A DNA stretch of 41,477 bases from a virus (taxonomy: Duplodnaviria; Caudoviricetes), in the IMG/VR virus record IMGVR_UViG_3300020016_000021, positions 1 to 41,477 of that record, one strand, 5' to 3'. The notes under the pieces were generated by a model. It was not told where the DNA came from and searched no databases. It was given only the letters and a program-made list of their open reading frames with translations. This document shows positions 1 to 41,477 of the stretch, piece after piece (within the stretch, counting starts at the first letter, position 1; the number at the start of each line of letters is the position of its first letter). The position numbers were made by a program, and so were the translations under genes.

Positions 1-164
1 GTGACCTCCTTGGCGGCGCGGTCGGCAACCCCCGAGAGCACGCGGAGAACGATCCGCTCGAAGTCCCCTGACTCGAAGGCCGTCGGTTCCGACTCGAACT
101 CGAGGATCCGGAAGGCCTTGACGATCTCCTCGCGCACGATGCGCCGGACGTCGCTCTCTTCCAT
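1..164 (-). CDS. Hypothetical protein, runs off the window edge (MEESDVRRIVREEIVKAF...)
   Basis: ATG at 164 overlaps the TGA of the upstream gene (TGATG); frame is open to base 1. Confidence 0.6.
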   Translation of the reverse strand, partial: MEESDVRRIVREEIVKAFRILEFESEPTAFESGDFERIVLRVLSGVADRAAKEV

Positions 165-367
165 CAGTGGCCCTCTCCGTCCCGCGCTGCGGGCAGGTCC
201 ACGATGTCGGCGGGGGCGTCGGGGCTGTGGAGCTCACGGTCCTGGCGAGCCATCCGCCTGCGGAACATCAGCTCGTTGATCAGGTAGCTCGCGACTGCGG
301 TGAACCCGCCTACGAGGATCCCCAGTACAGCGACCACGCCCCACTGCGCTGCTGTGAGCTCGTGCAT
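164..367 (-). CDS. Small membrane protein
   Basis: 67 aa with an N-terminal hydrophobic helix (WGVVAVLGILVGGFTAVASYL); GAAGGG RBS. Confidence 0.7.
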   Translation of the reverse strand: MHELTAAQWGVVAVLGILVGGFTAVASYLINELMFRRRMARQDRELHSPDAPADIVDLPAARDGEGH

Positions 368-391
368 GGCTGTGCCCTTCTCTGGTTGGTG

Positions 392-438
392 TGGAGTGCC
401 CCGGGCGGGAGTCGAACCCGCCCTGCGACCTTCGGGGC
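392..438 (-). ncRNA. tRNA-like minihelix (acceptor stem plus T-arm, no D or anticodon arm)
   Basis: Minus strand reads GCCCCG-AAGGTCGCAG-GGCGGG-TTCGACT-CCCGCC-CGGGGC-ACTCCA, intergenic. Confidence 0.55.
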
Positions 439-445
439 TGTACTG

Positions 446-1240
446 CTAGATGGGCTTGGGGATGTGGTTCTCGGCCGTCTGCAGGATGGTGTTGAGCTCG
501 CGGCCCTCGCGCACCGCGTTCCACGCCTTGATGAAGTAGGCGATCTGAACGAACGGGGGCACCTTCTTGAGGTTGGCCTGGTCCCGCATGAGCCGCTCGC
601 GCAGTGTCAGGACGGGGTCGCCGAGGTCCATGTTGGCGCCGGTTTCGATCCGGGCGAAGAACTCGGCCGCGTCGCCCTGATCGATCCTGTGGAACAGGTG
701 GTGAGCGATGCCGGTGGTGGTCGCGCTGGCGGGCCGGAAGTGGCCGTTGACGCGGGACCCGATCTCGGCCGACCGGCGCAGCGAGGGGTTGGCGTCCAGG
801 TGGGCGCGTAGCTCTCCGGGCGTGGGGGCCAGGTGGTTGCCGAACTTGTGGTTGCCGCTGTCCCACATCCATGTGCGCCGGGCGACCGATGCGAGGACGT
901 TGACGTTGATCTCGCCCCGGAGCTTCCAGGCGTCGGCCGTGGTGCGCTTGCGGCCGAGGTCCATGGTCTCCTGCGTGTCGTTGGGCAGGCCCTGGACGAC
1001 GAGCATGCTGACGGGGGTCTCGGCCTCGATGACCGCGCCGAGACGGTGCTGACCGTCCAGCAGCGTGCCGTCCTCGGCCCGCTTGATGGCTTCGCCGTTC
1101 ATGCGCCATTCGCCGTTGGCGATGGCCCGGGCCAGCTCGGTTACCCGGCGGGTGTTCAGGTTGCGGTTGCGCTCGTTCTCGGAGAGCCAGAGCTTGGCCA
1201 GCTCGGGAGTGACGTACTTGATCTCGGATGTGATGCTCAC
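446..1240 (-). CDS. ParB/Srx-like N-terminal domain protein
   Basis: VTPELAKLWL..N..NR..., LARAIANGEW..NGEAI, LLDGQHRL motifs; has its own promoter upstream. Confidence 0.75.
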   Translation of the reverse strand: MSITSEIKYVTPELAKLWLSENERNRNLNTRRVTELARAIANGEWRMNGEAIKRAEDGTLLDGQHRLGAVIEAETPVSMLVVQGLPNDTQETMDLGRKRTTADAWKLRGEINVNVLASVARRTWMWDSGNHKFGNHLAPTPGELRAHLDANPSLRRSAEIGSRVNGHFRPASATTTGIAHHLFHRIDQGDAAEFFARIETGANMDLGDPVLTLRERLMRDQANLKKVPPFVQIAYFIKAWNAVREGRELNTILQTAENHIPKPI

Positions 1241-1310
1241 GGTGATGCTCCCTTTGGGTTCGGGACGGGTTGCCCGGGGTTCCGGCTCTTCATCTGCCGG
1301 AACCCCTTGG

Positions 1311-1353
1311 CGATGACTTAAATCTACGGCAGGTCTGAGGGTCTGTCAACCCC
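1311..1353 (-). promoter_or_regulatory. Conserved early promoter, copy 1 (TTGACA-N17-TAGATT-TAAGTCATCG)
   Basis: Minus strand GGGGTTGACA-gaccctcagacctgccg-TAGATT-TAAGTCATCG; an 11-bp hairpin follows at 1276-1306. Confidence 0.85.
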
Positions 1354-2992
1354 TGACGTGACGGTCGAAGACCGAGGCGCCAATCCGCTGGTCAATGACC
1401 TCGTGCAGCTGGCCCTTGCGCATGCGCTCTGCGGTGTCGCGGGGGATCCCGTACCGCAGCGCAAGGCTGATCTGCGCCGGGGAGGGCTTGGTGGCGCGCC
1501 ACTTGGCCGAGCGCCGCTGGTTGAACCCCGCGTCGGCCTCATAGTCCTCGGCGACCGCCTCTCCCCAGGCCATGGCCTCACCGAGCCCCAGGGCCGTGTA
1601 GCGGGTGTGCTCGTACGACCAGCCGCGACCGCCCTTGCGGGCCAGCTTGACGCTCCACAGCCCCTCAGAGCCCTTCGTGGGCGCCAGGTACACGAGCGTG
1701 TCCCCGCACCTGATGAACAGCACTCCGGCGGGCGTACGGATCCAGGCATGGTCGGAGCTGGCAAACGAGGAGACCTCGCGCATCTTCAGCTCGAAGGCCA
1801 TGGACCCCGCAGGGACCTTGACGTTGGCTTCCTCCTCCTCCCGGATGACCGCCTCGGCCAGCGACTCCCCGTCCCGCACCTCCTCAACCTGACCGGGCTC
1901 CAGATCAATGAGGGTGCGCAGCTGGTTGGCCGACGCCCCCACCAGGTCAAGAACCAGGGCCTCGGTCTTGCCCGGGTACGGCCGCAGCACACGGCCCACC
2001 ATCTGGGTGTACAGCGGAGCGGACCGCGTAGGCCGGGCGATGACGGCCACCTCGGCCTGCGGCATGTCGAAGCCCTCGGTGAGGACCATGCAGTTGACCA
2101 TGACCTGGATCTTCCCCGTGCGGAACCGCTCGTAGATCCTCTGGCGATTGTCCCTCGGGGTCTCGCCGCTGATGAAGTTGGCCAGGACGCCTGACTCGTT
2201 GAGCGCTTCGGCTGCTGCCTCGGCCGTCTCCACCGTCGGAGTGAACACAATCCCCTGACGATCGCCTGCGTGCTGCTTGTAGGCCCGTGCGATGGCCGTG
2301 TCGGCCTGCGCGTCCATCATGGCTTTGCCGAGGTCCCCGGTTTGCCAGTCGCCCCGCGACGCCTTCACCGCGCCGAGGTCAAGCGCCTGCAGGTCCACCC
2401 GCTGGGTACGGACGTCGGTCAAGTAGCCCTTGGAGATCATCCAAAGAATGGACCGCTGGTAGACCACGTCCTCCCACACCTTGCCGAGCCCCACTCCGTC
2501 GCCGCGTGCCATGGTGGCCGTCACGCCAAGCTGGAGCGCGTCGGGGAACGCGTCGTAGATCTTGCCGTAGGACGCTGCAGCCGCGTGGTGGCATTCGTCG
2601 GTGATGACCAGGCCAATCTTGCCTACGTGCTGCGCACGGGTGACCAGGTCCCTGCGCCGGGCGCTGGCTAGGGTCTGCACCGAGCAGACCATGACGTCGG
2701 CGTACACGTCGTTGTCCTCGGCTTTGACTTTGCCGACGTTCGCGCCCGGCATGAGCGCCCGGATCTTGGCGATGGCTTGATCAACGAGCTCGTCACGGTG
2801 GGCCAGGACCATGACTCGGCTGTGACCCGCCGCCTTGAGGGACACGAACTGCTTGATCAGGGAGGCGAACACGACGGTCTTCCCGGCCCCCGTGGGGAGG
2901 ACGATGGCCGGACGGCGCATGCCCTCCCCCCAAGCGGCGAACACTGCGTCGATGGCCTGGCGCTGGTAGTCGCGCAGCTTGATCTCAGTCAC
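1346..2992 (-). CDS. SF2 DEAD/DEAH-box DNA helicase
   Basis: Q motif LRDYQ, Walker A PTGAGKT, DECHH, TAT, LTEGFD, QMVGRVLR; GTG start at 2992 overlaps the upstream stop. Confidence 0.92.
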   Translation of the reverse strand: MTEIKLRDYQRQAIDAVFAAWGEGMRRPAIVLPTGAGKTVVFASLIKQFVSLKAAGHSRVMVLAHRDELVDQAIAKIRALMPGANVGKVKAEDNDVYADVMVCSVQTLASARRRDLVTRAQHVGKIGLVITDECHHAAAASYGKIYDAFPDALQLGVTATMARGDGVGLGKVWEDVVYQRSILWMISKGYLTDVRTQRVDLQALDLGAVKASRGDWQTGDLGKAMMDAQADTAIARAYKQHAGDRQGIVFTPTVETAEAAAEALNESGVLANFISGETPRDNRQRIYERFRTGKIQVMVNCMVLTEGFDMPQAEVAVIARPTRSAPLYTQMVGRVLRPYPGKTEALVLDLVGASANQLRTLIDLEPGQVEEVRDGESLAEAVIREEEEANVKVPAGSMAFELKMREVSSFASSDHAWIRTPAGVLFIRCGDTLVYLAPTKGSEGLWSVKLARKGGRGWSYEHTRYTALGLGEAMAWGEAVAEDYEADAGFNQRRSAKWRATKPSPAQISLALRYGIPRDTAERMRKGQLHEVIDQRIGASVFDRHVRG

Positions 2993-3167
2993 GGCGCACC
3001 TCCCACTTGCCCCAGCCCTCGTCGACGGTGTATCCGGCCTGTGCAACCCGGTGCGTTTCGCCCACGTAGACCCAACTGCCATCCCGTTCGATGAAGGGGT
3101 CATAACCGGCGTCTTTCAGCTCGTTCATCACTGCGGCCAGCTTCTCGGCCGCTTCCTGCTCCGTCAT
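2985..3167 (-). CDS. Hypothetical protein
   Basis: 60 aa, coupled start/stop overlaps, GAGG RBS. Confidence 0.7.
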   Translation of the reverse strand: MTEQEAAEKLAAVMNELKDAGYDPFIERDGSWVYVGETHRVAQAGYTVDEGWGKWEVRRD

Positions 3168-3232
3168 CGCACGTCCTCTGATCGCTTGCTTGACCCCTTG
3201 CAGACGGGGCGCCGGGTGACTCCGGTCTTCAC
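3164..3232 (-). CDS. Putative 22-aa micro-ORF (MKTGVTRRPVCKGSSKRSEDVR)
   Basis: Fills the gap exactly, with GTGA and ATGA 4-bp overlaps at the two ends. Confidence 0.45.
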   Translation of the reverse strand: MKTGVTRRPVCKGSSKRSEDVR

Positions 3233-3447
3233 TCGCCCATCACCTGCACGCTCTGCTTGCACCAACCCGAGTCGCAGACGGTGACGCCGGGATACTTGGC
3301 GTGGAAGGCGTCCGCACAACGGTGCTCAACCACCTCCGGCTCGCGCTCGTGCTCCCAGGGGGAGGCTGTGGTCTGTACGTACGAGGTTCCGGGGTGGTCC
3401 AGACTCGGTTCACCGAGCATGAAGAACACCCAGATGCTGACGATCAT
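3229..3447 (-). CDS. Hypothetical protein
   Basis: 72 aa, ATGA overlap with the upstream gene. Confidence 0.65.
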   Translation of the reverse strand: MIVSIWVFFMLGEPSLDHPGTSYVQTTASPWEHEREPEVVEHRCADAFHAKYPGVTVCDSGWCKQSVQVMGE

Positions 3448-3647
3448 CGCTTCGTTCCCTTCGGCGTTTGTGCCTTGGGTGCAGCAGGCTTGGGGGCCTG
3501 CGGCTTGAGGGTCTTGCGGGGCTTGGCGCGGTCAATGTCCAACTCGATACCCGGAGCGTCCGGCGCGGGGGCCGAGCACTGGCCGAGCATCATCACGGCT
3601 GCGATGACCACGCTGAGCAGCAGCAGTCCGGCGATCAAGTGCTTCAC
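3444..3647 (-). CDS. Small membrane or secreted protein with a Pro/Lys-rich tail
   Basis: GTG start with AGGAG RBS; hydrophobic N-terminus KHLIAGLLLLSVVIAAVMMLGQC. Confidence 0.65.
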   Translation of the reverse strand: MKHLIAGLLLLSVVIAAVMMLGQCSAPAPDAPGIELDIDRAKPRKTLKPQAPKPAAPKAQTPKGTKR

Positions 3648-3973
3648 GGCTTGCTCTCCTGCCATCGGGCTTCCCAGGCTTCTTCGATCTCGCGGTTGGC
3701 GCCGCAGCGGATGCAGCAGTTCGACCGGTTGTACTCGTGGGAGGCGTACGTGACGCCCCACGTGGTCACGCAGACGTACCAGCGGCCCTGCGCCTTCACG
3801 GTGCGCGTGCCGTTGCGGATGTCCCTGCTGCGGCCCTTGTCGTAGGCCCTGCGCCATGCCTGGCACTCCCAGCACCGGCACTTGAACCACCGGTGGGCTA
3901 AAGAGCTGCCATGCCTGACGCCCTTGGGCAGCGACACGGGCGGTTGGGGCGGGTGACGTGGGGCGGGGCTCAC
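3644..3973 (-). CDS. Cys/His-rich hypothetical protein (HG...CRCxxC)
   Basis: GTGA overlap with the LuxR-like gene; RHG..FKCRCWECQ and CIRC motifs; contains a TTA codon. Confidence 0.6.
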   Translation of the reverse strand: MSPAPRHPPQPPVSLPKGVRHGSSLAHRWFKCRCWECQAWRRAYDKGRSRDIRNGTRTVKAQGRWYVCVTTWGVTYASHEYNRSNCCIRCGANREIEEAWEARWQESKP

Positions 3974-4329
3974 TTCGGCAGCAGCTTCTCTGCGCGCTGC
4001 TCCAGCATGGCTGCCAGACCTTCGACCACGTGGTTGGTGTGCTCTTCCGTCTCGCCGAGGGGTTGGCGGATGATGCCCTGGGCTCGCAAGAGCTTCGCGG
4101 CTTTGCGGTAGGCCTCCACCGTGGCGTACACGCCGACCGCCTGTGCCGAGGTGTCGCACTTGAGCTTGAAGGTGATGCGGCGCGCCTCCTCCCGGACGAT
4201 GGAGAGGTGCAGGCCGTACTCCCGGGAGATCTCGGCGTGGCGCAGGCCGTCTGCCAGGCCTTCCAGCACAGTCATCTGGCGGACCGTGAGGGGTCCTTCT
4301 CCGATGCGTCGGCCGGGTTCGTTCGGCAT
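3970..4329 (-). CDS. LuxR/GerE-type HTH DNA-binding protein
   Basis: PLTVRQMTVLEGLADGLRHAEISREYGL..IVREEARRITFKL...AQAV pattern; AAGGAG RBS. Confidence 0.8.
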   Translation of the reverse strand: MPNEPGRRIGEGPLTVRQMTVLEGLADGLRHAEISREYGLHLSIVREEARRITFKLKCDTSAQAVGVYATVEAYRKAAKLLRAQGIIRQPLGETEEHTNHVVEGLAAMLEQRAEKLLPK

Positions 4330-4368
4330 GGTTGACTCCTTCTTCTCGGCCTCCCTGACCGGGTGGCT

Positions 4369-4411
4369 CGATGACTTAAATCTACGGCCAACCTCGAGCC
4401 GTGTCAACCCC
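4369..4411 (-). promoter_or_regulatory. Conserved early promoter, copy 2
   Basis: Minus strand GGGGTTGACA-N17-TAGATT-TAAGTCATCG. Confidence 0.85.
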
Positions 4412-4436
4412 TGGCAAGACGCGTACCCTGATCACC

Positions 4437-4661
4437 ATGGACACAGAGAACGCGCGCGTAACGCGCAAGGAAGCCGCCGAGCTCGCAGGCGTGGCAGAGC
4501 GCACCATCAACCGGTGGGCGCAGCGAGGGCTGCTCAAGGTGCACCGTCCCGACGGTCCCTGGGGGCTGGCCTACTTCGACGCTGAGGAGGTGCTGCGGGT
4601 GCAGAGCCGACCGGTGGTGCAGCTCGAGCTGCCGCTCCCCGAAACGGACATCTCGACCTAG
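4437..4661 (+). CDS. MerR/excisionase-like HTH protein, probably leaderless
   Basis: VTRKEAAELAGVAERTINRWAQRGLL; -10-like TACCCT ends 7 nt before the ATG; no RBS. Confidence 0.8.
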   Translation: MDTENARVTRKEAAELAGVAERTINRWAQRGLLKVHRPDGPWGLAYFDAEEVLRVQSRPVVQLELPLPETDIST

Positions 4662-4681
4662 AGGATCCTACGAAAGACAGC

Positions 4682-4774
4682 TCCTAGACGGGTAAGACAG
4701 CTATTCCGGTTAACCCTAGGATAGAGTTCCTTACGTGAGGTGTTAACCGAAGTAGCTGTCTTACCCGTCTAGGA
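4682..4774. repeat. Long inverted-repeat element A (candidate replication origin)
   Basis: 22-bp perfect arms TCCTAGACGGGTAAGACAGCTA (4682-4703 and 4753-4774), extendable to 33 bp with 2 mismatches, 27-nt spacer; lies just upstream of the replicase gene. Confidence 0.9.
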
Positions 4775-4881
4775 CGTAGCTAGCTGCAGGTCAGGACCCC
4801 TCACAGCAGACCGCCCCCGAACCTCAGAGAGGCACCGGGGGCGGCAGCGCGCACCGTCAGACACGCACCAGAAGGGTACCA

Positions 4882-7800
4882 ATGGAGATCACCGTTGCTC
4901 TCTCCGAGGAGCACTACTGTGAAGTCACCCTCGACTCGGCCATCTCGCCCGACGTCGCCATCTCACGCGGCTACCGCACCCTCACCGGGACCGGCGAAGA
5001 CCGGGACCTGCTGAACGAGCTCGGCTTCAAGCCGTACGTCTGGAACCGGGACGACGCCTATCCCGGCCTGCTCATCCCCATGCACGACGCGTCGGGCGCC
5101 GTGAACGGCCACCAGTTCAAGCCCGCGGTGCCCCGGACAGGCAAGCTCAAGCAGGACGGCACGTACGCGGTCGTCAAGTACGAGTCGCCCAAGGGCTCCC
5201 ACAACGTCATCGACGTGCCGGAGTACACCCGCAGCGTCCTTGCCGACACCTCGGTGCCCCTCTGGTTCACCGAGGGCATGAAGAAGACCGACGCGCTCGT
5301 CTCCCAGGGCCGCGCCGCCCTTGGCCTCACCGGGGTCTTCAACTGGAAGGACCGCGTCAACGGCATCGTCGGGGACTGGGAGGCCATTCCCCTCAAGGGC
5401 CGCCCCGCGCTCGTCTGCTTCGACGCGGACGCAGCCGCCAACCGGTTCGTGCAGCTGGCCATGGGCCGCCTGGGCAACTGGCTGAAGTCCAAGGGCGCCA
5501 CCACCGTCGGTTACGTGATCGTCCCCACCCACGTCGGGGAGCAGCCCGTCAAGGGCGTGGACGACTTCTTTGCCGCCGGGGGCACCCTCGAGGAGTTGGA
5601 GAAGGTCACCTCCACCACCCCGCCCGGCGCCTCGGAGAAGGACGCTGCGTTCACCGACGCCTTCCTTGTCGAGGATCTGGCCGACGCGCTCACCGGACAG
5701 TTCTGCTGGGCTGCGGGCTTGTCGTGGCTGCGCTGGAACGGGCAGGTCTGGAAAGCGGTTTCCGACGTCGAACCGCTGGAAGCCGTCCGCCTGTGGGCCT
5801 CTGCCCAGTTCGACGCGGTCTGCGACGAGCAGAAGCGGGACCGGTCCAAGCCCCTGGACGCCAAGATCTCCGGATGGCGCGCCGTCCTCGGCCGCGCCCG
5901 GTTGACATCCCTGCGCGACCTGTCCCGGGGCCTGCTCCAGCGGGACTCGGCCGAGTTCGACGGGGACCCGGACCTCCTCACGGTCGGCAATGGCACTGTG
6001 CATCTGCCGACTGGCAAGCTCCTGCCGTTCAACCCCGAGCACTGCATCACCAAGCAGGCCAGTGCCGACTACCGCGCAGACGCGCGCCACCCCAGCTGGG
6101 ACACGGCTCTGCGCGCGGTGCCCGAGGACATGCACGAGTGGTTCCAGGACCGCCTTGGGCAGTCCCTGACCGGCTACATGACCCCCGACCACATGATGGT
6201 GATCGCCCACGGCGGCGGCTCGAACGGCAAGAGCACCGTGATGGAGGTGGTCCGCAAGACTCTGGCCGACTACGCCGTACTGGTCTCCGACCGGGTGCTC
6301 ATGGCCAGCCCCGACGCGCACCCCACCGAGCTCATGGACTTCCGTGGCGCCCGGTACGCGCTGATGGAGGAGACCCCCGAGGCCCGCCACCTGAACGTGC
6401 AGCGCCTCAAGCAGACCGTGGGCACACCGACGATCAAGGCTCGCCGGATCCGCATGGACCCGGTGGAGTTCATCGCCTCTCACAGCCTGTTCATCAACAC
6501 CAACTACCGGCCGACCGTCACCGAGACCGACCACGGCACCTGGCGCCGCCTGTCGCTGATGCCTTGGCCGTTCACCTTCCGCAAGCCCGGACAGCCCCTC
6601 ACGGGCCCGTACGACCGCGTGGGCGATCCCGCGCTCGCGTACGCGGCCGGGGACGCGGCAGTGCGGTCGGCCGCGCTCGCATGGATGGTCGCGGGTGCGC
6701 GGGCCTGGTACGAGCGCGGGCGGATGATGCTGCCGGTGCCGGAGCGCGTGGAACGCGAGACGCGGGATTGGCGCGCGGAGACCGACCTCGTACTCGGCTT
6801 CACGGACGACATGCTCCGCTTCACCCCGGAAGCGTTCGTGCAGACGCAGGACATGCTCAAGGCGTTCAACGACTGGTCGGCCGACCGCGGTCACCGGCCG
6901 TGGAACGACCGCACGTTCGCCTCGAGGTTCGGCGCCCACGACGCGGTGCGCGCGGCCAAAGTCACGCAGGGCCGCTTCTCCGTCGGGGGGAAGCAGCAGA
7001 GGGGATGGATGGGTGTGGAGATCAAGACGAACGGCATTGACCCCTGGACGGGCGAGCGGGACGAACCCCCGGCGCCGGATCTGGCACCGAACGAGTTCAT
7101 GCACGAGGGCGACGTCTGGGAGATCACGGAGGTACCCCGCGAGGTTTCCCCGCTTGCGCCTGACGCGTGTGCTACGTGCTCCGACTACCGGTGCACCGGC
7201 TGTTCGGGCGACCCGGTCACGCTCGGCTTCGACCTCGAGACGGCCGACGCCGACAAGCTGTTCACCGGCGGTCACGAGGGGCCGTTCGTCCGGCTGCTGG
7301 GCCTGGTGGAGGACGGTACGGGCGGACCGTTCAAGGACGGCACCGCCATCGGCCGGTCCGCCGACGCACTCATCGGCTCGCTGGACTCCGCCGACGTCAT
7401 CTACGGGCACAACATCCTCGGCTTCGACCTGCTCGCCCTGGCCCACCACCACGGTGCCGACTACGACGCGCTGGCTGCGAAGGCCGTGGACACGCAGGTG
7501 CTGGCCAAGCTGATCGACCCGCCGCTGTCCAAGGGCATGCCGAACGGGTACTACGGCCTGGATCAGGTGGCGCAGCGGCTCGGCCACGAGGGCAAGACAG
7601 ACAACCTGCGGGACCTGGCCAAGCGCTACGGCGGGTACGACCGGATCCCGCTGGACTCCCGGGAGTATCAGGACTACCTGCGCGGCGACCTGGCTGCGAC
7701 CAGGGCCGTGTACGAGGGCCTGCGGATGCTGCGCATGGGCGCAGAGGGCAGCAGCCCGGACAACCGGACCATCGCCCACGCCGAGCGCGAGATGGAGATC

Positions 7801-9150
7801 GTGGCACTCCAGAACCGCATGACGCTCAACGGGTGGGCCGTAGATGACGTGCTCCTGCGCGAGCGGGTTGCGCACGAGGACGCGCAGCGAGCGGCCGCCG
7901 TGCAGACGCTGGCCGATGAGTACGGCATGCCGACGCACAAGCCGGACCGGTACAAGCTGCTGCCGAAGCGGGACTGGCAGGAGCACATGCGCGCCATGTC
8001 CATCACGGATGCCCGCGCGCTGCTGGTCAACGAGCCGCAGGCGGCTGTGGATCGGGGCATGGCCGAGCGGATCCCCGGCGAGCGGTACGACGCTCCGTGG
8101 GCCACCGACGTGGGCCGCGACGCCATCGAGCAGGCGTTCCGGGACGCGGGGGCGACCCACCTGCCCAGGACCAAGACAGGCGCCCTGGCGATGAGCTCCG
8201 ACGCGCTCGGTGACGAGCCCTGGTTCAACCCGGCCAAGGGCAAGTCGCAGCCCGGGCTGATGCAGCACTACGCGGGCAACGAGGCGATCGGCCGGGTGGC
8301 CGAGCTCGTGCTGCAGGCGACCGGGGCGCGGCGCAAATACGCCGAGCTGTCGAACTGGCTGACGGAGCACGGCCGCGTGCACGCATGGATCGGTGCCGCG
8401 CAGGGCAGCGGCCGGTGGGCGCACATCAAGCCGGGCATCTCCACCATGGGCAAGCGCGGCGCAGGCGCGGCCGAGCGCGACGTCATGGTGGCCGACCCGG
8501 GCCACGTCCTGATCACCTGCGACCTCTCGCAGGTGGACCTGCGGGCCATGGCGGGACTGTCCCAGGACGCGGCGTACATGGAAATCCTGCAGCCGGGCCG
8601 TGACGCGCACATGGAAATGGCAGGGGTGTACTTCGGGGTGCGCAACGCCGACACGCGGCAAAAGACGAAGGCGTTCAACCATGCGGGCAACTACGGGCAG
8701 GGCCCGAAGGCCGTCTCGGAGCGCACGGGTATCCCCCTGGCCAAGTGCTACGAGATCCGGGACGCGAAGGCCGAGGCATACCCCCGGCTGGCCGAGTACA
8801 TCGAGGAGATCCGGGAGGAGGCTGCGTCCGGCCGCCTGCTGGACAACGGGTTCGGGCGCCTGATGCGACCTGACCCCGAGCGGGCATACACCCAGGGCCC
8901 GGCCCTGATGGGCCAGGGCGCGGCCCGGGACATCATGTGCGAGTCGCTGCTGCGGCTGGTGCGGTCCTACCCGGGCGTGCGGCCGTACCTGCGGGCCATC
9001 GTTCACGACGAAGTGGTGCTGTCGGTCCCCGAGCAGGACGCGGACATGTGGCGGCTGAACCTGGAACAGGCGTTCACATGGGAGTGGCGCGGGGTTCCGA
9101 TCCTGTGCGACGTCTCCAAGGCGGCTTTCCGCTGGTCGGAGTGCAAGTGA
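4882..9150 (+). CDS. Fused TOPRIM (DUF3854-like) primase / D5-P4-type SF3 helicase / 3'-5' exonuclease / family A DNA polymerase
   Basis: TEGMKK, CFDAD, KGVDD (TOPRIM); GGGSNGKST (Walker A); FDLET, GHNILGFD, YLRGD (Exo I-III); DLSQVDLR, KAFNHAGNYG, IVHDE (Pol motifs A, B, C). Confidence 0.92.
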   Translation: MEITVALSEEHYCEVTLDSAISPDVAISRGYRTLTGTGEDRDLLNELGFKPYVWNRDDAYPGLLIPMHDASGAVNGHQFKPAVPRTGKLKQDGTYAVVKYESPKGSHNVIDVPEYTRSVLADTSVPLWFTEGMKKTDALVSQGRAALGLTGVFNWKDRVNGIVGDWEAIPLKGRPALVCFDADAAANRFVQLAMGRLGNWLKSKGATTVGYVIVPTHVGEQPVKGVDDFFAAGGTLEELEKVTSTTPPGASEKDAAFTDAFLVEDLADALTGQFCWAAGLSWLRWNGQVWKAVSDVEPLEAVRLWASAQFDAVCDEQKRDRSKPLDAKISGWRAVLGRARLTSLRDLSRGLLQRDSAEFDGDPDLLTVGNGTVHLPTGKLLPFNPEHCITKQASADYRADARHPSWDTALRAVPEDMHEWFQDRLGQSLTGYMTPDHMMVIAHGGGSNGKSTVMEVVRKTLADYAVLVSDRVLMASPDAHPTELMDFRGARYALMEETPEARHLNVQRLKQTVGTPTIKARRIRMDPVEFIASHSLFINTNYRPTVTETDHGTWRRLSLMPWPFTFRKPGQPLTGPYDRVGDPALAYAAGDAAVRSAALAWMVAGARAWYERGRMMLPVPERVERETRDWRAETDLVLGFTDDMLRFTPEAFVQTQDMLKAFNDWSADRGHRPWNDRTFASRFGAHDAVRAAKVTQGRFSVGGKQQRGWMGVEIKTNGIDPWTGERDEPPAPDLAPNEFMHEGDVWEITEVPREVSPLAPDACATCSDYRCTGCSGDPVTLGFDLETADADKLFTGGHEGPFVRLLGLVEDGTGGPFKDGTAIGRSADALIGSLDSADVIYGHNILGFDLLALAHHHGADYDALAAKAVDTQVLAKLIDPPLSKGMPNGYYGLDQVAQRLGHEGKTDNLRDLAKRYGGYDRIPLDSREYQDYLRGDLAATRAVYEGLRMLRMGAEGSSPDNRTIAHAEREMEIVALQNRMTLNGWAVDDVLLRERVAHEDAQRAAAVQTLADEYGMPTHKPDRYKLLPKRDWQEHMRAMSITDARALLVNEPQAAVDRGMAERIPGERYDAPWATDVGRDAIEQAFRDAGATHLPRTKTGALAMSSDALGDEPWFNPAKGKSQPGLMQHYAGNEAIGRVAELVLQATGARRKYAELSNWLTEHGRVHAWIGAAQGSGRWAHIKPGISTMGKRGAGAAERDVMVADPGHVLITCDLSQVDLRAMAGLSQDAAYMEILQPGRDAHMEMAGVYFGVRNADTRQKTKAFNHAGNYGQGPKAVSERTGIPLAKCYEIRDAKAEAYPRLAEYIEEIREEAASGRLLDNGFGRLMRPDPERAYTQGPALMGQGAARDIMCESLLRLVRSYPGVRPYLRAIVHDEVVLSVPEQDADMWRLNLEQAFTWEWRGVPILCDVSKAAFRWSECK

Positions 9151-9155
9151 AGTCA

Positions 9156-9216
9156 GGGGTTGACACACCGGCCGCCCTCCCGTAGATTTAAGTCATCGAG
9201 AGGGCGTCGGGCCCGA
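9156..9216 (+). promoter_or_regulatory. Conserved early promoter, copy 3, with shared leader
   Basis: TTGACA 9160-9165, N17, TAGATT 9183-9188, then TAAGTCATCGAGAGGGCGTCGGGCCCGA. Confidence 0.85.
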
Positions 9217-9232
9217 TCGGGGAGAGGGAGCC

Positions 9233-9901
9233 ATGAATTGGAACACCACGAAGACCGGGAAGCTCTACCACAGCTTCACCAACGGGCACGCGGTCTGCAA
9301 CCCCCGCATTCGGGACACCAGCTACGCCGAAGCTCTTGACTCGGCCGAGAAGGTTCACGAGCGGGTTGCCTCCCTTCTCAACGGCACTCGGATCTGCGAC
9401 AAGTGCGAGCAGAGTGAGATCCGTGCCCAGCTGCGGCGGGAGACCGCCCCGGCCGTCACCCCCCGGGCCCTGGTGAAGCCGGACGTCCAGGCAGAGGTCA
9501 TCGAGGCTCTGGCCATCCTGCGGAAGTTTGTCAGGAACAGCCCCTTCCGTGGTGCCGAGGCGGAAGCAATCAACATCCTCGACAACGCGGGGGTCTTCAC
9601 GGCCATCGACGAAGCCACTGGGTACGACATCGACCCGGCGCCCGAGCGGGTGTCGAAGTGCACGTGCCCTGAGCTGGACGATCGGGACGGGAGCCATCTG
9701 CACGGCTGCCCCGGCGACCCGGCCGAGTGGGGCGACGCGGCGTTCGTGGACGACCGGACCAACCACGCCAACAACGTCGGTGCCCCGTGGGGTCCGACCC
9801 GAGTACTCGGTGAGGACGACATGCATGACGTCGCTCGCCGGATCAAGGCCCGTCAGAACGACTGCGGGTTTCACTTCAAGAACAAGAGGAGCGCATTCTG
9901 A
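9233..9901 (+). CDS. Hypothetical protein with Cys/His clusters
   Basis: 222 aa, GGGAG RBS, H..C and CDKC, CTC..HLHGC motifs. Confidence 0.75.
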   Translation: MNWNTTKTGKLYHSFTNGHAVCNPRIRDTSYAEALDSAEKVHERVASLLNGTRICDKCEQSEIRAQLRRETAPAVTPRALVKPDVQAEVIEALAILRKFVRNSPFRGAEAEAINILDNAGVFTAIDEATGYDIDPAPERVSKCTCPELDDRDGSHLHGCPGDPAEWGDAAFVDDRTNHANNVGAPWGPTRVLGEDDMHDVARRIKARQNDCGFHFKNKRSAF

Positions 9902-10056
9902 TGAGTGATCTCGAAGCGCAGATGGCGGCAGAGGCAGCCCGCGCAGAGGCAGCGAGGCTGGCAGCCGAGGCAGCCGCCGCGCAGGCCCTGAGGGACGCGC
10001 AGGCAGCGTTGGACCAGAGCGGGGTTTCGATCCCGCCGGGAGCCTGGGGGCACTGA
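9901..10056 (+). CDS. Ala-rich helical 51-aa protein (MSDLEAQMAAEAARAEAARL...)
   Basis: TGATG overlaps at both ends, GAGGAG RBS; below the ORF-track cutoff. Confidence 0.65.
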   Translation: MSDLEAQMAAEAARAEAARLAAEAAAAQALRDAQAALDQSGVSIPPGAWGH

Positions 10057-10217
10057 TGGCTGACACCGGAGCACCGCGTTACCCGGTCATCATCGTCACC
10101 GATACCGGGGCCCCGGACGGATTAGTCAACGTCCACAACGAGGCAACCGGCCAGACCGTCCAGGCCCCGGCCACGGTAGAGGGCTACCTCTCCGCCATCC
10201 GGGACATGGGCAAGTAG
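10056..10217 (+). CDS. 53-aa hypothetical protein (MADTGAPRYPVIIVTDTGAPDGL...)
   Basis: TGATG coupling; ends immediately before a terminator hairpin; contains a TTA codon. Confidence 0.65.
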   Translation: MADTGAPRYPVIIVTDTGAPDGLVNVHNEATGQTVQAPATVEGYLSAIRDMGK

Positions 10218-10222
10218 CACGA

Positions 10223-10263
10223 CAAGAGGCCCGCCCCCAGATGAAGTAGGGGCGGGCCTCTTG
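10223..10263 (+). terminator. Intrinsic terminator-like hairpin
   Basis: 15-bp perfect stem CAAGAGGCCCGCCCC / GGGGCGGGCCTCTTG. Confidence 0.75.
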
Positions 10264-10299
10264 AATCCGACTCGCAGGAACATCATACGGGAGGTCAGC

Positions 10300-11937
10300 G
10301 TGAGCGAGAAGAGGCAGTGCCCCGAGTGCAAGGGGGAGTACACGGTCAACAAGGACAGCAGCCTGCGCAAGCACAAGCGTACCGACGGGTCTGAGTGCGG
10401 CGTGTCAGCCCCAGCGCCTACCGTGGCAGACGACAGGGACGACGACCCGGCGGCGCAGGAGCTCCTCGCGATCCTGCCGTTGGAAGGAGACGATGTGGAC
10501 TTCGACGACCCGGCCCCGGCGCACCTGCCCGTGATCAAGGGCCCCTGGTTCGGAGCGAACTACGCGGGCCGGTGCAGCAGCTGCGCGGACGCGATCTACG
10601 AGGGCGACCGCATCCGGTCGGACGGCCAGGGCGGGTACGAGTGCGAGGACTGCGGGGAGGACCCCGAGCGGATCGTGGCCGTGACGGAACGGGCCAGCGA
10701 CTGGCAGGGACAGGCGTCGGCCGCCGCGAAGCGCCACGTGGCGCTCCAGACGCTTGCGGCGGAGGGTCCCTCGGGCGACATGGCCTCGCTGGCCTTTGAG
10801 CGGGAGCAGGCGGCTGCGGCCCTCCTTGCCGACGAGTTCGACGACCCGGCCATGCCGGAGCAGCCCAAGCCCGTCATGAGCGTCTCGGGCCAGCCCAAGA
10901 AGGTGCTGCGGGACCACCTCGGGCGCTACGCCGTGGTGCTGCCGGGTCATACCGAGCTCGAGGTCTACAAGAGCTCCGGCAACCCGGTCGGCCGGACCCG
11001 GGCCACGACGTTCAACAAGTCGGCCACGGACAAGAAGAACATCAATGACTGGGGCAAGCGCAACGTCCTGATCGGCGCATCCCGGCGCCGCGACCTCGTG
11101 CTGCAGGCAGTGGGGCTGACGCACGAGTACGACAAGGACCGGCTGAACGCCCTCGTGGTGCAGCTCGAGGAGACCGCCGGATCGAAGGTCGGCAGCGATC
11201 TCGGTACGTACCTGCATGAGTTCACCGAGTACATGGACGCGGGGCTGAAAGGGCCTGGCGACGCCCCCCACGAGTTTCAGGCGTCGCTGTGGGCGTACGA
11301 ACGGGCGCTTGCCAACGCGGGGCTCGAGCCGATCCGCAGCCTGATCGAGCGGACCACGATCATCCGGGAGTACGGGTGGGTCTGCGGGACGTTCGACCGG
11401 GTCTTCTTCCACCGGCCGTCCGGGCAGTACATCATCGGCGACTTGAAGACCGGCAAGACCATGGACTACGGCAAGAACGAGACCGAGACGCAGCTGTGGA
11501 CCTACGCCCACGGTGTGAACCAGAACGGCATCTACGACTGGAACACGCGGACGTGGGAGGAGCCCCACACGCTGGACGACGTGAACGTCCGGCTGGAGGT
11601 CTCCGAGACGGTCGGTGTCGTCGTCCACATGCCCGTCCAGGGGCCGCAGGAAGGCACCGTGCAACTCCTGTGGGCTGACCTCGAGAGCGGGCGTGCGCAC
11701 GCAGAGGTATGCGCGGCCGTGAGCGCGCGGCCGAAAGGGAAGATGAAGGCGTGGGGTGACGGTCCGGCACCGCTTGCTCCGCCGGAGTTTCCGTGGGAAC
11801 TGCGGTTCGCTGAGGTGACCACGCAGGCCGAGGCAACCACCTTGTGGCGTCTGGCGAAGCATGAGGGGATCGCGGGCGTCCGGCTGAACGAGCTGATCGC
11901 GATTGCCCGGCTGGCCCTGGCAGAATCTTCTTTCTGA
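10300..11937 (+). CDS. PD-(D/E)XK (RecB/Cas4-like) exonuclease with N-terminal zinc-ribbon modules
   Basis: GTYLHEFTE, CGTFDRV, IGDLKTGK, QLWTYA; N-terminal CPEC..HK..C and CSSC..CEDC; GGAGG RBS before GTG 10300. Confidence 0.85.
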   Translation: MSEKRQCPECKGEYTVNKDSSLRKHKRTDGSECGVSAPAPTVADDRDDDPAAQELLAILPLEGDDVDFDDPAPAHLPVIKGPWFGANYAGRCSSCADAIYEGDRIRSDGQGGYECEDCGEDPERIVAVTERASDWQGQASAAAKRHVALQTLAAEGPSGDMASLAFEREQAAAALLADEFDDPAMPEQPKPVMSVSGQPKKVLRDHLGRYAVVLPGHTELEVYKSSGNPVGRTRATTFNKSATDKKNINDWGKRNVLIGASRRRDLVLQAVGLTHEYDKDRLNALVVQLEETAGSKVGSDLGTYLHEFTEYMDAGLKGPGDAPHEFQASLWAYERALANAGLEPIRSLIERTTIIREYGWVCGTFDRVFFHRPSGQYIIGDLKTGKTMDYGKNETETQLWTYAHGVNQNGIYDWNTRTWEEPHTLDDVNVRLEVSETVGVVVHMPVQGPQEGTVQLLWADLESGRAHAEVCAAVSARPKGKMKAWGDGPAPLAPPEFPWELRFAEVTTQAEATTLWRLAKHEGIAGVRLNELIAIARLALAESSF

Positions 11938-11940
11938 CAA

Positions 11941-12000
11941 GGGTTGACAGACCCGCCCGGTAGCTGTAGTTTTAAGTCATCGAGAGGGCGTCGGGCCCGA
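11941..12000 (+). promoter_or_regulatory. Conserved early promoter, copy 4, with shared leader
   Basis: TTGACA 11944-11949, N17, TAGTTT, then TAAGTCATCGAGAGGGCGTCGGGCCCGA (28 nt identical to copy 3). Confidence 0.85.
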
Positions 12001-12019
12001 CCGAGAGACGGAGAACGCG

Positions 12020-12202
12020 ATGAACGAGTACCAGGTCATCTTCAACTACACCTCGGAGATCACCGGCAAGACCGAGGAGGTCGCAGCCGACTACCGCACT
12101 GAGGTGGAGGCGGTCCGCCAGATCAACCACGTGAACCGGGTTTCGAACCTCGAGCTCATCAGCTACAGCGACAACATCAACCCGGCCGCCTTCCGCAGCT
12201 AA
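12020..12202 (+). CDS. 60-aa hypothetical protein
   Basis: GGAG RBS, dedicated promoter, high-GC3 codon usage. Confidence 0.75.
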   Translation: MNEYQVIFNYTSEITGKTEEVAADYRTEVEAVRQINHVNRVSNLELISYSDNINPAAFRS

Positions 12203-12207
12203 TGACA

Positions 12208-12241
12208 GGGGTTGACACCCGGGCTTCGGCCCGGGTAGTCT
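12208..12241 (+). promoter_or_regulatory. Promoter of the structured RNA locus; spacer is a cUUCGg hairpin
   Basis: GGGGTTGACA (TTGACA 12212-12217), N18 = CCCGGG-CTTCGG-CCCGGG, TAGTCT 12236-12241. Confidence 0.75.
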
Positions 12242-12245
12242 CCCT

Positions 12246-12850
12246 CTTGTCGGGCCAAGAGGGCGCGATGATGGGGCGCAAGACCTCGGCGGAGGGTAAT
12301 CGTGGCGGGTGTTGGCAGAGTGGCCGAATGCAGCCCGGCAGGAGTCGGGTAGTGAAGGTGGAATGCGTTCCGCCGGAACCATGGGTTCGAATCCCATACA
12401 CCCACAGGAGTCAAACGATGATCGGCATTTCGCAGGCCGGACTAGAGACTCCTGGCGACGGCCGTAAAACGTGGCGGGTGCGGGAACCGAAGGGTCATTC
12501 CAGAGGGGGCCGTACGGGGGTCATACCCCGAACACCCACGGATCTACGGACCTCGATATCAGGTAAGGCTACCTACCGGCCAAAGCCCTGGTTCGCTGAG
12601 AGATCCGGTGAGCGTCGGGCCAACTGTCCGGAAGGCCCTTTCGGGGAATGTCCACCCAACCTGATTACGGACTGAGAGGCTGGCCCGGTCGCATTCCAAC
12701 GGGCAACCCCGCACCACCCGACTATCACGCGGGTGGTGCGGGACCAAGGCAGTAAGGGCCCGGCGCCCGAGGGGGCGGGAGTTATTAGTGGACCGGGGAG
12801 CGGGAGGATTGGTACCCCGCACATCAAAACCGAACCAGAGACAGGAAACA
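12246..12850 (+). ncRNA. Candidate ~600-nt structured non-coding RNA (or RNA cluster)
   Basis: No credible CDS; many nested stems (12405-12454, 12470-12540, 12539-12607, 12616-12687, 12709-12741); contains a tRNA-like domain; has its own promoter. Confidence 0.65.
12306..12405 (+). tRNA. Atypical class II-like tRNA or tRNA mimic (8-nt anticodon loop, 30-nt variable region, no encoded CCA)
   Basis: Acceptor GGGTGT/ACACCC; D-arm GCAGAGTGGCCGAATGC; stem GCCCG/CGGGT with loop GCAGGAGT; variable stem GGTGGAA/TTCCGCC; T-arm ATGGG-TTCGAAT-CCCAT. Confidence 0.7.
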
Positions 12851-12855
12851 GAACC

Positions 12856-13353
12856 GTGACTTCTCCCGCAGACTTCCAGGACCCGTCCGCCATCCCGTCC
12901 GAGTTCGCTTCTGCCGACTCCTTCCGGGGGCGGCTCATCCTCATCGAGCCGATCGACTTCGAGCGCGACGTTCCCAACCAGCACAACCCGGGTCAGACCG
13001 CCGACCGCATCACGGCCAACGTCACCACGGTGGACGGCAAGGGTGGTGTGGAACAGTGGAGTAACCGCGTCAAGACAGGCGTCACCCTTCCCGGCCCGGT
13101 GCACACCGGTGTCTGGTTCTCCCAGGACCGCATCGTCAAGGGCGTCTGCCCCGGGCGTCAGCTGCGACAGGGCGCGCGCGTGCTGGCCGTCCTGGAAACG
13201 TACAAGCCGGGCAAGCCTGCCGGTGTCGGCAACCCGTGGGGCCTGACCGCTGCCACCCCGGAGCAGAAGGCGCAGGCCGCGAAGTTCCTGGCCGAGCTGG
13301 CCATCAACGGGGCCAGCGCCCCGGCGGGCGACGATGAGGAGTCGCCCTTCTAG
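12856..13353 (+). CDS. Probable single-stranded DNA-binding protein
   Basis: Beta-rich 165-aa protein ending in an acidic tail GDDEESPF; lies in the replication block. Confidence 0.6.
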   Translation: MTSPADFQDPSAIPSEFASADSFRGRLILIEPIDFERDVPNQHNPGQTADRITANVTTVDGKGGVEQWSNRVKTGVTLPGPVHTGVWFSQDRIVKGVCPGRQLRQGARVLAVLETYKPGKPAGVGNPWGLTAATPEQKAQAAKFLAELAINGASAPAGDDEESPF

Positions 13354-13403
13354 TACTCCCTCTGCGTCGCGTCCCCCCGACGCTCGCGGCGTAGAGGTCG
13401 AGC

Positions 13404-13446
13404 CGAAGCCCCCTCCCTGTCTGGGTGACTCTGGGAGGGGGCTTCG
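13404..13446. terminator. Bidirectional terminator between convergent early and late operons
   Basis: 14-bp perfect stem CGAAGCCCCCTCCC / GGGAGGGGGCTTCG. Confidence 0.8.
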
Positions 13447-13453
13447 CCGTGTT

Positions 13454-13669
13454 CTACCGCAGCACGCCCGGCTGGTCCGGGTCCCCGGTGAACCGACCGG
13501 CCAGACCCTCTACGAGAGCCAGTACGGCGGCCGATCCGGCGACCGCAAGGGCGGCCGTCCAGTGAAAGGTCAGGACGTTGAACGGCTGGTCGGCAAGCAT
13601 CACCGCGAGCAGGCTCGCGAGGAACACGCCGAGCGTCTTGATCACTAGTCGTCTGGCGAAGTCCTTCAT
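13454..13669 (-). CDS. Holin (actinophage two-TM type)
   Basis: 71 aa; F..RLVIKTL, two TM helices, ..HW.AAL..AG.AA..A pattern. Confidence 0.7.
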   Translation of the reverse strand: MKDFARRLVIKTLGVFLASLLAVMLADQPFNVLTFHWTAALAVAGSAAVLALVEGLAGRFTGDPDQPGVLR

Positions 13670-13681
13670 GGTCGTCCCTTC

Positions 13682-14344
13682 CTAGGACTGGGTCATCTTC
13701 AGGATCGTGATCGTGCGTTCACCGATCACGTACTCGGCGACGTCGGGCGTGCTGTCGGCCCGCCACTCAACGCAGAACGCGTCCGTCGTACCGTTCATGA
13801 ACGCCCCGCACGCCACGCTCATCAGCCTTATGCCCCGGTCGTCTACCGATGAGACCGGCAGGTTGTGGCTGGAGCCCGCAAGCCGGGAGGCGATGGTCGT
13901 GGGTGAGGCGGTTGAGCCCTTGCGGATCTGGAGCCCCATGTAGTTCACCGTGGCACCGGCGACCGTCAGGGGCGGAACACCCACAGTGGCGATGGCGAAG
14001 TAGTAGCCGGGATCGTCCGGGAAGATCAGCCGGTTGCCGATCTCCTGCGACTGCAGGATGACGTTGGCCGTGTTGAAGTCCTCGGTATCGAACGGCACCC
14101 GGTAGAAGGAGTCCGTGGGCGGCGGCGAGAGGGGCGCGGAGGTGGACGGTGAGGCGAACGTCCCGGTCCCCCGGAAGCGGGCCACGGGACGGCCCCCCAG
14201 CCCCGCACGGATGCCGCAGACGTCCGCGTCGATGGCCTCGGCCAGCTTCTGCAGGTCGCCCGGGTTGTCGGGGCTGCCCGCGATGTGAAGCGGGTCGGCC
14301 GCGAGCGGGTACGGGTACGCGCGGTTGGGTGTGGTCGCGGGCAT
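13682..14344 (-). CDS. Minor tail / receptor-binding protein
   Basis: N-terminal TPNRAYPYP..DP..LQKLAEAID; beta-rich C-terminus; position in tail module. Confidence 0.7.
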   Translation of the reverse strand: MPATTPNRAYPYPLAADPLHIAGSPDNPGDLQKLAEAIDADVCGIRAGLGGRPVARFRGTGTFASPSTSAPLSPPPTDSFYRVPFDTEDFNTANVILQSQEIGNRLIFPDDPGYYFAIATVGVPPLTVAGATVNYMGLQIRKGSTASPTTIASRLAGSSHNLPVSSVDDRGIRLMSVACGAFMNGTTDAFCVEWRADSTPDVAEYVIGERTITILKMTQS

Positions 14345-14907
14345 CAGTCGGCCACCTTGGTCGCGGAGAAGGAGCGCGCGCTCACGTTGCAGGCGGCGCC
14401 CGAGGACTGCCGCAGCTGGAGCCGGACGAAGTCACCGATGGTGTTCACCTGGTAGGGCATCGTCACGCACAGCTCCGTGTCGAACGTCAGGTGGCCGCGC
14501 AGCGACTGGCGTGCATCGCTGGCAGGGCCCAGGTTGGGGACGATGATGCCCTCCCGGCCGCCGACAGTGGCGTTACCGTTGGGAGCCCAGTTCACCTCAG
14601 CGCTGATCATGTAGATGCCGGTGGAGGTAAACGTGATGCGGTCGTTGTTGACACCCAGGTTGACCATCGCCGCGTTGTCGTAGTCCTCTACAGCGAAGGT
14701 CGCGAACGTGTTGGTGTTCGCGGGGATCGACTGGTTGGCCGTGGCCGAGCAGCGCGCGGAGGGGCGGTTCAGGGCGGCCGTGATCCGGGCGACCTGAGCG
14801 GCCACGTCGGTGTCGACGTCCCGGGCGAAGTCTTCGATCTGCGCCTGAGGGTTGGCCGGATCGGTGTAGAACGGGTACGTGTAGCCCCGTGGGGTGTTCG
14901 CGGGCAT
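14344..14907 (-). CDS. Minor tail protein (paralog of neighbours)
   Basis: NTPRGYTYP..DP..IEDFARDVD; ITFTSTGIYMISAEV. Confidence 0.7.
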   Translation of the reverse strand: MPANTPRGYTYPFYTDPANPQAQIEDFARDVDTDVAAQVARITAALNRPSARCSATANQSIPANTNTFATFAVEDYDNAAMVNLGVNNDRITFTSTGIYMISAEVNWAPNGNATVGGREGIIVPNLGPASDARQSLRGHLTFDTELCVTMPYQVNTIGDFVRLQLRQSSGAACNVSARSFSATKVAD

Positions 14908-14908
14908 C

Positions 14909-15637
14909 TCAGGCCCTCCTCGCGCTGACTGCGTCCCAGACGAGCGCCTGGCCTGCTCCCAGGGTAGAGCGCAGGGCCACCCGCATGAAGCCGGAGACCG
15001 GGGCCGTGACAGTGCCCGAAACGACGCGGTACGGCGGGTGCTGCGGGACGTCGTTGGACGTCACCACGTTGATGCTCGCCGAGCTGACGGTGGGGTACAG
15101 GTCAGTCATGTTGGCGAACCACATAGCGTCGATCTTGGCGTCGGCCGTCTGGGGGCCGCCGTTGTAGTCGCCCCCGACGAACGCCGCGATGGACCAGATG
15201 TCGCCCGCGTTGACCGCGATGGGCGCCGAGTACAGGTAGTGATCGGACGCCTGCGCAGAGAACACCCGTGCGGCCTGCGTGCCGTCCGGCGCATCGGTGA
15301 CGGTCGTGGTGATGGCCGTGGACGCGCCGCTGATGTCGGCAACCTGCCACTGGACCGGCTGCGACCCCGGCTGCGACTCCTCGAAGGACGGGTTGAGGAC
15401 TGCGTTCGAGCCGGTGCCGACAAGCCGCCCGGTGGCCACCCAGGATGCGTCCTGCCGCACGAGGTGGACCACGGTGCCAGCCGCGGGCGGAGAGACTGCG
15501 GTCGCGGTGAACGGCAGCAGGAATCCGACCTCCATCACCGTCGTGCCCACGCGTACGAACATCGTGTTCGGGGTGGCCAGCACGACCGTGCCGATCCGGG
15601 ACTCGGTGAATGCCCCCTCGGGGATGGGGCTAGACAT
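14909..15637 (-). CDS. Minor tail protein with a carbohydrate-binding-like domain
   Basis: NAVLNPSFEES..W and terminal LVWDAVS pattern typical of CBM4/9-like folds. Confidence 0.7.
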   Translation of the reverse strand: MSSPIPEGAFTESRIGTVVLATPNTMFVRVGTTVMEVGFLLPFTATAVSPPAAGTVVHLVRQDASWVATGRLVGTGSNAVLNPSFEESQPGSQPVQWQVADISGASTAITTTVTDAPDGTQAARVFSAQASDHYLYSAPIAVNAGDIWSIAAFVGGDYNGGPQTADAKIDAMWFANMTDLYPTVSSASINVVTSNDVPQHPPYRVVSGTVTAPVSGFMRVALRSTLGAGQALVWDAVSARRA

Positions 15638-16193
15638 TGGTCAAGATCTGGACTGCGTACATGTTCACGCTGTACGTGAAGACAGTAGCGGCCAGCCCGA
15701 AATGATGGGTCATCAGGTGCAGCTGATCTCCGGCGCGGAAGAACGCCACGTCGGTCCAGTTGACTTCCTCATTGACCAGCGACCAGCCGGGGCCCTGCCG
15801 GGAGGTGAACGGGGAGCCGTTGAGGAGCGGCTCAACCCGCATGCCGTTGCTGGATCCGGCCGCCGTGGTCATCAGGGCGGTGCCGCCGATGATGTACCAG
15901 CCGTCCTGTTGGATGATGATCTGGTCCGAGACCGTGTCGGCCATGCCAGCCGTGTCGAACCGGACGAAGCCGTTCAGGAAATGGATGATGTCGTTGCCTG
16001 CGGCGTTCTGCCCACCCTCCATAAACACGGAATCAGGGGCCGTCAGGGTGTCGGTGATCTCATCCGACAGCTCCTGCACCGCCGCGTCCGTGGCGAACGC
16101 CAGGTCCCGCAGCTGGGCGATGTCGGACGCGTCCTTGGTCAGGGGCGGATCACACTGCGGGTACGGCAGCTCGAGGCACTCGGTCACATCCAT
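15630..16193 (-). CDS. Minor tail protein (paralog)
   Basis: TECLELPYP..DP..QLRDLAFATD; IIIQQDGWYIIG. Confidence 0.7.
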   Translation of the reverse strand: MDVTECLELPYPQCDPPLTKDASDIAQLRDLAFATDAAVQELSDEITDTLTAPDSVFMEGGQNAAGNDIIHFLNGFVRFDTAGMADTVSDQIIIQQDGWYIIGGTALMTTAAGSSNGMRVEPLLNGSPFTSRQGPGWSLVNEEVNWTDVAFFRAGDQLHLMTHHFGLAATVFTYSVNMYAVQILTNV

Positions 16194-16202
16194 GTCGTCC
16201 CC

Positions 16203-17303
16203 TTAACTGAGCGTCGCCTGCATGCGCACGTACGCGCGCGTTGACAGAGTCATCGTGCCAGGTCCCAGCGGGTACGTGATGGAGTCGATCAACTGCACCT
16301 GGTTCTCGCCCCGCGAGATCAGGCGCACCGTGTCGCCTGGCTCGAGGGTGTAGTCCGGCACCATGGCCACTGTCCAGCTGGACGACAGGGCCGTGGCCGC
16401 GTTCAGCTCCGCGCGCGCGAGCGTCTGCGCCTGCCCGATTGTCAGGGGGGTCTGCACCTTGATCACCTTGGTGACCCTGCCGAACGGGCCGCCCCACCGG
16501 GTCGGCGACGTCGGCGAGTTGTCCCGGGCGGTCACCGTGAACGGAGCGCCCCCGTCGAAGCGTTCGACGAACACGGTGACCGAGTTGGCGGCCCCGTCCC
16601 GCGTGATCGACGGAGCGCCCGACACCAGCAACCCGCCCTTGCCGTCCTGGACGGTCTGGACGACCGTGCCGACGTCGTAGGGGTATTCCCGAACGACGAA
16701 GTCTCCGTTGCCGAGCGCGTACCAGCGACCGCCGATCGCGTTGGCGAGATCGTCCAGCGCCTTGCCCCGGTCGGTGTCCCACGTGAGCACCGGGGTGGCC
16801 GCGTCGGTGACATCATCGGTGCCGAACGTGGCCTCGGGTAGTGCCTCGGAGATCAGGCGCCGGATCTGGCTGACCACAGAGACGTTCTCCGAGTTGCGGG
16901 GCTGCTCGAACTCCACCCCCAGGACGTCGGCCGCGAGATCGTCCACGCGCGCGGTGACCGAGCCGTCATCGTTGCGGGTGATCTCTCCGACACGGCCCGT
17001 GATGACGTCGAAGATCTCCCGGGACCCGTCGCCGTACCGGATGCCCGCCCGGATGTTGACCACCGTGCGGTACGGGGTGAGCGGGGCTGCCGGATCCGTG
17101 CTCGGCCACCACTCCCCGCCGAGCGTAAACGTCCCGGTCCGCGTCACGCGGTGCGTCAGGTTCGCCGAGATGCTGCCGCTGAAGACCGGGACGTCCCGGG
17201 CAATGACGGTGCCCCCGGGGCCGTCATACAAGTCGGCCTGGAACACGCCCTGCTGGTTCGGGGCGTGGATCGCCTGCTTGTACAGAGCCGAGGACGTCAG
17301 CAT
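16203..17303 (-). CDS. Minor tail / baseplate hub-like protein
   Basis: ATG 17303 (MLTSSALYKQ...); GSISAN..RVTRTG.F, DR.KAL..LA, PDY.LEPGD.V motifs typical of actinophage minor tail proteins. Confidence 0.75.
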   Translation of the reverse strand: MLTSSALYKQAIHAPNQQGVFQADLYDGPGGTVIARDVPVFSGSISANLTHRVTRTGTFTLGGEWWPSTDPAAPLTPYRTVVNIRAGIRYGDGSREIFDVITGRVGEITRNDDGSVTARVDDLAADVLGVEFEQPRNSENVSVVSQIRRLISEALPEATFGTDDVTDAATPVLTWDTDRGKALDDLANAIGGRWYALGNGDFVVREYPYDVGTVVQTVQDGKGGLLVSGAPSITRDGAANSVTVFVERFDGGAPFTVTARDNSPTSPTRWGGPFGRVTKVIKVQTPLTIGQAQTLARAELNAATALSSSWTVAMVPDYTLEPGDTVRLISRGENQVQLIDSITYPLGPGTMTLSTRAYVRMQATLS

Positions 17304-17914
17304 CAGCCCACGACCGACCACATGGAGATGGCCGACAGGGTGCGCGAGGCCATGGTGATGGATGCAGGCAGCGAGGTCTGCGCGGCCGGGCCGGTGGCGA
17401 ACCGGCCGGTGGTCGCAGTCAGGCCGAAGTTGATCGTGCCCGCACCCGAGCCAGCGACCGCACCGCGCGCGAGGTTCGGGGACGTGGTGCCGTTGGAGAG
17501 CAGCGTCAGGAAGTAGGCGCCGGGCGTCACGGCCACCGGGGCCGTCATCGCGGCCTGCACGTAGCCCGTACCCGCCCATGCGGCCGTCTGGTCCGCGCTC
17601 TGCGCGATGCGGGTGCCAGCCGCGTTGTAGATGCCGACGAAGTTCTGCCCGACCGTCAGGGCGACGCCTGCGGTCGTGATGGAGATGCCGATAGAGCTGA
17701 GCGTCACCGGCTCCCGGATCCAGATCTTCGACATGAACGGGGTACCCGTAGTGATCGTTGATGAACCCGAGTTGGCGTAGGGGTCGCACGTCCAGGCAAT
17801 CATGCCGTGGTCGACCGGGTTCGTCTCCACCGTGCGGTGCAGCTCAAACAGGGTGTCGTTCAGCAGCGTGCCCCAGGGGTCGGTGCCGATCGGGATCGGT
17901 GCGTTGTAAGCCAT
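17303..17914 (-). CDS. Virion-associated beta-rich protein
   Basis: ATG 17914; P..GTDPWG..LN N-terminus; similar to 24321-24992. Confidence 0.65.
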   Translation of the reverse strand: MAYNAPIPIGTDPWGTLLNDTLFELHRTVETNPVDHGMIAWTCDPYANSGSSTITTGTPFMSKIWIREPVTLSSIGISITTAGVALTVGQNFVGIYNAAGTRIAQSADQTAAWAGTGYVQAAMTAPVAVTPGAYFLTLLSNGTTSPNLARGAVAGSGAGTINFGLTATTGRFATGPAAQTSLPASITMASRTLSAISMWSVVG

Positions 17915-17918
17915 GATG

Positions 17919-18797
17919 TTATCCTCCGTCGCCGTAGGGGCCTGACCCATACGGGCCCAGGCCGTAACCGTCGTCCGGCGAGACGGCCGAGCCGTTCGCC
18001 ACCTGCGCCCACGTCAGGCCTGCATTGGTCAGATCCTGATAGGTGGCGAACTGTTCCTGCAAGGCGCACCAGTTGGCCGTGTCGGTGCCCTGCTGCGGGC
18101 CGAGCGGCCGCTCTACGACGGTGAACGGCATGGACCACACCCGGAACGGCATGCGCTGGTCGCGCTGCCCGCCGAGGTACGCACGGGTGACATCGCCCGG
18201 CTGGACGAATGCGTCCGGGAACCCGTACACCGTAGGCATCTGGATCTGGATCGGCCCACCGGCTGTGAGCAGCGCGTGCATGGCGTCGGACGCCTCGAGG
18301 GTCTTGGCCAGCACCTGGAACGAGCCGTCCAGCCGCTTGCGGCGGCCGTACAGGTCGGCTGGGGTCTCCGACTGGTAGATGTCGAACAGGTGCGCGTCGG
18401 CTCGGCGGACTTCGTCGCCGAACCCGATCCACACCAGGCGCGGCCCGTCCGGGTCGCAGAGCAACTGCATGGCCGTGGTCGCGGTGTCGCAGAAGTCAAC
18501 GGACAGGTTGGCCCATGGGCGCAGCGGGTCTTTGAGCAGGACGGTGCCGTCCGAGACCTCGATGTACGGGCCCTGCACGATGTTGCGGTCGCCCGGCTGA
18601 CCCATCCATCGGTACCAGACCACCGTGTCGAGGGGCACCGAGGTGTCGTTGTAGATGCCGACCTCGTTGAGGAGGTCCACGGTGTCCAGGTCCACCCACG
18701 GGCCGGAGGAGGTGGGCCCCCGGCTGATCGTCGCGGTCGTCTGGACCCCGGCCTGCGGACCGAAGTCGGCGGTAAGGAAGATCACTCCGTCGGCCAT
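17919..18797 (-). CDS. Distal-tail-like minor tail protein
   Basis: Immediately after tape measure; LKDPLRP motif; C-terminal GYGLGPYGSGPYG. Confidence 0.7.
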   Translation of the reverse strand: MADGVIFLTADFGPQAGVQTTATISRGPTSSGPWVDLDTVDLLNEVGIYNDTSVPLDTVVWYRWMGQPGDRNIVQGPYIEVSDGTVLLKDPLRPWANLSVDFCDTATTAMQLLCDPDGPRLVWIGFGDEVRRADAHLFDIYQSETPADLYGRRKRLDGSFQVLAKTLEASDAMHALLTAGGPIQIQMPTVYGFPDAFVQPGDVTRAYLGGQRDQRMPFRVWSMPFTVVERPLGPQQGTDTANWCALQEQFATYQDLTNAGLTWAQVANGSAVSPDDGYGLGPYGSGPYGDGG

Positions 18798-21550
18798 CAG
18801 CGCCGTACCCCCTGAGTCATGAGCCTGGCGTTCGTCCGGTTGTGGAGCGAGAAGCGGGTGTCGATGTGGCTGTCGATCAGCTCGTTGCCGAGGAAGATCT
18901 GAATGGTGGGCGCCTTGGCCTGGTGAGCGGGCACCGAGAGTGCTCCACCTCCGCCCAGCGATCCGGCGGGACCGCCGCTCATGCCCGAGGGGAGCAGTCC
19001 GCCGAGGGTGGACCGGATCTCGGGCAGCTTATCGTCCAGGCCGAGGATGTAGCCCTCGAGAGTGTTGCGCCCCATCTCGCGCATGACGCGCGAGGGCGAG
19101 TGCATGTCGAGAAGGAAGCCGACCGGGTTGGTGACCGCTGCGGCGATCTCTCCGGCCTTGTCCTTGAGGCGGCCGAGCTGCGAGGAGAGACCTTCGATGA
19201 ACCCGCGCACCACGTCTGCGCCTGCGCCGAACAGAAGGTGGCCGAGGTCGCCGAGCGCGCTGGTGATGCGGCCGGGCAGCTTGCCGACCTCGGCCGAGGC
19301 CCGGTCGACCATCTCGTTGAAGCCCTGGACGGCCCGGTCCCGGATCTCGCGCACGCGGTCAGTCGTCAGGCCGACCAGCGAGAGGAGCTTCTCGCCGATG
19401 GACCGGACGAAGATGCTCGTGAGCTCGACGATCTTGTTCCAGATGTTGGCGACGAGCGTCTTGGCCCCCTCGAACGCCGAGGAGAAGTCGCCGCGCAGCA
19501 GATCCACGAGGATGTTCAGCGCGGGGATGACCACGCCGTTCAGCTGCGCCACCAGGACGTTCAGGGCGCCGGTGACGAAGCGCAGGAGCAGCGCGATCAG
19601 GGGTTCGATGATCGGCATGAGATCGTCGACCAGCTTGATCGTCAGATTCGTCAGTTCGACCAGCACGGGAGTGATCGCCACCAGCAGCGCGGCGAAGGTC
19701 TCACCGAGCTTGGCCAGCGTGGGCGCCATGGCCACGACGATCTTGGTCAGGATGGGGAGGAGCTTGGTCGTCAGCTCCACCAGCGGGGGCAGGAGCGCGG
19801 GGAGCACGGTTGTGGCCAGCGTGTTGAAGACCGGGAGCAGTTGGGCTGCCAGGTTGGCCGCGAGCTGCTGCGCGAAGGGGACCAGCTGGGTGAAGACCTG
19901 ACCGAGCGAGTCGAACAGGGGGATCAGGGCGGGGAGCAGCGAGGAGATGAGCTGCGCGGCCAGCGTGATGAAAGGGGTCACAACCGGGACAAGTTTGGCG
20001 AAAGCCGCAGCGAGGGACACCAGTACGGGGCCTAGCGCCTTGATCACCTGTGACAGTCCGTCACCGAGCACCTTGACCAGCTCCTGGACCGGCGGACCCA
20101 GGGTCTGGAAGACCGGGCCGAGGGCCTGCAGGGCCTGCGAGATCAGCGGCAGGACGGTGGAGACGACGACGCTCATGGTCTGCGACAGGGCGGACAGCGC
20201 GTCCTGAAATCCCTTGGTCGCCGTGACGTCGGCGAAAGCCTTCGTCACCTTCTCCAGCGTGCCGAAGACCCCCTCCCCGTTCTGCTGGAAGGTCTTCATG
20301 ATGTTGCCGATGCCGGTAAAGATGTTGCCCACGGCACGGCCCAGTTGGGTGAACGCGTCGATCGCCGAGTTGATCGCGTTCTCGAGCGCGCCCGACTTGA
20401 ACGCGTTGGACAGCCGGTCAGAGATCTTCGTCGCCAGATCGCCTACGCCCTGGGTGATCCGGTCGAACGCGGGAGCCGCAGCAGCGCCGATCTGGCCGAG
20501 CCCGGTAACGATCTGGCCGGGGATTTTGGTCAGGTTGGTCAGCCCGAGGTTCGCCCCCGCGAGAGCCTTGCCGAGGGTGCCGTCCTTGGCCAGCTGCTGC
20601 GCTGCCTGCGAGGCGCCCTTGGCCATCTGGTTCAGCGTGGAAGCCGTGTTCTTCATCGCGTTGGAGACAAGGGGTAGGACGCTTGCCCCAAGCCCCTTAA
20701 GCTCCTGCGCCAGGCCCTGGAACAGGTTCTGCTGCACACCCTGCTGCAGCTCCTTGAACTGGCTCTTCATCCCCTGCAGCTCGATGACGAACTCCCGGGC
20801 GGCCGGGGCCAGCCCCTTCATTGCCTTCTCGAGGTCCTCGGGCTTGGCCTCGGGGTCGAACGCGGTCTTCACCGCCTCGCCGACACCGATCATGCCGAGC
20901 TTGACGGTCTGCGTGGCCAGCTGCAGCGAGATCAGGGCGGGGACGGCCACAGCGGCGGCCGGGGCCAGCTGCTGGAGGGCTGCCGTGACGCCCGCCAGAA
21001 CGGGCAGAACCGACGTTGCGGCCGACAGACCGCCGAACCCCTTGCCGACCAGCGCCAGGGGGCTCGAGAGCCCGCTCAGCACCTTGCCCAGGCGCGCGCC
21101 CGAGGCTGCACCACGGCCGTCTCGGTCGATGTCTACTTCGATCTCGATGTCGGGGGCCGTGGCCTCGAGCTCGGCCACCAGAGCTGCGAGCTCCGCATCG
21201 AGCTCGGCGATGTCCGCGTCGATCGCGGCCTGAAGTTCGATCTCCTGCGCCGCGAACTCGGCCTCTTGGATGAGCGCGCGCAGGTCGTCCTGAATCTCGT
21301 TCAGGGACTGGGCATCGTCCAGTCGCGCTTCCAGCTGGATCGGGTCGGCCGCGAGCTCGGCATCCTGAATGACCGCGTCCAGGTCAGTGATCAGCTGCGC
21401 GAGGGTGTCGTCTGCATCGAGCAGGGCCTGCAGCTCAACCGCATCGGCATCGGCTTCGGCCCGGTCCACGATGGCGCGCAGGTCCCGCTCGAGCTGTGGC
21501 AGGGCATTCGCCGTAGAGATGATCAGGTCAACTTCGGCCTCTGATGCCAC
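18797..21550 (-). CDS. Tape measure protein
   Basis: 917 aa, Ala/Leu/Gly-rich amphipathic repeats, G.D.VRGFIEG and MHSPSRVM C-terminal motifs. Confidence 0.92.
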   Translation of the reverse strand: MASEAEVDLIISTANALPQLERDLRAIVDRAEADADAVELQALLDADDTLAQLITDLDAVIQDAELAADPIQLEARLDDAQSLNEIQDDLRALIQEAEFAAQEIELQAAIDADIAELDAELAALVAELEATAPDIEIEVDIDRDGRGAASGARLGKVLSGLSSPLALVGKGFGGLSAATSVLPVLAGVTAALQQLAPAAAVAVPALISLQLATQTVKLGMIGVGEAVKTAFDPEAKPEDLEKAMKGLAPAAREFVIELQGMKSQFKELQQGVQQNLFQGLAQELKGLGASVLPLVSNAMKNTASTLNQMAKGASQAAQQLAKDGTLGKALAGANLGLTNLTKIPGQIVTGLGQIGAAAAPAFDRITQGVGDLATKISDRLSNAFKSGALENAINSAIDAFTQLGRAVGNIFTGIGNIMKTFQQNGEGVFGTLEKVTKAFADVTATKGFQDALSALSQTMSVVVSTVLPLISQALQALGPVFQTLGPPVQELVKVLGDGLSQVIKALGPVLVSLAAAFAKLVPVVTPFITLAAQLISSLLPALIPLFDSLGQVFTQLVPFAQQLAANLAAQLLPVFNTLATTVLPALLPPLVELTTKLLPILTKIVVAMAPTLAKLGETFAALLVAITPVLVELTNLTIKLVDDLMPIIEPLIALLLRFVTGALNVLVAQLNGVVIPALNILVDLLRGDFSSAFEGAKTLVANIWNKIVELTSIFVRSIGEKLLSLVGLTTDRVREIRDRAVQGFNEMVDRASAEVGKLPGRITSALGDLGHLLFGAGADVVRGFIEGLSSQLGRLKDKAGEIAAAVTNPVGFLLDMHSPSRVMREMGRNTLEGYILGLDDKLPEIRSTLGGLLPSGMSGGPAGSLGGGGALSVPAHQAKAPTIQIFLGNELIDSHIDTRFSLHNRTNARLMTQGVRR

Positions 21551-21559
21551 AGCCCCTCC

Positions 21560-22087
21560 TCAATTCGTTCCGAACAGACCGGCCAGCGAGGCTTCGATGG
21601 CGGCGGGATCATCCCCGTCATCATCCCACGCATCCTCGTGACCCACAGGGGGCACTGACATGCGGAAATCGAACTTCAGCCGCTCTTTCTGGTCCGCTCC
21701 CTTGACGCACGTGGCGTACGTCGCTGCGCACCACTCGCCGATCGACCGCTCCCACGGGTCCACGCCCGCGAGCACGAGACGCCCCAGCATCTCGTGCTGC
21801 ACCGACGTCTTCATCAGCCGGACCGCCTCCCACCACCTGCGGCCGGTCGCTTCGCTCACCAGACGAAGCGACTCGGCACGCAGCTCGGCGGCCGTCTCGG
21901 GGTAGTGCCACAGGCGATCGGCAAGGCGGTCGCGGATCTCGGGGGCCGCGAACCGGGACGCCAGTGTGGACAGGTTGTCGACCTGATCGATCCATGCTCC
22001 AGCGGGCTGCCAGGGAATCGTGTACGCGAGCCCGCAGACGCTCACGCGCACCCGCGCGCGGGAGAGCGCTGGATTACTCAGCGTCAT
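21560..22087 (-). CDS. Second tail assembly chaperone (gpT-like)
   Basis: Position between the first chaperone and tape measure; TGRRWWEAVRL. Confidence 0.65.
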   Translation of the reverse strand: MTLSNPALSRARVRVSVCGLAYTIPWQPAGAWIDQVDNLSTLASRFAAPEIRDRLADRLWHYPETAAELRAESLRLVSEATGRRWWEAVRLMKTSVQHEMLGRLVLAGVDPWERSIGEWCAATYATCVKGADQKERLKFDFRMSVPPVGHEDAWDDDGDDPAAIEASLAGLFGTN

Positions 22088-22376
22088 CGGCCGGGGCGGG
22101 CTGGTCCTTGCGCTGCCGCTTGACCAGCTTGTCGAAGATCTCCACCGTGATGTCCCGGATGCCCAGTTCCCCTGTGATCATCCGGTCGGTGATTTCGTCC
22201 CACTGGTCCTCACCCGACGAGTCCTTGAGGACGTACGTCAATCCCTTCACGATCTTGAACGGCGAAGCGTTCATGTTCATGAGCATCATGATCTTCTCGA
22301 TGTCCGAGTCGGGGATCGGCGTGAACTTGTACGCCTTCCCCTTGACCTGGATCGTGTACTGCTTGGTGTCGTCCAT
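22074..22376 (-). CDS. Tail assembly chaperone (gpG-like), possibly leaderless
   Basis: ~100 aa, synteny; TAGACT -10-like hexamer just upstream of ATG 22376. Confidence 0.65.
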   Translation of the reverse strand: MDDTKQYTIQVKGKAYKFTPIPDSDIEKIMMLMNMNASPFKIVKGLTYVLKDSSGEDQWDEITDRMITGELGIRDITVEIFDKLVKRQRKDQPAPADDAE

Positions 22377-22386
22377 GGACACGAGT

Positions 22387-22800
22387 CTAGGACCCGTCTG
22401 ATCGGAAGCGGTAGCCGCGCTGGGCTGCCACCTCGCGCAGCGCCCGGTCCAGGAACGGGTTGGCCCGCGTGCCCGGGTGGTGGACCACCTTGGCGAACAC
22501 CGTGCGGCCGCCTACCGTGAACTTGAGCACCTGCTTTGAACGGGGCCGGATGTCGTGCGGCGCGGTACCGTCGTTGACAAACCCCGCGTACTCGAGGTCG
22601 CTGCCGACTTTGCAGACCCCTCGCAGCGAGAAGATGCGAGGGGGCTCTGCCCGGATGGAGCTACGCAGACGCCCCGTACGGACCGGCGCCAAAACTCGAG
22701 CCCGGTTCACGACCTGTCGGGAGGCTTCCGTCAGCTCGCGCCTGGACGCGTTCGTCATCGTCCGGTTCAGCGCCGCTCGGTCCAGCCGGATCCGCCCCAC
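22387..22800 (-). CDS. HK97 gp10-like neck / tail completion protein
   Basis: APVRTGRLRSSI, YAGFVNDGT..H.I, V.HPGT.ANPFL.RAL motifs. Confidence 0.85.
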   Translation of the reverse strand: MGRIRLDRAALNRTMTNASRRELTEASRQVVNRARVLAPVRTGRLRSSIRAEPPRIFSLRGVCKVGSDLEYAGFVNDGTAPHDIRPRSKQVLKFTVGGRTVFAKVVHHPGTRANPFLDRALREVAAQRGYRFRSDGS

Positions 22801-22942
22801 CGTCCACCACCTCCGCCACGCCCGCGTTGATCCACCCCTGCACGCGCTCGTCAAGCTCGAGGTCGGCTTCGTCGCCGACCTCCACCAGATCGAACGAGAC
22901 CAGCGCCCGGACGCGCACTGTCTTGACTGCCCTCTTGGCCAT
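22661..22942 (-). CDS. Small acidic virion-associated protein overlapping the gp10-like gene
   Basis: Strong GAGGAGGAG RBS; VRVRALVSF..GDEA.L..R...W..AG.AE pattern. Confidence 0.6.
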   Translation of the reverse strand: MAKRAVKTVRVRALVSFDLVEVGDEADLELDERVQGWINAGVAEVVDGGADPAGPSGAEPDDDERVQARADGSLPTGREPGSSFGAGPYGASA

Positions 22943-22951
22943 GGCTCCTCC

Positions 22952-23476
22952 TCAGGCGCAGCACGTGTCGAGGCGAAGGGCCACGGTCATCGTGCCGCCG
23001 ATGCAGTTGCCGTCCACGCCGAACGGCTGATAGGAGCCTACGGCCACCTCGATGGCGGGGCTCGGGGGGTCGGTGTCGAGGTCGCCGAACGCGCAGCAGA
23101 CGGCCTGCTCCATGGCGCCCATGTCTGCGTCCAGCTGGAGCGCCACGGCCGTCCACTCATCCTCACCCGGGATGGTGGAGACGTCGCCGACCGGAGCGCA
23201 CCTGGCCACGCCGAGCTCGAGCGTGAGGGTGCGCTCCTGCGCGAAGCAGCCGGAGACCGCGTCGGCATCGCCGAGCTGCTTGACTCCGGAGAGTGACTGA
23301 ATACGTACCCAGCCCAGTCCGGTGCAGCACTCGTCTGTGGTTGTGCTGAGCAGGGGCGTGACCTCTCCGCCCGCCCGCAGCATGATCTTGTTGGCCGGGG
23401 GCGGGTTCGGGCCAGCGAGGAGGGCCGTCTGAAGACAGGCCAGCAGCTCTTGAGCCAGCGTGATCGCGTTCGTCAC
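22952..23476 (-). CDS. Tail terminator-like protein
   Basis: Cys-rich; ECC.GLGWVR, LELGVARC, GNCIGG motifs; synteny. Confidence 0.65.
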   Translation of the reverse strand: MTNAITLAQELLACLQTALLAGPNPPPANKIMLRAGGEVTPLLSTTTDECCTGLGWVRIQSLSGVKQLGDADAVSGCFAQERTLTLELGVARCAPVGDVSTIPGEDEWTAVALQLDADMGAMEQAVCCAFGDLDTDPPSPAIEVAVGSYQPFGVDGNCIGGTMTVALRLDTCCA

Positions 23477-24309
23477 AGGTTGTACCTCGGTCCCGAGAGG
23501 TCAGCGGAGTACACGCGCGACGGCTGCGTGCGCCGGAACGGGTTGACCGCCCGAACCCACAGGTCCACGTCCGAGATGCCTGTCAGGCCGTTCTCCAGCA
23601 GGCTGGACGGGTCCACCACCTCAAGCTGCACACCGTTGCGCGTCAGGGAGGACAGCTGCGCAGGCAGCGCGCAGTCCTGGCCCGCGCAGGCCTTCGCGAA
23701 CTCGCAGGCCATCTTGCCCGCCGCGATCCGCCCCGCCAGAGGCAGCGCCTCCCCCGGCTGATAGACGATCGTGAACGCCCCGGCCTCTTCCGGTCCCGCG
23801 TCCATGTCCTGGCACTCCGGCCAGCACTCACCGTCCGTGCGCACGAGCGTGGGGACGCCCCGGTAGGAGTCCAGGCGGTACGCGGAGGGGTCCAGGACGA
23901 TCCCGTCCACCCGAACCTCCACCACGTCGGCAACGGGTGTCGGGAAAGGCACCTCGCACGTTGCCCGGCAGGAGCACGGACCCGCGCACCCGCAGTTGCG
24001 CCAGATGCCGTCGTCGATCCAGGGGATCATCCATGGCATGCCGCCGCCGTTGGCCGGGGCGCCCACCGGCCACGTCAGGTAACCGAAAGACAAGCCGCAG
24101 CGGGGGCCGCACGGCCTGAAGTTCACGGCGCACTGCGCGAACCGGTGGCCGGTCAGCGCGTCCAGGATCTGCGTGGCCCACGCGGTCGCCGCAGCCTGCA
24201 CGGCCGGACTGAACGTGGACCACTCTGCGCAGCACGTGGTGTCCAGGGGCCAGTCACACGGACCCGCAGGCGCGACGGGAGCGAGCGGCGCAGGCTCGAT
24301 GACGGGCAT
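23473..24309 (-). CDS. Head-to-tail adaptor
   Basis: A..IL.ALTG.RF..C, LVRTDG.CWP.CQD, LTRNGV, TGI..VDLW...VNP motifs of actinophage adaptors. Confidence 0.75.
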   Translation of the reverse strand: MPVIEPAPLAPVAPAGPCDWPLDTTCCAEWSTFSPAVQAAATAWATQILDALTGHRFAQCAVNFRPCGPRCGLSFGYLTWPVGAPANGGGMPWMIPWIDDGIWRNCGCAGPCSCRATCEVPFPTPVADVVEVRVDGIVLDPSAYRLDSYRGVPTLVRTDGECWPECQDMDAGPEEAGAFTIVYQPGEALPLAGRIAAGKMACEFAKACAGQDCALPAQLSSLTRNGVQLEVVDPSSLLENGLTGISDVDLWVRAVNPFRRTQPSRVYSADLSGPRYNL

Positions 24310-24320
24310 GAATCACATCC

Positions 24321-24992
24321 TTACGTGAGCTGCACGACGGGGCAGGGGCCCTGGTCAGTGCCGTCCGGTGTACCGAGTGTCGCAGGCAGCGCCCCGGTGA
24401 TCCCATCGTAGAAGTAAGCGTTCGTGTTGGCCGCGATGGTGGGGGAGGTGTCCGAGACGATCGGGTCCCACGCCGAGCGGCTCGACACCGACAAGGTGCC
24501 CCCGGCGAACTGGCGGACGACTACCAGGTAGTGCAGTACGGGGCGCACGCGCGTGTTCAGGCCTGTGATGGACCTGATGCCGGTGCTGGCCGATGTCACC
24601 GTGCCGTAGTCGGCGAGCAGGTTCGTGGGCAGTACGCCGTCCGAGGACGTGTAGATCCCGTAGCGCAGCAGGCTGCTCGCAAGGGCGGTGGTGACGTTGG
24701 TTGCGACCCCGGTCAGGGTGCAGATGCGCCCGGGCCAGAAGGGCATGCAGAACAGGCGGGCGTCGGGGATGTTGATGGCGGCCGCGTTGCCGTAGCCCCA
24801 GTTGTGCCAGGCGGTGGGCCGGATGACGGGCACGTTGCCCTCAGGGCCGACGGTGAGGGCCAGACCGGCGCTGCCGTCCGAGCCCCGGAAGGAGCCCAGG
24901 TCGCTGCGAAACCACATGTCTCCCGCGCCCGGGCTCGCGGGCGTGGTGGTGAGGCTGAGGAGACGCGCCAGGGACGCGAATCGGCGTGGCAT
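24321..24992 (-). CDS. Virion-associated beta-rich protein (fibre-tip-like)
   Basis: PASPGAGDMWFRSD fibre-like motif; paralog of 17303-17914. Confidence 0.6.
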   Translation of the reverse strand: MPRRFASLARLLSLTTTPASPGAGDMWFRSDLGSFRGSDGSAGLALTVGPEGNVPVIRPTAWHNWGYGNAAAINIPDARLFCMPFWPGRICTLTGVATNVTTALASSLLRYGIYTSSDGVLPTNLLADYGTVTSASTGIRSITGLNTRVRPVLHYLVVVRQFAGGTLSVSSRSAWDPIVSDTSPTIAANTNAYFYDGITGALPATLGTPDGTDQGPCPVVQLT

Positions 24993-25336
24993 CAGCGCAC
25001 CGGGAGAACCGCGACGCGGTACGTGTTCAGGGCAGGGACGAACCCGAACGTGACGCTCAGGCTGTTCACGCCGATGGACGCGTCCTCCACCAGGACGCCC
25101 GCGCCCGTGGCGATCTCCGCCACGCGGATCACGTAGTCGTCCTTGTTGGCCAGGGCCAGGTTGTGCGTGATCGTGAACGTACTGTTGGTGCCGTCGCCGA
25201 TGGTGGTGGTGAAGCCGTCCGCGAAGGCTGTGAGCTGCGAGAGGTTCACCGCGTCGGTCGGATTGGTGCCCGCAGCCAACTCGGTGATCTTGTTGGCGTT
25301 CATGTCGATCTGCTGACCGAACTGGATGCCAGCCAT
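24992..25336 (-). CDS. Virion fibre-like protein
   Basis: IDMNANKITELAAGTNPTDAVNLSQL (YadA-stalk-like), IGDG..FTITHNL. Confidence 0.65.
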   Translation of the reverse strand: MAGIQFGQQIDMNANKITELAAGTNPTDAVNLSQLTAFADGFTTTIGDGTNSTFTITHNLALANKDDYVIRVAEIATGAGVLVEDASIGVNSLSVTFGFVPALNTYRVAVLPVR

Positions 25337-25339
25337 GGC

Positions 25340-25807
25340 CTACCTCCTCAGGTACGCGGTGCCAGCCACAGGCACGCTGAATGTGATCGTCAGGTTGTCC
25401 GCGTCCACGTAGTCCACCTCACCGAACAGCTGGTTGTTGACAGTGTCCAGGACATCGACTATCGGGAACGCATTCAGCTCATGGGCGATCGTCCAGACTG
25501 CGGCCGGAGCACTTTGAACCCACCGGAACGATGCAGGCCAGACATGCGTCAGATCCGGGTCGAGATCCACGATCAGCCCGAAGCTCTGGCCGTTGATGTG
25601 GAGCCAGTAGTCCCCGGTGTCCACGTAGAACGAGACGACCCCGCCTGCGCCCGTGACACCCGGGTTGGGAAGCGGGATCGTCCCGGCCTGATCCTGGAAC
25701 AGCGGTGCGTGGACGTTCGAGAGCCGGGGAAAGACGTGGTAGGCCACCCCGACCGCGAACGTCTCATCGGGGTACCAGTACGACTCGGTGTACTGCGCGA
25801 GCGCCAC
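25340..25807 (-). CDS. Virion fibre-associated protein
   Basis: QSAPAAVWTIAHEL..P.V.V.D and LTITFS.P.AG.AYL motifs. Confidence 0.65.
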   Translation of the reverse strand: MALAQYTESYWYPDETFAVGVAYHVFPRLSNVHAPLFQDQAGTIPLPNPGVTGAGGVVSFYVDTGDYWLHINGQSFGLIVDLDPDLTHVWPASFRWVQSAPAAVWTIAHELNAFPIVDVLDTVNNQLFGEVDYVDADNLTITFSVPVAGTAYLRR

Positions 25808-25816
25808 GCCTGCTCC

Positions 25817-25996
25817 TTACGGCACTTGCAGGAAGGTGTCCACCAGCGTGGCATTGAGCCAGACGGTTCCGTCAAGGCAGATGCGCACGTACGTTCCCCC
25901 ACTCTGGGAGATCAGGTGGTCGAAGACCCCCGGATCCTGAGCTGTCAGCGTCTCCCAGTCAGCGACGGTCTTCCAGTCACAATCGATGGACGGCAT
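25817..25996 (-). CDS. 59-aa hypothetical protein (MPSIDCDWK...)
   Basis: AAGGAG RBS before ATG 25996. Confidence 0.6.
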   Translation of the reverse strand: MPSIDCDWKTVADWETLTAQDPGVFDHLISQSGGTYVRICLDGTVWLNATLVDTFLQVP

Positions 25997-26036
25997 GATC
26001 ACTCCTTCAATGAGGGCGGTACATGACGTCCCCGTA

Positions 26037-26068
26037 GAGGCCCGGTCGATGCGGAGCGACCGGGCCTC
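26037..26068 (-). terminator. Hairpin after the major tail gene
   Basis: 12-bp stem GAGGCCCGGTCG / CGACCGGGCCTC. Confidence 0.7.
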
Positions 26069-26078
26069 CCGTATCAGG

Positions 26079-26777
26079 CTACGGCAGCGCGACCGCGCCA
26101 CAGGCGGGCGTGGGCAGCGGGGCGGTAGAGATCTCGAAGTGCATGACCTGCGTCGGCCCGATGGGGGTCAGCAGCGCCTCGAGCGTGGCGGGGACCGTCG
26201 CGTCGCGGCGGACGTTCAGGTACGGGCCGACACCCCATCCGGAACCGATCACCGCGCGCAGCGTCCAGGTGAACGTGAGCGTCCCGTTCTCGATGGTCCA
26301 CTCGTTCCACTGAGCGTCCTTGACCCACGGGAACAGCCAGTAGCCGTACGGGGTGAACCCGCCGACCGCACAGGCCGACCCAGAGACACCGGACCAGATC
26401 TCCAGCCCGAAGTTCGCCGAGCCGTCCAGCGCCGTGTCAAGGCGGAAGCCCACCTTGTTCGGGGTCGGGGTCGCGTCGTCCAGAACGATCGGGTCACCCG
26501 TGATCAGGTTGATCATGTCGGGGTCCATGGTGCAGACGTTCAGCTCGATGTCCACCCAGCGCAGCGCAACCGGCGAGCGGTCGTCGATGCAGAGGTCACC
26601 GTTGGCATCGGCCTGGGTGATCTCCTCGGGGTCAAGGTAGTTCGGGGTGATCGTCGCCGAGATGAACGCCTTGGCCACCAGCGTGGACGCTGCGCCCGTT
26701 ACCACGTTGCCGCAGGTGTCCAGCTTGGTGATCCGGATCATCTTGCCCCGGGTCAGTGATGCGCACTTCGTTGCCAT
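26079..26777 (-). CDS. Major tail protein
   Basis: G..IRITKLD.CG, ANG.LCI, L..C..DP, FGLEIWS, YGYWLFPW, WG.GPY motifs. Confidence 0.85.
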   Translation of the reverse strand: MATKCASLTRGKMIRITKLDTCGNVVTGAASTLVAKAFISATITPNYLDPEEITQADANGDLCIDDRSPVALRWVDIELNVCTMDPDMINLITGDPIVLDDATPTPNKVGFRLDTALDGSANFGLEIWSGVSGSACAVGGFTPYGYWLFPWVKDAQWNEWTIENGTLTFTWTLRAVIGSGWGVGPYLNVRRDATVPATLEALLTPIGPTQVMHFEISTAPLPTPACGAVALP

Positions 26778-27007
26778 TACTCGTCACCTTCCTTCTTGGT
26801 GCGGCGCCGGGGCTTGGCCTCGGGCGGGTCGAACGGGTCGCCCTCGGGGGCGTTGTAGAGGTCAGCCAGGTAGGGAGGCACCCGGAACTCGCTCCCGCCT
26901 GCGCTCGTGCGCACGTCGTGCGGGGAGCGCGCGAGCGCGAGGAGCTGCCGCGCGGTCGCGGCAATATCCTCGCGGGCGGGAACCACGGTGGTCCAGTCGT
27001 CGATCAC
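26777..27007 (-). CDS. Small virion-associated protein
   Basis: GTG 27007; ARQLLALA..P.DVRT....FRVP; basic tail. Confidence 0.65.
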   Translation of the reverse strand: MIDDWTTVVPAREDIAATARQLLALARSPHDVRTSAGGSEFRVPPYLADLYNAPEGDPFDPPEAKPRRRTKKEGDE

Positions 27008-27873
27008 TACGGCACCGCCGGTGCGGTCGTGGTAGCGGGAGCGGCCACGGGAATCTGAACGGCGAACACGTTGGGGCAGTCCCACGTCGCCGCGAAGACC
27101 TCCTCGGCCACTACGTCCCACTGGTTCAGAGTGCGGTCCAGGGTCTGGCGCGGGTCGGGCTGCGGCAGGACGCCGGATCGCCACACCGTAGTCGGGCCGG
27201 TCATGAACGCCCAGGCGAACCCGGCGGCCGGAGCGACATCGGCAGGCCCCGTGAGCCCATACCCGGCGCCGAAGCTCCAGACGGTGCCCAGGGGGGTCTT
27301 CAGGACGCCTGCGTTGCCCGTGGATTCGACCAGATCCGCGTACGCCGCAGCCGCGTAGGCGGTCGTGTTGACGTGGATCGTGCCGACGTACCCGTTGGCG
27401 CTGTAGAAGGCTTCCTCGAGCGCTGCGATGGCCGTTCCGGCACCGGGGGCCACCGGGGTCACGATCGTGGCTCCAGCGCCCGTCAGGGTGGGGTCGGCAG
27501 CCGCGAGACCGCCTCCGTCCCACAGCACCGACTCGACTACCGTCTGCGCGCCCGTGTACAGCTGCTGACGGGCCGCGTCCAGCATCTCGGTAGGGGTGCG
27601 GCCGACCGAGCCGCAGCGCTTGCGCGCGATGACCCAGAAGGGGTCGGCCCCCATGATCTCCGAGCCTTCGGTGATCGGCTTGACCGGGTTGGCCGCGCAG
27701 GTCTGGTCGTACGTCACCGCAGGCTCGCAGTGATCGACGATGAACTGCAGGCCCGAGCCGATGATGCGCGTGTCCATCTGCGGCATCGCGGCTGCCGCCC
27801 GGAACAGGCCGTAACGCAGCGCAGCCGGTTGCGGTGACGCGATCAGCTGACGGTTAGTGATGATCTTTCCCAT
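27007..27873 (-). CDS. Second capsid protein (major capsid pentamer-type)
   Basis: P...RYGLF.AA, DPF.V....C, AIAALE, TPLGT.W.FGAGY, D...NQ..V.AE motifs; follows the large capsid gene. Confidence 0.7.
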   Translation of the reverse strand: MGKIITNRQLIASPQPAALRYGLFRAAAAMPQMDTRIIGSGLQFIVDHCEPAVTYDQTCAANPVKPITEGSEIMGADPFWVIARKRCGSVGRTPTEMLDAARQQLYTGAQTVVESVLWDGGGLAAADPTLTGAGATIVTPVAPGAGTAIAALEEAFYSANGYVGTIHVNTTAYAAAAYADLVESTGNAGVLKTPLGTVWSFGAGYGLTGPADVAPAAGFAWAFMTGPTTVWRSGVLPQPDPRQTLDRTLNQWDVVAEEVFAATWDCPNVFAVQIPVAAPATTTAPAVP

Positions 27874-27895
27874 AGTCCCTCCCTTCGGTCTGAGG

Positions 27896-27933
27896 GCCCC
27901 GGCCCGCCACAGGGACGACGAGCGGGCCGGGGC
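27896..27933 (-). terminator. Hairpin between the two capsid genes
   Basis: 12-bp stem GCCCCGGCCCGC / GCGGGCCGGGGC. Confidence 0.7.
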
Positions 27934-27949
27934 TGTTCAGGGGAGGGTG

Positions 27950-29701
27950 CTACGGGGTCTCGTCGAAGCAGTTGATGCTGTTCGAACCGGTGATGCCGCC
28001 GACGCAACCGGCCACCGTGTACAGGCGCTGGCCCGGGCACGGGAAGAGCGGCGCGTAGCCCTCCTCGGCGAACAGGCTCGTGTACTGGTTCGTCGCCAGG
28101 CTGGCAGCGTCGTACACGTTGGTCAGCGTGACCACGTCCTGACGGGCCAGCACGACCGAGCCCGCAGGCCAGGCCAGGAAGTCGACCGAGGTCGGCAGCG
28201 CGGTCATGAACGGAGTCGCCGCGTCGCCGCCGGGGAAGCCAGCCGCGAGCGCACCGCCGGTGATCAGACCGTCCTGCCAGCCGCGCACGAACTGAACGCG
28301 CGCGCCGCGCAGGCTGAACATGCTCGCGATCTCCGCGTCCGAGACGCTGAGCAGGTTGACGCCGTTGCGGCGGGAGAGGTCCGCGCGGATCTGAGCGAGC
28401 ACCCAGAAGGGCAGCACGACTTCGATGGTGGAGTTGCGCGGCAGCATGAACCGGTACATCAGGTCTTCGCGCGCGAGCTCGACAGCCGCGAGCACGGAGC
28501 TCGTGAACGAGTCGCCCGGTCCGCCCGCCGGGTCGGGGTCGGGGTGCGTGAAGACAGTCGCGGCCCCGGCGCGCGTGAGGATCTGCGCGATGATGTTGCG
28601 GTTGATCTCCTGCTCGTGGGAGGCGAGGAGACCGTCGGTCCAGGCGTTGACGACTTCGGGGTAGCCCGCCGCCTGCAGGAAGCTCACGCGGATGCAGAGC
28701 GCGCCCACGTCCAGGCGCCGGTCTTCGAAGGTCGGGCAGGGGATCACGGAGCAGGTCTTGGCCGTGTCGGCGATGACCTGGGCCTCGGTGAGGAGGTTGG
28801 AGCCGCCCCCGGCCGCGACCGCGTTGGCGTAGATCGTCGGGAAGTCGGGGTCGTCGGTGTAGTTGATGCCGCCGCGCGTCGCCGTGACCGTGGGGAGGTC
28901 CAGGATGCCGACGCCCGCAGCCCAGTTGGTGCACAGGTCGTAGTCGTTCATGGACGGGGCGCACCAGCCAGCTGCGGCCGTGAGGCTTCCGCCCCTCTCG
29001 ATACCGCGCATCCATGTGTCACGCAGCGTGCCGCCGGAGAGGTTGAACTCGTTGCGCGCCTTGCGGATCTTGCGCATCGTCTCGTTGCCCGAGTCACGCG
29101 GGTCGATGACCAGGTCGGCATCGCGGGTGCGGGTGAACTGCGCCATGCCGTAGCGGCCCGACCCCTGCGCACCGAGCATCTGACCCGAGCGGATCATGGC
29201 CTCGGAGATCTCGGTGAGGCCGGAGAACTCGGTGCCTACGCCGCGCTGGAGCAGGGAGGCGGTGTGCGGGGCGAGGGTGGCACGGATGCCGGTCTGCGCC
29301 ACAGAGCCCGCAGGCGGAGTCACAGGGGCCTGGGAGGCCATCTGGGACACCGAGGGGACCTGGACGGCTGCAGGGACCTCAGAGGGGGCCTCGGGGGCCG
29401 CCACGGGGGCAACGGGCTGCGCAGCCGGGATCGTGGGGAGGTCGCCGAGGCTGGCGAAGACGTCGCGCTGAGACTGCTGGGCGTTGGCGCGGTCGATGCG
29501 CGCCTGCTGCTCCGCCTGCACGAGCGGTGCGCGCTCAGCGAGGACTGCGAGCTCCTCGGCCTCACCTGCAGCGAACTCAGCCCTGCCTGCGAGCTCACGG
29601 CCGCGCTCGGCGATGCGGGCGAACTCAGCGGCAAGGGCTGCGTCGTCCAGGGCGGCGGGGTTGAAGACCTCGGGGGTCTCGGGGGTGATGTCGTCTGCCA
29701 T
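27950..29701 (-). CDS. Major capsid (hexamer-type) protein with N-terminal scaffold/delta domain
   Basis: Coiled-coil and PA-rich N-terminus, then SLTAAAGWCAPS..YD.C, LPTV...RGG, GYPE, LEVVLP.W-like, YDAASL..NQYT.LF.EEG. Confidence 0.88.
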   Translation of the reverse strand: MADDITPETPEVFNPAALDDAALAAEFARIAERGRELAGRAEFAAGEAEELAVLAERAPLVQAEQQARIDRANAQQSQRDVFASLGDLPTIPAAQPVAPVAAPEAPSEVPAAVQVPSVSQMASQAPVTPPAGSVAQTGIRATLAPHTASLLQRGVGTEFSGLTEISEAMIRSGQMLGAQGSGRYGMAQFTRTRDADLVIDPRDSGNETMRKIRKARNEFNLSGGTLRDTWMRGIERGGSLTAAAGWCAPSMNDYDLCTNWAAGVGILDLPTVTATRGGINYTDDPDFPTIYANAVAAGGGSNLLTEAQVIADTAKTCSVIPCPTFEDRRLDVGALCIRVSFLQAAGYPEVVNAWTDGLLASHEQEINRNIIAQILTRAGAATVFTHPDPDPAGGPGDSFTSSVLAAVELAREDLMYRFMLPRNSTIEVVLPFWVLAQIRADLSRRNGVNLLSVSDAEIASMFSLRGARVQFVRGWQDGLITGGALAAGFPGGDAATPFMTALPTSVDFLAWPAGSVVLARQDVVTLTNVYDAASLATNQYTSLFAEEGYAPLFPCPGQRLYTVAGCVGGITGSNSINCFDETP

Positions 29702-29857
29702 GGGACTGCTCCTCTCGAACGGCAGGGACGGGTGCGTTCACGTCGCCTGCGGTCCGGCTCACAGCTCAGCAACCACGGCTGATCACAGGGTACGACATCG
29801 GTCAACCCTCACTCTCCGTGAACAGTGCAGAGAGTGACGGGGTAGCAACAGGCAGTG

Positions 29858-29948
29858 CCTAGACGGGTAAGACAGCTACTTCGGTTAAACGCCCCTCGTG
29901 TAGAGAGCACTATGGCGTTAACCGGGATAGCTGTCTTACCCGTCTAGG
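29858..29948. repeat. Long inverted-repeat element B (second copy of 4682-4774)
   Basis: 21-bp perfect arms CCTAGACGGGTAAGACAGCTA identical to element A, inner CGGTTAA / TTAACCG. Confidence 0.9.
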
Positions 29949-29973
29949 AGCCGTCTAAATGCAGGTCAGACAG

Positions 29974-30135
29974 CTACCCGGACTTAGGCACCGAGCGGTA
30001 GGTTCCGCCCTTGGCGCTCTTGGCGAGCTGCATTCGGACCTCTGCGAGGCTACCCACAGTGACCTGAGACCCGTCGTGCTTGAACGTCACCACGTAGTCG
30101 ACGTTCTGTTTCTTGCCCCCGCAGTTGCAACCCAT
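29974..30135 (-). CDS. Small MGCNCG-motif protein
   Basis: MGCNCGGKK..., GGAG RBS; lies between protease and capsid genes. Confidence 0.7.
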   Translation of the reverse strand: MGCNCGGKKQNVDYVVTFKHDGSQVTVGSLAEVRMQLAKSAKGGTYRSVPKSG

Positions 30136-30140
30136 CGTGA

Positions 30141-31301
30141 TCAGACTCCATCCCTGTTCGCCCACGCCCACCGGGCCCGGGCCACCTCTTCCAGCGGCCG
30201 CACCATGCTGACCGTCGGGTCGATCTCGTACTCACCCTTGACCGGCTGCGTGCCAGCTGCGATCAGCGTCCGCTGAGCCCCCTCGGTACCCGCCTGGGAA
30301 GCGAAGGCCACCCGCGCCCTCGGAACGGGGAAGCCCGGGGTATTGACAGAGCACACCGCGACCAGTTCCAGACTGCCGCCGACACGACGCCAGTCACCGG
30401 ATACCGGGCTGGCCATAAAGATATCCACAGCCTGTGGATAAGCCGAGGGCAGCACCCAGCCCGCTACCCAGATGCCGAACTCGTCTTCTCCGGCCACCAC
30501 GCGCGCCACAGCCGCAGCAGGGTCGTCATAGTGCTGCTGAGCGGCCTGGAAGGCCAGCTGCGGGTCCGCATGCCGGGGACCGGCCACGAGCGTCCCCACG
30601 GGCAGCACAGCGCCTTCGGCGGTCATCTGCTCGGCGACGTGGAAGTAGGCGTAGCCCGAGGCGCTGAACGGCGGTGTGACGCAGCCCGGGAGCCCCACGT
30701 GGCAGGTGGACCATCCGGCGATGTGACCGAACACGCGGCCCGTGTCGCTGACCGTGATGGGGGTCAGCTGGTCAAGGTCGGGCCGCTCGAACCAGGCCTC
30801 GGGAGGCAGGGGCGCAGGGGCGGCCGACGCGTACATCCATTCCGGCGCCGGGATGGCCACGCCTTCCTGTCCCGCGTCTACGGGGCTGACCGGCAGGGGG
30901 TCCAGGGTTACGTTGACGCCCTCGAAGGCCGGGATGGCCACCAGAGTCGCGCCTGCGATGCGCCACGAGGTGATGACCACCGTGCCGTCCTCGGCCATCT
31001 GGTATTCGACGTCGTCCAGGTCGACGGAGGGGCCGATGACCCCGGCCTCGAGCAGCTCGATGACATCGGTGCCGTAGGCCGCATCGAGCAGGCTTCCGGC
31101 GGCCGTGACCATGCCGTCACCGATGGTGAGCTGCTCGATGCGCGCCACCACCACGCTGCCGCCGTGGCCGTCGCCGGACGCGGCCTGGTAGAGGAGGGGC
31201 AGGGGCAGGTCGCGCGAGGAGCCCCCGCCGGGCGCGATGATGCGCTTATCGCCGGTCGGCACCCCGAGACGTGCGAGCACGCCGGACCACGTACGGCTCA
31301 C
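30141..31301 (-). CDS. Capsid maturation protease-like protein
   Basis: G.PTGDKR, LPLPL, GPSVDLD, IAGATLVAIPAF, GRVFGHIA.W..CH, SGDWR, VNTPGFP motifs; synteny. Confidence 0.75.
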   Translation of the reverse strand: MSRTWSGVLARLGVPTGDKRIIAPGGGSSRDLPLPLLYQAASGDGHGGSVVVARIEQLTIGDGMVTAAGSLLDAAYGTDVIELLEAGVIGPSVDLDDVEYQMAEDGTVVITSWRIAGATLVAIPAFEGVNVTLDPLPVSPVDAGQEGVAIPAPEWMYASAAPAPLPPEAWFERPDLDQLTPITVSDTGRVFGHIAGWSTCHVGLPGCVTPPFSASGYAYFHVAEQMTAEGAVLPVGTLVAGPRHADPQLAFQAAQQHYDDPAAAVARVVAGEDEFGIWVAGWVLPSAYPQAVDIFMASPVSGDWRRVGGSLELVAVCSVNTPGFPVPRARVAFASQAGTEGAQRTLIAAGTQPVKGEYEIDPTVSMVRPLEEVARARWAWANRDGV

Positions 31302-31468
31302 GGTCCCTCCTCGAGTGCGGTCAGGCGGTCCATGTTGAGCAGCAGCATCACGAACAGTGACTCGGGGGTCACCTGAATGAGCCCGTCCAACATGAGCTGC
31401 AGCATGGCTTCGGCGGACGGGGGCAGCTCGGGCATGCCGTTGGCGATACGCCATTCGTCAGGGGTCAT
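31298..31468 (-). CDS. 56-aa hypothetical protein
   Basis: ATGA and GTGA overlaps on both sides. Confidence 0.6.
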   Translation of the reverse strand: MTPDEWRIANGMPELPPSAEAMLQLMLDGLIQVTPESLFVMLLLNMDRLTALEEGP

Positions 31469-32271
31469 GACGTCCCTCTCGCGTTCTGTCGGTCGGTCCA
31501 ATCGATGGTCTCACCCAGCACTACGGGCAGCATCGAGCAGCGGCAGTTGATCACTTCCTGCGCAGGGCCGCGCGGGTCGCCCGGGAAGAGCAGGCGCGCG
31601 CCGCCGACCACGAAGGGTTCGGAGAGCAGCGTGCGCTGCTGGTCGGCCGCGACATGGGTGGGGCGGGTGCGCATGTCCTCGGTCGACAGCCACTGCTTGA
31701 ACGGGGCCACGTCCCCCCGCTGCTCGGCTTCGATCTGCGCGCCCCGGTAGATGCCTGCGTTGACTGCGCCCATGGTTTCGGTGCGGGCAACGGTCATGGC
31801 TCTGTTCTTCCAGTACGGGGTGCCGGTGGAAGTGAGGATGACCTGGATTTCGTCACGCACACGGTCCAGGGAGTGACCCTCGGTGATACCTCGTTCAGCC
31901 TCACGCACCACGAGGGCGTATACCTCATCGGGGGTGTTGCTCATGCGGTTCCCGGCCGCGTTCAGATAGGTGGAGACGTACGGGTCGGTCGGCGGGTCCC
32001 CGGCGGCCGTGACACGGCGCCAGGCGGCCCCCAGGACCCCTTCGACCTCGGGGAGGATCTCGTTGTCGACCTGGCTGGTCCAGTAGCCCGCGTGGTCGCT
32101 GACGCGACTGGCGTCAACGCCCCCGTCGCGCAGGACGGCCGGGCGCACGCGGTCCAGGAAGCGGGTCACGCTGCCGAACCAGCTGCGGGCGATGCGCTGC
32201 TCGCCCTCCCGGATGAACGTCTGCGCGCGCAGGCGCTGCGGCAGGTGCGGGTCCTCACCCAGGTCAGCCAC
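31465..32271 (-). CDS. MuF-like (SPP1 gp7) minor head protein
   Basis: RA..VARTE, KQWLST.D.RTRPTH, FPGDP.GP..EVINCRC. Confidence 0.9.
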   Translation of the reverse strand: MADLGEDPHLPQRLRAQTFIREGEQRIARSWFGSVTRFLDRVRPAVLRDGGVDASRVSDHAGYWTSQVDNEILPEVEGVLGAAWRRVTAAGDPPTDPYVSTYLNAAGNRMSNTPDEVYALVVREAERGITEGHSLDRVRDEIQVILTSTGTPYWKNRAMTVARTETMGAVNAGIYRGAQIEAEQRGDVAPFKQWLSTEDMRTRPTHVAADQQRTLLSEPFVVGGARLLFPGDPRGPAQEVINCRCSMLPVVLGETIDWTDRQNARGTS

Positions 32272-34081
32272 GGCGGTCAACCAGGCACAGGTAGCTGCGC
32301 AGACTCCCCGGATCGTGTGCAGCCTTGCGGAACAGACGTCGGGAGCAGTAGTCCTCAAGCGTCTCCCGGAAGCTGTCCGGTTTGAGCCCGAAGGCCTCGG
32401 CCACCTGATCAGTGAACTGGAACGAGCCTTCCAAGAGGGCGTCCGTGTCGAAGGGTCCGACGTTGATCACGGTGTGCAACTCGTGGCGGGGCGTGTTCTT
32501 GAACTGACCCCTGTTCTGGTTGGTGAGCAGGCGTCCGCCCGCGCGTGACAGGGCGTCATAGACGATGAGCTCGGCCGCCGCGACGAGACCGTCCGGGACC
32601 GCGTCGGCCTGCGGCTCCTGCCCCTGCGTACCGGGCAGCGCGTTCGGGACCGGGGCGGGCTCGGGGGGTGCAAGCTCTCCACCGGAGCTGACAGTGGCGT
32701 CCACGCCCGCCGCAACGGGCTGTACCTCGATGTCGAGGCCGAGCGCTTCGGCTACGGCCGGGTCGGCCAGCAGGGTGGGAGCGCCAATGACGATCTTCTC
32801 CAGCAGGCGCCTGGTGCGCTCGGTGACATCCGGCATGGCGTCCAGGGGCACGCCGTTCTCGGTCAGCATGTACTCGTCACTGATCAGGATCTTGTCGTAC
32901 AGGTCGCGCAGGTTCTCGGTGTCGTCCGGCCGGGCAACGATGGACGTGGTATCCCACCCGAGCTCGAAGCGCTCCGCGCGGCCGGGGTCCATGCCCATGG
33001 CCTTGAGTGCGGGGATCAGCCAGTGGTCGGTGATGATGTCGCCGACCGTTTTGAGCAGCGGTTCGATGTAGATCTTGTATGTGGACTCCTCAACCTGCCA
33101 GGCGGACCAGTGGTTGGACTCGCCCTGGGTGCCGCGCGCGACGTCGTTGGGCATGTCGAGGGTGGCGCCGAGGCGGTTGATGGCGTCCTGGCGCAGCTCC
33201 ACCACGGTGCCGTCGAACGCGGTATTGAGGTCGAAGTGGGCGAACGCGCCGCCGTTGGCGATGAGCTCGCCGGGCGCGTTGAACGCGAGAGGGACCTGAG
33301 ACGCGGCCTGACCGGGGTTCTGCAGGCCGAGCTCGGCGGTGTTCATGAGGGAGGCCATGAAGTCTTCGCCAGAGGCGGAGAGCTCGTCGGCAAGGATGGC
33401 GACACCGTTGGTGGCGATGCGGGAGTCGAGGCGGGCCGCGATGTTCTGCGAGGCCTTTTCGATCTCGCGGCAGACGGGCAGCGCGGGCCGCATGGCGCTG
33501 TCGGCCCGGGACTGGTCGTCCGGGTGCGGGGACCACGCGCGGATGAGCCGGTCGGTGGCCGGGTTGAGCGTGATCAGCTCCATCGTGATCGGGTCGGTGT
33601 ACTGCCAGCTGTCGCCCTTGGCCTTGATCTTGCTGCCGGACAGCACGAGCCATTCATCGGGGTCGCCCGCACGGCGGGAGGGCCGGACGATGATCCAGCA
33701 CTCGCCTGCAACCTGCCAGCACAGGGCGATGAGCCGAAGCAGCCCCAGGCGCTTGGCAGGCCCGCCGAGCACGCTGGCTGCCGCTGCTTGGGCCTGTGCA
33801 TCATCTGTGGGCCCGGTCGGCGTACCCGTGGTGTCATCCAACTCGGTGGCGTACACGTCGGCCTGGGACACGGCGTTGGCGATCCACACCAGCGGCCCGC
33901 GTGCCTCTCCCACGACGTCGAAGTAGTACCAGGCCTCTTTCTGCCACTGGTCGGTCGTGGCCGTGGCACGCGCCCGGGCGACCGCTTTGACACCGGGGCC
34001 GGACAGCGGAACGGCAGCCGCGACCATGGTCTTGGCTGCGACCTCCCGGGGCTCGCCCCGCAGACGGGTCAGGAGTCCCAT
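32264..34081 (-). CDS. Portal protein
   Basis: WQKEAWYYFDVVGE, W.PHP....ADS, RL...LD.P, NHWSAWQ; follows terminase. Confidence 0.88.
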   Translation of the reverse strand: MGLLTRLRGEPREVAAKTMVAAAVPLSGPGVKAVARARATATTDQWQKEAWYYFDVVGEARGPLVWIANAVSQADVYATELDDTTGTPTGPTDDAQAQAAAASVLGGPAKRLGLLRLIALCWQVAGECWIIVRPSRRAGDPDEWLVLSGSKIKAKGDSWQYTDPITMELITLNPATDRLIRAWSPHPDDQSRADSAMRPALPVCREIEKASQNIAARLDSRIATNGVAILADELSASGEDFMASLMNTAELGLQNPGQAASQVPLAFNAPGELIANGGAFAHFDLNTAFDGTVVELRQDAINRLGATLDMPNDVARGTQGESNHWSAWQVEESTYKIYIEPLLKTVGDIITDHWLIPALKAMGMDPGRAERFELGWDTTSIVARPDDTENLRDLYDKILISDEYMLTENGVPLDAMPDVTERTRRLLEKIVIGAPTLLADPAVAEALGLDIEVQPVAAGVDATVSSGGELAPPEPAPVPNALPGTQGQEPQADAVPDGLVAAAELIVYDALSRAGGRLLTNQNRGQFKNTPRHELHTVINVGPFDTDALLEGSFQFTDQVAEAFGLKPDSFRETLEDYCSRRLFRKAAHDPGSLRSYLCLVDRRG

Positions 34082-34371
34082 CACTCACCTTCCTTGCTGG
34101 CCAGCCAGCCCGTGACGTGGCTGAACGTGAGGGCCAGGACGGGAGCCCATGGCCAGGACCACAGACCGAATCCGGCGCCTGCGGCTGCTACGGCGGCGCC
34201 CGTGTAGAACGACATGCACCAGTCGCAGACCAGGACGTAGGCGAGCAGCCCGTCCTCATTGAGGCGCAGGAGCACCTTGCGGCGCAGCGCGTGCGTGATG
34301 CGGTCGCGGGTGATGAGCCGGGTGATACGGGCGGTGAGCAGGGCCGCTACGGCGACGGTGATCGGTTCCAT
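34081..34371 (-). CDS. DUF1360-like membrane protein
   Basis: ARITRLITRD.I...LR and L.C.WC.S.Y motifs; hydrophobic. Confidence 0.7.
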   Translation of the reverse strand: MEPITVAVAALLTARITRLITRDRITHALRRKVLLRLNEDGLLAYVLVCDWCMSFYTGAAVAAAGAGFGLWSWPWAPVLALTFSHVTGWLASKEGE

Positions 34372-34378
34372 TGTGCTC

Positions 34379-35830
34379 CTATGATGCCCGTCGTTCATTG
34401 GCGCGTCGCCGTGCGGCGATGGCGGGGTGCTCTCCGGTGGCGTTCCGGCCCTTGAGGGCGTGCGGGGAGAGGAACTGGGTCTCGGCCCGGTCGTACTTCT
34501 TCATGAGGTGGGCGACCGCGTGGACCATGGCGTCCAGCCGGTCCGGGGACATGGTCGGGTCCTCCTCGGGGATCCAGGTGGTCAGCTGGTCCTCGAGGTC
34601 GGGGAACTGGCCGACGTGGCAGACGCGGCCCTGCTCGTAGCGCATGGCGACGGGCTGGGCGCGCAGGCGCTTGCCTTGGGAGGCGTTGACGCGCCGCAGG
34701 GGGGCGGTGTGGGCTGCGCCCTCACGCTCCTTGTACACGGCGCGCAGGACGGATTCGATCCAGTCTTTGCCGCCGTTGTCCTCGACGATCAGCAGCGTGC
34801 CGGACCAGGTTTCCATGAGCCCCCAGGCGCGGGCGGCTGCGTCGTTGGGGCTCAACTTCTCTGAGCCGTCGTGCAGGACGTAGCTCTTGCCGTCCGCGCC
34901 CCGGCCGACCACGATGAGACCGGTTTCGTCACCGGTGCCGGTACCGGCGGGGTCCATGCCTACGACGATGTCGATCATCTCGGGGGCGATGTCGACGCGC
35001 GAGCCGTCGATGTGGCGCCGGGCGACCATGGCGCCGGGAAGGTCTTCCAGGACCTCTGCATCGAGCTCTTGGCGGCCGAGGGTGGTCCCTTCGTACTTGG
35101 CCACGACCGCGCGCTGAAAGGTGGGCGCCAGGTTGTGCAGGTTGTCATACGTGGTGCCCTTGGTGAGCGCGGTGCGCTCGTCTTTGACGAGCTGCTTGAT
35201 CAGGGGCAGCGGCCGGGGCGTGGTGGTGATGCAGATCTGCGGGTGGCTGCCCAGGCGCATGCCGAGCTGCGCCATGTCCCAGGCCTCTTGCAGGTAGCGC
35301 CACGCGGCCATCTCGTCGAACCAGCCGTAGTGGTGCTGGGGGCCGCGCAGGCGGTTGGGCTCGTCGGCCGAGTAGAGCGTCTGGATAGCGCCGTTGGGGT
35401 AGGTCAGCTGCCGCTTGGACGGGTTGTAGATCGGCCGGAAGGTGGCGGGGGCCACAGCGAGGATGCCCGACTCGCCCTGCACGAGGATGTCGCGGGTGTC
35501 GGCGGCCGTCGGCCCGACCAGCGCGCCGCGCCCCTTGGGACCGTGCTTGCGGGCCTGCTCGATGCACCACTCTGCGCCCATGCGCGTCTTACCGAACCCG
35601 CGTCCGGCCAGCGCCATCCAAACGTCCCACTCCCAGTCCGGGGCGAGTTGGGAGGCGCGGGCGTGAGGCCCCGGGTTACCGGGATGCGGACGTCCGTCAC
35701 ATCCCGGCCGGTTGCAGCGCCACGGTACCTTGCCCGCCTGACGATCCTGAATCGCCTGTTCCAGGATGGATTCCAGGCGGGTCAGATCCGCAGGATCCAT
35801 CGCCTGAAGATCCGCCCTGGTTGGCTTCAC
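34379..35830 (-). CDS. terL: Terminase large subunit
   Basis: AGRGFGKT (Walker A), LRGPQ..WFDE (Walker B), TTTP, GMDPA, SPDRLDA; GTG 35830. Confidence 0.95.
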   Translation of the reverse strand: MKPTRADLQAMDPADLTRLESILEQAIQDRQAGKVPWRCNRPGCDGRPHPGNPGPHARASQLAPDWEWDVWMALAGRGFGKTRMGAEWCIEQARKHGPKGRGALVGPTAADTRDILVQGESGILAVAPATFRPIYNPSKRQLTYPNGAIQTLYSADEPNRLRGPQHHYGWFDEMAAWRYLQEAWDMAQLGMRLGSHPQICITTTPRPLPLIKQLVKDERTALTKGTTYDNLHNLAPTFQRAVVAKYEGTTLGRQELDAEVLEDLPGAMVARRHIDGSRVDIAPEMIDIVVGMDPAGTGTGDETGLIVVGRGADGKSYVLHDGSEKLSPNDAAARAWGLMETWSGTLLIVEDNGGKDWIESVLRAVYKEREGAAHTAPLRRVNASQGKRLRAQPVAMRYEQGRVCHVGQFPDLEDQLTTWIPEEDPTMSPDRLDAMVHAVAHLMKKYDRAETQFLSPHALKGRNATGEHPAIAARRRANERRAS

Positions 35831-36324
35831 TGGTCGTCTGCCCCGCCTGCGAACTCCCGCTGGAGCGTTTCCACAAGGGCTTCCACGCGGGTGATCTGTT
35901 CCGAGGTCTTCCCGGTGGACCGCTCGGCCATCAGCAGGCTGTTCTGCTCCACACGGGCCATGGCCACCAGCGCCTGCGTCCACAGCATGGTGGGGTCGAC
36001 GCTCTTGAGGATGAAGTAGTTCAGGCGGGTGGACAGGTGGTCGCGCAGCTTGTCCATGAGCGCGAGGTTCTTGTCCCGGGACTCGGCCAGCTGGCTGACC
36101 AGACCATCGGTCTCGGCCGCCTTGAGATGCCGGTCGAACGCCCGTACGCGCTCCACCCAACTGTGCATGGACGACCAGCGGGTCATGAGCTGCCACGACT
36201 TGCCGGTGCCCTCGCACACCTTGGCGATGGTCCGATCGTCGCCCATGTCGAGGTACATGCGGAACGCCGCATAGGCGACGCTCGTCTCGTCGTCCTTGCG
36301 CAGCCATTCGTATTCAGCGGGCAT
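35827..36324 (-). CDS. Probable terminase small subunit
   Basis: ET..AYAAF..YL..G..R, RWS..H.W.ER..A.D pattern; directly upstream of terL. Confidence 0.65.
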   Translation of the reverse strand: MPAEYEWLRKDDETSVAYAAFRMYLDMGDDRTIAKVCEGTGKSWQLMTRWSSMHSWVERVRAFDRHLKAAETDGLVSQLAESRDKNLALMDKLRDHLSTRLNYFILKSVDPTMLWTQALVAMARVEQNSLLMAERSTGKTSEQITRVEALVETLQREFAGGADDQ

Positions 36325-36334
36325 GCCGTCCTCC

Positions 36335-36847
36335 TCAGCTCACCTTCCTGCACAGGAAGTAGTCGTTGTTGTCCTGGGCCAGCGTCACCAGCACGCCCGT
36401 GTAGCCCGCCGGGCATGCCTGCGCAGGCTCGCCCTGGTCACCTTGCGGTCCGGCCGGACCCTGGGGCCCTGTCGGGCCCGGTTCGCCTGACGGTCCAGGC
36501 GGGCCAGCCGGGCCGGGAACTCCCACTGAGCCCACAGGCCCCTGTACCCCATCCCGTCCGTCCGTCCCGTCTGTCCCGGGCGGGCCGCTCGGGCCCACGG
36601 GCCCCGGGGATCCGTCCGTGCCGTTCCGTCCGTCGACCCCATCGCGTCCGTCCTTGCCGTTCGTACCGGTGTCGCCCTTGGGTCCGGCGACCGGGACACC
36701 GCCGAGGGAGCGCACCTGCTGCGCGAGGGCGGTGCGGTCTTTCTCGGCGGTGTCGAGGCGCTCGGCGATGCCCTGTCCGTACGCGATGGCGTAGGCCACG
36801 GCGACGGACAGGGCGATGACCACGAGCCACCAGCGGAGCGCCTTCAT
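36335..36847 (-). CDS. Membrane-anchored collagen-like (Gly-X-Y) protein in the lysis cassette
   Basis: N-terminal TM, coiled coil LAQQVRSLG, about 25 G-X-Y triplets, C-terminal CPAGY...C. Confidence 0.8.
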
Positions 36848-37104
36848 GACTTCCCCAGTACGAGGTAAAGGATGATGCCCACGATGACAGGGGCCACCAC
36901 AGCCGTCCACACCCAGGTTTTCATCGCCTCGGCACGGGCCTTCTGGTCGGCGACTTCCTTGGCCACAGCGGCCAGCTGGAGTTCGGCGACTTTCTGGCTG
37001 GCCGCGTACTGCTCCTGTGTGACGTAACGGCTCATCTCGGAAAGGATCCGGGACACGTCGGACTGCAGGTCGCGCAGGAGCTCGGGGATCGTGGGTTCAT
37101 CCAT
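36844..37104 (-). CDS. Membrane protein (holin-like / lysis accessory)
   Basis: Coiled coil plus C-terminal TM; directly downstream of endolysin. Confidence 0.65.
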
Positions 37105-37114
37105 CAGGCGGGGG

Positions 37115-38191
37115 TCAGCTCATCGGCCAGGAGTGCATCTCCAGCCACGCTTCCTCAACCGTGACGGTGCCGGAGCCCTGGTGGGAGACGACCTTGAAGA
37201 CGAGCCTGTCACCGGCGGTGCCGATCATCGGTACCGAGACGCTGATGGGCATTTGGCCGAGGTCGCGGCCGGAGATCTCGCGCTTGACGGGGCTGTCGCC
37301 CTTGGGGGTGCCGTCGCTGTACTCCTCGGCCGCGTAGACGTGAACGATCTCCTCGCGCTTGAGGCCGGTCAGCACGAGGGTGAGCACCGCGCTGTACGTG
37401 ACGTTGTTGGCGACCGTTTTGCCGCCGTCGCCGTGGCCGTTGGCGTCGTCCGGGTATTCAGTGGTCCAGTAGATCGTCTGCGGGGCGCCGTCCAGAAGGG
37501 TGAGGTTCTCGCCACGGTAGAGGGTGGAGCGGTTCGGCTTCTCGGGCATGGTGGTCCCTGTCGTTGGAGGTACGGTGCCGTTCACGTAGGCCAGCACCCG
37601 GGCGAAGTCTATGTTGCCCGGGTCCCCATGATCGTTTTCGGGGACGTGCTGGTGGCCGAGCCACCCGTAGTAGGCGTTCCACTGCGCGCCGGACAGGTGG
37701 ACGTCGCGGCTGGACGGGTAGGGGATCCACTCCACCGTTGACTGCGCCCGGATGCCGTGGTTGTCCCTGCACCACCGGACGAAGTCGGCGAGCTCCTGCA
37801 GGGCCCAGTCAGGCGCGGCGGGCCAGTAGATGTAGTCCACGCCCGCGCGCAGGTTGCCCCACGAGACAGCCTTGCGGCTGTCGCAGGTGCCGACGAGTTC
37901 GACCTGCACGGCGTTGGCCGTGTTCGTCTCGACACCGCCGGGAGCGTTCACCAGGGCGCGCGAGGACTGGTCGATGTCGTAGTGCTGGAACCACCGTAGT
38001 TTCCTGTTAAGTAGGTCCGGCACGGCAGTCAGGTTGGGGGCCGAGGCGCCCCCGTCGTAGTCGGGAAGCGTCGTGCCCTCGGTGGTGTGCAGGACGCCTA
38101 CGTTCGACTCCATTGCGTTACCGGGGTAGCGCCCCTGGTACCTGTACTGCTGTGATGCCGGGGGGTACAGCTGGGGGCCTGATCGGGTCAT
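37115..38191 (-). CDS. Endolysin, N-acetylmuramoyl-L-alanine amidase type
   Basis: VLHTTEG, QVELVG, GHQHVPENDHGDPG zinc-amidase motifs. Confidence 0.88.
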   Translation of the reverse strand: MTRSGPQLYPPASQQYRYQGRYPGNAMESNVGVLHTTEGTTLPDYDGGASAPNLTAVPDLLNRKLRWFQHYDIDQSSRALVNAPGGVETNTANAVQVELVGTCDSRKAVSWGNLRAGVDYIYWPAAPDWALQELADFVRWCRDNHGIRAQSTVEWIPYPSSRDVHLSGAQWNAYYGWLGHQHVPENDHGDPGNIDFARVLAYVNGTVPPTTGTTMPEKPNRSTLYRGENLTLLDGAPQTIYWTTEYPDDANGHGDGGKTVANNVTYSAVLTLVLTGLKREEIVHVYAAEEYSDGTPKGDSPVKREISGRDLGQMPISVSVPMIGTAGDRLVFKVVSHQGSGTVTVEEAWLEMHSWPMS

Positions 38192-38232
38192 CGTCCCTGT
38201 CCTCCTCTGTCAGGAGATCAGCGTACGACGAA

Positions 38233-38261
38233 AGACCCCCTCACAGACAGTGAGGGGGTCT
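38233..38261 (-). terminator. Terminator separating the early block from the late operon
   Basis: 12-bp stem AGACCCCCTCAC / GTGAGGGGGTCT with a short T-run downstream on the minus strand. Confidence 0.75.
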
Positions 38262-38273
38262 CGGTGATGCGGG

Positions 38274-38507
38274 TCAGCTGAGCAGCCCCCATGCGACCAC
38301 GCCGTGTTCCACGCGGCCGGTAACCGGGGTGGTGCCGTCCTCGCGCCGGTAGCGGTTGCTCCAGAACGTCACGCGAGCCTTGGCTGCGCCGGGGCTGTCG
38401 TACGGGCCCTCGTACTTCGTGACGGTGCCCTCACCCCTCCAGCCGGGCACGGTGGTGACAGCCCGGTACACCGGGGCGTCGGGGGCCATCGAGATCGAAC
38501 GGGCCAT
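38274..38507 (-). CDS. Hypothetical protein (YEGPY..PGAA.ARV.FW)
   Basis: GAGGAG RBS, 77 aa. Confidence 0.7.
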   Translation of the reverse strand: MARSISMAPDAPVYRAVTTVPGWRGEGTVTKYEGPYDSPGAAKARVTFWSNRYRREDGTTPVTGRVEHGVVAWGLLS

Positions 38508-38518
38508 GATCAGTCTCC

Positions 38519-38581
38519 TCAGTGGCCGTGACCGGCGGGGACCCACCAGCCGCACTTTTCGCAGTAGATGTACTCGGTCAT
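38519..38581 (-). CDS. 20-aa CxxC...HxH micro-protein (MTEYIYCEKCGWWVPAGHGH)
   Basis: ATGA overlap with the upstream stop; its own stop abuts the next RBS. Confidence 0.55.
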   Translation of the reverse strand: MTEYIYCEKCGWWVPAGHGH

Positions 38582-38910
38582 TCCGTCCCTGCTTCCTTGT
38601 CGGTCCGGCTGAGCCATTCGCTCGGCCGGGTCACCACCCAGCGGTTCGGGTGGCTGGTGTCGCGCACTGCGCTGACCTGCACTTCTTCCTCGGGGCCCCT
38701 CTCGGGGACCGGTGGGGGAGCGGGGTTAGATGCAGGGGGCACGGGCTTGCGGGCGGCCCAGACGATCGCCCCCCAACCCACGATCCACAAGCCGAGGACG
38801 AACGCGGTCGGGGAGAGCGCCCACAGCCCGCAGGCGAGCCCGAGGACGGCCGCCGAGATGACGGCCGCCCCCGCGCAGCCGGAGTGCTCCTCCGGCTCGT
38901 CTACCTCCAC
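38578..38910 (-). CDS. Two-TM membrane protein (start uncertain)
   Basis: Hydrophobic hairpin followed by a Pro-rich linker. Confidence 0.6.
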   Translation of the reverse strand: MEVDEPEEHSGCAGAAVISAAVLGLACGLWALSPTAFVLGLWIVGWGAIVWAARKPVPPASNPAPPPVPERGPEEEVQVSAVRDTSHPNRWVVTRPSEWLSRTDKEAGTE

Positions 38911-39098
38911 CGGTAGGCCCCCAGGATCCTCCGGCGGATCTGCATCCGGTTCTTGATCTGGCGTTCTGTGGGCACGGTCCAGGAGTGCCATCCGATCCCG
39001 GCTCGCCATCGCTGGTAGTGCCCGCGCTCCGGGACCCCGCACTCCCTGCATGCGGACGGGGTCAGGGCGAACAGGTACTGACGGTGGTAGGCGTCCAT
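38901..39098 (-). CDS. 65-aa Zn-binding hypothetical protein
   Basis: PSACRECG..ERGH.QRW...GWH.W..PT..QIK.RM; TGATG coupling. Confidence 0.65.
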   Translation of the reverse strand: MDAYHRQYLFALTPSACRECGVPERGHYQRWRAGIGWHSWTVPTERQIKNRMQIRRRILGAYRWR

Positions 39099-39616
39099 CA
39101 CAGTGCCCCCGTCAGCCAGGCGCCCGAGATGTTCACGGCCGACGCCAGGGGGACTGCGACCGTCGCCGCAACCCCGGCCGAGCAGCTCATCAGGATGCCG
39201 GAGATCAGTCCCCGGATCTTCGACGGACTCGTGCCGCCCTTCCGGACCCGGATGACCGTCACCAAGATCAGGAGACCGGCCATGAAGATTCCTCCGGGGG
39301 TCAGGGCCACGTCGGCAATGCGGGACGCCTCTTGGCGCTGACCCCCCAGCCCTGCCACGTAGGCGGCATCTCCGAGCCAGCCCGCACCCCAGATGAACCA
39401 ACCGGTGGCCAGGCCCACCAGGCCACCCACGCAGAGCGTCAGAACGGCGCCAACACACCAGGTCCACAGGAAGGATCCGAGGCTGGCAGCCCACTTGGTC
39501 GGGTGCTTGCGCAGGGCCGTCAGGCCCGGGTACCAGTCAGCCAGTTCGATCACCAGGCAGGCGAACCCGATGAAGAGGGCGCCGTAGCTGAAGTACTCGG
39601 GGGCGGTCACGTTCAC
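39098..39616 (-). CDS. Multi-pass membrane protein
   Basis: GTG 39616 with GGAGG RBS; 4-5 hydrophobic segments. Confidence 0.7.
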   Translation of the reverse strand: MNVTAPEYFSYGALFIGFACLVIELADWYPGLTALRKHPTKWAASLGSFLWTWCVGAVLTLCVGGLVGLATGWFIWGAGWLGDAAYVAGLGGQRQEASRIADVALTPGGIFMAGLLILVTVIRVRKGGTSPSKIRGLISGILMSCSAGVAATVAVPLASAVNISGAWLTGAL

Positions 39617-40515
39617 GACTCCTCCTTCACGTACTTCAGGAGCCTCTCGGCCCGGGCCTGACCGACTTTGGCGTAGTCCTTGAGGCCGCGCACGGTCGGC
39701 TTGACTGCGTTGGCGACGTACTCGTACGCGACGGGCAGGTACTCGTCGTCCCCGAGGTTCAGGTGCACCGCACCCGCGTCCTCGGGTACGTAGTCGAGTG
39801 CACTGGCGCACCCGCACCCGTCCGGGCACTCGGGCGAGTGCACGGTGTACCCCGCCTCGAGTACGTCGTCCTGGGGGGCGGGTACAACCCGCAGGTACGG
39901 GACAGGTGCGTCGGGGTCGCCGTACTCGGCCGCGCTCCACTCCTCGGGTACGTACTCGGGCGCCTTCACCGCACCCGCGTACTGCACCTGCGTACCAGGT
40001 ACGTCCTCGGGCCCCGTACCCGCCTCCAGACCCCACAGGAGCTCTTGGCGGGTACGGGCGTACTTCAACGAGTACACCCGCCACACGATCAGGGGTGCGA
40101 CTGCACCCACGGCCGCGATAACCGGCCACTCGACTCGGAGTACACCGCCTGCGATCAGGTGCGAGGCGACGTTGGCCGCGACCATGGCGAGTACGGCGAC
40201 GAACACATCCCGGCGCTGCTGGAGTGCACGGACCACGTACAGGTCAAGCGCACCGGGTACAGCGAGTGCGACGTACTCGTTGAAGTGCGCGGCGGTCGCC
40301 AAGGTGTACTCGGCGTGAGCTGTGGAGACGAGTGCGCACCCGAGTGCACCCCACAGGATCCAGTCTCTGCGCCCGGGTGCGGGCACATACGTACTCGCAC
40401 CCGGGGTACGCCGCAGCCATGCGGGTACGAGCTTCATGAGTGCACCCGGGTGCACGGGCAGGTGCTCTTGCCCATCTGAGCGGTGCACCCGGTCTTCTCG
40501 TTCCAGTGCACCTGC
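39590..40515. repeat. Dense array of short GRGTRC / GYACYC motifs within and around the Spd-like gene
   Basis: Dozens of GAGTAC, GGGTAC, GAGTGC, GGGTGC, GTACTC, GCACCC, GTGCAC, e.g. GAGTGCGCACCCGAGTGCACCC at 40330 and GAGTGCACCCGGGTGCAC at 40438. Confidence 0.75.
39613..40437 (-). CDS. Spd/DUF2637-like membrane protein with C-terminal HTH-like tail
   Basis: 4 TM segments (STAHAEYTLA..A, ALAVPGALDLY, AMVAANVASH, AVGAVAPL), acidic linker, PTVRGLK...KVGQARAERL; resembles Streptomyces plasmid spread proteins. Confidence 0.6.
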   Translation of the reverse strand: MKLVPAWLRRTPGASTYVPAPGRRDWILWGALGCALVSTAHAEYTLATAAHFNEYVALAVPGALDLYVVRALQQRRDVFVAVLAMVAANVASHLIAGGVLRVEWPVIAAVGAVAPLIVWRVYSLKYARTRQELLWGLEAGTGPEDVPGTQVQYAGAVKAPEYVPEEWSAAEYGDPDAPVPYLRVVPAPQDDVLEAGYTVHSPECPDGCGCASALDYVPEDAGAVHLNLGDDEYLPVAYEYVANAVKPTVRGLKDYAKVGQARAERLLKYVKEES

Positions 40516-41072
40516 CATACATGCCCGCACGAGGTGCAGTAGACCGGGTCGGCTGCGAACAGCTCGTCGTCCCACGTGGGCTGCGGGTGCTCCCTGGCGG
40601 GTTCGGGCATGGATGCTGCGATGGCCGCGAGGGCGTCCTTGAAGCCTTCGGTGAACCTGGCGAAGCTCTCGAGCGGGTTGCGGATGGGGAGTGGCGGCCG
40701 GGGGTCCTCAGGGAACCCGACGTCCTTGGGCTCAGGGTCGGCCGCGCACTCGCACTCGCGGAGGTGGGCGCAGGCTTCCGGCGACACGTCCACGTACTTC
40801 GCCTGGGGCGCCTGGTGGAGCGCCATGATCTCGGCGACCTGAGCGGACACCATGGCCCGTACGTCGCCGGGCGTCATCGGTGCGGGGGTCGGCTGGACGT
40901 TGGGGTACAGCCACTCGCCGAGAACTTCGTGCAGTCGGATCACGGTCTCGCGGTACGTGCTGACCTCGGCGTACCCGTCGCTGTCCCGCCCACGGAAGAT
41001 CAGGTGATCACCGTGAACCCTGATCTGCAGGCGGTCTCCGTCTCCATCGGTGTGACGGAAGATCTCGGTCAT
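40434..41072 (-). CDS. Hypothetical protein with C-terminal Cys/His cluster
   Basis: 212 aa; C.SCGH....H.....C......CPC. Confidence 0.7.
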   Translation of the reverse strand: MTEIFRHTDGDGDRLQIRVHGDHLIFRGRDSDGYAEVSTYRETVIRLHEVLGEWLYPNVQPTPAPMTPGDVRAMVSAQVAEIMALHQAPQAKYVDVSPEACAHLRECECAADPEPKDVGFPEDPRPPLPIRNPLESFARFTEGFKDALAAIAASMPEPAREHPQPTWDDELFAADPVYCTSCGHVWQVHWNEKTGCTAQMGKSTCPCTRVHS

Positions 41073-41455
41073 CAGTTGTCCTCTCCGGGCACCCAGTGAG
41101 CCCAGTCCTTGGGCCCGGGGCCCGTCAGCTGCCTGTACTTGACCCCGACGCGGCCGGTGTCCTCGTGCTTGGCCCAGTGGGCCACCAGGGGGAGCGCTCC
41201 GGCCCGCAGGGCCAGGTCCTGCACGGCCAGCCGCTCAGCCGGGGAGATCACCGGGTTGGTGATCTTGCACTGAATGAAGAGCAAGTTCGAGCAGTCGCTC
41301 TCATCCTTCGGCCACCAGTCCGTGGCCGTGACCGCTACCACGTCCACTGCCCCGCGTGACCCGGAAGAGCGCAGGCACGTGTACCCGTGTTCTTCCAGGT
41401 CCGCCATGACCCGGAGCTCGAAGTTGGCGCCCTGCCGGTTGGTGTTACGCGCCAT
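41072..41455 (-). CDS. Hjc-type Holliday junction resolvase
   Basis: G.NFE.RV...L...GY...RSSGSRG.VDVVA...FIQCK. Confidence 0.85.
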   Translation of the reverse strand: MARNTNRQGANFELRVMADLEEHGYTCLRSSGSRGAVDVVAVTATDWWPKDESDCSNLLFIQCKITNPVISPAERLAVQDLALRAGALPLVAHWAKHEDTGRVGVKYRQLTGPGPKDWAHWVPGEDN

Positions 41456-41477
41456 GGGTGCACCACTCCTCATGAGG

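What the first reader, a model, noticed from the sequence alone, without database searches (positions are those of the whole stretch)
12208..12850. Promoter-driven ~600-nt highly structured non-coding RNA locus
Seen: the genome is otherwise gene-dense, yet about 650 bp between 12202 and 12856 has no credible CDS. It has its own TTGACA-N18-TAGTCT promoter and is packed with nested helices: CAGGAGTC/GACTCCTG (12405/12447), CGGATCT/AGATCCG (12539/12601), CGGGCCA/TGGCCCG enclosing GTCCG/CGGAC (12616-12687), and a 12-bp stem CCGCACCACCCG/CGGGTGGTGCGG (12709-12741). It also has a GCAA tetraloop and two CTGAGAG T-loop-like motifs (12596, 12672). Known: some phages encode large ornate ncRNAs next to tRNAs (GOLLD, ROOL). 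Inference: this may be an undescribed phage large ncRNA built around tRNA-like modules. I cannot assign it to a known family by eye.
Basis: partly seen in the sequence, partly recalled or inferred. Interest (0 to 1): 0.85.

Follow-up and report, generated by a model that had tools for sequence, protein, structure and literature searches.

The report
Shuffled phage cassette of tRNA mimics
This gene-free stretch of an uncultured soil phage is not one giant RNA but a promoter-led string of anticodon-less tRNA look-alikes alternating with small knotted RNA modules that are mixed and matched between related phages and match no Rfam family; host tRNA-processing enzymes likely cut it into separate small RNAs, probably decoys, but no transcript, cut or function has been measured.

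Summary
The stretch is non-coding, + strand, behind one of five copies of the phage's early promoter. It is not one ornate RNA. In 43 array regions from related soil phages, nearly all between the exonuclease and an SSB-like gene, the locus is a modular array. tRNA-like shells keep acceptor stem, T-arm and a following purine-C (43 of 45 T-arms), never encode CCA, and rarely have an anticodon arm (3 of 59). Spacers fall into recurring families, reshuffled between phages. The window holds two shells, two copies of a small leader pseudoknot (162 of 162 pair cells kept), a conserved stem module, and a 134-nt RNA with two covarying pseudoknots (28/28, 40/40 pairs). No spacer matches Rfam. Likely mechanism: RNase P and a 3' nuclease cut at the shells and release end-protected small RNAs; a decoy role is a guess. 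Cultured phiC31-family phages carry one such shell, a testable proxy. This scan noted similar tRNA-punctuated arrays before in other phages. No expression data.

The parts
12212..12241 (+). sigma-70/HrdB-type promoter (-35 TTGACA, 18 nt, -10 TAGTCT); its spacer is an 8-bp inverted repeat (12217-12236)
   Evidence: 5 copies in the genome; a -35-like hexamer in the first 60 nt of 36 of 43 regions; 4 of the other 7 are cut short
12242..12284 (+). 5' lead segment (start of transcript inferred near 12248); shared with L005, partly L039/L002/L009/L081
   Evidence: structure not resolved
12285..12306 (+). leader pseudoknot L1, copy 1: 3-bp stem 12285-87/12292-94, loop GGCG, second stem 12289-91/12301-03, then GGC
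   Evidence: 162 of 162 cells pair in 27 sequences; first stem covaries (GC 13, UA 9, CG 5), second stem is invariant or GU to AU, so it is inferred
12307..12404 (+). tRNA-like shell 1: 6-bp acceptor, Leu/Ser-type D arm, 6-nt loop in the anticodon position, long variable arm, canonical T arm, A then C, no CCA
   Evidence: sub-threshold tRNA-Sec hit 16.3 bits, E 2.4; not called by ARAGORN; same family in L004, L017, L048, L092
12405..12454 (+). spacer module A: 8-bp stem that starts at the C after the shell, invariant internal loop with tandem G.A-type positions (kink-turn-like, motif recalled), variable hairpin on top
   Evidence: 9 loci; basal stem invariant (no covariation), upper stem changes on both sides in 4 pairs
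12454..12475 (+). leader pseudoknot L1, copy 2
12476..12538 (+). tRNA-like shell 2 (63 nt): 5-6-bp acceptor, degenerate T-like hairpin 12515-12530, no anticodon arm, A then C
   Evidence: (repeats D2, D3); weaker than shell 1
12539..12672 (+). module B, 134-nt double-pseudoknot RNA: P1 12539-45/12601-07; PK1 12548-51/12626-29; variable P2; P3 12617-21/12634-38 and 12624-25/12630-31; P4 12643-45/12655-57; PK2 12650-53/12669-72
   Evidence: 147 of 147 cells pair in 7 sequences, 7 of 21 pairs change on both sides; PK1 28 of 28, 24 of 5040 partner permutations as good; PK2 40 of 40 in 10 loci
12674..12703 (+). module L2, likely small pseudoknot (12679-12692 stem; 12685-87/12700-02)
   Evidence: 48 of 48 cells pair in 6 sequences but only two one-sided changes, no covariation; precedes a shell directly in L048
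12708..12742 (+). 13-bp terminal hairpin (terminator-like or 5' stabiliser of the downstream mRNA; inferred)
   Evidence: a >=8-bp hairpin lies 12-125 nt before the next gene in 34 of 40 regions
12744..12855 (+). unassigned segment, then A-rich leader and ribosome-binding region of the next gene
   Evidence: no homolog for 12744-12815 among the spacers
10261..11937 (+). upstream exonuclease gene (context)
   Evidence: phrog_466, E 7e-50
12856..13353 (+). downstream gene, SSB-like by inference (context)
   Evidence: phrog_870 unknown function; model pLDDT 80; only weak matches to OB-fold ssDNA binders, best Z 5.0, rmsd 3.4, 96 aligned; acidic C-terminus seen in sequence

Best explanation
The locus is a promoter-led, non-coding cassette of anticodon-less tRNA-like shells alternating with small folded RNA modules that are exchanged between related phages; host RNase P and a 3' tRNA nuclease likely cut the early transcript at the shells, releasing both shells and spacer RNAs, which probably act as decoys against host defences or translation factors. 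Shown: the anatomy, the covarying pairs, the missing anticodon arms and CCA, the reshuffling. Inferred: transcription; RNase P cutting 5' of each acceptor (exact site uncertain by one base, because most acceptors are 6 bp plus a C.A mismatch); a cut at or next to the purine-C; protection of each released spacer by a stem at its first base and a pseudoknot at its 3' end. Least supported: the decoy role (about 0.35 on its own).
For: Shells keep what RNase P measures, the T-arm/acceptor stack (PMC4919913, passages), and free the rest: 43 of 45 canonical T-arms are followed by purine-C after 6 or 7 nt (background about 0.15 per position), 0 of 45 have CCA; 3 of 59 distinct shells (46-149 nt) have a 7-nt YU...R loop on a 4-bp stem. 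A helix of >=6 bp starts exactly at that C in 31 of 59 distinct spacers, against 1-7 at the six neighbouring offsets (spacers are not independent). Spacers are under structural selection. A strain contig from another study changes 7 paired bases, 6 of them between G.U and Watson-Crick (depth 3.7, so single changes may be errors), which fits + strand RNA rather than DNA. Modules are mobile: module A needs 4 gains or losses on a 19-row exonuclease tree and is not clustered (170 of 500 shuffles as low); L049 equals L006 plus an inserted spacer and shell shared with L039/L002. RNase Z cuts CCA-less precursors 3' of the discriminator and RNase P can cut them (B. subtilis; PMC1874595, passages).
Against: No cut, transcript or function was observed. 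The leader pseudoknot would leave only 3 free bases before the RNase P site, and 6-bp acceptors are one pair short. A C right after the discriminator is, as I recall, an anti-determinant for B. subtilis RNase Z, and a paired trailer may hinder it. 28 of 59 spacers lack the helix at that C. phiC31-family phages carry a single such shell with no structured spacers, and some shells are elaborate (120-149 nt), so shells are not mere cut marks. Module A's basal stem and L2 show no covariation. At least 9 related loci show no T-arm by my pattern (L019, L022, L024, L031, L035, L090, L091, L094, L099), so the array is dispensable in some lineages. Nothing here names a target for a decoy.
Confidence: 0.55

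Rival explanations
1. The shells are the only payload (decoys for tRNA-attacking toxins or nucleases, or charged but non-decoding tRNAs), and the spacers are maturation aids, some possibly self-cleaving ribozymes of a new class in the position that theta ribozymes hold.
For: Spacer stems start at the base after the shell, where theta ribozymes cut (PMC10879173, passages). Lone shells are conserved in 14 cultured phage records. Irregular tRNAs that are charged but not used in translation are known (PMC5389517 section 16). Module B is complex enough for catalysis.
Against: At least six unrelated spacer families occupy that position. No Rfam ribozyme hit in the window or 12 loci. A simple HDV-core scan gave 1 hit in 43 regions, and it is a T-loop. 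Modules L1 and L2 also occur with no shell after them (L014, L041, window).
Confidence: 0.2
2. One long unprocessed ornate RNA of GOLLD/ROOL type.
For: One promoter, about 600 nt, dense structure, phage context; GOLLD linkers sometimes hold tRNAs (10.1101/2024.12.08.627333, passages).
Against: No Rfam match; variable number and order of modules; no supported pair between modules; the minimum-energy long-range fold has ensemble frequency near 0.
Confidence: 0.07
3. A cis-acting leader (attenuator or mRNA-processing and stability element) that tunes the downstream SSB-like gene, with the shells as RNase P sites only.
For: No separate promoter before the gene; terminal hairpin in 34 of 40 regions; the phiC31 shell lies between two coding genes.
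Against: L048 carries the array away from this gene; two unrelated downstream gene families follow the same modules; several relatives have the gene with a short leader only.
Confidence: 0.08
4. A decaying cluster of ordinary tRNA genes with incidental hairpins.
For: Some relatives' shells pass the Rfam tRNA cut-off (6 RF00005 matches over the cut-off in 12 loci) or ARAGORN; folding energy alone is unremarkable.
Against: Decay would not spare T-arm, acceptor pairing and purine-C while replacing anticodon loops by tetraloops, nor keep covarying pseudoknots in spacers.
Confidence: 0.05

Closest known systems
Phage T4 RNAC and RNAD (small RNAs of unknown function; their place in the T4 tRNA cluster is recalled)
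   Same: Small phage RNAs of unknown function (PMC9697503, passages), as I recall released from a tRNA operon by tRNA processing.
   Different: T4's neighbours are decoding tRNAs in a fixed cluster (recalled); here the tRNA-like parts cannot decode and the modules are reshuffled. Sequence relation not tested.
Theta ribozymes (minimal HDV-like, gut Caudoviricetes; PMC10879173)
   Same: A structured RNA begins at the base after a phage tRNA 3' end.
   Different: No HDV core found, soil phages of likely actinobacterial hosts, non-decoding shells, many different spacer folds.
Allo-tRNAs and polycistrons of irregular tRNAs (PMC5389517)
   Same: Soil-derived strings of irregular tRNAs, some charged yet unused in translation.
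   Different: Those have 8/4 or 9/3 branches and real anticodon loops, linked to Acidobacteria and toxin-antitoxin loci; these are 6/5 or 7/5, mostly without an anticodon loop, with structured spacers.
GOLLD (RF02032, accession as given) and ROOL
   Same: Large structured non-coding stretch in a phage, tRNA-like neighbours.
   Different: Those are single RNAs with a conserved fold that form nanocages; no match here and no fixed architecture.
tRNA-like processing signals: mitochondrial tRNA punctuation, MALAT1 mascRNA, gammaherpesvirus TMERs (recalled)
   Same: It likely works like these: a tRNA-shaped element directs RNase P and RNase Z to release a neighbouring RNA.
   Different: Bacterial phage setting, several interchangeable cargo RNAs; no homology claimed.
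Single tRNA-like element of phiC31/phiBT1-family Streptomyces phages (unannotated, or annotated tRNA-Gly)
   Same: T-arm, acceptor, A then C, no CCA, anticodon arm with an inserted hairpin (4 of 5 examined) or a 9-nt loop (phiBT1).
   Different: 7-bp acceptor, one copy, no leader pseudoknot or spacer modules; match to this family is only the T-arm.

Membership tests
GOLLD / ROOL large ornate RNAs | Match to the Rfam covariance models | tested here: not met
GOLLD / ROOL large ornate RNAs | One RNA with a conserved overall architecture | tested here: not met
   module number and order vary across 43 regions
GOLLD / ROOL large ornate RNAs | Homo-multimeric nanocage | not testable with these tools
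   needs cryo-EM
Decoding tRNA genes | Acceptor stem stacked on a T arm with a canonical T loop | tested here: met
   shell 1: 6/6 and 5/5 pairs; shell 2 has a degenerate T-like loop
Decoding tRNA genes | 7-nt anticodon loop with U33 and purine 37 | tested here: not met
   0 of 2 in the window, 3 of 59 overall
Decoding tRNA genes | Passes ARAGORN or Rfam RF00005 | tested here: not met
   window; some relatives do pass
Decoding tRNA genes | Aminoacylation and use in translation | not testable with these tools
   bench assay
Theta / HDV-like ribozymes | Starts within a few bases of a tRNA 3' end | tested here: met
   modules A and B start at 12405 and 12539
Theta / HDV-like ribozymes | HDV nested double pseudoknot with P3/L3 core | tested here: not met
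   my own simple scan, from a recalled core: none in the window, 1 false hit in 43 regions; no Rfam hit; module B's covarying topology is different
Theta / HDV-like ribozymes | Self-cleavage | not testable with these tools
   bench assay
Allo-tRNAs (Mukai et al.) | 12-bp acceptor branch in 8/4 or 9/3 form | tested here: not met
   6/5 (25) or 7/5 (18) among 45 T-arms
rRNA-fragment mimics | Sequence likeness to a 16S or 23S segment | tested here: inconclusive
   blastn of 43 regions against one actinobacterial 16S and E. coli 16S/23S: best E 0.025, 4 hits on the sense and 3 on the antisense strand; models R1 and R2 do not hit rRNA loci L104-L106; structure-only mimicry not excluded
T4 RNAC/RNAD-type stable RNAs | Stable small RNA accumulating in infection | not testable with these tools
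   needs an infected host or heterologous expression

The most novel reading that the evidence does not exclude
A phage family has an RNA-only accessory cassette system: tRNA-shaped shells serve both as cut sites and as decoys, conserved joints let whole RNA modules be swapped like morons, and module B is a new class of double-pseudoknot ribozyme or ligand-binding RNA used against host anti-phage systems.
Probability: 0.25. Interest if true: 0.88.

Novelty: new variant of a known kind. Interest (0 to 1): 0.68.

Why it matters
It gives several uncatalogued, covariation-supported small RNA folds (a 19-nt pseudoknot, a 134-nt double-pseudoknot RNA) with predicted ends precise enough for a one-week in vitro test, and bears on an open question: why phages carry tRNA-like genes that cannot decode. 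It also points to an unannotated or mis-annotated anticodon-less tRNA-like element in phiC31 and phiBT1, laboratory phages in which deletion is easy.

Tried and rejected
Direct DNA searches found nothing in cultured phages (only T-arm-length or tRNA matches), and single-sequence scans of viral contigs failed; relatives came from protein alignments and motif scans. The genome-contig motif scan gave 17 matches, all chance by eye; L053 and L054 and 4 of 10 matches are also chance. Models of modules A and B were not found in 151 genomes sampled from an actinobacterial class (only 21-27 candidates scored per listed genome, so weak). Rfam hits in the region are all below cut-off: Plastid-psbl-rps4 E 0.11, STAXI E 1.1, tRNA-Sec E 2.4, Yar_3 E 8.4. 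rRNA mimicry: inconclusive to negative. By eye, module L2 resembles part of the SAM-I riboswitch and module D of relatives the hammerhead core (both recalled); homolog changes fit other pairings, and Rfam has no hit, so both were dropped. Module B shares only a topology with the ZTP riboswitch (recalled). Initiator-tRNA or tRNA-His mimicry (C.A end pair, G-C beyond it) fits many relatives, but the tally (C.A in 40 of 57) is biased by my scoring and the window's third pair differs. Sequencing runs: no RNA holder listed. Foldseek gave no significant match for the downstream protein. No Ro60-like or RNA-binding family among the 57 and 23 ORFs scanned (not every ORF). In one search a non-greedy pattern mis-placed PK2 in two loci (25 of 28); one search corrects it. 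The 'C' signature over-calls (false in L003, L005, L023, L026). The phiC31 genome paper is not held.

Full report
Setting. The window is a complete 41,477-nt virus record with head, tail, lysis and replication genes. Its nearest cultured relatives are distant actinophages: exonuclease about 34% identical to Streptomyces phages, capsid 41% to Actinoplanes phage phiAsp2; an actinobacterial host is inferred. The flagged stretch lies on the + strand between a 60-codon ORF after the exonuclease and a gene starting at 12856 that is SSB-like by inference only.

Observation. The promoter is one of five genome copies. The crossing 157-codon ORF is broken in relatives and in a strain contig. Perfect helices are in modest excess (10 against 4.1, 3 of 300 shuffles). 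Folding energy is weak evidence: z -3.35 with the promoter hairpin, -1.7 without, and 6 of 20 other windows are lower. ARAGORN and Rfam give nothing above cut-off.

Relatives. Alignments of the two flanking proteins and motif scans gave loci L002-L055 and L076-L116. From these I cut 43 array regions, the window included (L002 and L013 are two ends of one contig). Left out: repeat fetches of the same phage (such as L010, L011, L015, L016, L021, L029, L033, L038, L040, L046, L051, L052, L055, L093), chance matches (L053, L054, L107-L109, L112), truncated loci (L028, L032, L045), nine loci with no T-arm by my pattern (L019, L022, L024, L031, L035, L090, L091, L094, L099), L097 (T-arms present, layout not parsed) and L103 (its array was found only later). 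All counts therefore describe array-bearing relatives, several closely related.

Shells. Each array holds tRNA-like units. Taking every canonical T-arm without further selection, 43 of 45 are followed by purine-C after 6 nt (25) or 7 nt (18), and none by CCA; the two exceptions are inner hairpins of one large unit. A scored search found 63 candidate units; I dropped 5 doubtful ones and added 2, leaving 60, 59 distinct, 46-149 nt long, of which 3 have a canonical-looking anticodon arm; many have GNRA or 4-6-nt loops there. Some pass the Rfam tRNA cut-off; the window's two (12307-12404, 12476-12538) do not. Most have six acceptor pairs and then a C.A mismatch, so numbering is ambiguous by one base.

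Spacers. They fall into recurring families. L1, a 19-nt pseudoknot ending three bases before most shells, pairs in 162 of 162 cells over 27 sequences; its first stem covaries, its second is invariant or G.U to A-U. Module A (9 loci) has an invariant basal stem and internal loop under a freely varying hairpin. Module B (12539-12672; 7 full members, 3 more sharing at least the 3' pseudoknot) is the strongest result: 147 of 147 cells pair, 7 of 21 pairs change on both sides, slid controls give 30-53%. Four bases of its internal loop pair with a hairpin loop 75 nt away in five different sequence versions (28 of 28; 24 of 5040 permutations, relatedness not corrected), and its 3' pseudoknot keeps 40 of 40 pairs in 10 loci. 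These structures were derived from the same sequences, which inflates the paired fraction but not the two-sided changes. L2 (6 loci) is consistent with a pseudoknot but without covariation. A helix of six pairs or more starts exactly at the C after the shell in 31 of 59 distinct spacers, 1-7 at neighbouring offsets. A strain contig from a second study changes 7 paired bases; 6 move between G.U and Watson-Crick, the seventh lies beside two deletions (low depth).

Modularity. The regions span 231-771 nt and differ in content and order. The window and L005 (exonuclease 81%) share lead, A and B but have different shells. L049 is L006 plus an inserted spacer and shell. Module A is scattered on the exonuclease tree. 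L048 carries the array in another genome position. This rules against one large RNA.

Mechanism. RNase P recognises the T-arm/acceptor stack and cuts non-tRNA RNAs that present it (PMC4919913, passages); RNase Z cuts CCA-less precursors after the discriminator, and RNase P can act on them (PMC1874595, passages; B. subtilis). The shells keep these features and lose decoding, so I infer that the early transcript is cut into shells and spacers, the spacers protected by a stem at the first base and a pseudoknot at the 3' end. Against this: a three-base free leader, short acceptors, a C after the discriminator (recalled as unfavourable for RNase Z), and 28 spacers without the helix. The shells are probably products too: cultured phiC31-family phages conserve one anticodon-less shell with no spacers. 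I commit to a decoy role, because variable, exchangeable cargo behind an early promoter is typical of counter-defence loci (own knowledge), but nothing here tests it.

What is known. Closest are T4 RNAC/RNAD (PMC9697503, passages), theta ribozymes (PMC10879173, passages), irregular-tRNA polycistrons (PMC5389517, passages and section 16) and GOLLD/ROOL (10.1101/2024.12.08.627333, passages). It fails membership of each where testable, and works most like tRNA punctuation (recalled). Ten literature searches (listings and abstract starts) showed no description of this array or its modules; the library lacks most subscription papers, and I read no supplements (motif lists of PMC5737381, figure S6 of PMC5389517 and bioRxiv files could bear on novelty). 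This scan noted comparable tRNA-punctuated arrays in other phages but nothing similar in sequence; those notes are leads, not support, and one of them sharpened my reading that spacers are products.

Verdict. A real, previously uncatalogued modular small-RNA cassette; new variant of a known kind; interest 0.68, held back by the lack of any expression, cleavage or function data.

Noticed in passing
window 4682-4774 and 29858-29948: Two near-identical long palindromes (31-33-bp arms, 27-29-nt loops; arms match across the two sites up to 100%), one before the primase-polymerase gene, one between the protease-like and major capsid genes; they cause spurious MIR8742 hits. Possibly origin or protein-binding sites.
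   Followed up: partly
window 4882-9150: A 1422-aa ORF matching primase and DNA polymerase families in one chain.
   Followed up: no
window 1349-, 4407-, 9160+, 11944+, 12212+: Five copies of one early promoter; four continue with the same TAAGTCATCG box, the array's copy does not.
   Followed up: partly
window 12217-12236; L005 2880-2899; L020 1980-1998: The array promoter's spacer is a perfect inverted repeat with different sequence in three phages; may end the upstream transcript or bind a regulator.
   Followed up: no
L074 1146-1234 (phiC31, record about 31424-31512); L117-L120: Unannotated (or tRNA-Gly-annotated) anticodon-less tRNA-like element between genes 13 and 14 of phiC31, conserved in 14 records of the family.
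   Followed up: partly
L039 2156-2291; L002; L049: A 135-149-nt shell with three T-arm-like hairpins inside one acceptor stem.
   Followed up: no
L004 5597-5690, L006 5497-5590, L018; L004, L013, L017, L018, L027, L039: Further spacer families absent from the window (modules D and C), conserved across phages, without Rfam hit where scanned.
   Followed up: partly
L048 about 1250-1800: The same array placed away from the exonuclease/SSB-like pair, before a convergent hairpin and holin-like genes.
   Followed up: no
window 13404-13446: 14-bp hairpin without a T run between the converging early and late gene blocks, terminator-like.
   Followed up: no

Follow-up and report, generated by a model that had tools for sequence, protein, structure and literature searches.

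An array of predicted pseudoknots, tRNA-like elements and reshuffled spacers in an uncultured soil phage

RNA elements of tRNA shape that do not decode are a known kind. Species 1 and 2 of phage T4 (rnaC and rnaD) resemble the units described here in being phage RNAs with tRNA-like ends, enlarged interiors and unknown function; they lie among true tRNA genes and, to our knowledge, have no pseudoknot leader and show no cassette shuffling. In MALAT1 a triple helix lies just upstream of the tRNA-like element, the place taken by a pseudoknot in the present array. The tRNA-shaped elements of MALAT1 (mascRNA) and MEN-beta (menRNA) and the plant mitochondrial t-elements mark cuts, and RNase P and RNase Z have been found to cut MALAT1 and MEN-beta at these structures (PMC4919922). 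The irregular-tRNA polycistrons of Mukai et al. 2017 (tRNA0, tRNA1 and tRNA2, with G-1 on tRNA1) come from soil and form strings of odd tRNA-shaped genes with varied anticodons, many of them with G-1 and C73 and without a full CCA, for which a non-translational role has been proposed (PMC5389517). Compact H-type pseudoknots are known from luteoviruses (BWYV, PLRV), where six bases separate the strands of stem 1 (S1), loop 1 has two bases, stem 2 (S2) has three pairs, a single linker base is unpaired and the crossing loop is A-rich (PMC10321173, PMC5416846).

Here we describe a phage array in which the top half of tRNA is conserved, the interior is free, a stem of the preceding pseudoknot covaries, and bodies and spacers are reshuffled. 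It shares the features listed above with the Mukai polycistrons, which probably belong to Acidobacteria and of which the examples compared keep a cloverleaf with a paired 1:72 (PMC5389517), but differs from them in its phage setting, mismatched terminal pair, interiors that are often not cloverleaves, pseudoknot before each unit and shuffled spacers; the leader motif has no match in the supplement text of that study, and the supplement rows compared differ (PMC5389517). As in mascRNA and the t-elements, the top half is kept and the anticodon arm is dispensable, whereas MALAT1 is eukaryotic with a single element and its cutting is demonstrated, while here it is proposed (PMC4919922); the array has no sequence kinship to mascRNA, the best match among the related loci standing at E 0.38. 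Rfam and BLAST gave no link between the array and rnaC or rnaD. No description of the family was found within the literature searched, and the supplement text of Fremin et al. 2023 (PMC10690425) contains neither the motifs nor three of the contig ids, its alignments, which may list single motifs, standing outside that text. Judged by sequence, the elements appear to be a new family of this known kind, matched by no Rfam family.

Locus and the tRNA-like element

The window, i.e. the whole stretch of 41,477 bases analysed, is a virus record (IMGVR_UViG_3300020016_000021) rated complete, which encodes a primase-polymerase, exonuclease, helicase, terminase, portal, capsid, tail and endolysin. Its capsid and exonuclease have only distant relatives (<60% identity), almost all from actinobacteriophages, and the sequencing runs listed as containing it are soil metagenomes, with no RNA run among them. 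The phage clade carrying the array is uncultured and its host is likely to be found among actinobacteria. At 4882-9150 the window encodes a 1422-aa fusion of primase/helicase and DNA polymerase domains. The array stretch covers about 650 bases flanked by a 60-aa and a 165-aa ORF, with no PHROG-supported gene in the scanned part. Its features are as follows.

12212..12241, + strand: predicted host-type (sigma70/HrdB-like) promoter, TTGACA-N18-TAGTCT, assigned from sequence
12284..12303, + strand: predicted pseudoknot 1, compact H-type; S1 12284-86/12293-95, S2 12289-91/12301-03, loop CGGCGG, A-rich linker 12296-12300
12305..12405, + strand: tRNA-like body 1, with G-1, C1xA72, 6-bp acceptor, Ser-type D-arm, AGGA-capped 7-bp arm, long variable arm, T arm and C73
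12405..12454, + strand: spacer hairpin A, invariant ends CAGGAGTCAAACGATGA...CTAGAGACTCCTG around a variable inner hairpin
12453..12472, + strand: predicted pseudoknot 2, the 5' strand of S1 overlapping the last two bases of spacer A
12474..12539, + strand: tRNA-like body 2, 65 nt plus G-1, with the same ends, no recognisable anticodon arm and a degenerate T loop
12540..12660, + strand: spacer D, a GGATCT/AGATCC stem with a conserved 3' tail (CCAAC...GGGRA.GTCCA.CCC)
12676..12745, + strand: module E (GAGAGGCTGGCCCGGTCGCATTCCAA) and a closing GC-rich hairpin
12856..13353, + strand: downstream gene, phrog_870, function unknown

A generic promoter/terminator scan reported neither kind of signal and missed the site at 12212-12241. 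The pattern TTGACA-N17/18-TANNNT occurs at five promoter-like sites in the window (9160, 11944 and 12212 on the + strand, 4407 and 1349 on the - strand), and TTGAC(A/G) stands upstream of the array in most relatives inspected. In three phages of 58-60 kb (L033, L042 and L065) about 330 nt of additional structured, ORF-poor sequence lie between promoter and pseudoknot. When the array was compared by BLASTN with 50,697 phage records, the single match was a 25-nt chance one.

The protein of 12856-13353 has 124 homologues; a search of the phage records with it gave no match, and a locus search with this single protein was also empty. Its predicted model is beta-rich (pLDDT 74), with an acidic tail ending in PF; Foldseek gave no match at E 0.001, and the top VIA-align scores, to POT1 and phage SSBs, are weak (Z 4.2-4.6). 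Proteins of phrog_870 and phrog_1911 replace each other at the same position (window 12856-13353; L015 2823-3365; L019 6379-6927) and share the acidic stretch and PF at the C-terminal end; both may be SSBs.

The original prediction had described a tRNA mimic at 12306-12454, and its anatomy of the element was accurate. Position 1:72 is the mismatch C12306 x A12404 above six acceptor pairs, the D-arm lies at 12315-12331 and the T arm, with the loop TTCGAAT, at 12381-12397; the anticodon-position loop GCAGGAGT has 8 nt (12338-12345) and no U33, the variable region has 30 nt (12351-12380) and CCA is not encoded. Outside the mismatch, G12305 faces C12405 as G-1:C73. The cloverleaf is the minimum free energy fold (z -2.5; 1/200 shuffles equally good), in which the loop zips to an AGGA tetraloop on a 7-bp stem, as had been proposed (inner-pair probability 0.97). 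ARAGORN, suggested earlier as a check, calls no tRNA at the element, and Rfam finds nothing at gathering in the window (best tRNA-Sec, 16.3 bits, E 2.9). Compared with the canonical elongator tRNA (RF00005), body 1 lacks the 7-nt loop with U33 and passes neither ARAGORN nor the gathering threshold; it keeps the 7/5 acceptor-T stack, the 1:72 mismatch excepted, together with T loop and D-arm. A 21-nt stretch of this D-arm is also found in intact phage tRNA genes such as L339, with a GCT anticodon loop by our own reading.

The length of the loop, which had been flagged as a possible sequence error, was compared between studies. Contigs from a second study (run X3), though not raw reads, span 12196-12808 with 0 differences, and in a strain variant from a third study (X4/X5) positions 12338-12345 are unchanged; the 8-nt loop is therefore real and not an assembly error. 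The variant changes T12350C, T12359C and C12373T all keep their pairs in body 1, and all five strain changes that can be placed in stems preserve pairing. In five other bodies with the Ser-type D-arm the next arm ends in GAAG, GAAA, GAGA, GGAA or UACG in place of AGGA. Because bodies with the same D-arm cap this arm with other tetraloops, AGGA is not to be taken as an anticodon, and the anticodon position appears to be a tetraloop-capped stem with no decoding loop. The expectation that this is no ordinary decoding tRNA is borne out; a decoy for anticodon nucleases, also suggested, becomes unlikely on the same grounds.

Related modules and their leader

Flanking proteins led to 16 loci; three were duplicates or parts of the same contig (L024, L026, L028), one was weak with no array by eye (L030), and all 12 remaining loci hold tRNA-like elements in the same place. 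A search with no requirement beyond a T hairpin and its acceptor partner yielded 19 rows and, after removal of two internal T hairpins of L018, 17 elements, the first element of L017 being given a leader-anchored 5' end. In this unbiased set a terminal C is present in 17/17 and followed by C in 0/17, G stands at -1 in 14/17, and the terminal pair is non-Watson-Crick throughout (C-A 11, A-A 4, G-A 1, U-G 1). Pattern scans found the module in 11/51 viral and 17/97 metagenome loci, the remainder being chance matches. From 64 candidate rows 40 distinct bodies in 27 loci were retained; the other 24 rows either showed neither leader context nor a credible T arm, or duplicated an element.

The 40 bodies measure 56-151 nt. 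Acceptor pairs 2:71-6:67 are formed in 40/40 with two-sided changes (3:70 is CG 26, GC 9, AT 3, GT 1, TA 1), 1:72 is mismatched in 40/40, and the base after the terminal C is C in 0/40, with 19 distinct trailer starts; in this set the pairing, the upstream TGG and the A were partly imposed by the filter, and since the related loci are kin the counts are not independent events. Most bodies have a T loop of the TTCGA(A/T)N or TGCAAGT type. The acceptor and T stack is one pair longer in 12/40 bodies (5/17 unbiased), where the terminal bases number N73/C74. One class of 150 nt (L018 5742-5892 and L066) carries three TTCGA-type T-loop hairpins within one acceptor stem, and the class of body 2 also occurs in L016 and L128.

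ARAGORN calls only 2/40 bodies (L015, L052), the elements of seven relatives still pass Rfam tRNA gathering, and tRNA is the sole Rfam 15 family above gathering in 20 related loci. Readings as twister, pistol, HDV/theta or Y RNA (YrlA) were discarded, as neither these Rfam 15 families nor hammerhead match at gathering in the window or these 20 loci. Some array elements, a minority, come close to normal tRNAs and carry unusual anticodons (TCA x3, GCG x2, AAG, TCC, GAA), and the family appears to grade from tRNA down to a bare top half. The TCA (opal-reading) elements (L029 1477-1549; L129 572-642, - strand; L163 180-250) are called tRNA-SeC by ARAGORN despite their 71-73 nt. At L017 2969-3035 a 7-nt loop, CCCTACA, with C33 would present CTA (amber-reading); close relatives of this body in L019 and L066 have different loops.

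As a control, bacterial leader-like matches with an acceptor plus T loop numbered 0/122. An anticodon-arm pattern gave 13 matches in IMG/VR, none tRNA-like. A GTDB pattern scan covering at least 120 loci, with the flanking DNA of 80, gave no module among the matches listed, so that no host or prophage was identified there.

Three things had gone unremarked in the earlier description of the element: the pseudoknot on its 5' side, a second module at 12475-12539, and the array as a whole. Directly 5' of nearly every body stands the motif NNN-CGRCGG-NNN-N-WAAN-CGU-GG, which can fold into a 20-nt H-type pseudoknot with RCG of the loop pairable with CGU, ending 2 nt before the body. The S1 columns were left open in the search patterns, and three variant leaders were excluded from the 27 distinct leaders compared. 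In all 27 the two inner S1 pairs are formed (UA/GC/CG and GC/CG, i.e. 3 and 2 pair types) and in 20/27 the third, as against S1 pairing in 15/101 look-alike bacterial matches. The S1 covariation score of 0.504 was reached in 0/500 shuffles, which ignore kinship, and the best slid control scored 0.177; stem 1 is thus supported by compensatory changes. The predicted S2 is 100% paired, with two invariant pairs and one that varies one-sidedly (GU 25, AU 2); its bases were part of the search pattern, so that variation tests it weakly. The motif is confined to the array, where the window has two copies; in 5/5 other genomes, too, it is found nowhere else. This confinement, together with the covariation of the open positions as a stem, led us to reject a genome-wide DNA operator or promoter for this leader, and a simple hairpin with a 9-nt loop is superseded by the covarying S1. 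The leader shares the luteoviral layout and, in our own mapping, has an invariant C, a G-C and mostly A at the positions of the luteoviral base quadruple (PMC10321173, PMC5416846); it differs in an S1 of only 2-4 pairs and a non-coding setting with no slippery site, and its fold is a predicted one.

Spacers and reshuffling

Besides the copies of the octamer CAGGAGTC at 12339 and 12405 there is a third at 34070; GACTCCTG lies at 12447. It had been noted that GACTCCTG can pair with either of the first two copies, a switch being one of the options offered. On paper both pairings can be drawn, but the predicted probability is 0.00002 with the loop copy as against 0.97-1.0 with the copy at 12405. 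The repeat itself stands out little from chance: among 5000 dinucleotide shuffles of the 149 nt, 11.5% contain some repeated 8-mer, 4.9% have an 8-mer common to body and spacer, and 0.4% have this exact octamer in the body. CAGGAGTC...GACTCCTG appears instead to form a separate spacer hairpin, A, which follows unrelated bodies. It is found 10 times in 33 family sources (model R1) and after at least five body classes; its arms are invariant, without covariation, and its internal loop is one that we take, by resemblance, to be kink-turn-like. As the hairpin is conserved by itself and the octamer is present in the preceding body in 0/7 other contexts, the switch finds no support. In L019 a different 8-mer is common to body and junction; shared 8-mers of this kind occur in 2/40 modules as against 1.9% of 1432 mismatched pairs, and the L019 case is too weak to build on. 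The overlap between spacer A and S1 of the pseudoknot behind it recurs at the other spacer-A junctions.

Stretches like spacer D occur in L017 and L020 and, by eye, in L021, L025 and L142; a STAXI match of spacer D in the window (14.4 bits, E 1.3, gathering 40.5 bits) was treated as noise. Module E recurs by eye in L022, L085, L093, L144 and L316. Spacer C (L016 5687-5780, L019, L066, L102, L128, L148) is a three-way junction with CAGATGA, a GACGG/CCGTC stem, GAA, and GTC or GTA; it is hammerhead-like with a non-canonical core, its outer stem changes from TACC/GGTA to TGCC/GGCA, and it has no Rfam match. GGCAGCGGCCCGTAAACCCGGGTGC recurs between spacer B and the next pseudoknot in L016, L066, L102, L148, L160 and L167. 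Bodies and spacers occur in many combinations, in free reassortment, which points to recombination at shared ends as its probable source. The interiors of many bodies are conserved and common to several phages. The suggestion that the element is a domain of a larger RNA was right, in the form of one module of an array.

Models for the function of the array

We give an even chance to the reading that the element is a module of a shuffled pseudoknot-plus-tRNA-shaped array and serves as an RNase P/RNase Z handle releasing stable small RNAs. Recognition by tRNA-processing enzymes would fit, because the acceptor-T stack, the T loop, the terminal A-C, the absence of a following C and the pseudoknot two bases upstream are conserved while the parts read by the ribosome are free. 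Actinobacteria possess RNase Z. The array would be transcribed by host RNA polymerase from 12212-12241; RNase P would cut just 3' of the pseudoknot, which would then shield the upstream piece from exonucleases by capping its 3' end; RNase Z would cut after the terminal C (12405), followed by CCA addition, and the loss of C12405 would free G12454 for pseudoknot 2. This cut should favour pseudoknot 2, because C12405 can pair with either G12305 or G12454 and the end of spacer A overlaps S1. Once released, spacers and bodies would work in trans, most plausibly by decoying RNA-binding proteins of the host or defence proteins that attack tRNA. This is the least supported step; a role against host defences is our best guess, plausible in view of the rapid shuffling and of a promoter of host type. 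As to the enzymes, precursors that lack CCA are cut by RNase Z behind the discriminator, CCA blocks this cut, and it comes after that of RNase P (PMC1874595); MALAT1 and MEN-beta are processed along these lines (PMC4919922). Against the handle, both G-1 and C73 disfavour cleavage at the normal RNase P site, and U-2 promotes a shifted one (PMC5499578); here -2 is G, and folding of the leader reaches as far as -3, a possible hindrance to RNase P. Nor is the ruler fixed, the stack being one pair longer in 12/40 bodies; in L085 and L144 a pseudoknot precedes module E with no tRNA-like body; the conserved interiors seem to exceed the needs of a bare handle; and the invariant arms of spacer A do not covary.

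The bodies may themselves be the product, as G-1:C73 top-half mimics charged by host HisRS or as sponges for acceptor-end or elbow toxins and defence enzymes, with the pseudoknot setting or guarding their 5' end. We regard this as rather unlikely; it is compatible with the handle model and differs in the piece that matters. G-1:C73, the HisRS determinant (PMC5499578), is present in 14/17 unbiased elements, D-arm and T-arm anchoring agree on C1xA72 and C73 for the window element, irregular G-1 tRNAs of the soil polycistrons are charged by E. coli HisRS, His not being inserted (PMC5389517), and the 150-nt class with three T-loop hairpins (L018, L066) points the same way. However, G-1 is absent in 3/17, the N73/C74 numbering of 5/17 (12/40), ambiguous there, does not give His identity, the G-1 examples of the Mukai supplement have a paired 1:72 (PMC5389517), and luteoviral-type pseudoknots alone failed to stall Xrn1 in the assays reported (PMC10321173). 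We hold it improbable that the array is a cis-regulatory leader of the downstream SSB-like gene, its pseudoknots being autoregulatory loading sites as for T4 gene 32 (PMC10690425): in most loci the array does lie on the same strand between promoter and downstream gene, and the weak OB-fold/SSB likeness and the sub-threshold STAXI match point the same way, but that gene belongs to phrog_870 or to phrog_1911 depending on the phage, the array of L316 is followed by hairpins and a gene on the opposite strand and lacks such a gene downstream, and the pseudoknots stand 380-550 nt from the start codon and adjoin tRNA-like bodies.

That the elements are decaying tRNA pseudogenes, their features mere leftovers, is largely refuted and very improbable. 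The D-arm does match intact tRNA genes, elements of the seven relatives pass Rfam tRNA gathering and anticodon regions drift freely, yet acceptor and pseudoknot carry compensatory changes, the same odd end recurs in 17/17 and the stem-placed strain changes keep pairing in 5/5. Least credible of all are two of the options first offered, a frameshift tRNA with a quadruplet (AGGA) anticodon and a switch in which GACTCCTG pairs with the loop octamer. The 8-nt loop is real and unchanged in the strain variant, the exact octamer is rare in shuffled bodies (0.4%) and L019 has another shared 8-mer; but the loop lacks U33 and zips to a tetraloop (0.97), the four-base sequence differs in all five same-D-arm bodies, the octamer is found in 0/7 other spacer-A contexts and the loop copy pairs at 0.00002. 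The handle remains our preferred reading.

More tentatively, and with less confidence than we give the mimics as product, the array could be a recombining cassette array of small RNAs in which the pseudoknot-tRNA mimics are both punctuation and shuffling ends and the released RNAs would each decoy a separate target, be it a host defence or an RNA-binding protein, i.e. an all-RNA counter-defence hotspot, possibly with His-charged mimics. Phage tRNA surveys of the ARAGORN type miss almost all such units. The array, short and behind a predicted host-type promoter, lends itself to experiments that need no phage. It further supplies several spacer motifs not yet catalogued and a natural tRNA scaffold able to accommodate interiors of widely differing size. 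If the handle model is true, phages would use the tRNA shape as punctuation to obtain sets of stable small RNAs through host enzymes, as MALAT1 does in animals, and would reshuffle these small RNAs in cassette style.

Follow-up and report, generated by a model that had tools for sequence, protein, structure and literature searches.

Why should a phage gene for a membrane protein be crowded with copies of one short DNA word, and what might read them? The question is raised by P0004, the anchor gene of this study (39613-40437, minus strand, 274 amino acids), which lies in a stretch of 41,477 bases (hereafter the window) that constitutes a whole virus record, rated 100% complete, with 67.7% G+C and genes for terminase, portal, capsid, tail, tape-measure, endolysin and holin. 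We infer a Streptomyces host, since close relatives occur at five genome loci, of which four are in Streptomyces assemblies, and eight of 12 plasmid matches come from Streptomyces. One relative, L020, lies on a 5.5-kb contig of a Nocardioides assembly, yet its gene is closely similar to L018/L019 from Streptomyces, which points to either contamination or a wider host range. Two contigs (L016/L017 and L166/L167) carry the anchor gene twice, approximately 39.5 kb apart, in the manner of tandem phage genomes. Elsewhere, the window encodes a single 1422-residue fusion of a primase/helicase (DUF3854, D5_N) with a family A DNA polymerase (4882-9150, plus strand), a second holin-like gene (13454-13669) and a collagen-repeat protein with an N-terminal hydrophobic stretch, which comes after the endolysin and holin genes (36335-36910, minus strand).

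The preliminary description of this locus had noted that GRGTRC dominates the anchor gene together with its 5' flank and fades outside about 39.6-40.5 kb. Counting bears this out: positions 39590-40490 hold 42 sites (46.6/kb), whereas the remaining sequence of the window has 122, or 3.0/kb (Poisson p 8e-35), and in 500-bp bins there are two peaks, with 19 sites (bin at 39501) and 25 sites (bin at 40001), whilst every other bin holds at most five. The array itself (39593..40490, both orientations) reaches the 3' end of the upstream gene; five further sites were counted in 40438-40600, four in 39098-39612 and one in 38578-38970. The full word is CGRGTRCR, with the leading C present in 80% and the last R in 95% of 41 window sites, and it occurs 31 times in the array (34/kb versus 0.96/kb). 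The comparison with codon-preserving shuffles, for which the preliminary description had called, showed an excess under each null applied to the anchor gene: compared to 37 observed sites, fixing the protein and drawing on phage codon usage gave 9.1+/-2.0, permuting the gene's own synonymous codons 14.9+/-2.5 and shuffling codon order 6.2+/-2.4, with 37 reached by none of 5000 shuffles whichever null was used. Amino acid composition as the cause of the site density is ruled out by the shuffles in which the protein was held fixed, and the array is under selection at the level of the DNA: its sites draw on codons that are rare in this phage, namely GTA for 9 of 36 valines (versus 5%), GCA for 12 of 44 alanines (versus 10%) and GGT for 11 of 21 glycines (versus 13%). 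Within the gene 18 sites point forward and 19 in reverse, occupying five of the six frame/strand classes. A directional track of the clt/KOPS type is a poor fit, the sites running both ways and the motor being absent.

Such words could exist without any protein that binds them, as elements of mRNA structure or as products of repeat-like linker evolution inherited along with the adjacent HTH. The anchor-gene mRNA does fold more strongly than its own-codon null (z -2.65, matched by 1 of 120 shuffles; five control genes, -0.15 to -0.74), and in close relatives the sites are most often spaced so as to form an overlapped palindrome, GRGTGCACYC. Against this stand arrays in other members of the family that are strand-biased and so cannot pair (CGGWAC 204/59, CGGAAR 37/3, VWB 2/19). 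Taken with the comparative evidence below, this leaves the explanation without binding a very slight probability.

The protein offers a candidate reader. P0004 gathered 220 homologs in our search and 467 clusters at 50% identity (E<=0.001). An AlphaFold model built with 75 homologs places four helices in residues 26-126 (40060..40362, minus strand), preceded by an N-tail of 25 residues and followed by a low-confidence, Pro/Glu-rich linker, and three helices in residues 230-273 (39619..39750, minus strand) with pLDDT ~98. The four transmembrane helices proposed earlier are thus recovered as helices of the predicted membrane domain, but only two of them (78-96 and 106-124) exceed a hydropathy of 1.4; a structure search with this domain returned generic helical bundles as its only matches. 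The HTH-like tail that had been proposed is better defined: six of the seven PDB matches of the family profile are FtsK gamma domains (best E 0.0016), and the modelled tail superposes on 5dcf (Z 6.0, rmsd 1.1 Å, 44 residues) and 2ve8 (Z 5.7, rmsd 1.3 Å, 46 residues), where a Z of about 6 is modest and the domain short. PF09397 is matched weakly by 12 of 75 family members, whilst P0004 itself gave no match to Pfam or PHROG and, in Foldseek, none to PDB or BFVD at E<=0.001. The model and these comparisons support a DNA-binding type of fold for the tail. Residues G259-Q260 align with the start of helix 3 of FtsK gamma, to which TraB owes its specificity according to work cited in PMC3583192. With FtsK gamma/KOPS and TraB/TRS (clt), P0004 thus has in common the three-helix fold, an 8-bp word and a variable residue in helix 3; unlike FtsK and TraB, it has no ATPase motor and ends after helix 3, and its sites lie in both orientations inside its own gene, although some other classes of the family are strand-biased.

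If the tail reads the array, a different recognition helix should go with a different word, and this is what the relatives display. Among 19 close loci (including two identical copies), 18 carry 35-60 sites/kb in the gene compared to 2.6-6.5 outside; only L013 departs from this, its GQx being replaced by GWP and its word being CGGGAGC. Array density is kept whilst site positions turn over: depending on the region, the window sites that keep their position in eight homologs range from 2 of 17 to 14 of 18, and about half of the window's sites are placed elsewhere in homologs. Nine plasmid and phage matches have each their own word, including CGGAAGAG (pMLP1), GCGGAAA, GTCTCA, CTCTCA and CGGTAC. 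Helix classes and words were fixed on 90 non-redundant genes (197 domain matches, 180 whole genes), the words being picked after seeing those data. In the Q class (n=40) GRRTRC was enriched at least fourfold in 34 genes (median 6.5x), and the own-codon null was beaten (p<0.01) in 39 of 40. The class word was likewise enriched in all eight T genes (GRRCAC, median 11x), all three W/G/GN genes (GRGARC), all 14 SDxYG genes (CGGWAC, median 14x), all four SRATA genes (TGAGAS, median 53x) and both DRT genes (CGGAAR, median 16x), and in each of these classes every gene beat the own-codon null (p<0.01). In case of LSRR (GGTSAC) enrichment was found in five of seven genes, with that null beaten in only one of seven, and nine genes of an RSP class are without a class word. 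Enrichment of off-class words was mostly ~1x, with a maximum of 4.2x (GRRCAC in the W/G/GN class). The rules were then applied, as fixed beforehand, to 70 more loci (65 whole genes, 15 redundant and 50 new): for 17 of the 19 new genes that could be classed, the predicted word was the best of seven (Q 8/8, LSRR 4/4, SRATA 3/3, SDxYG 2/2, T 0/2), and both T-class misses seem to come from a pattern match that lay outside the helix. The other 31 held-out genes yielded new pairs, including CGCTCA, GTTGCA, CCGTAC, CCGGTA, GCTTCC and CGGACA.

A restriction or host-protein site as the main cause of the arrays is rejected, since elements that all belong to Streptomyces differ in their word according to their own helix. 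Common descent deserves closer attention. When the tree is built from the membrane domain only, the helix classes are intermingled, and for Q/GRRTRC six of six independent pairs go in the same direction (p 0.031); SRATA and LSRR pairs were too few for such a test. Across 59 gamma-like tails the residue at position 260 goes with base 4 of the word (all 48 Q tails have T, eight of nine T tails have C, and W and G tails have A), L171 being the exception with a T residue and an A in its word; the Gln260 codon of the window lies at 39658-39660 (minus strand). However, this residue changes only three times on the tree, which speaks for the explanation without binding, and part of the match between helix and word is co-inheritance, because the linker lies next to the HTH and the two can travel as a unit. 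Two observations go beyond that: the word enters the conserved membrane-coding DNA in its own class only (GRRTRC, 26.7/kb in Q genes compared to 2.8-8.5 in others), and a match of one residue to one base has no reason under RNA structure. The simplest account is that P0004 binds the word, since the latter changes with the helix and is dense despite its codon cost; binding of P0004 to its own gene is likely, with strong, if indirect, support from the co-variation of word and recognition helix in the sequences. The third helix of the tail would then read the word and residue 260 its base 4, for which we judge the chances to be good.

Binding of this kind could serve autoregulation, with P0004 coating its gene and repressing its own operon as a membrane-bound transcription factor, and some Spd proteins may require tight expression control. 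In Q genes the sites do reach the 5' flank (17.4/kb upstream), but they peak in the linker-coding part (44.8/kb), and some 40 sites are far more than an operator needs; furthermore, upstream sites are almost absent in the other classes, and the VWB array extends downstream of its gene. We therefore regard autoregulation as improbable.

The preliminary description had also placed P0004 with the Spd proteins of Streptomyces conjugative plasmids. Here synteny with VWB and a lead from the ESM Atlas, whose nearest named clusters are DUF2637/SpdB_N (0.76-0.80, a lead only), favour the kinship, whilst the curated thresholds for DUF2637/SpdB2 are not reached: P0004 gave no match to PF10935 (DUF2637) at E<=0.1, DUF2637 is absent from the families listed for 75 family members, and the relative L023 scores 18.9 bits against a cut-off of 22.8. 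The SpdB2 proteins of pJV1 and pSG5 likewise miss this cut-off, which indicates that the PF10935 model is narrow. By profile comparison the membrane domain matches DUF2637 with an hhalign E of 0.015, below significance; the family HMM finds one pSG5-type SpdB2 at 10.5 bits, and phiC31 gp25 ranks fifth in the BFVD search (E 1.2). In architecture, SpdB2/DUF2637 proteins (pSVH1, pSG5, pJV1, pSN22, VWB gp24, phiC31 gp25) share the predicted four-helix membrane domain and HTH-like tail; their genes likewise belong to operons with other small membrane proteins, carried by mobile elements of Streptomyces, and in VWB the gene following the DUF2637 gene is of the same family as the gene following P0004. 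Differences are the missing Pfam DUF2637 match, a window without TraB and, compared to pSVH1 SpdB2 (coiled coil, residues 1-99), the lack of an N-terminal coiled coil; plasmid relatives of P0004 have long Ala/Glu-rich N-termini. From architecture, synteny and weak scores we thus consider it plausible that P0004 is SpdB2-like. DUF2637 itself has at least one match above the cut-off in each of 151 Streptomycetaceae genomes.

Arrays of own words occur in several of these named elements. VWB gp24 (DUF2637 E 1e-35), with an IGQKKA helix at its end, holds 21 copies of the window's word compared to 7.3 expected; pJV1 spdB2 carries GTGAGC (16 versus 3.9), pSN22 has the pJV1 word, pWTY27 carries CGCGAA (16 versus 5.2), and phiC31 gp25 has a weaker array of CTGAGC (9 versus 3.7, 3/1000 shuffles). 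The pSG5 gene is borderline (11 versus 4.6; 2/1000), and no array was found in pSVH1 spdB2, where 252/1000 shuffles reach its count, nor in OnionKnight gp57, pFP11 and two other plasmid spdB2-type genes. In VWB, 20 more GRGTRC sites lie downstream of gp24 (L035:17750-18250), where the record places the 5' part of gp25, apparently in error. The spdB2-type gene of pSN22 (L278:4001-5084) is apparently frameshifted in its record compared to pJV1 and still holds the CGTGAGC array. Over 140 non-redundant relatives from phages, plasmids and chromosomes, the top 6-mer score is at least 20 in 79 family genes and below 20 in 61, compared to 3 of 60 canonical DUF2637 genes and 3 of 164 flank windows; 57 of the 60 canonical genes are thus without a strong array. 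L275 (CGAAGC, 30 copies) and L255 (CGCATC, 10) are canonical DUF2637 genes with short HTH tails and own words, unlike most. We found no published description of arrays in spdB2-type genes; most subscription papers lay outside the search and may mention repeats.

P0004 does not stand alone. Open reading frames had been reported at 39613-40437, 39098-39616 and 38578-38910, and all three were recovered, the latter two with hydrophobic segments: P0002 (phrog_16379; 39098..39616, minus strand, 172 amino acids) has four of these and P0003 (38578..38991, minus strand), whose start is uncertain with the frame open to 39051, has two. Upstream lies a gene of 212 amino acids (40434..41072, minus strand) with motif copies at its 3' end, the stop of which overlaps the anchor's ATG, and genes at the locus are joined by stop/start overlaps (ATGA and GTGA). 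These neighbours are conserved: a P0002 relative is found at 47 of 140 loci, in 46 of the 47 directly downstream (<=600 bases), P0003 lies near 31 of 140, and the 212-residue gene holds the same upstream place in 21 loci. P0002 is related to the C-terminal part of VWB gp25 and to OnionKnight gp59, and P0003 to OnionKnight gp60. Against the annotated genes of pIJ101, pSG5 and pJV1 the P0002 and P0003 profiles found no convincing relative, the best P0003 match being a 66-residue pIJ101 ORF (E 0.005) of biased composition. A complex prediction for the P0004 membrane domain with P0002 scored 0.00, gave no verdict and carries no weight either way.

The earlier observation that no TraB/FtsK translocase is present extends to the entire record: profile searches with FtsK/TraB (PF01580) and FtsK/SpoIIIE gave no match anywhere in the window. 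The P0002-type neighbour and TraB/FtsK moreover appear to exclude each other: the 72 loci with 3.5 kb of flank to either side include 30 with the former, 13 with the latter and none with both, compared to 5.4 expected (p 3.6e-4, uncorrected for kinship). Tyrosine integrase, resolvase and ParA (PF13614) models likewise found no match in the window; as to ParABS, its only ParB-like sign is a weak PHROG match (E 6.6e-4) of the phrog_5931 protein at 446-1240 (minus strand). Of 17 virus records searched, the 13 that make up the two clades nearest to the window are without an FtsK, tyrosine-integrase or serine-recombinase match, and the other four have one or two of these.

What, then, would the binding be for? 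On the reading that we hold to have an even chance of being right, the anchor gene encodes a membrane protein whose tail grips the ~40 CGRGTRCR copies as docking sites, clamping the phage genome to the membrane. Many P0004 molecules on the array would effect this at one locus, and P0004 may enter the membrane whilst being made and so capture the gene from which it came, a step that we consider probable, if less so than the reading of base 4. Such capture in cis would favour the phage's own genome over others, and would in that way explain both the location of the sites in the gene and their divergence between elements. Together with the two downstream membrane proteins, P0004 could form a TraB-independent Spd-type device at cross-walls, to which we give somewhat less than even chances; this device would pass phage DNA to neighbouring hyphal compartments before lysis. 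By analogy with Spd systems, a role in mycelial spread is possible. In PMC4447253, loss of spdB2 abolishes pSVH1 spreading, the SpdB2 homologs of actinophages are suggested to aid spread, and pSVH1 SpdB2 is reported to form pores in bilayers, to bind peptidoglycan, to oligomerise and to bind DNA non-specifically. Spreading of pSVH1 does not need an array, since its spdB2 has none and its SpdB2 binds DNA without specificity. Gbn was set aside as not relevant, as SpdB2 appears in the passages of PMC9239103 only as an up-regulated gene.

Instead, the same binding could help to copy replicating or plasmid-like phage DNA, or to pass it on to branches and spores, by anchoring it at the membrane or at the growing tip, with no wall being crossed. 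The missing integrase, resolvase and ParA matches suit such a role, as do the absence of tyrosine integrase and serine recombinase from all 13 close phage records and the presence of close copies on Streptomyces assembly contigs. In Bacillus, Noc with NBS and RacA with ram each pair many short sites with a protein that recognises them and fixes the DNA at the membrane or pole; unlike the window, these systems are chromosomal, with sites over hundreds of kb and no integral four-helix domain. The phi29 protein p16.7 is sequence-non-specific. According to PMC4446434, p16.7 and AlpA/alpS of prophage CGP3 are both phage-encoded and bring phage DNA to the membrane, and the alpS repeats are concentrated at their own operon; AlpA differs in being an adaptor to an actin filament and in binding the promoter. 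The preliminary description had invoked Spd proteins that bind repeats in their own locus. The precedent holds in so far as SpdA2 of pIJ101 binds the sps repeats inside its own coding region, as evidenced by EMSA, but this is a different protein that, within the accessible text of PMC4170104, acts on stability and not on spreading, a function that itself favours an inheritance anchor. In that text SpdA2 is not described as a membrane protein, no gene of the pIJ101 record used here bears its name, and sps is a 12-bp palindrome with 2-3 conserved copies, compared to ~40 non-palindromic 8-bp sites in the window whose word changes with the protein. An anchor for replication or inheritance would nevertheless leave two extra conserved membrane genes and their exclusion of TraB unexplained, and the Spd genes of pSVH1 function in spreading (PMC4447253); we consider it unlikely.

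A third use of the binding would be exclusion or growth arrest, with P0004 trapping or sensing incoming DNA with the same array and thereby blocking kin phages or arresting the compartment, comparable to pock formation. The fast divergence of helix and word resembles self/non-self coding, and pores of the kind reported for SpdB2 (PMC4447253) could serve this end, but resident exclusion would benefit apparently non-integrating phages less, and the sites restrict codon choice in the phage itself, a cost that is easier to square with use in cis. The probability of this explanation is accordingly small.

Clamping of the genome by its own membrane protein would bear on an old question, namely how Spd proteins cross Streptomyces cross-walls and choose their own element, and the arrays give a candidate cis site in the classical laboratory elements pJV1, pSN22, pWTY27, VWB and phiC31. 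From the arrays it would further seem that phages with neither integrase nor TraB place or spread their DNA within the mycelium. More than 12 natural pairs of helix and word amount to a ready-made recognition code for a domain of 45 residues, in which coding DNA and protein sequence have been bent by selection for predicted binding sites. Self-addressed membrane anchors may even be common to actinomycete phages and plasmids, each with a private barcode of 6-8 bp that is re-tuned with its helix; in non-integrating phages with the two partner membrane proteins these would make up a TraB-free gate through which DNA crosses cross-walls without virions, a generalisation that we offer as tentative and rather doubtful.
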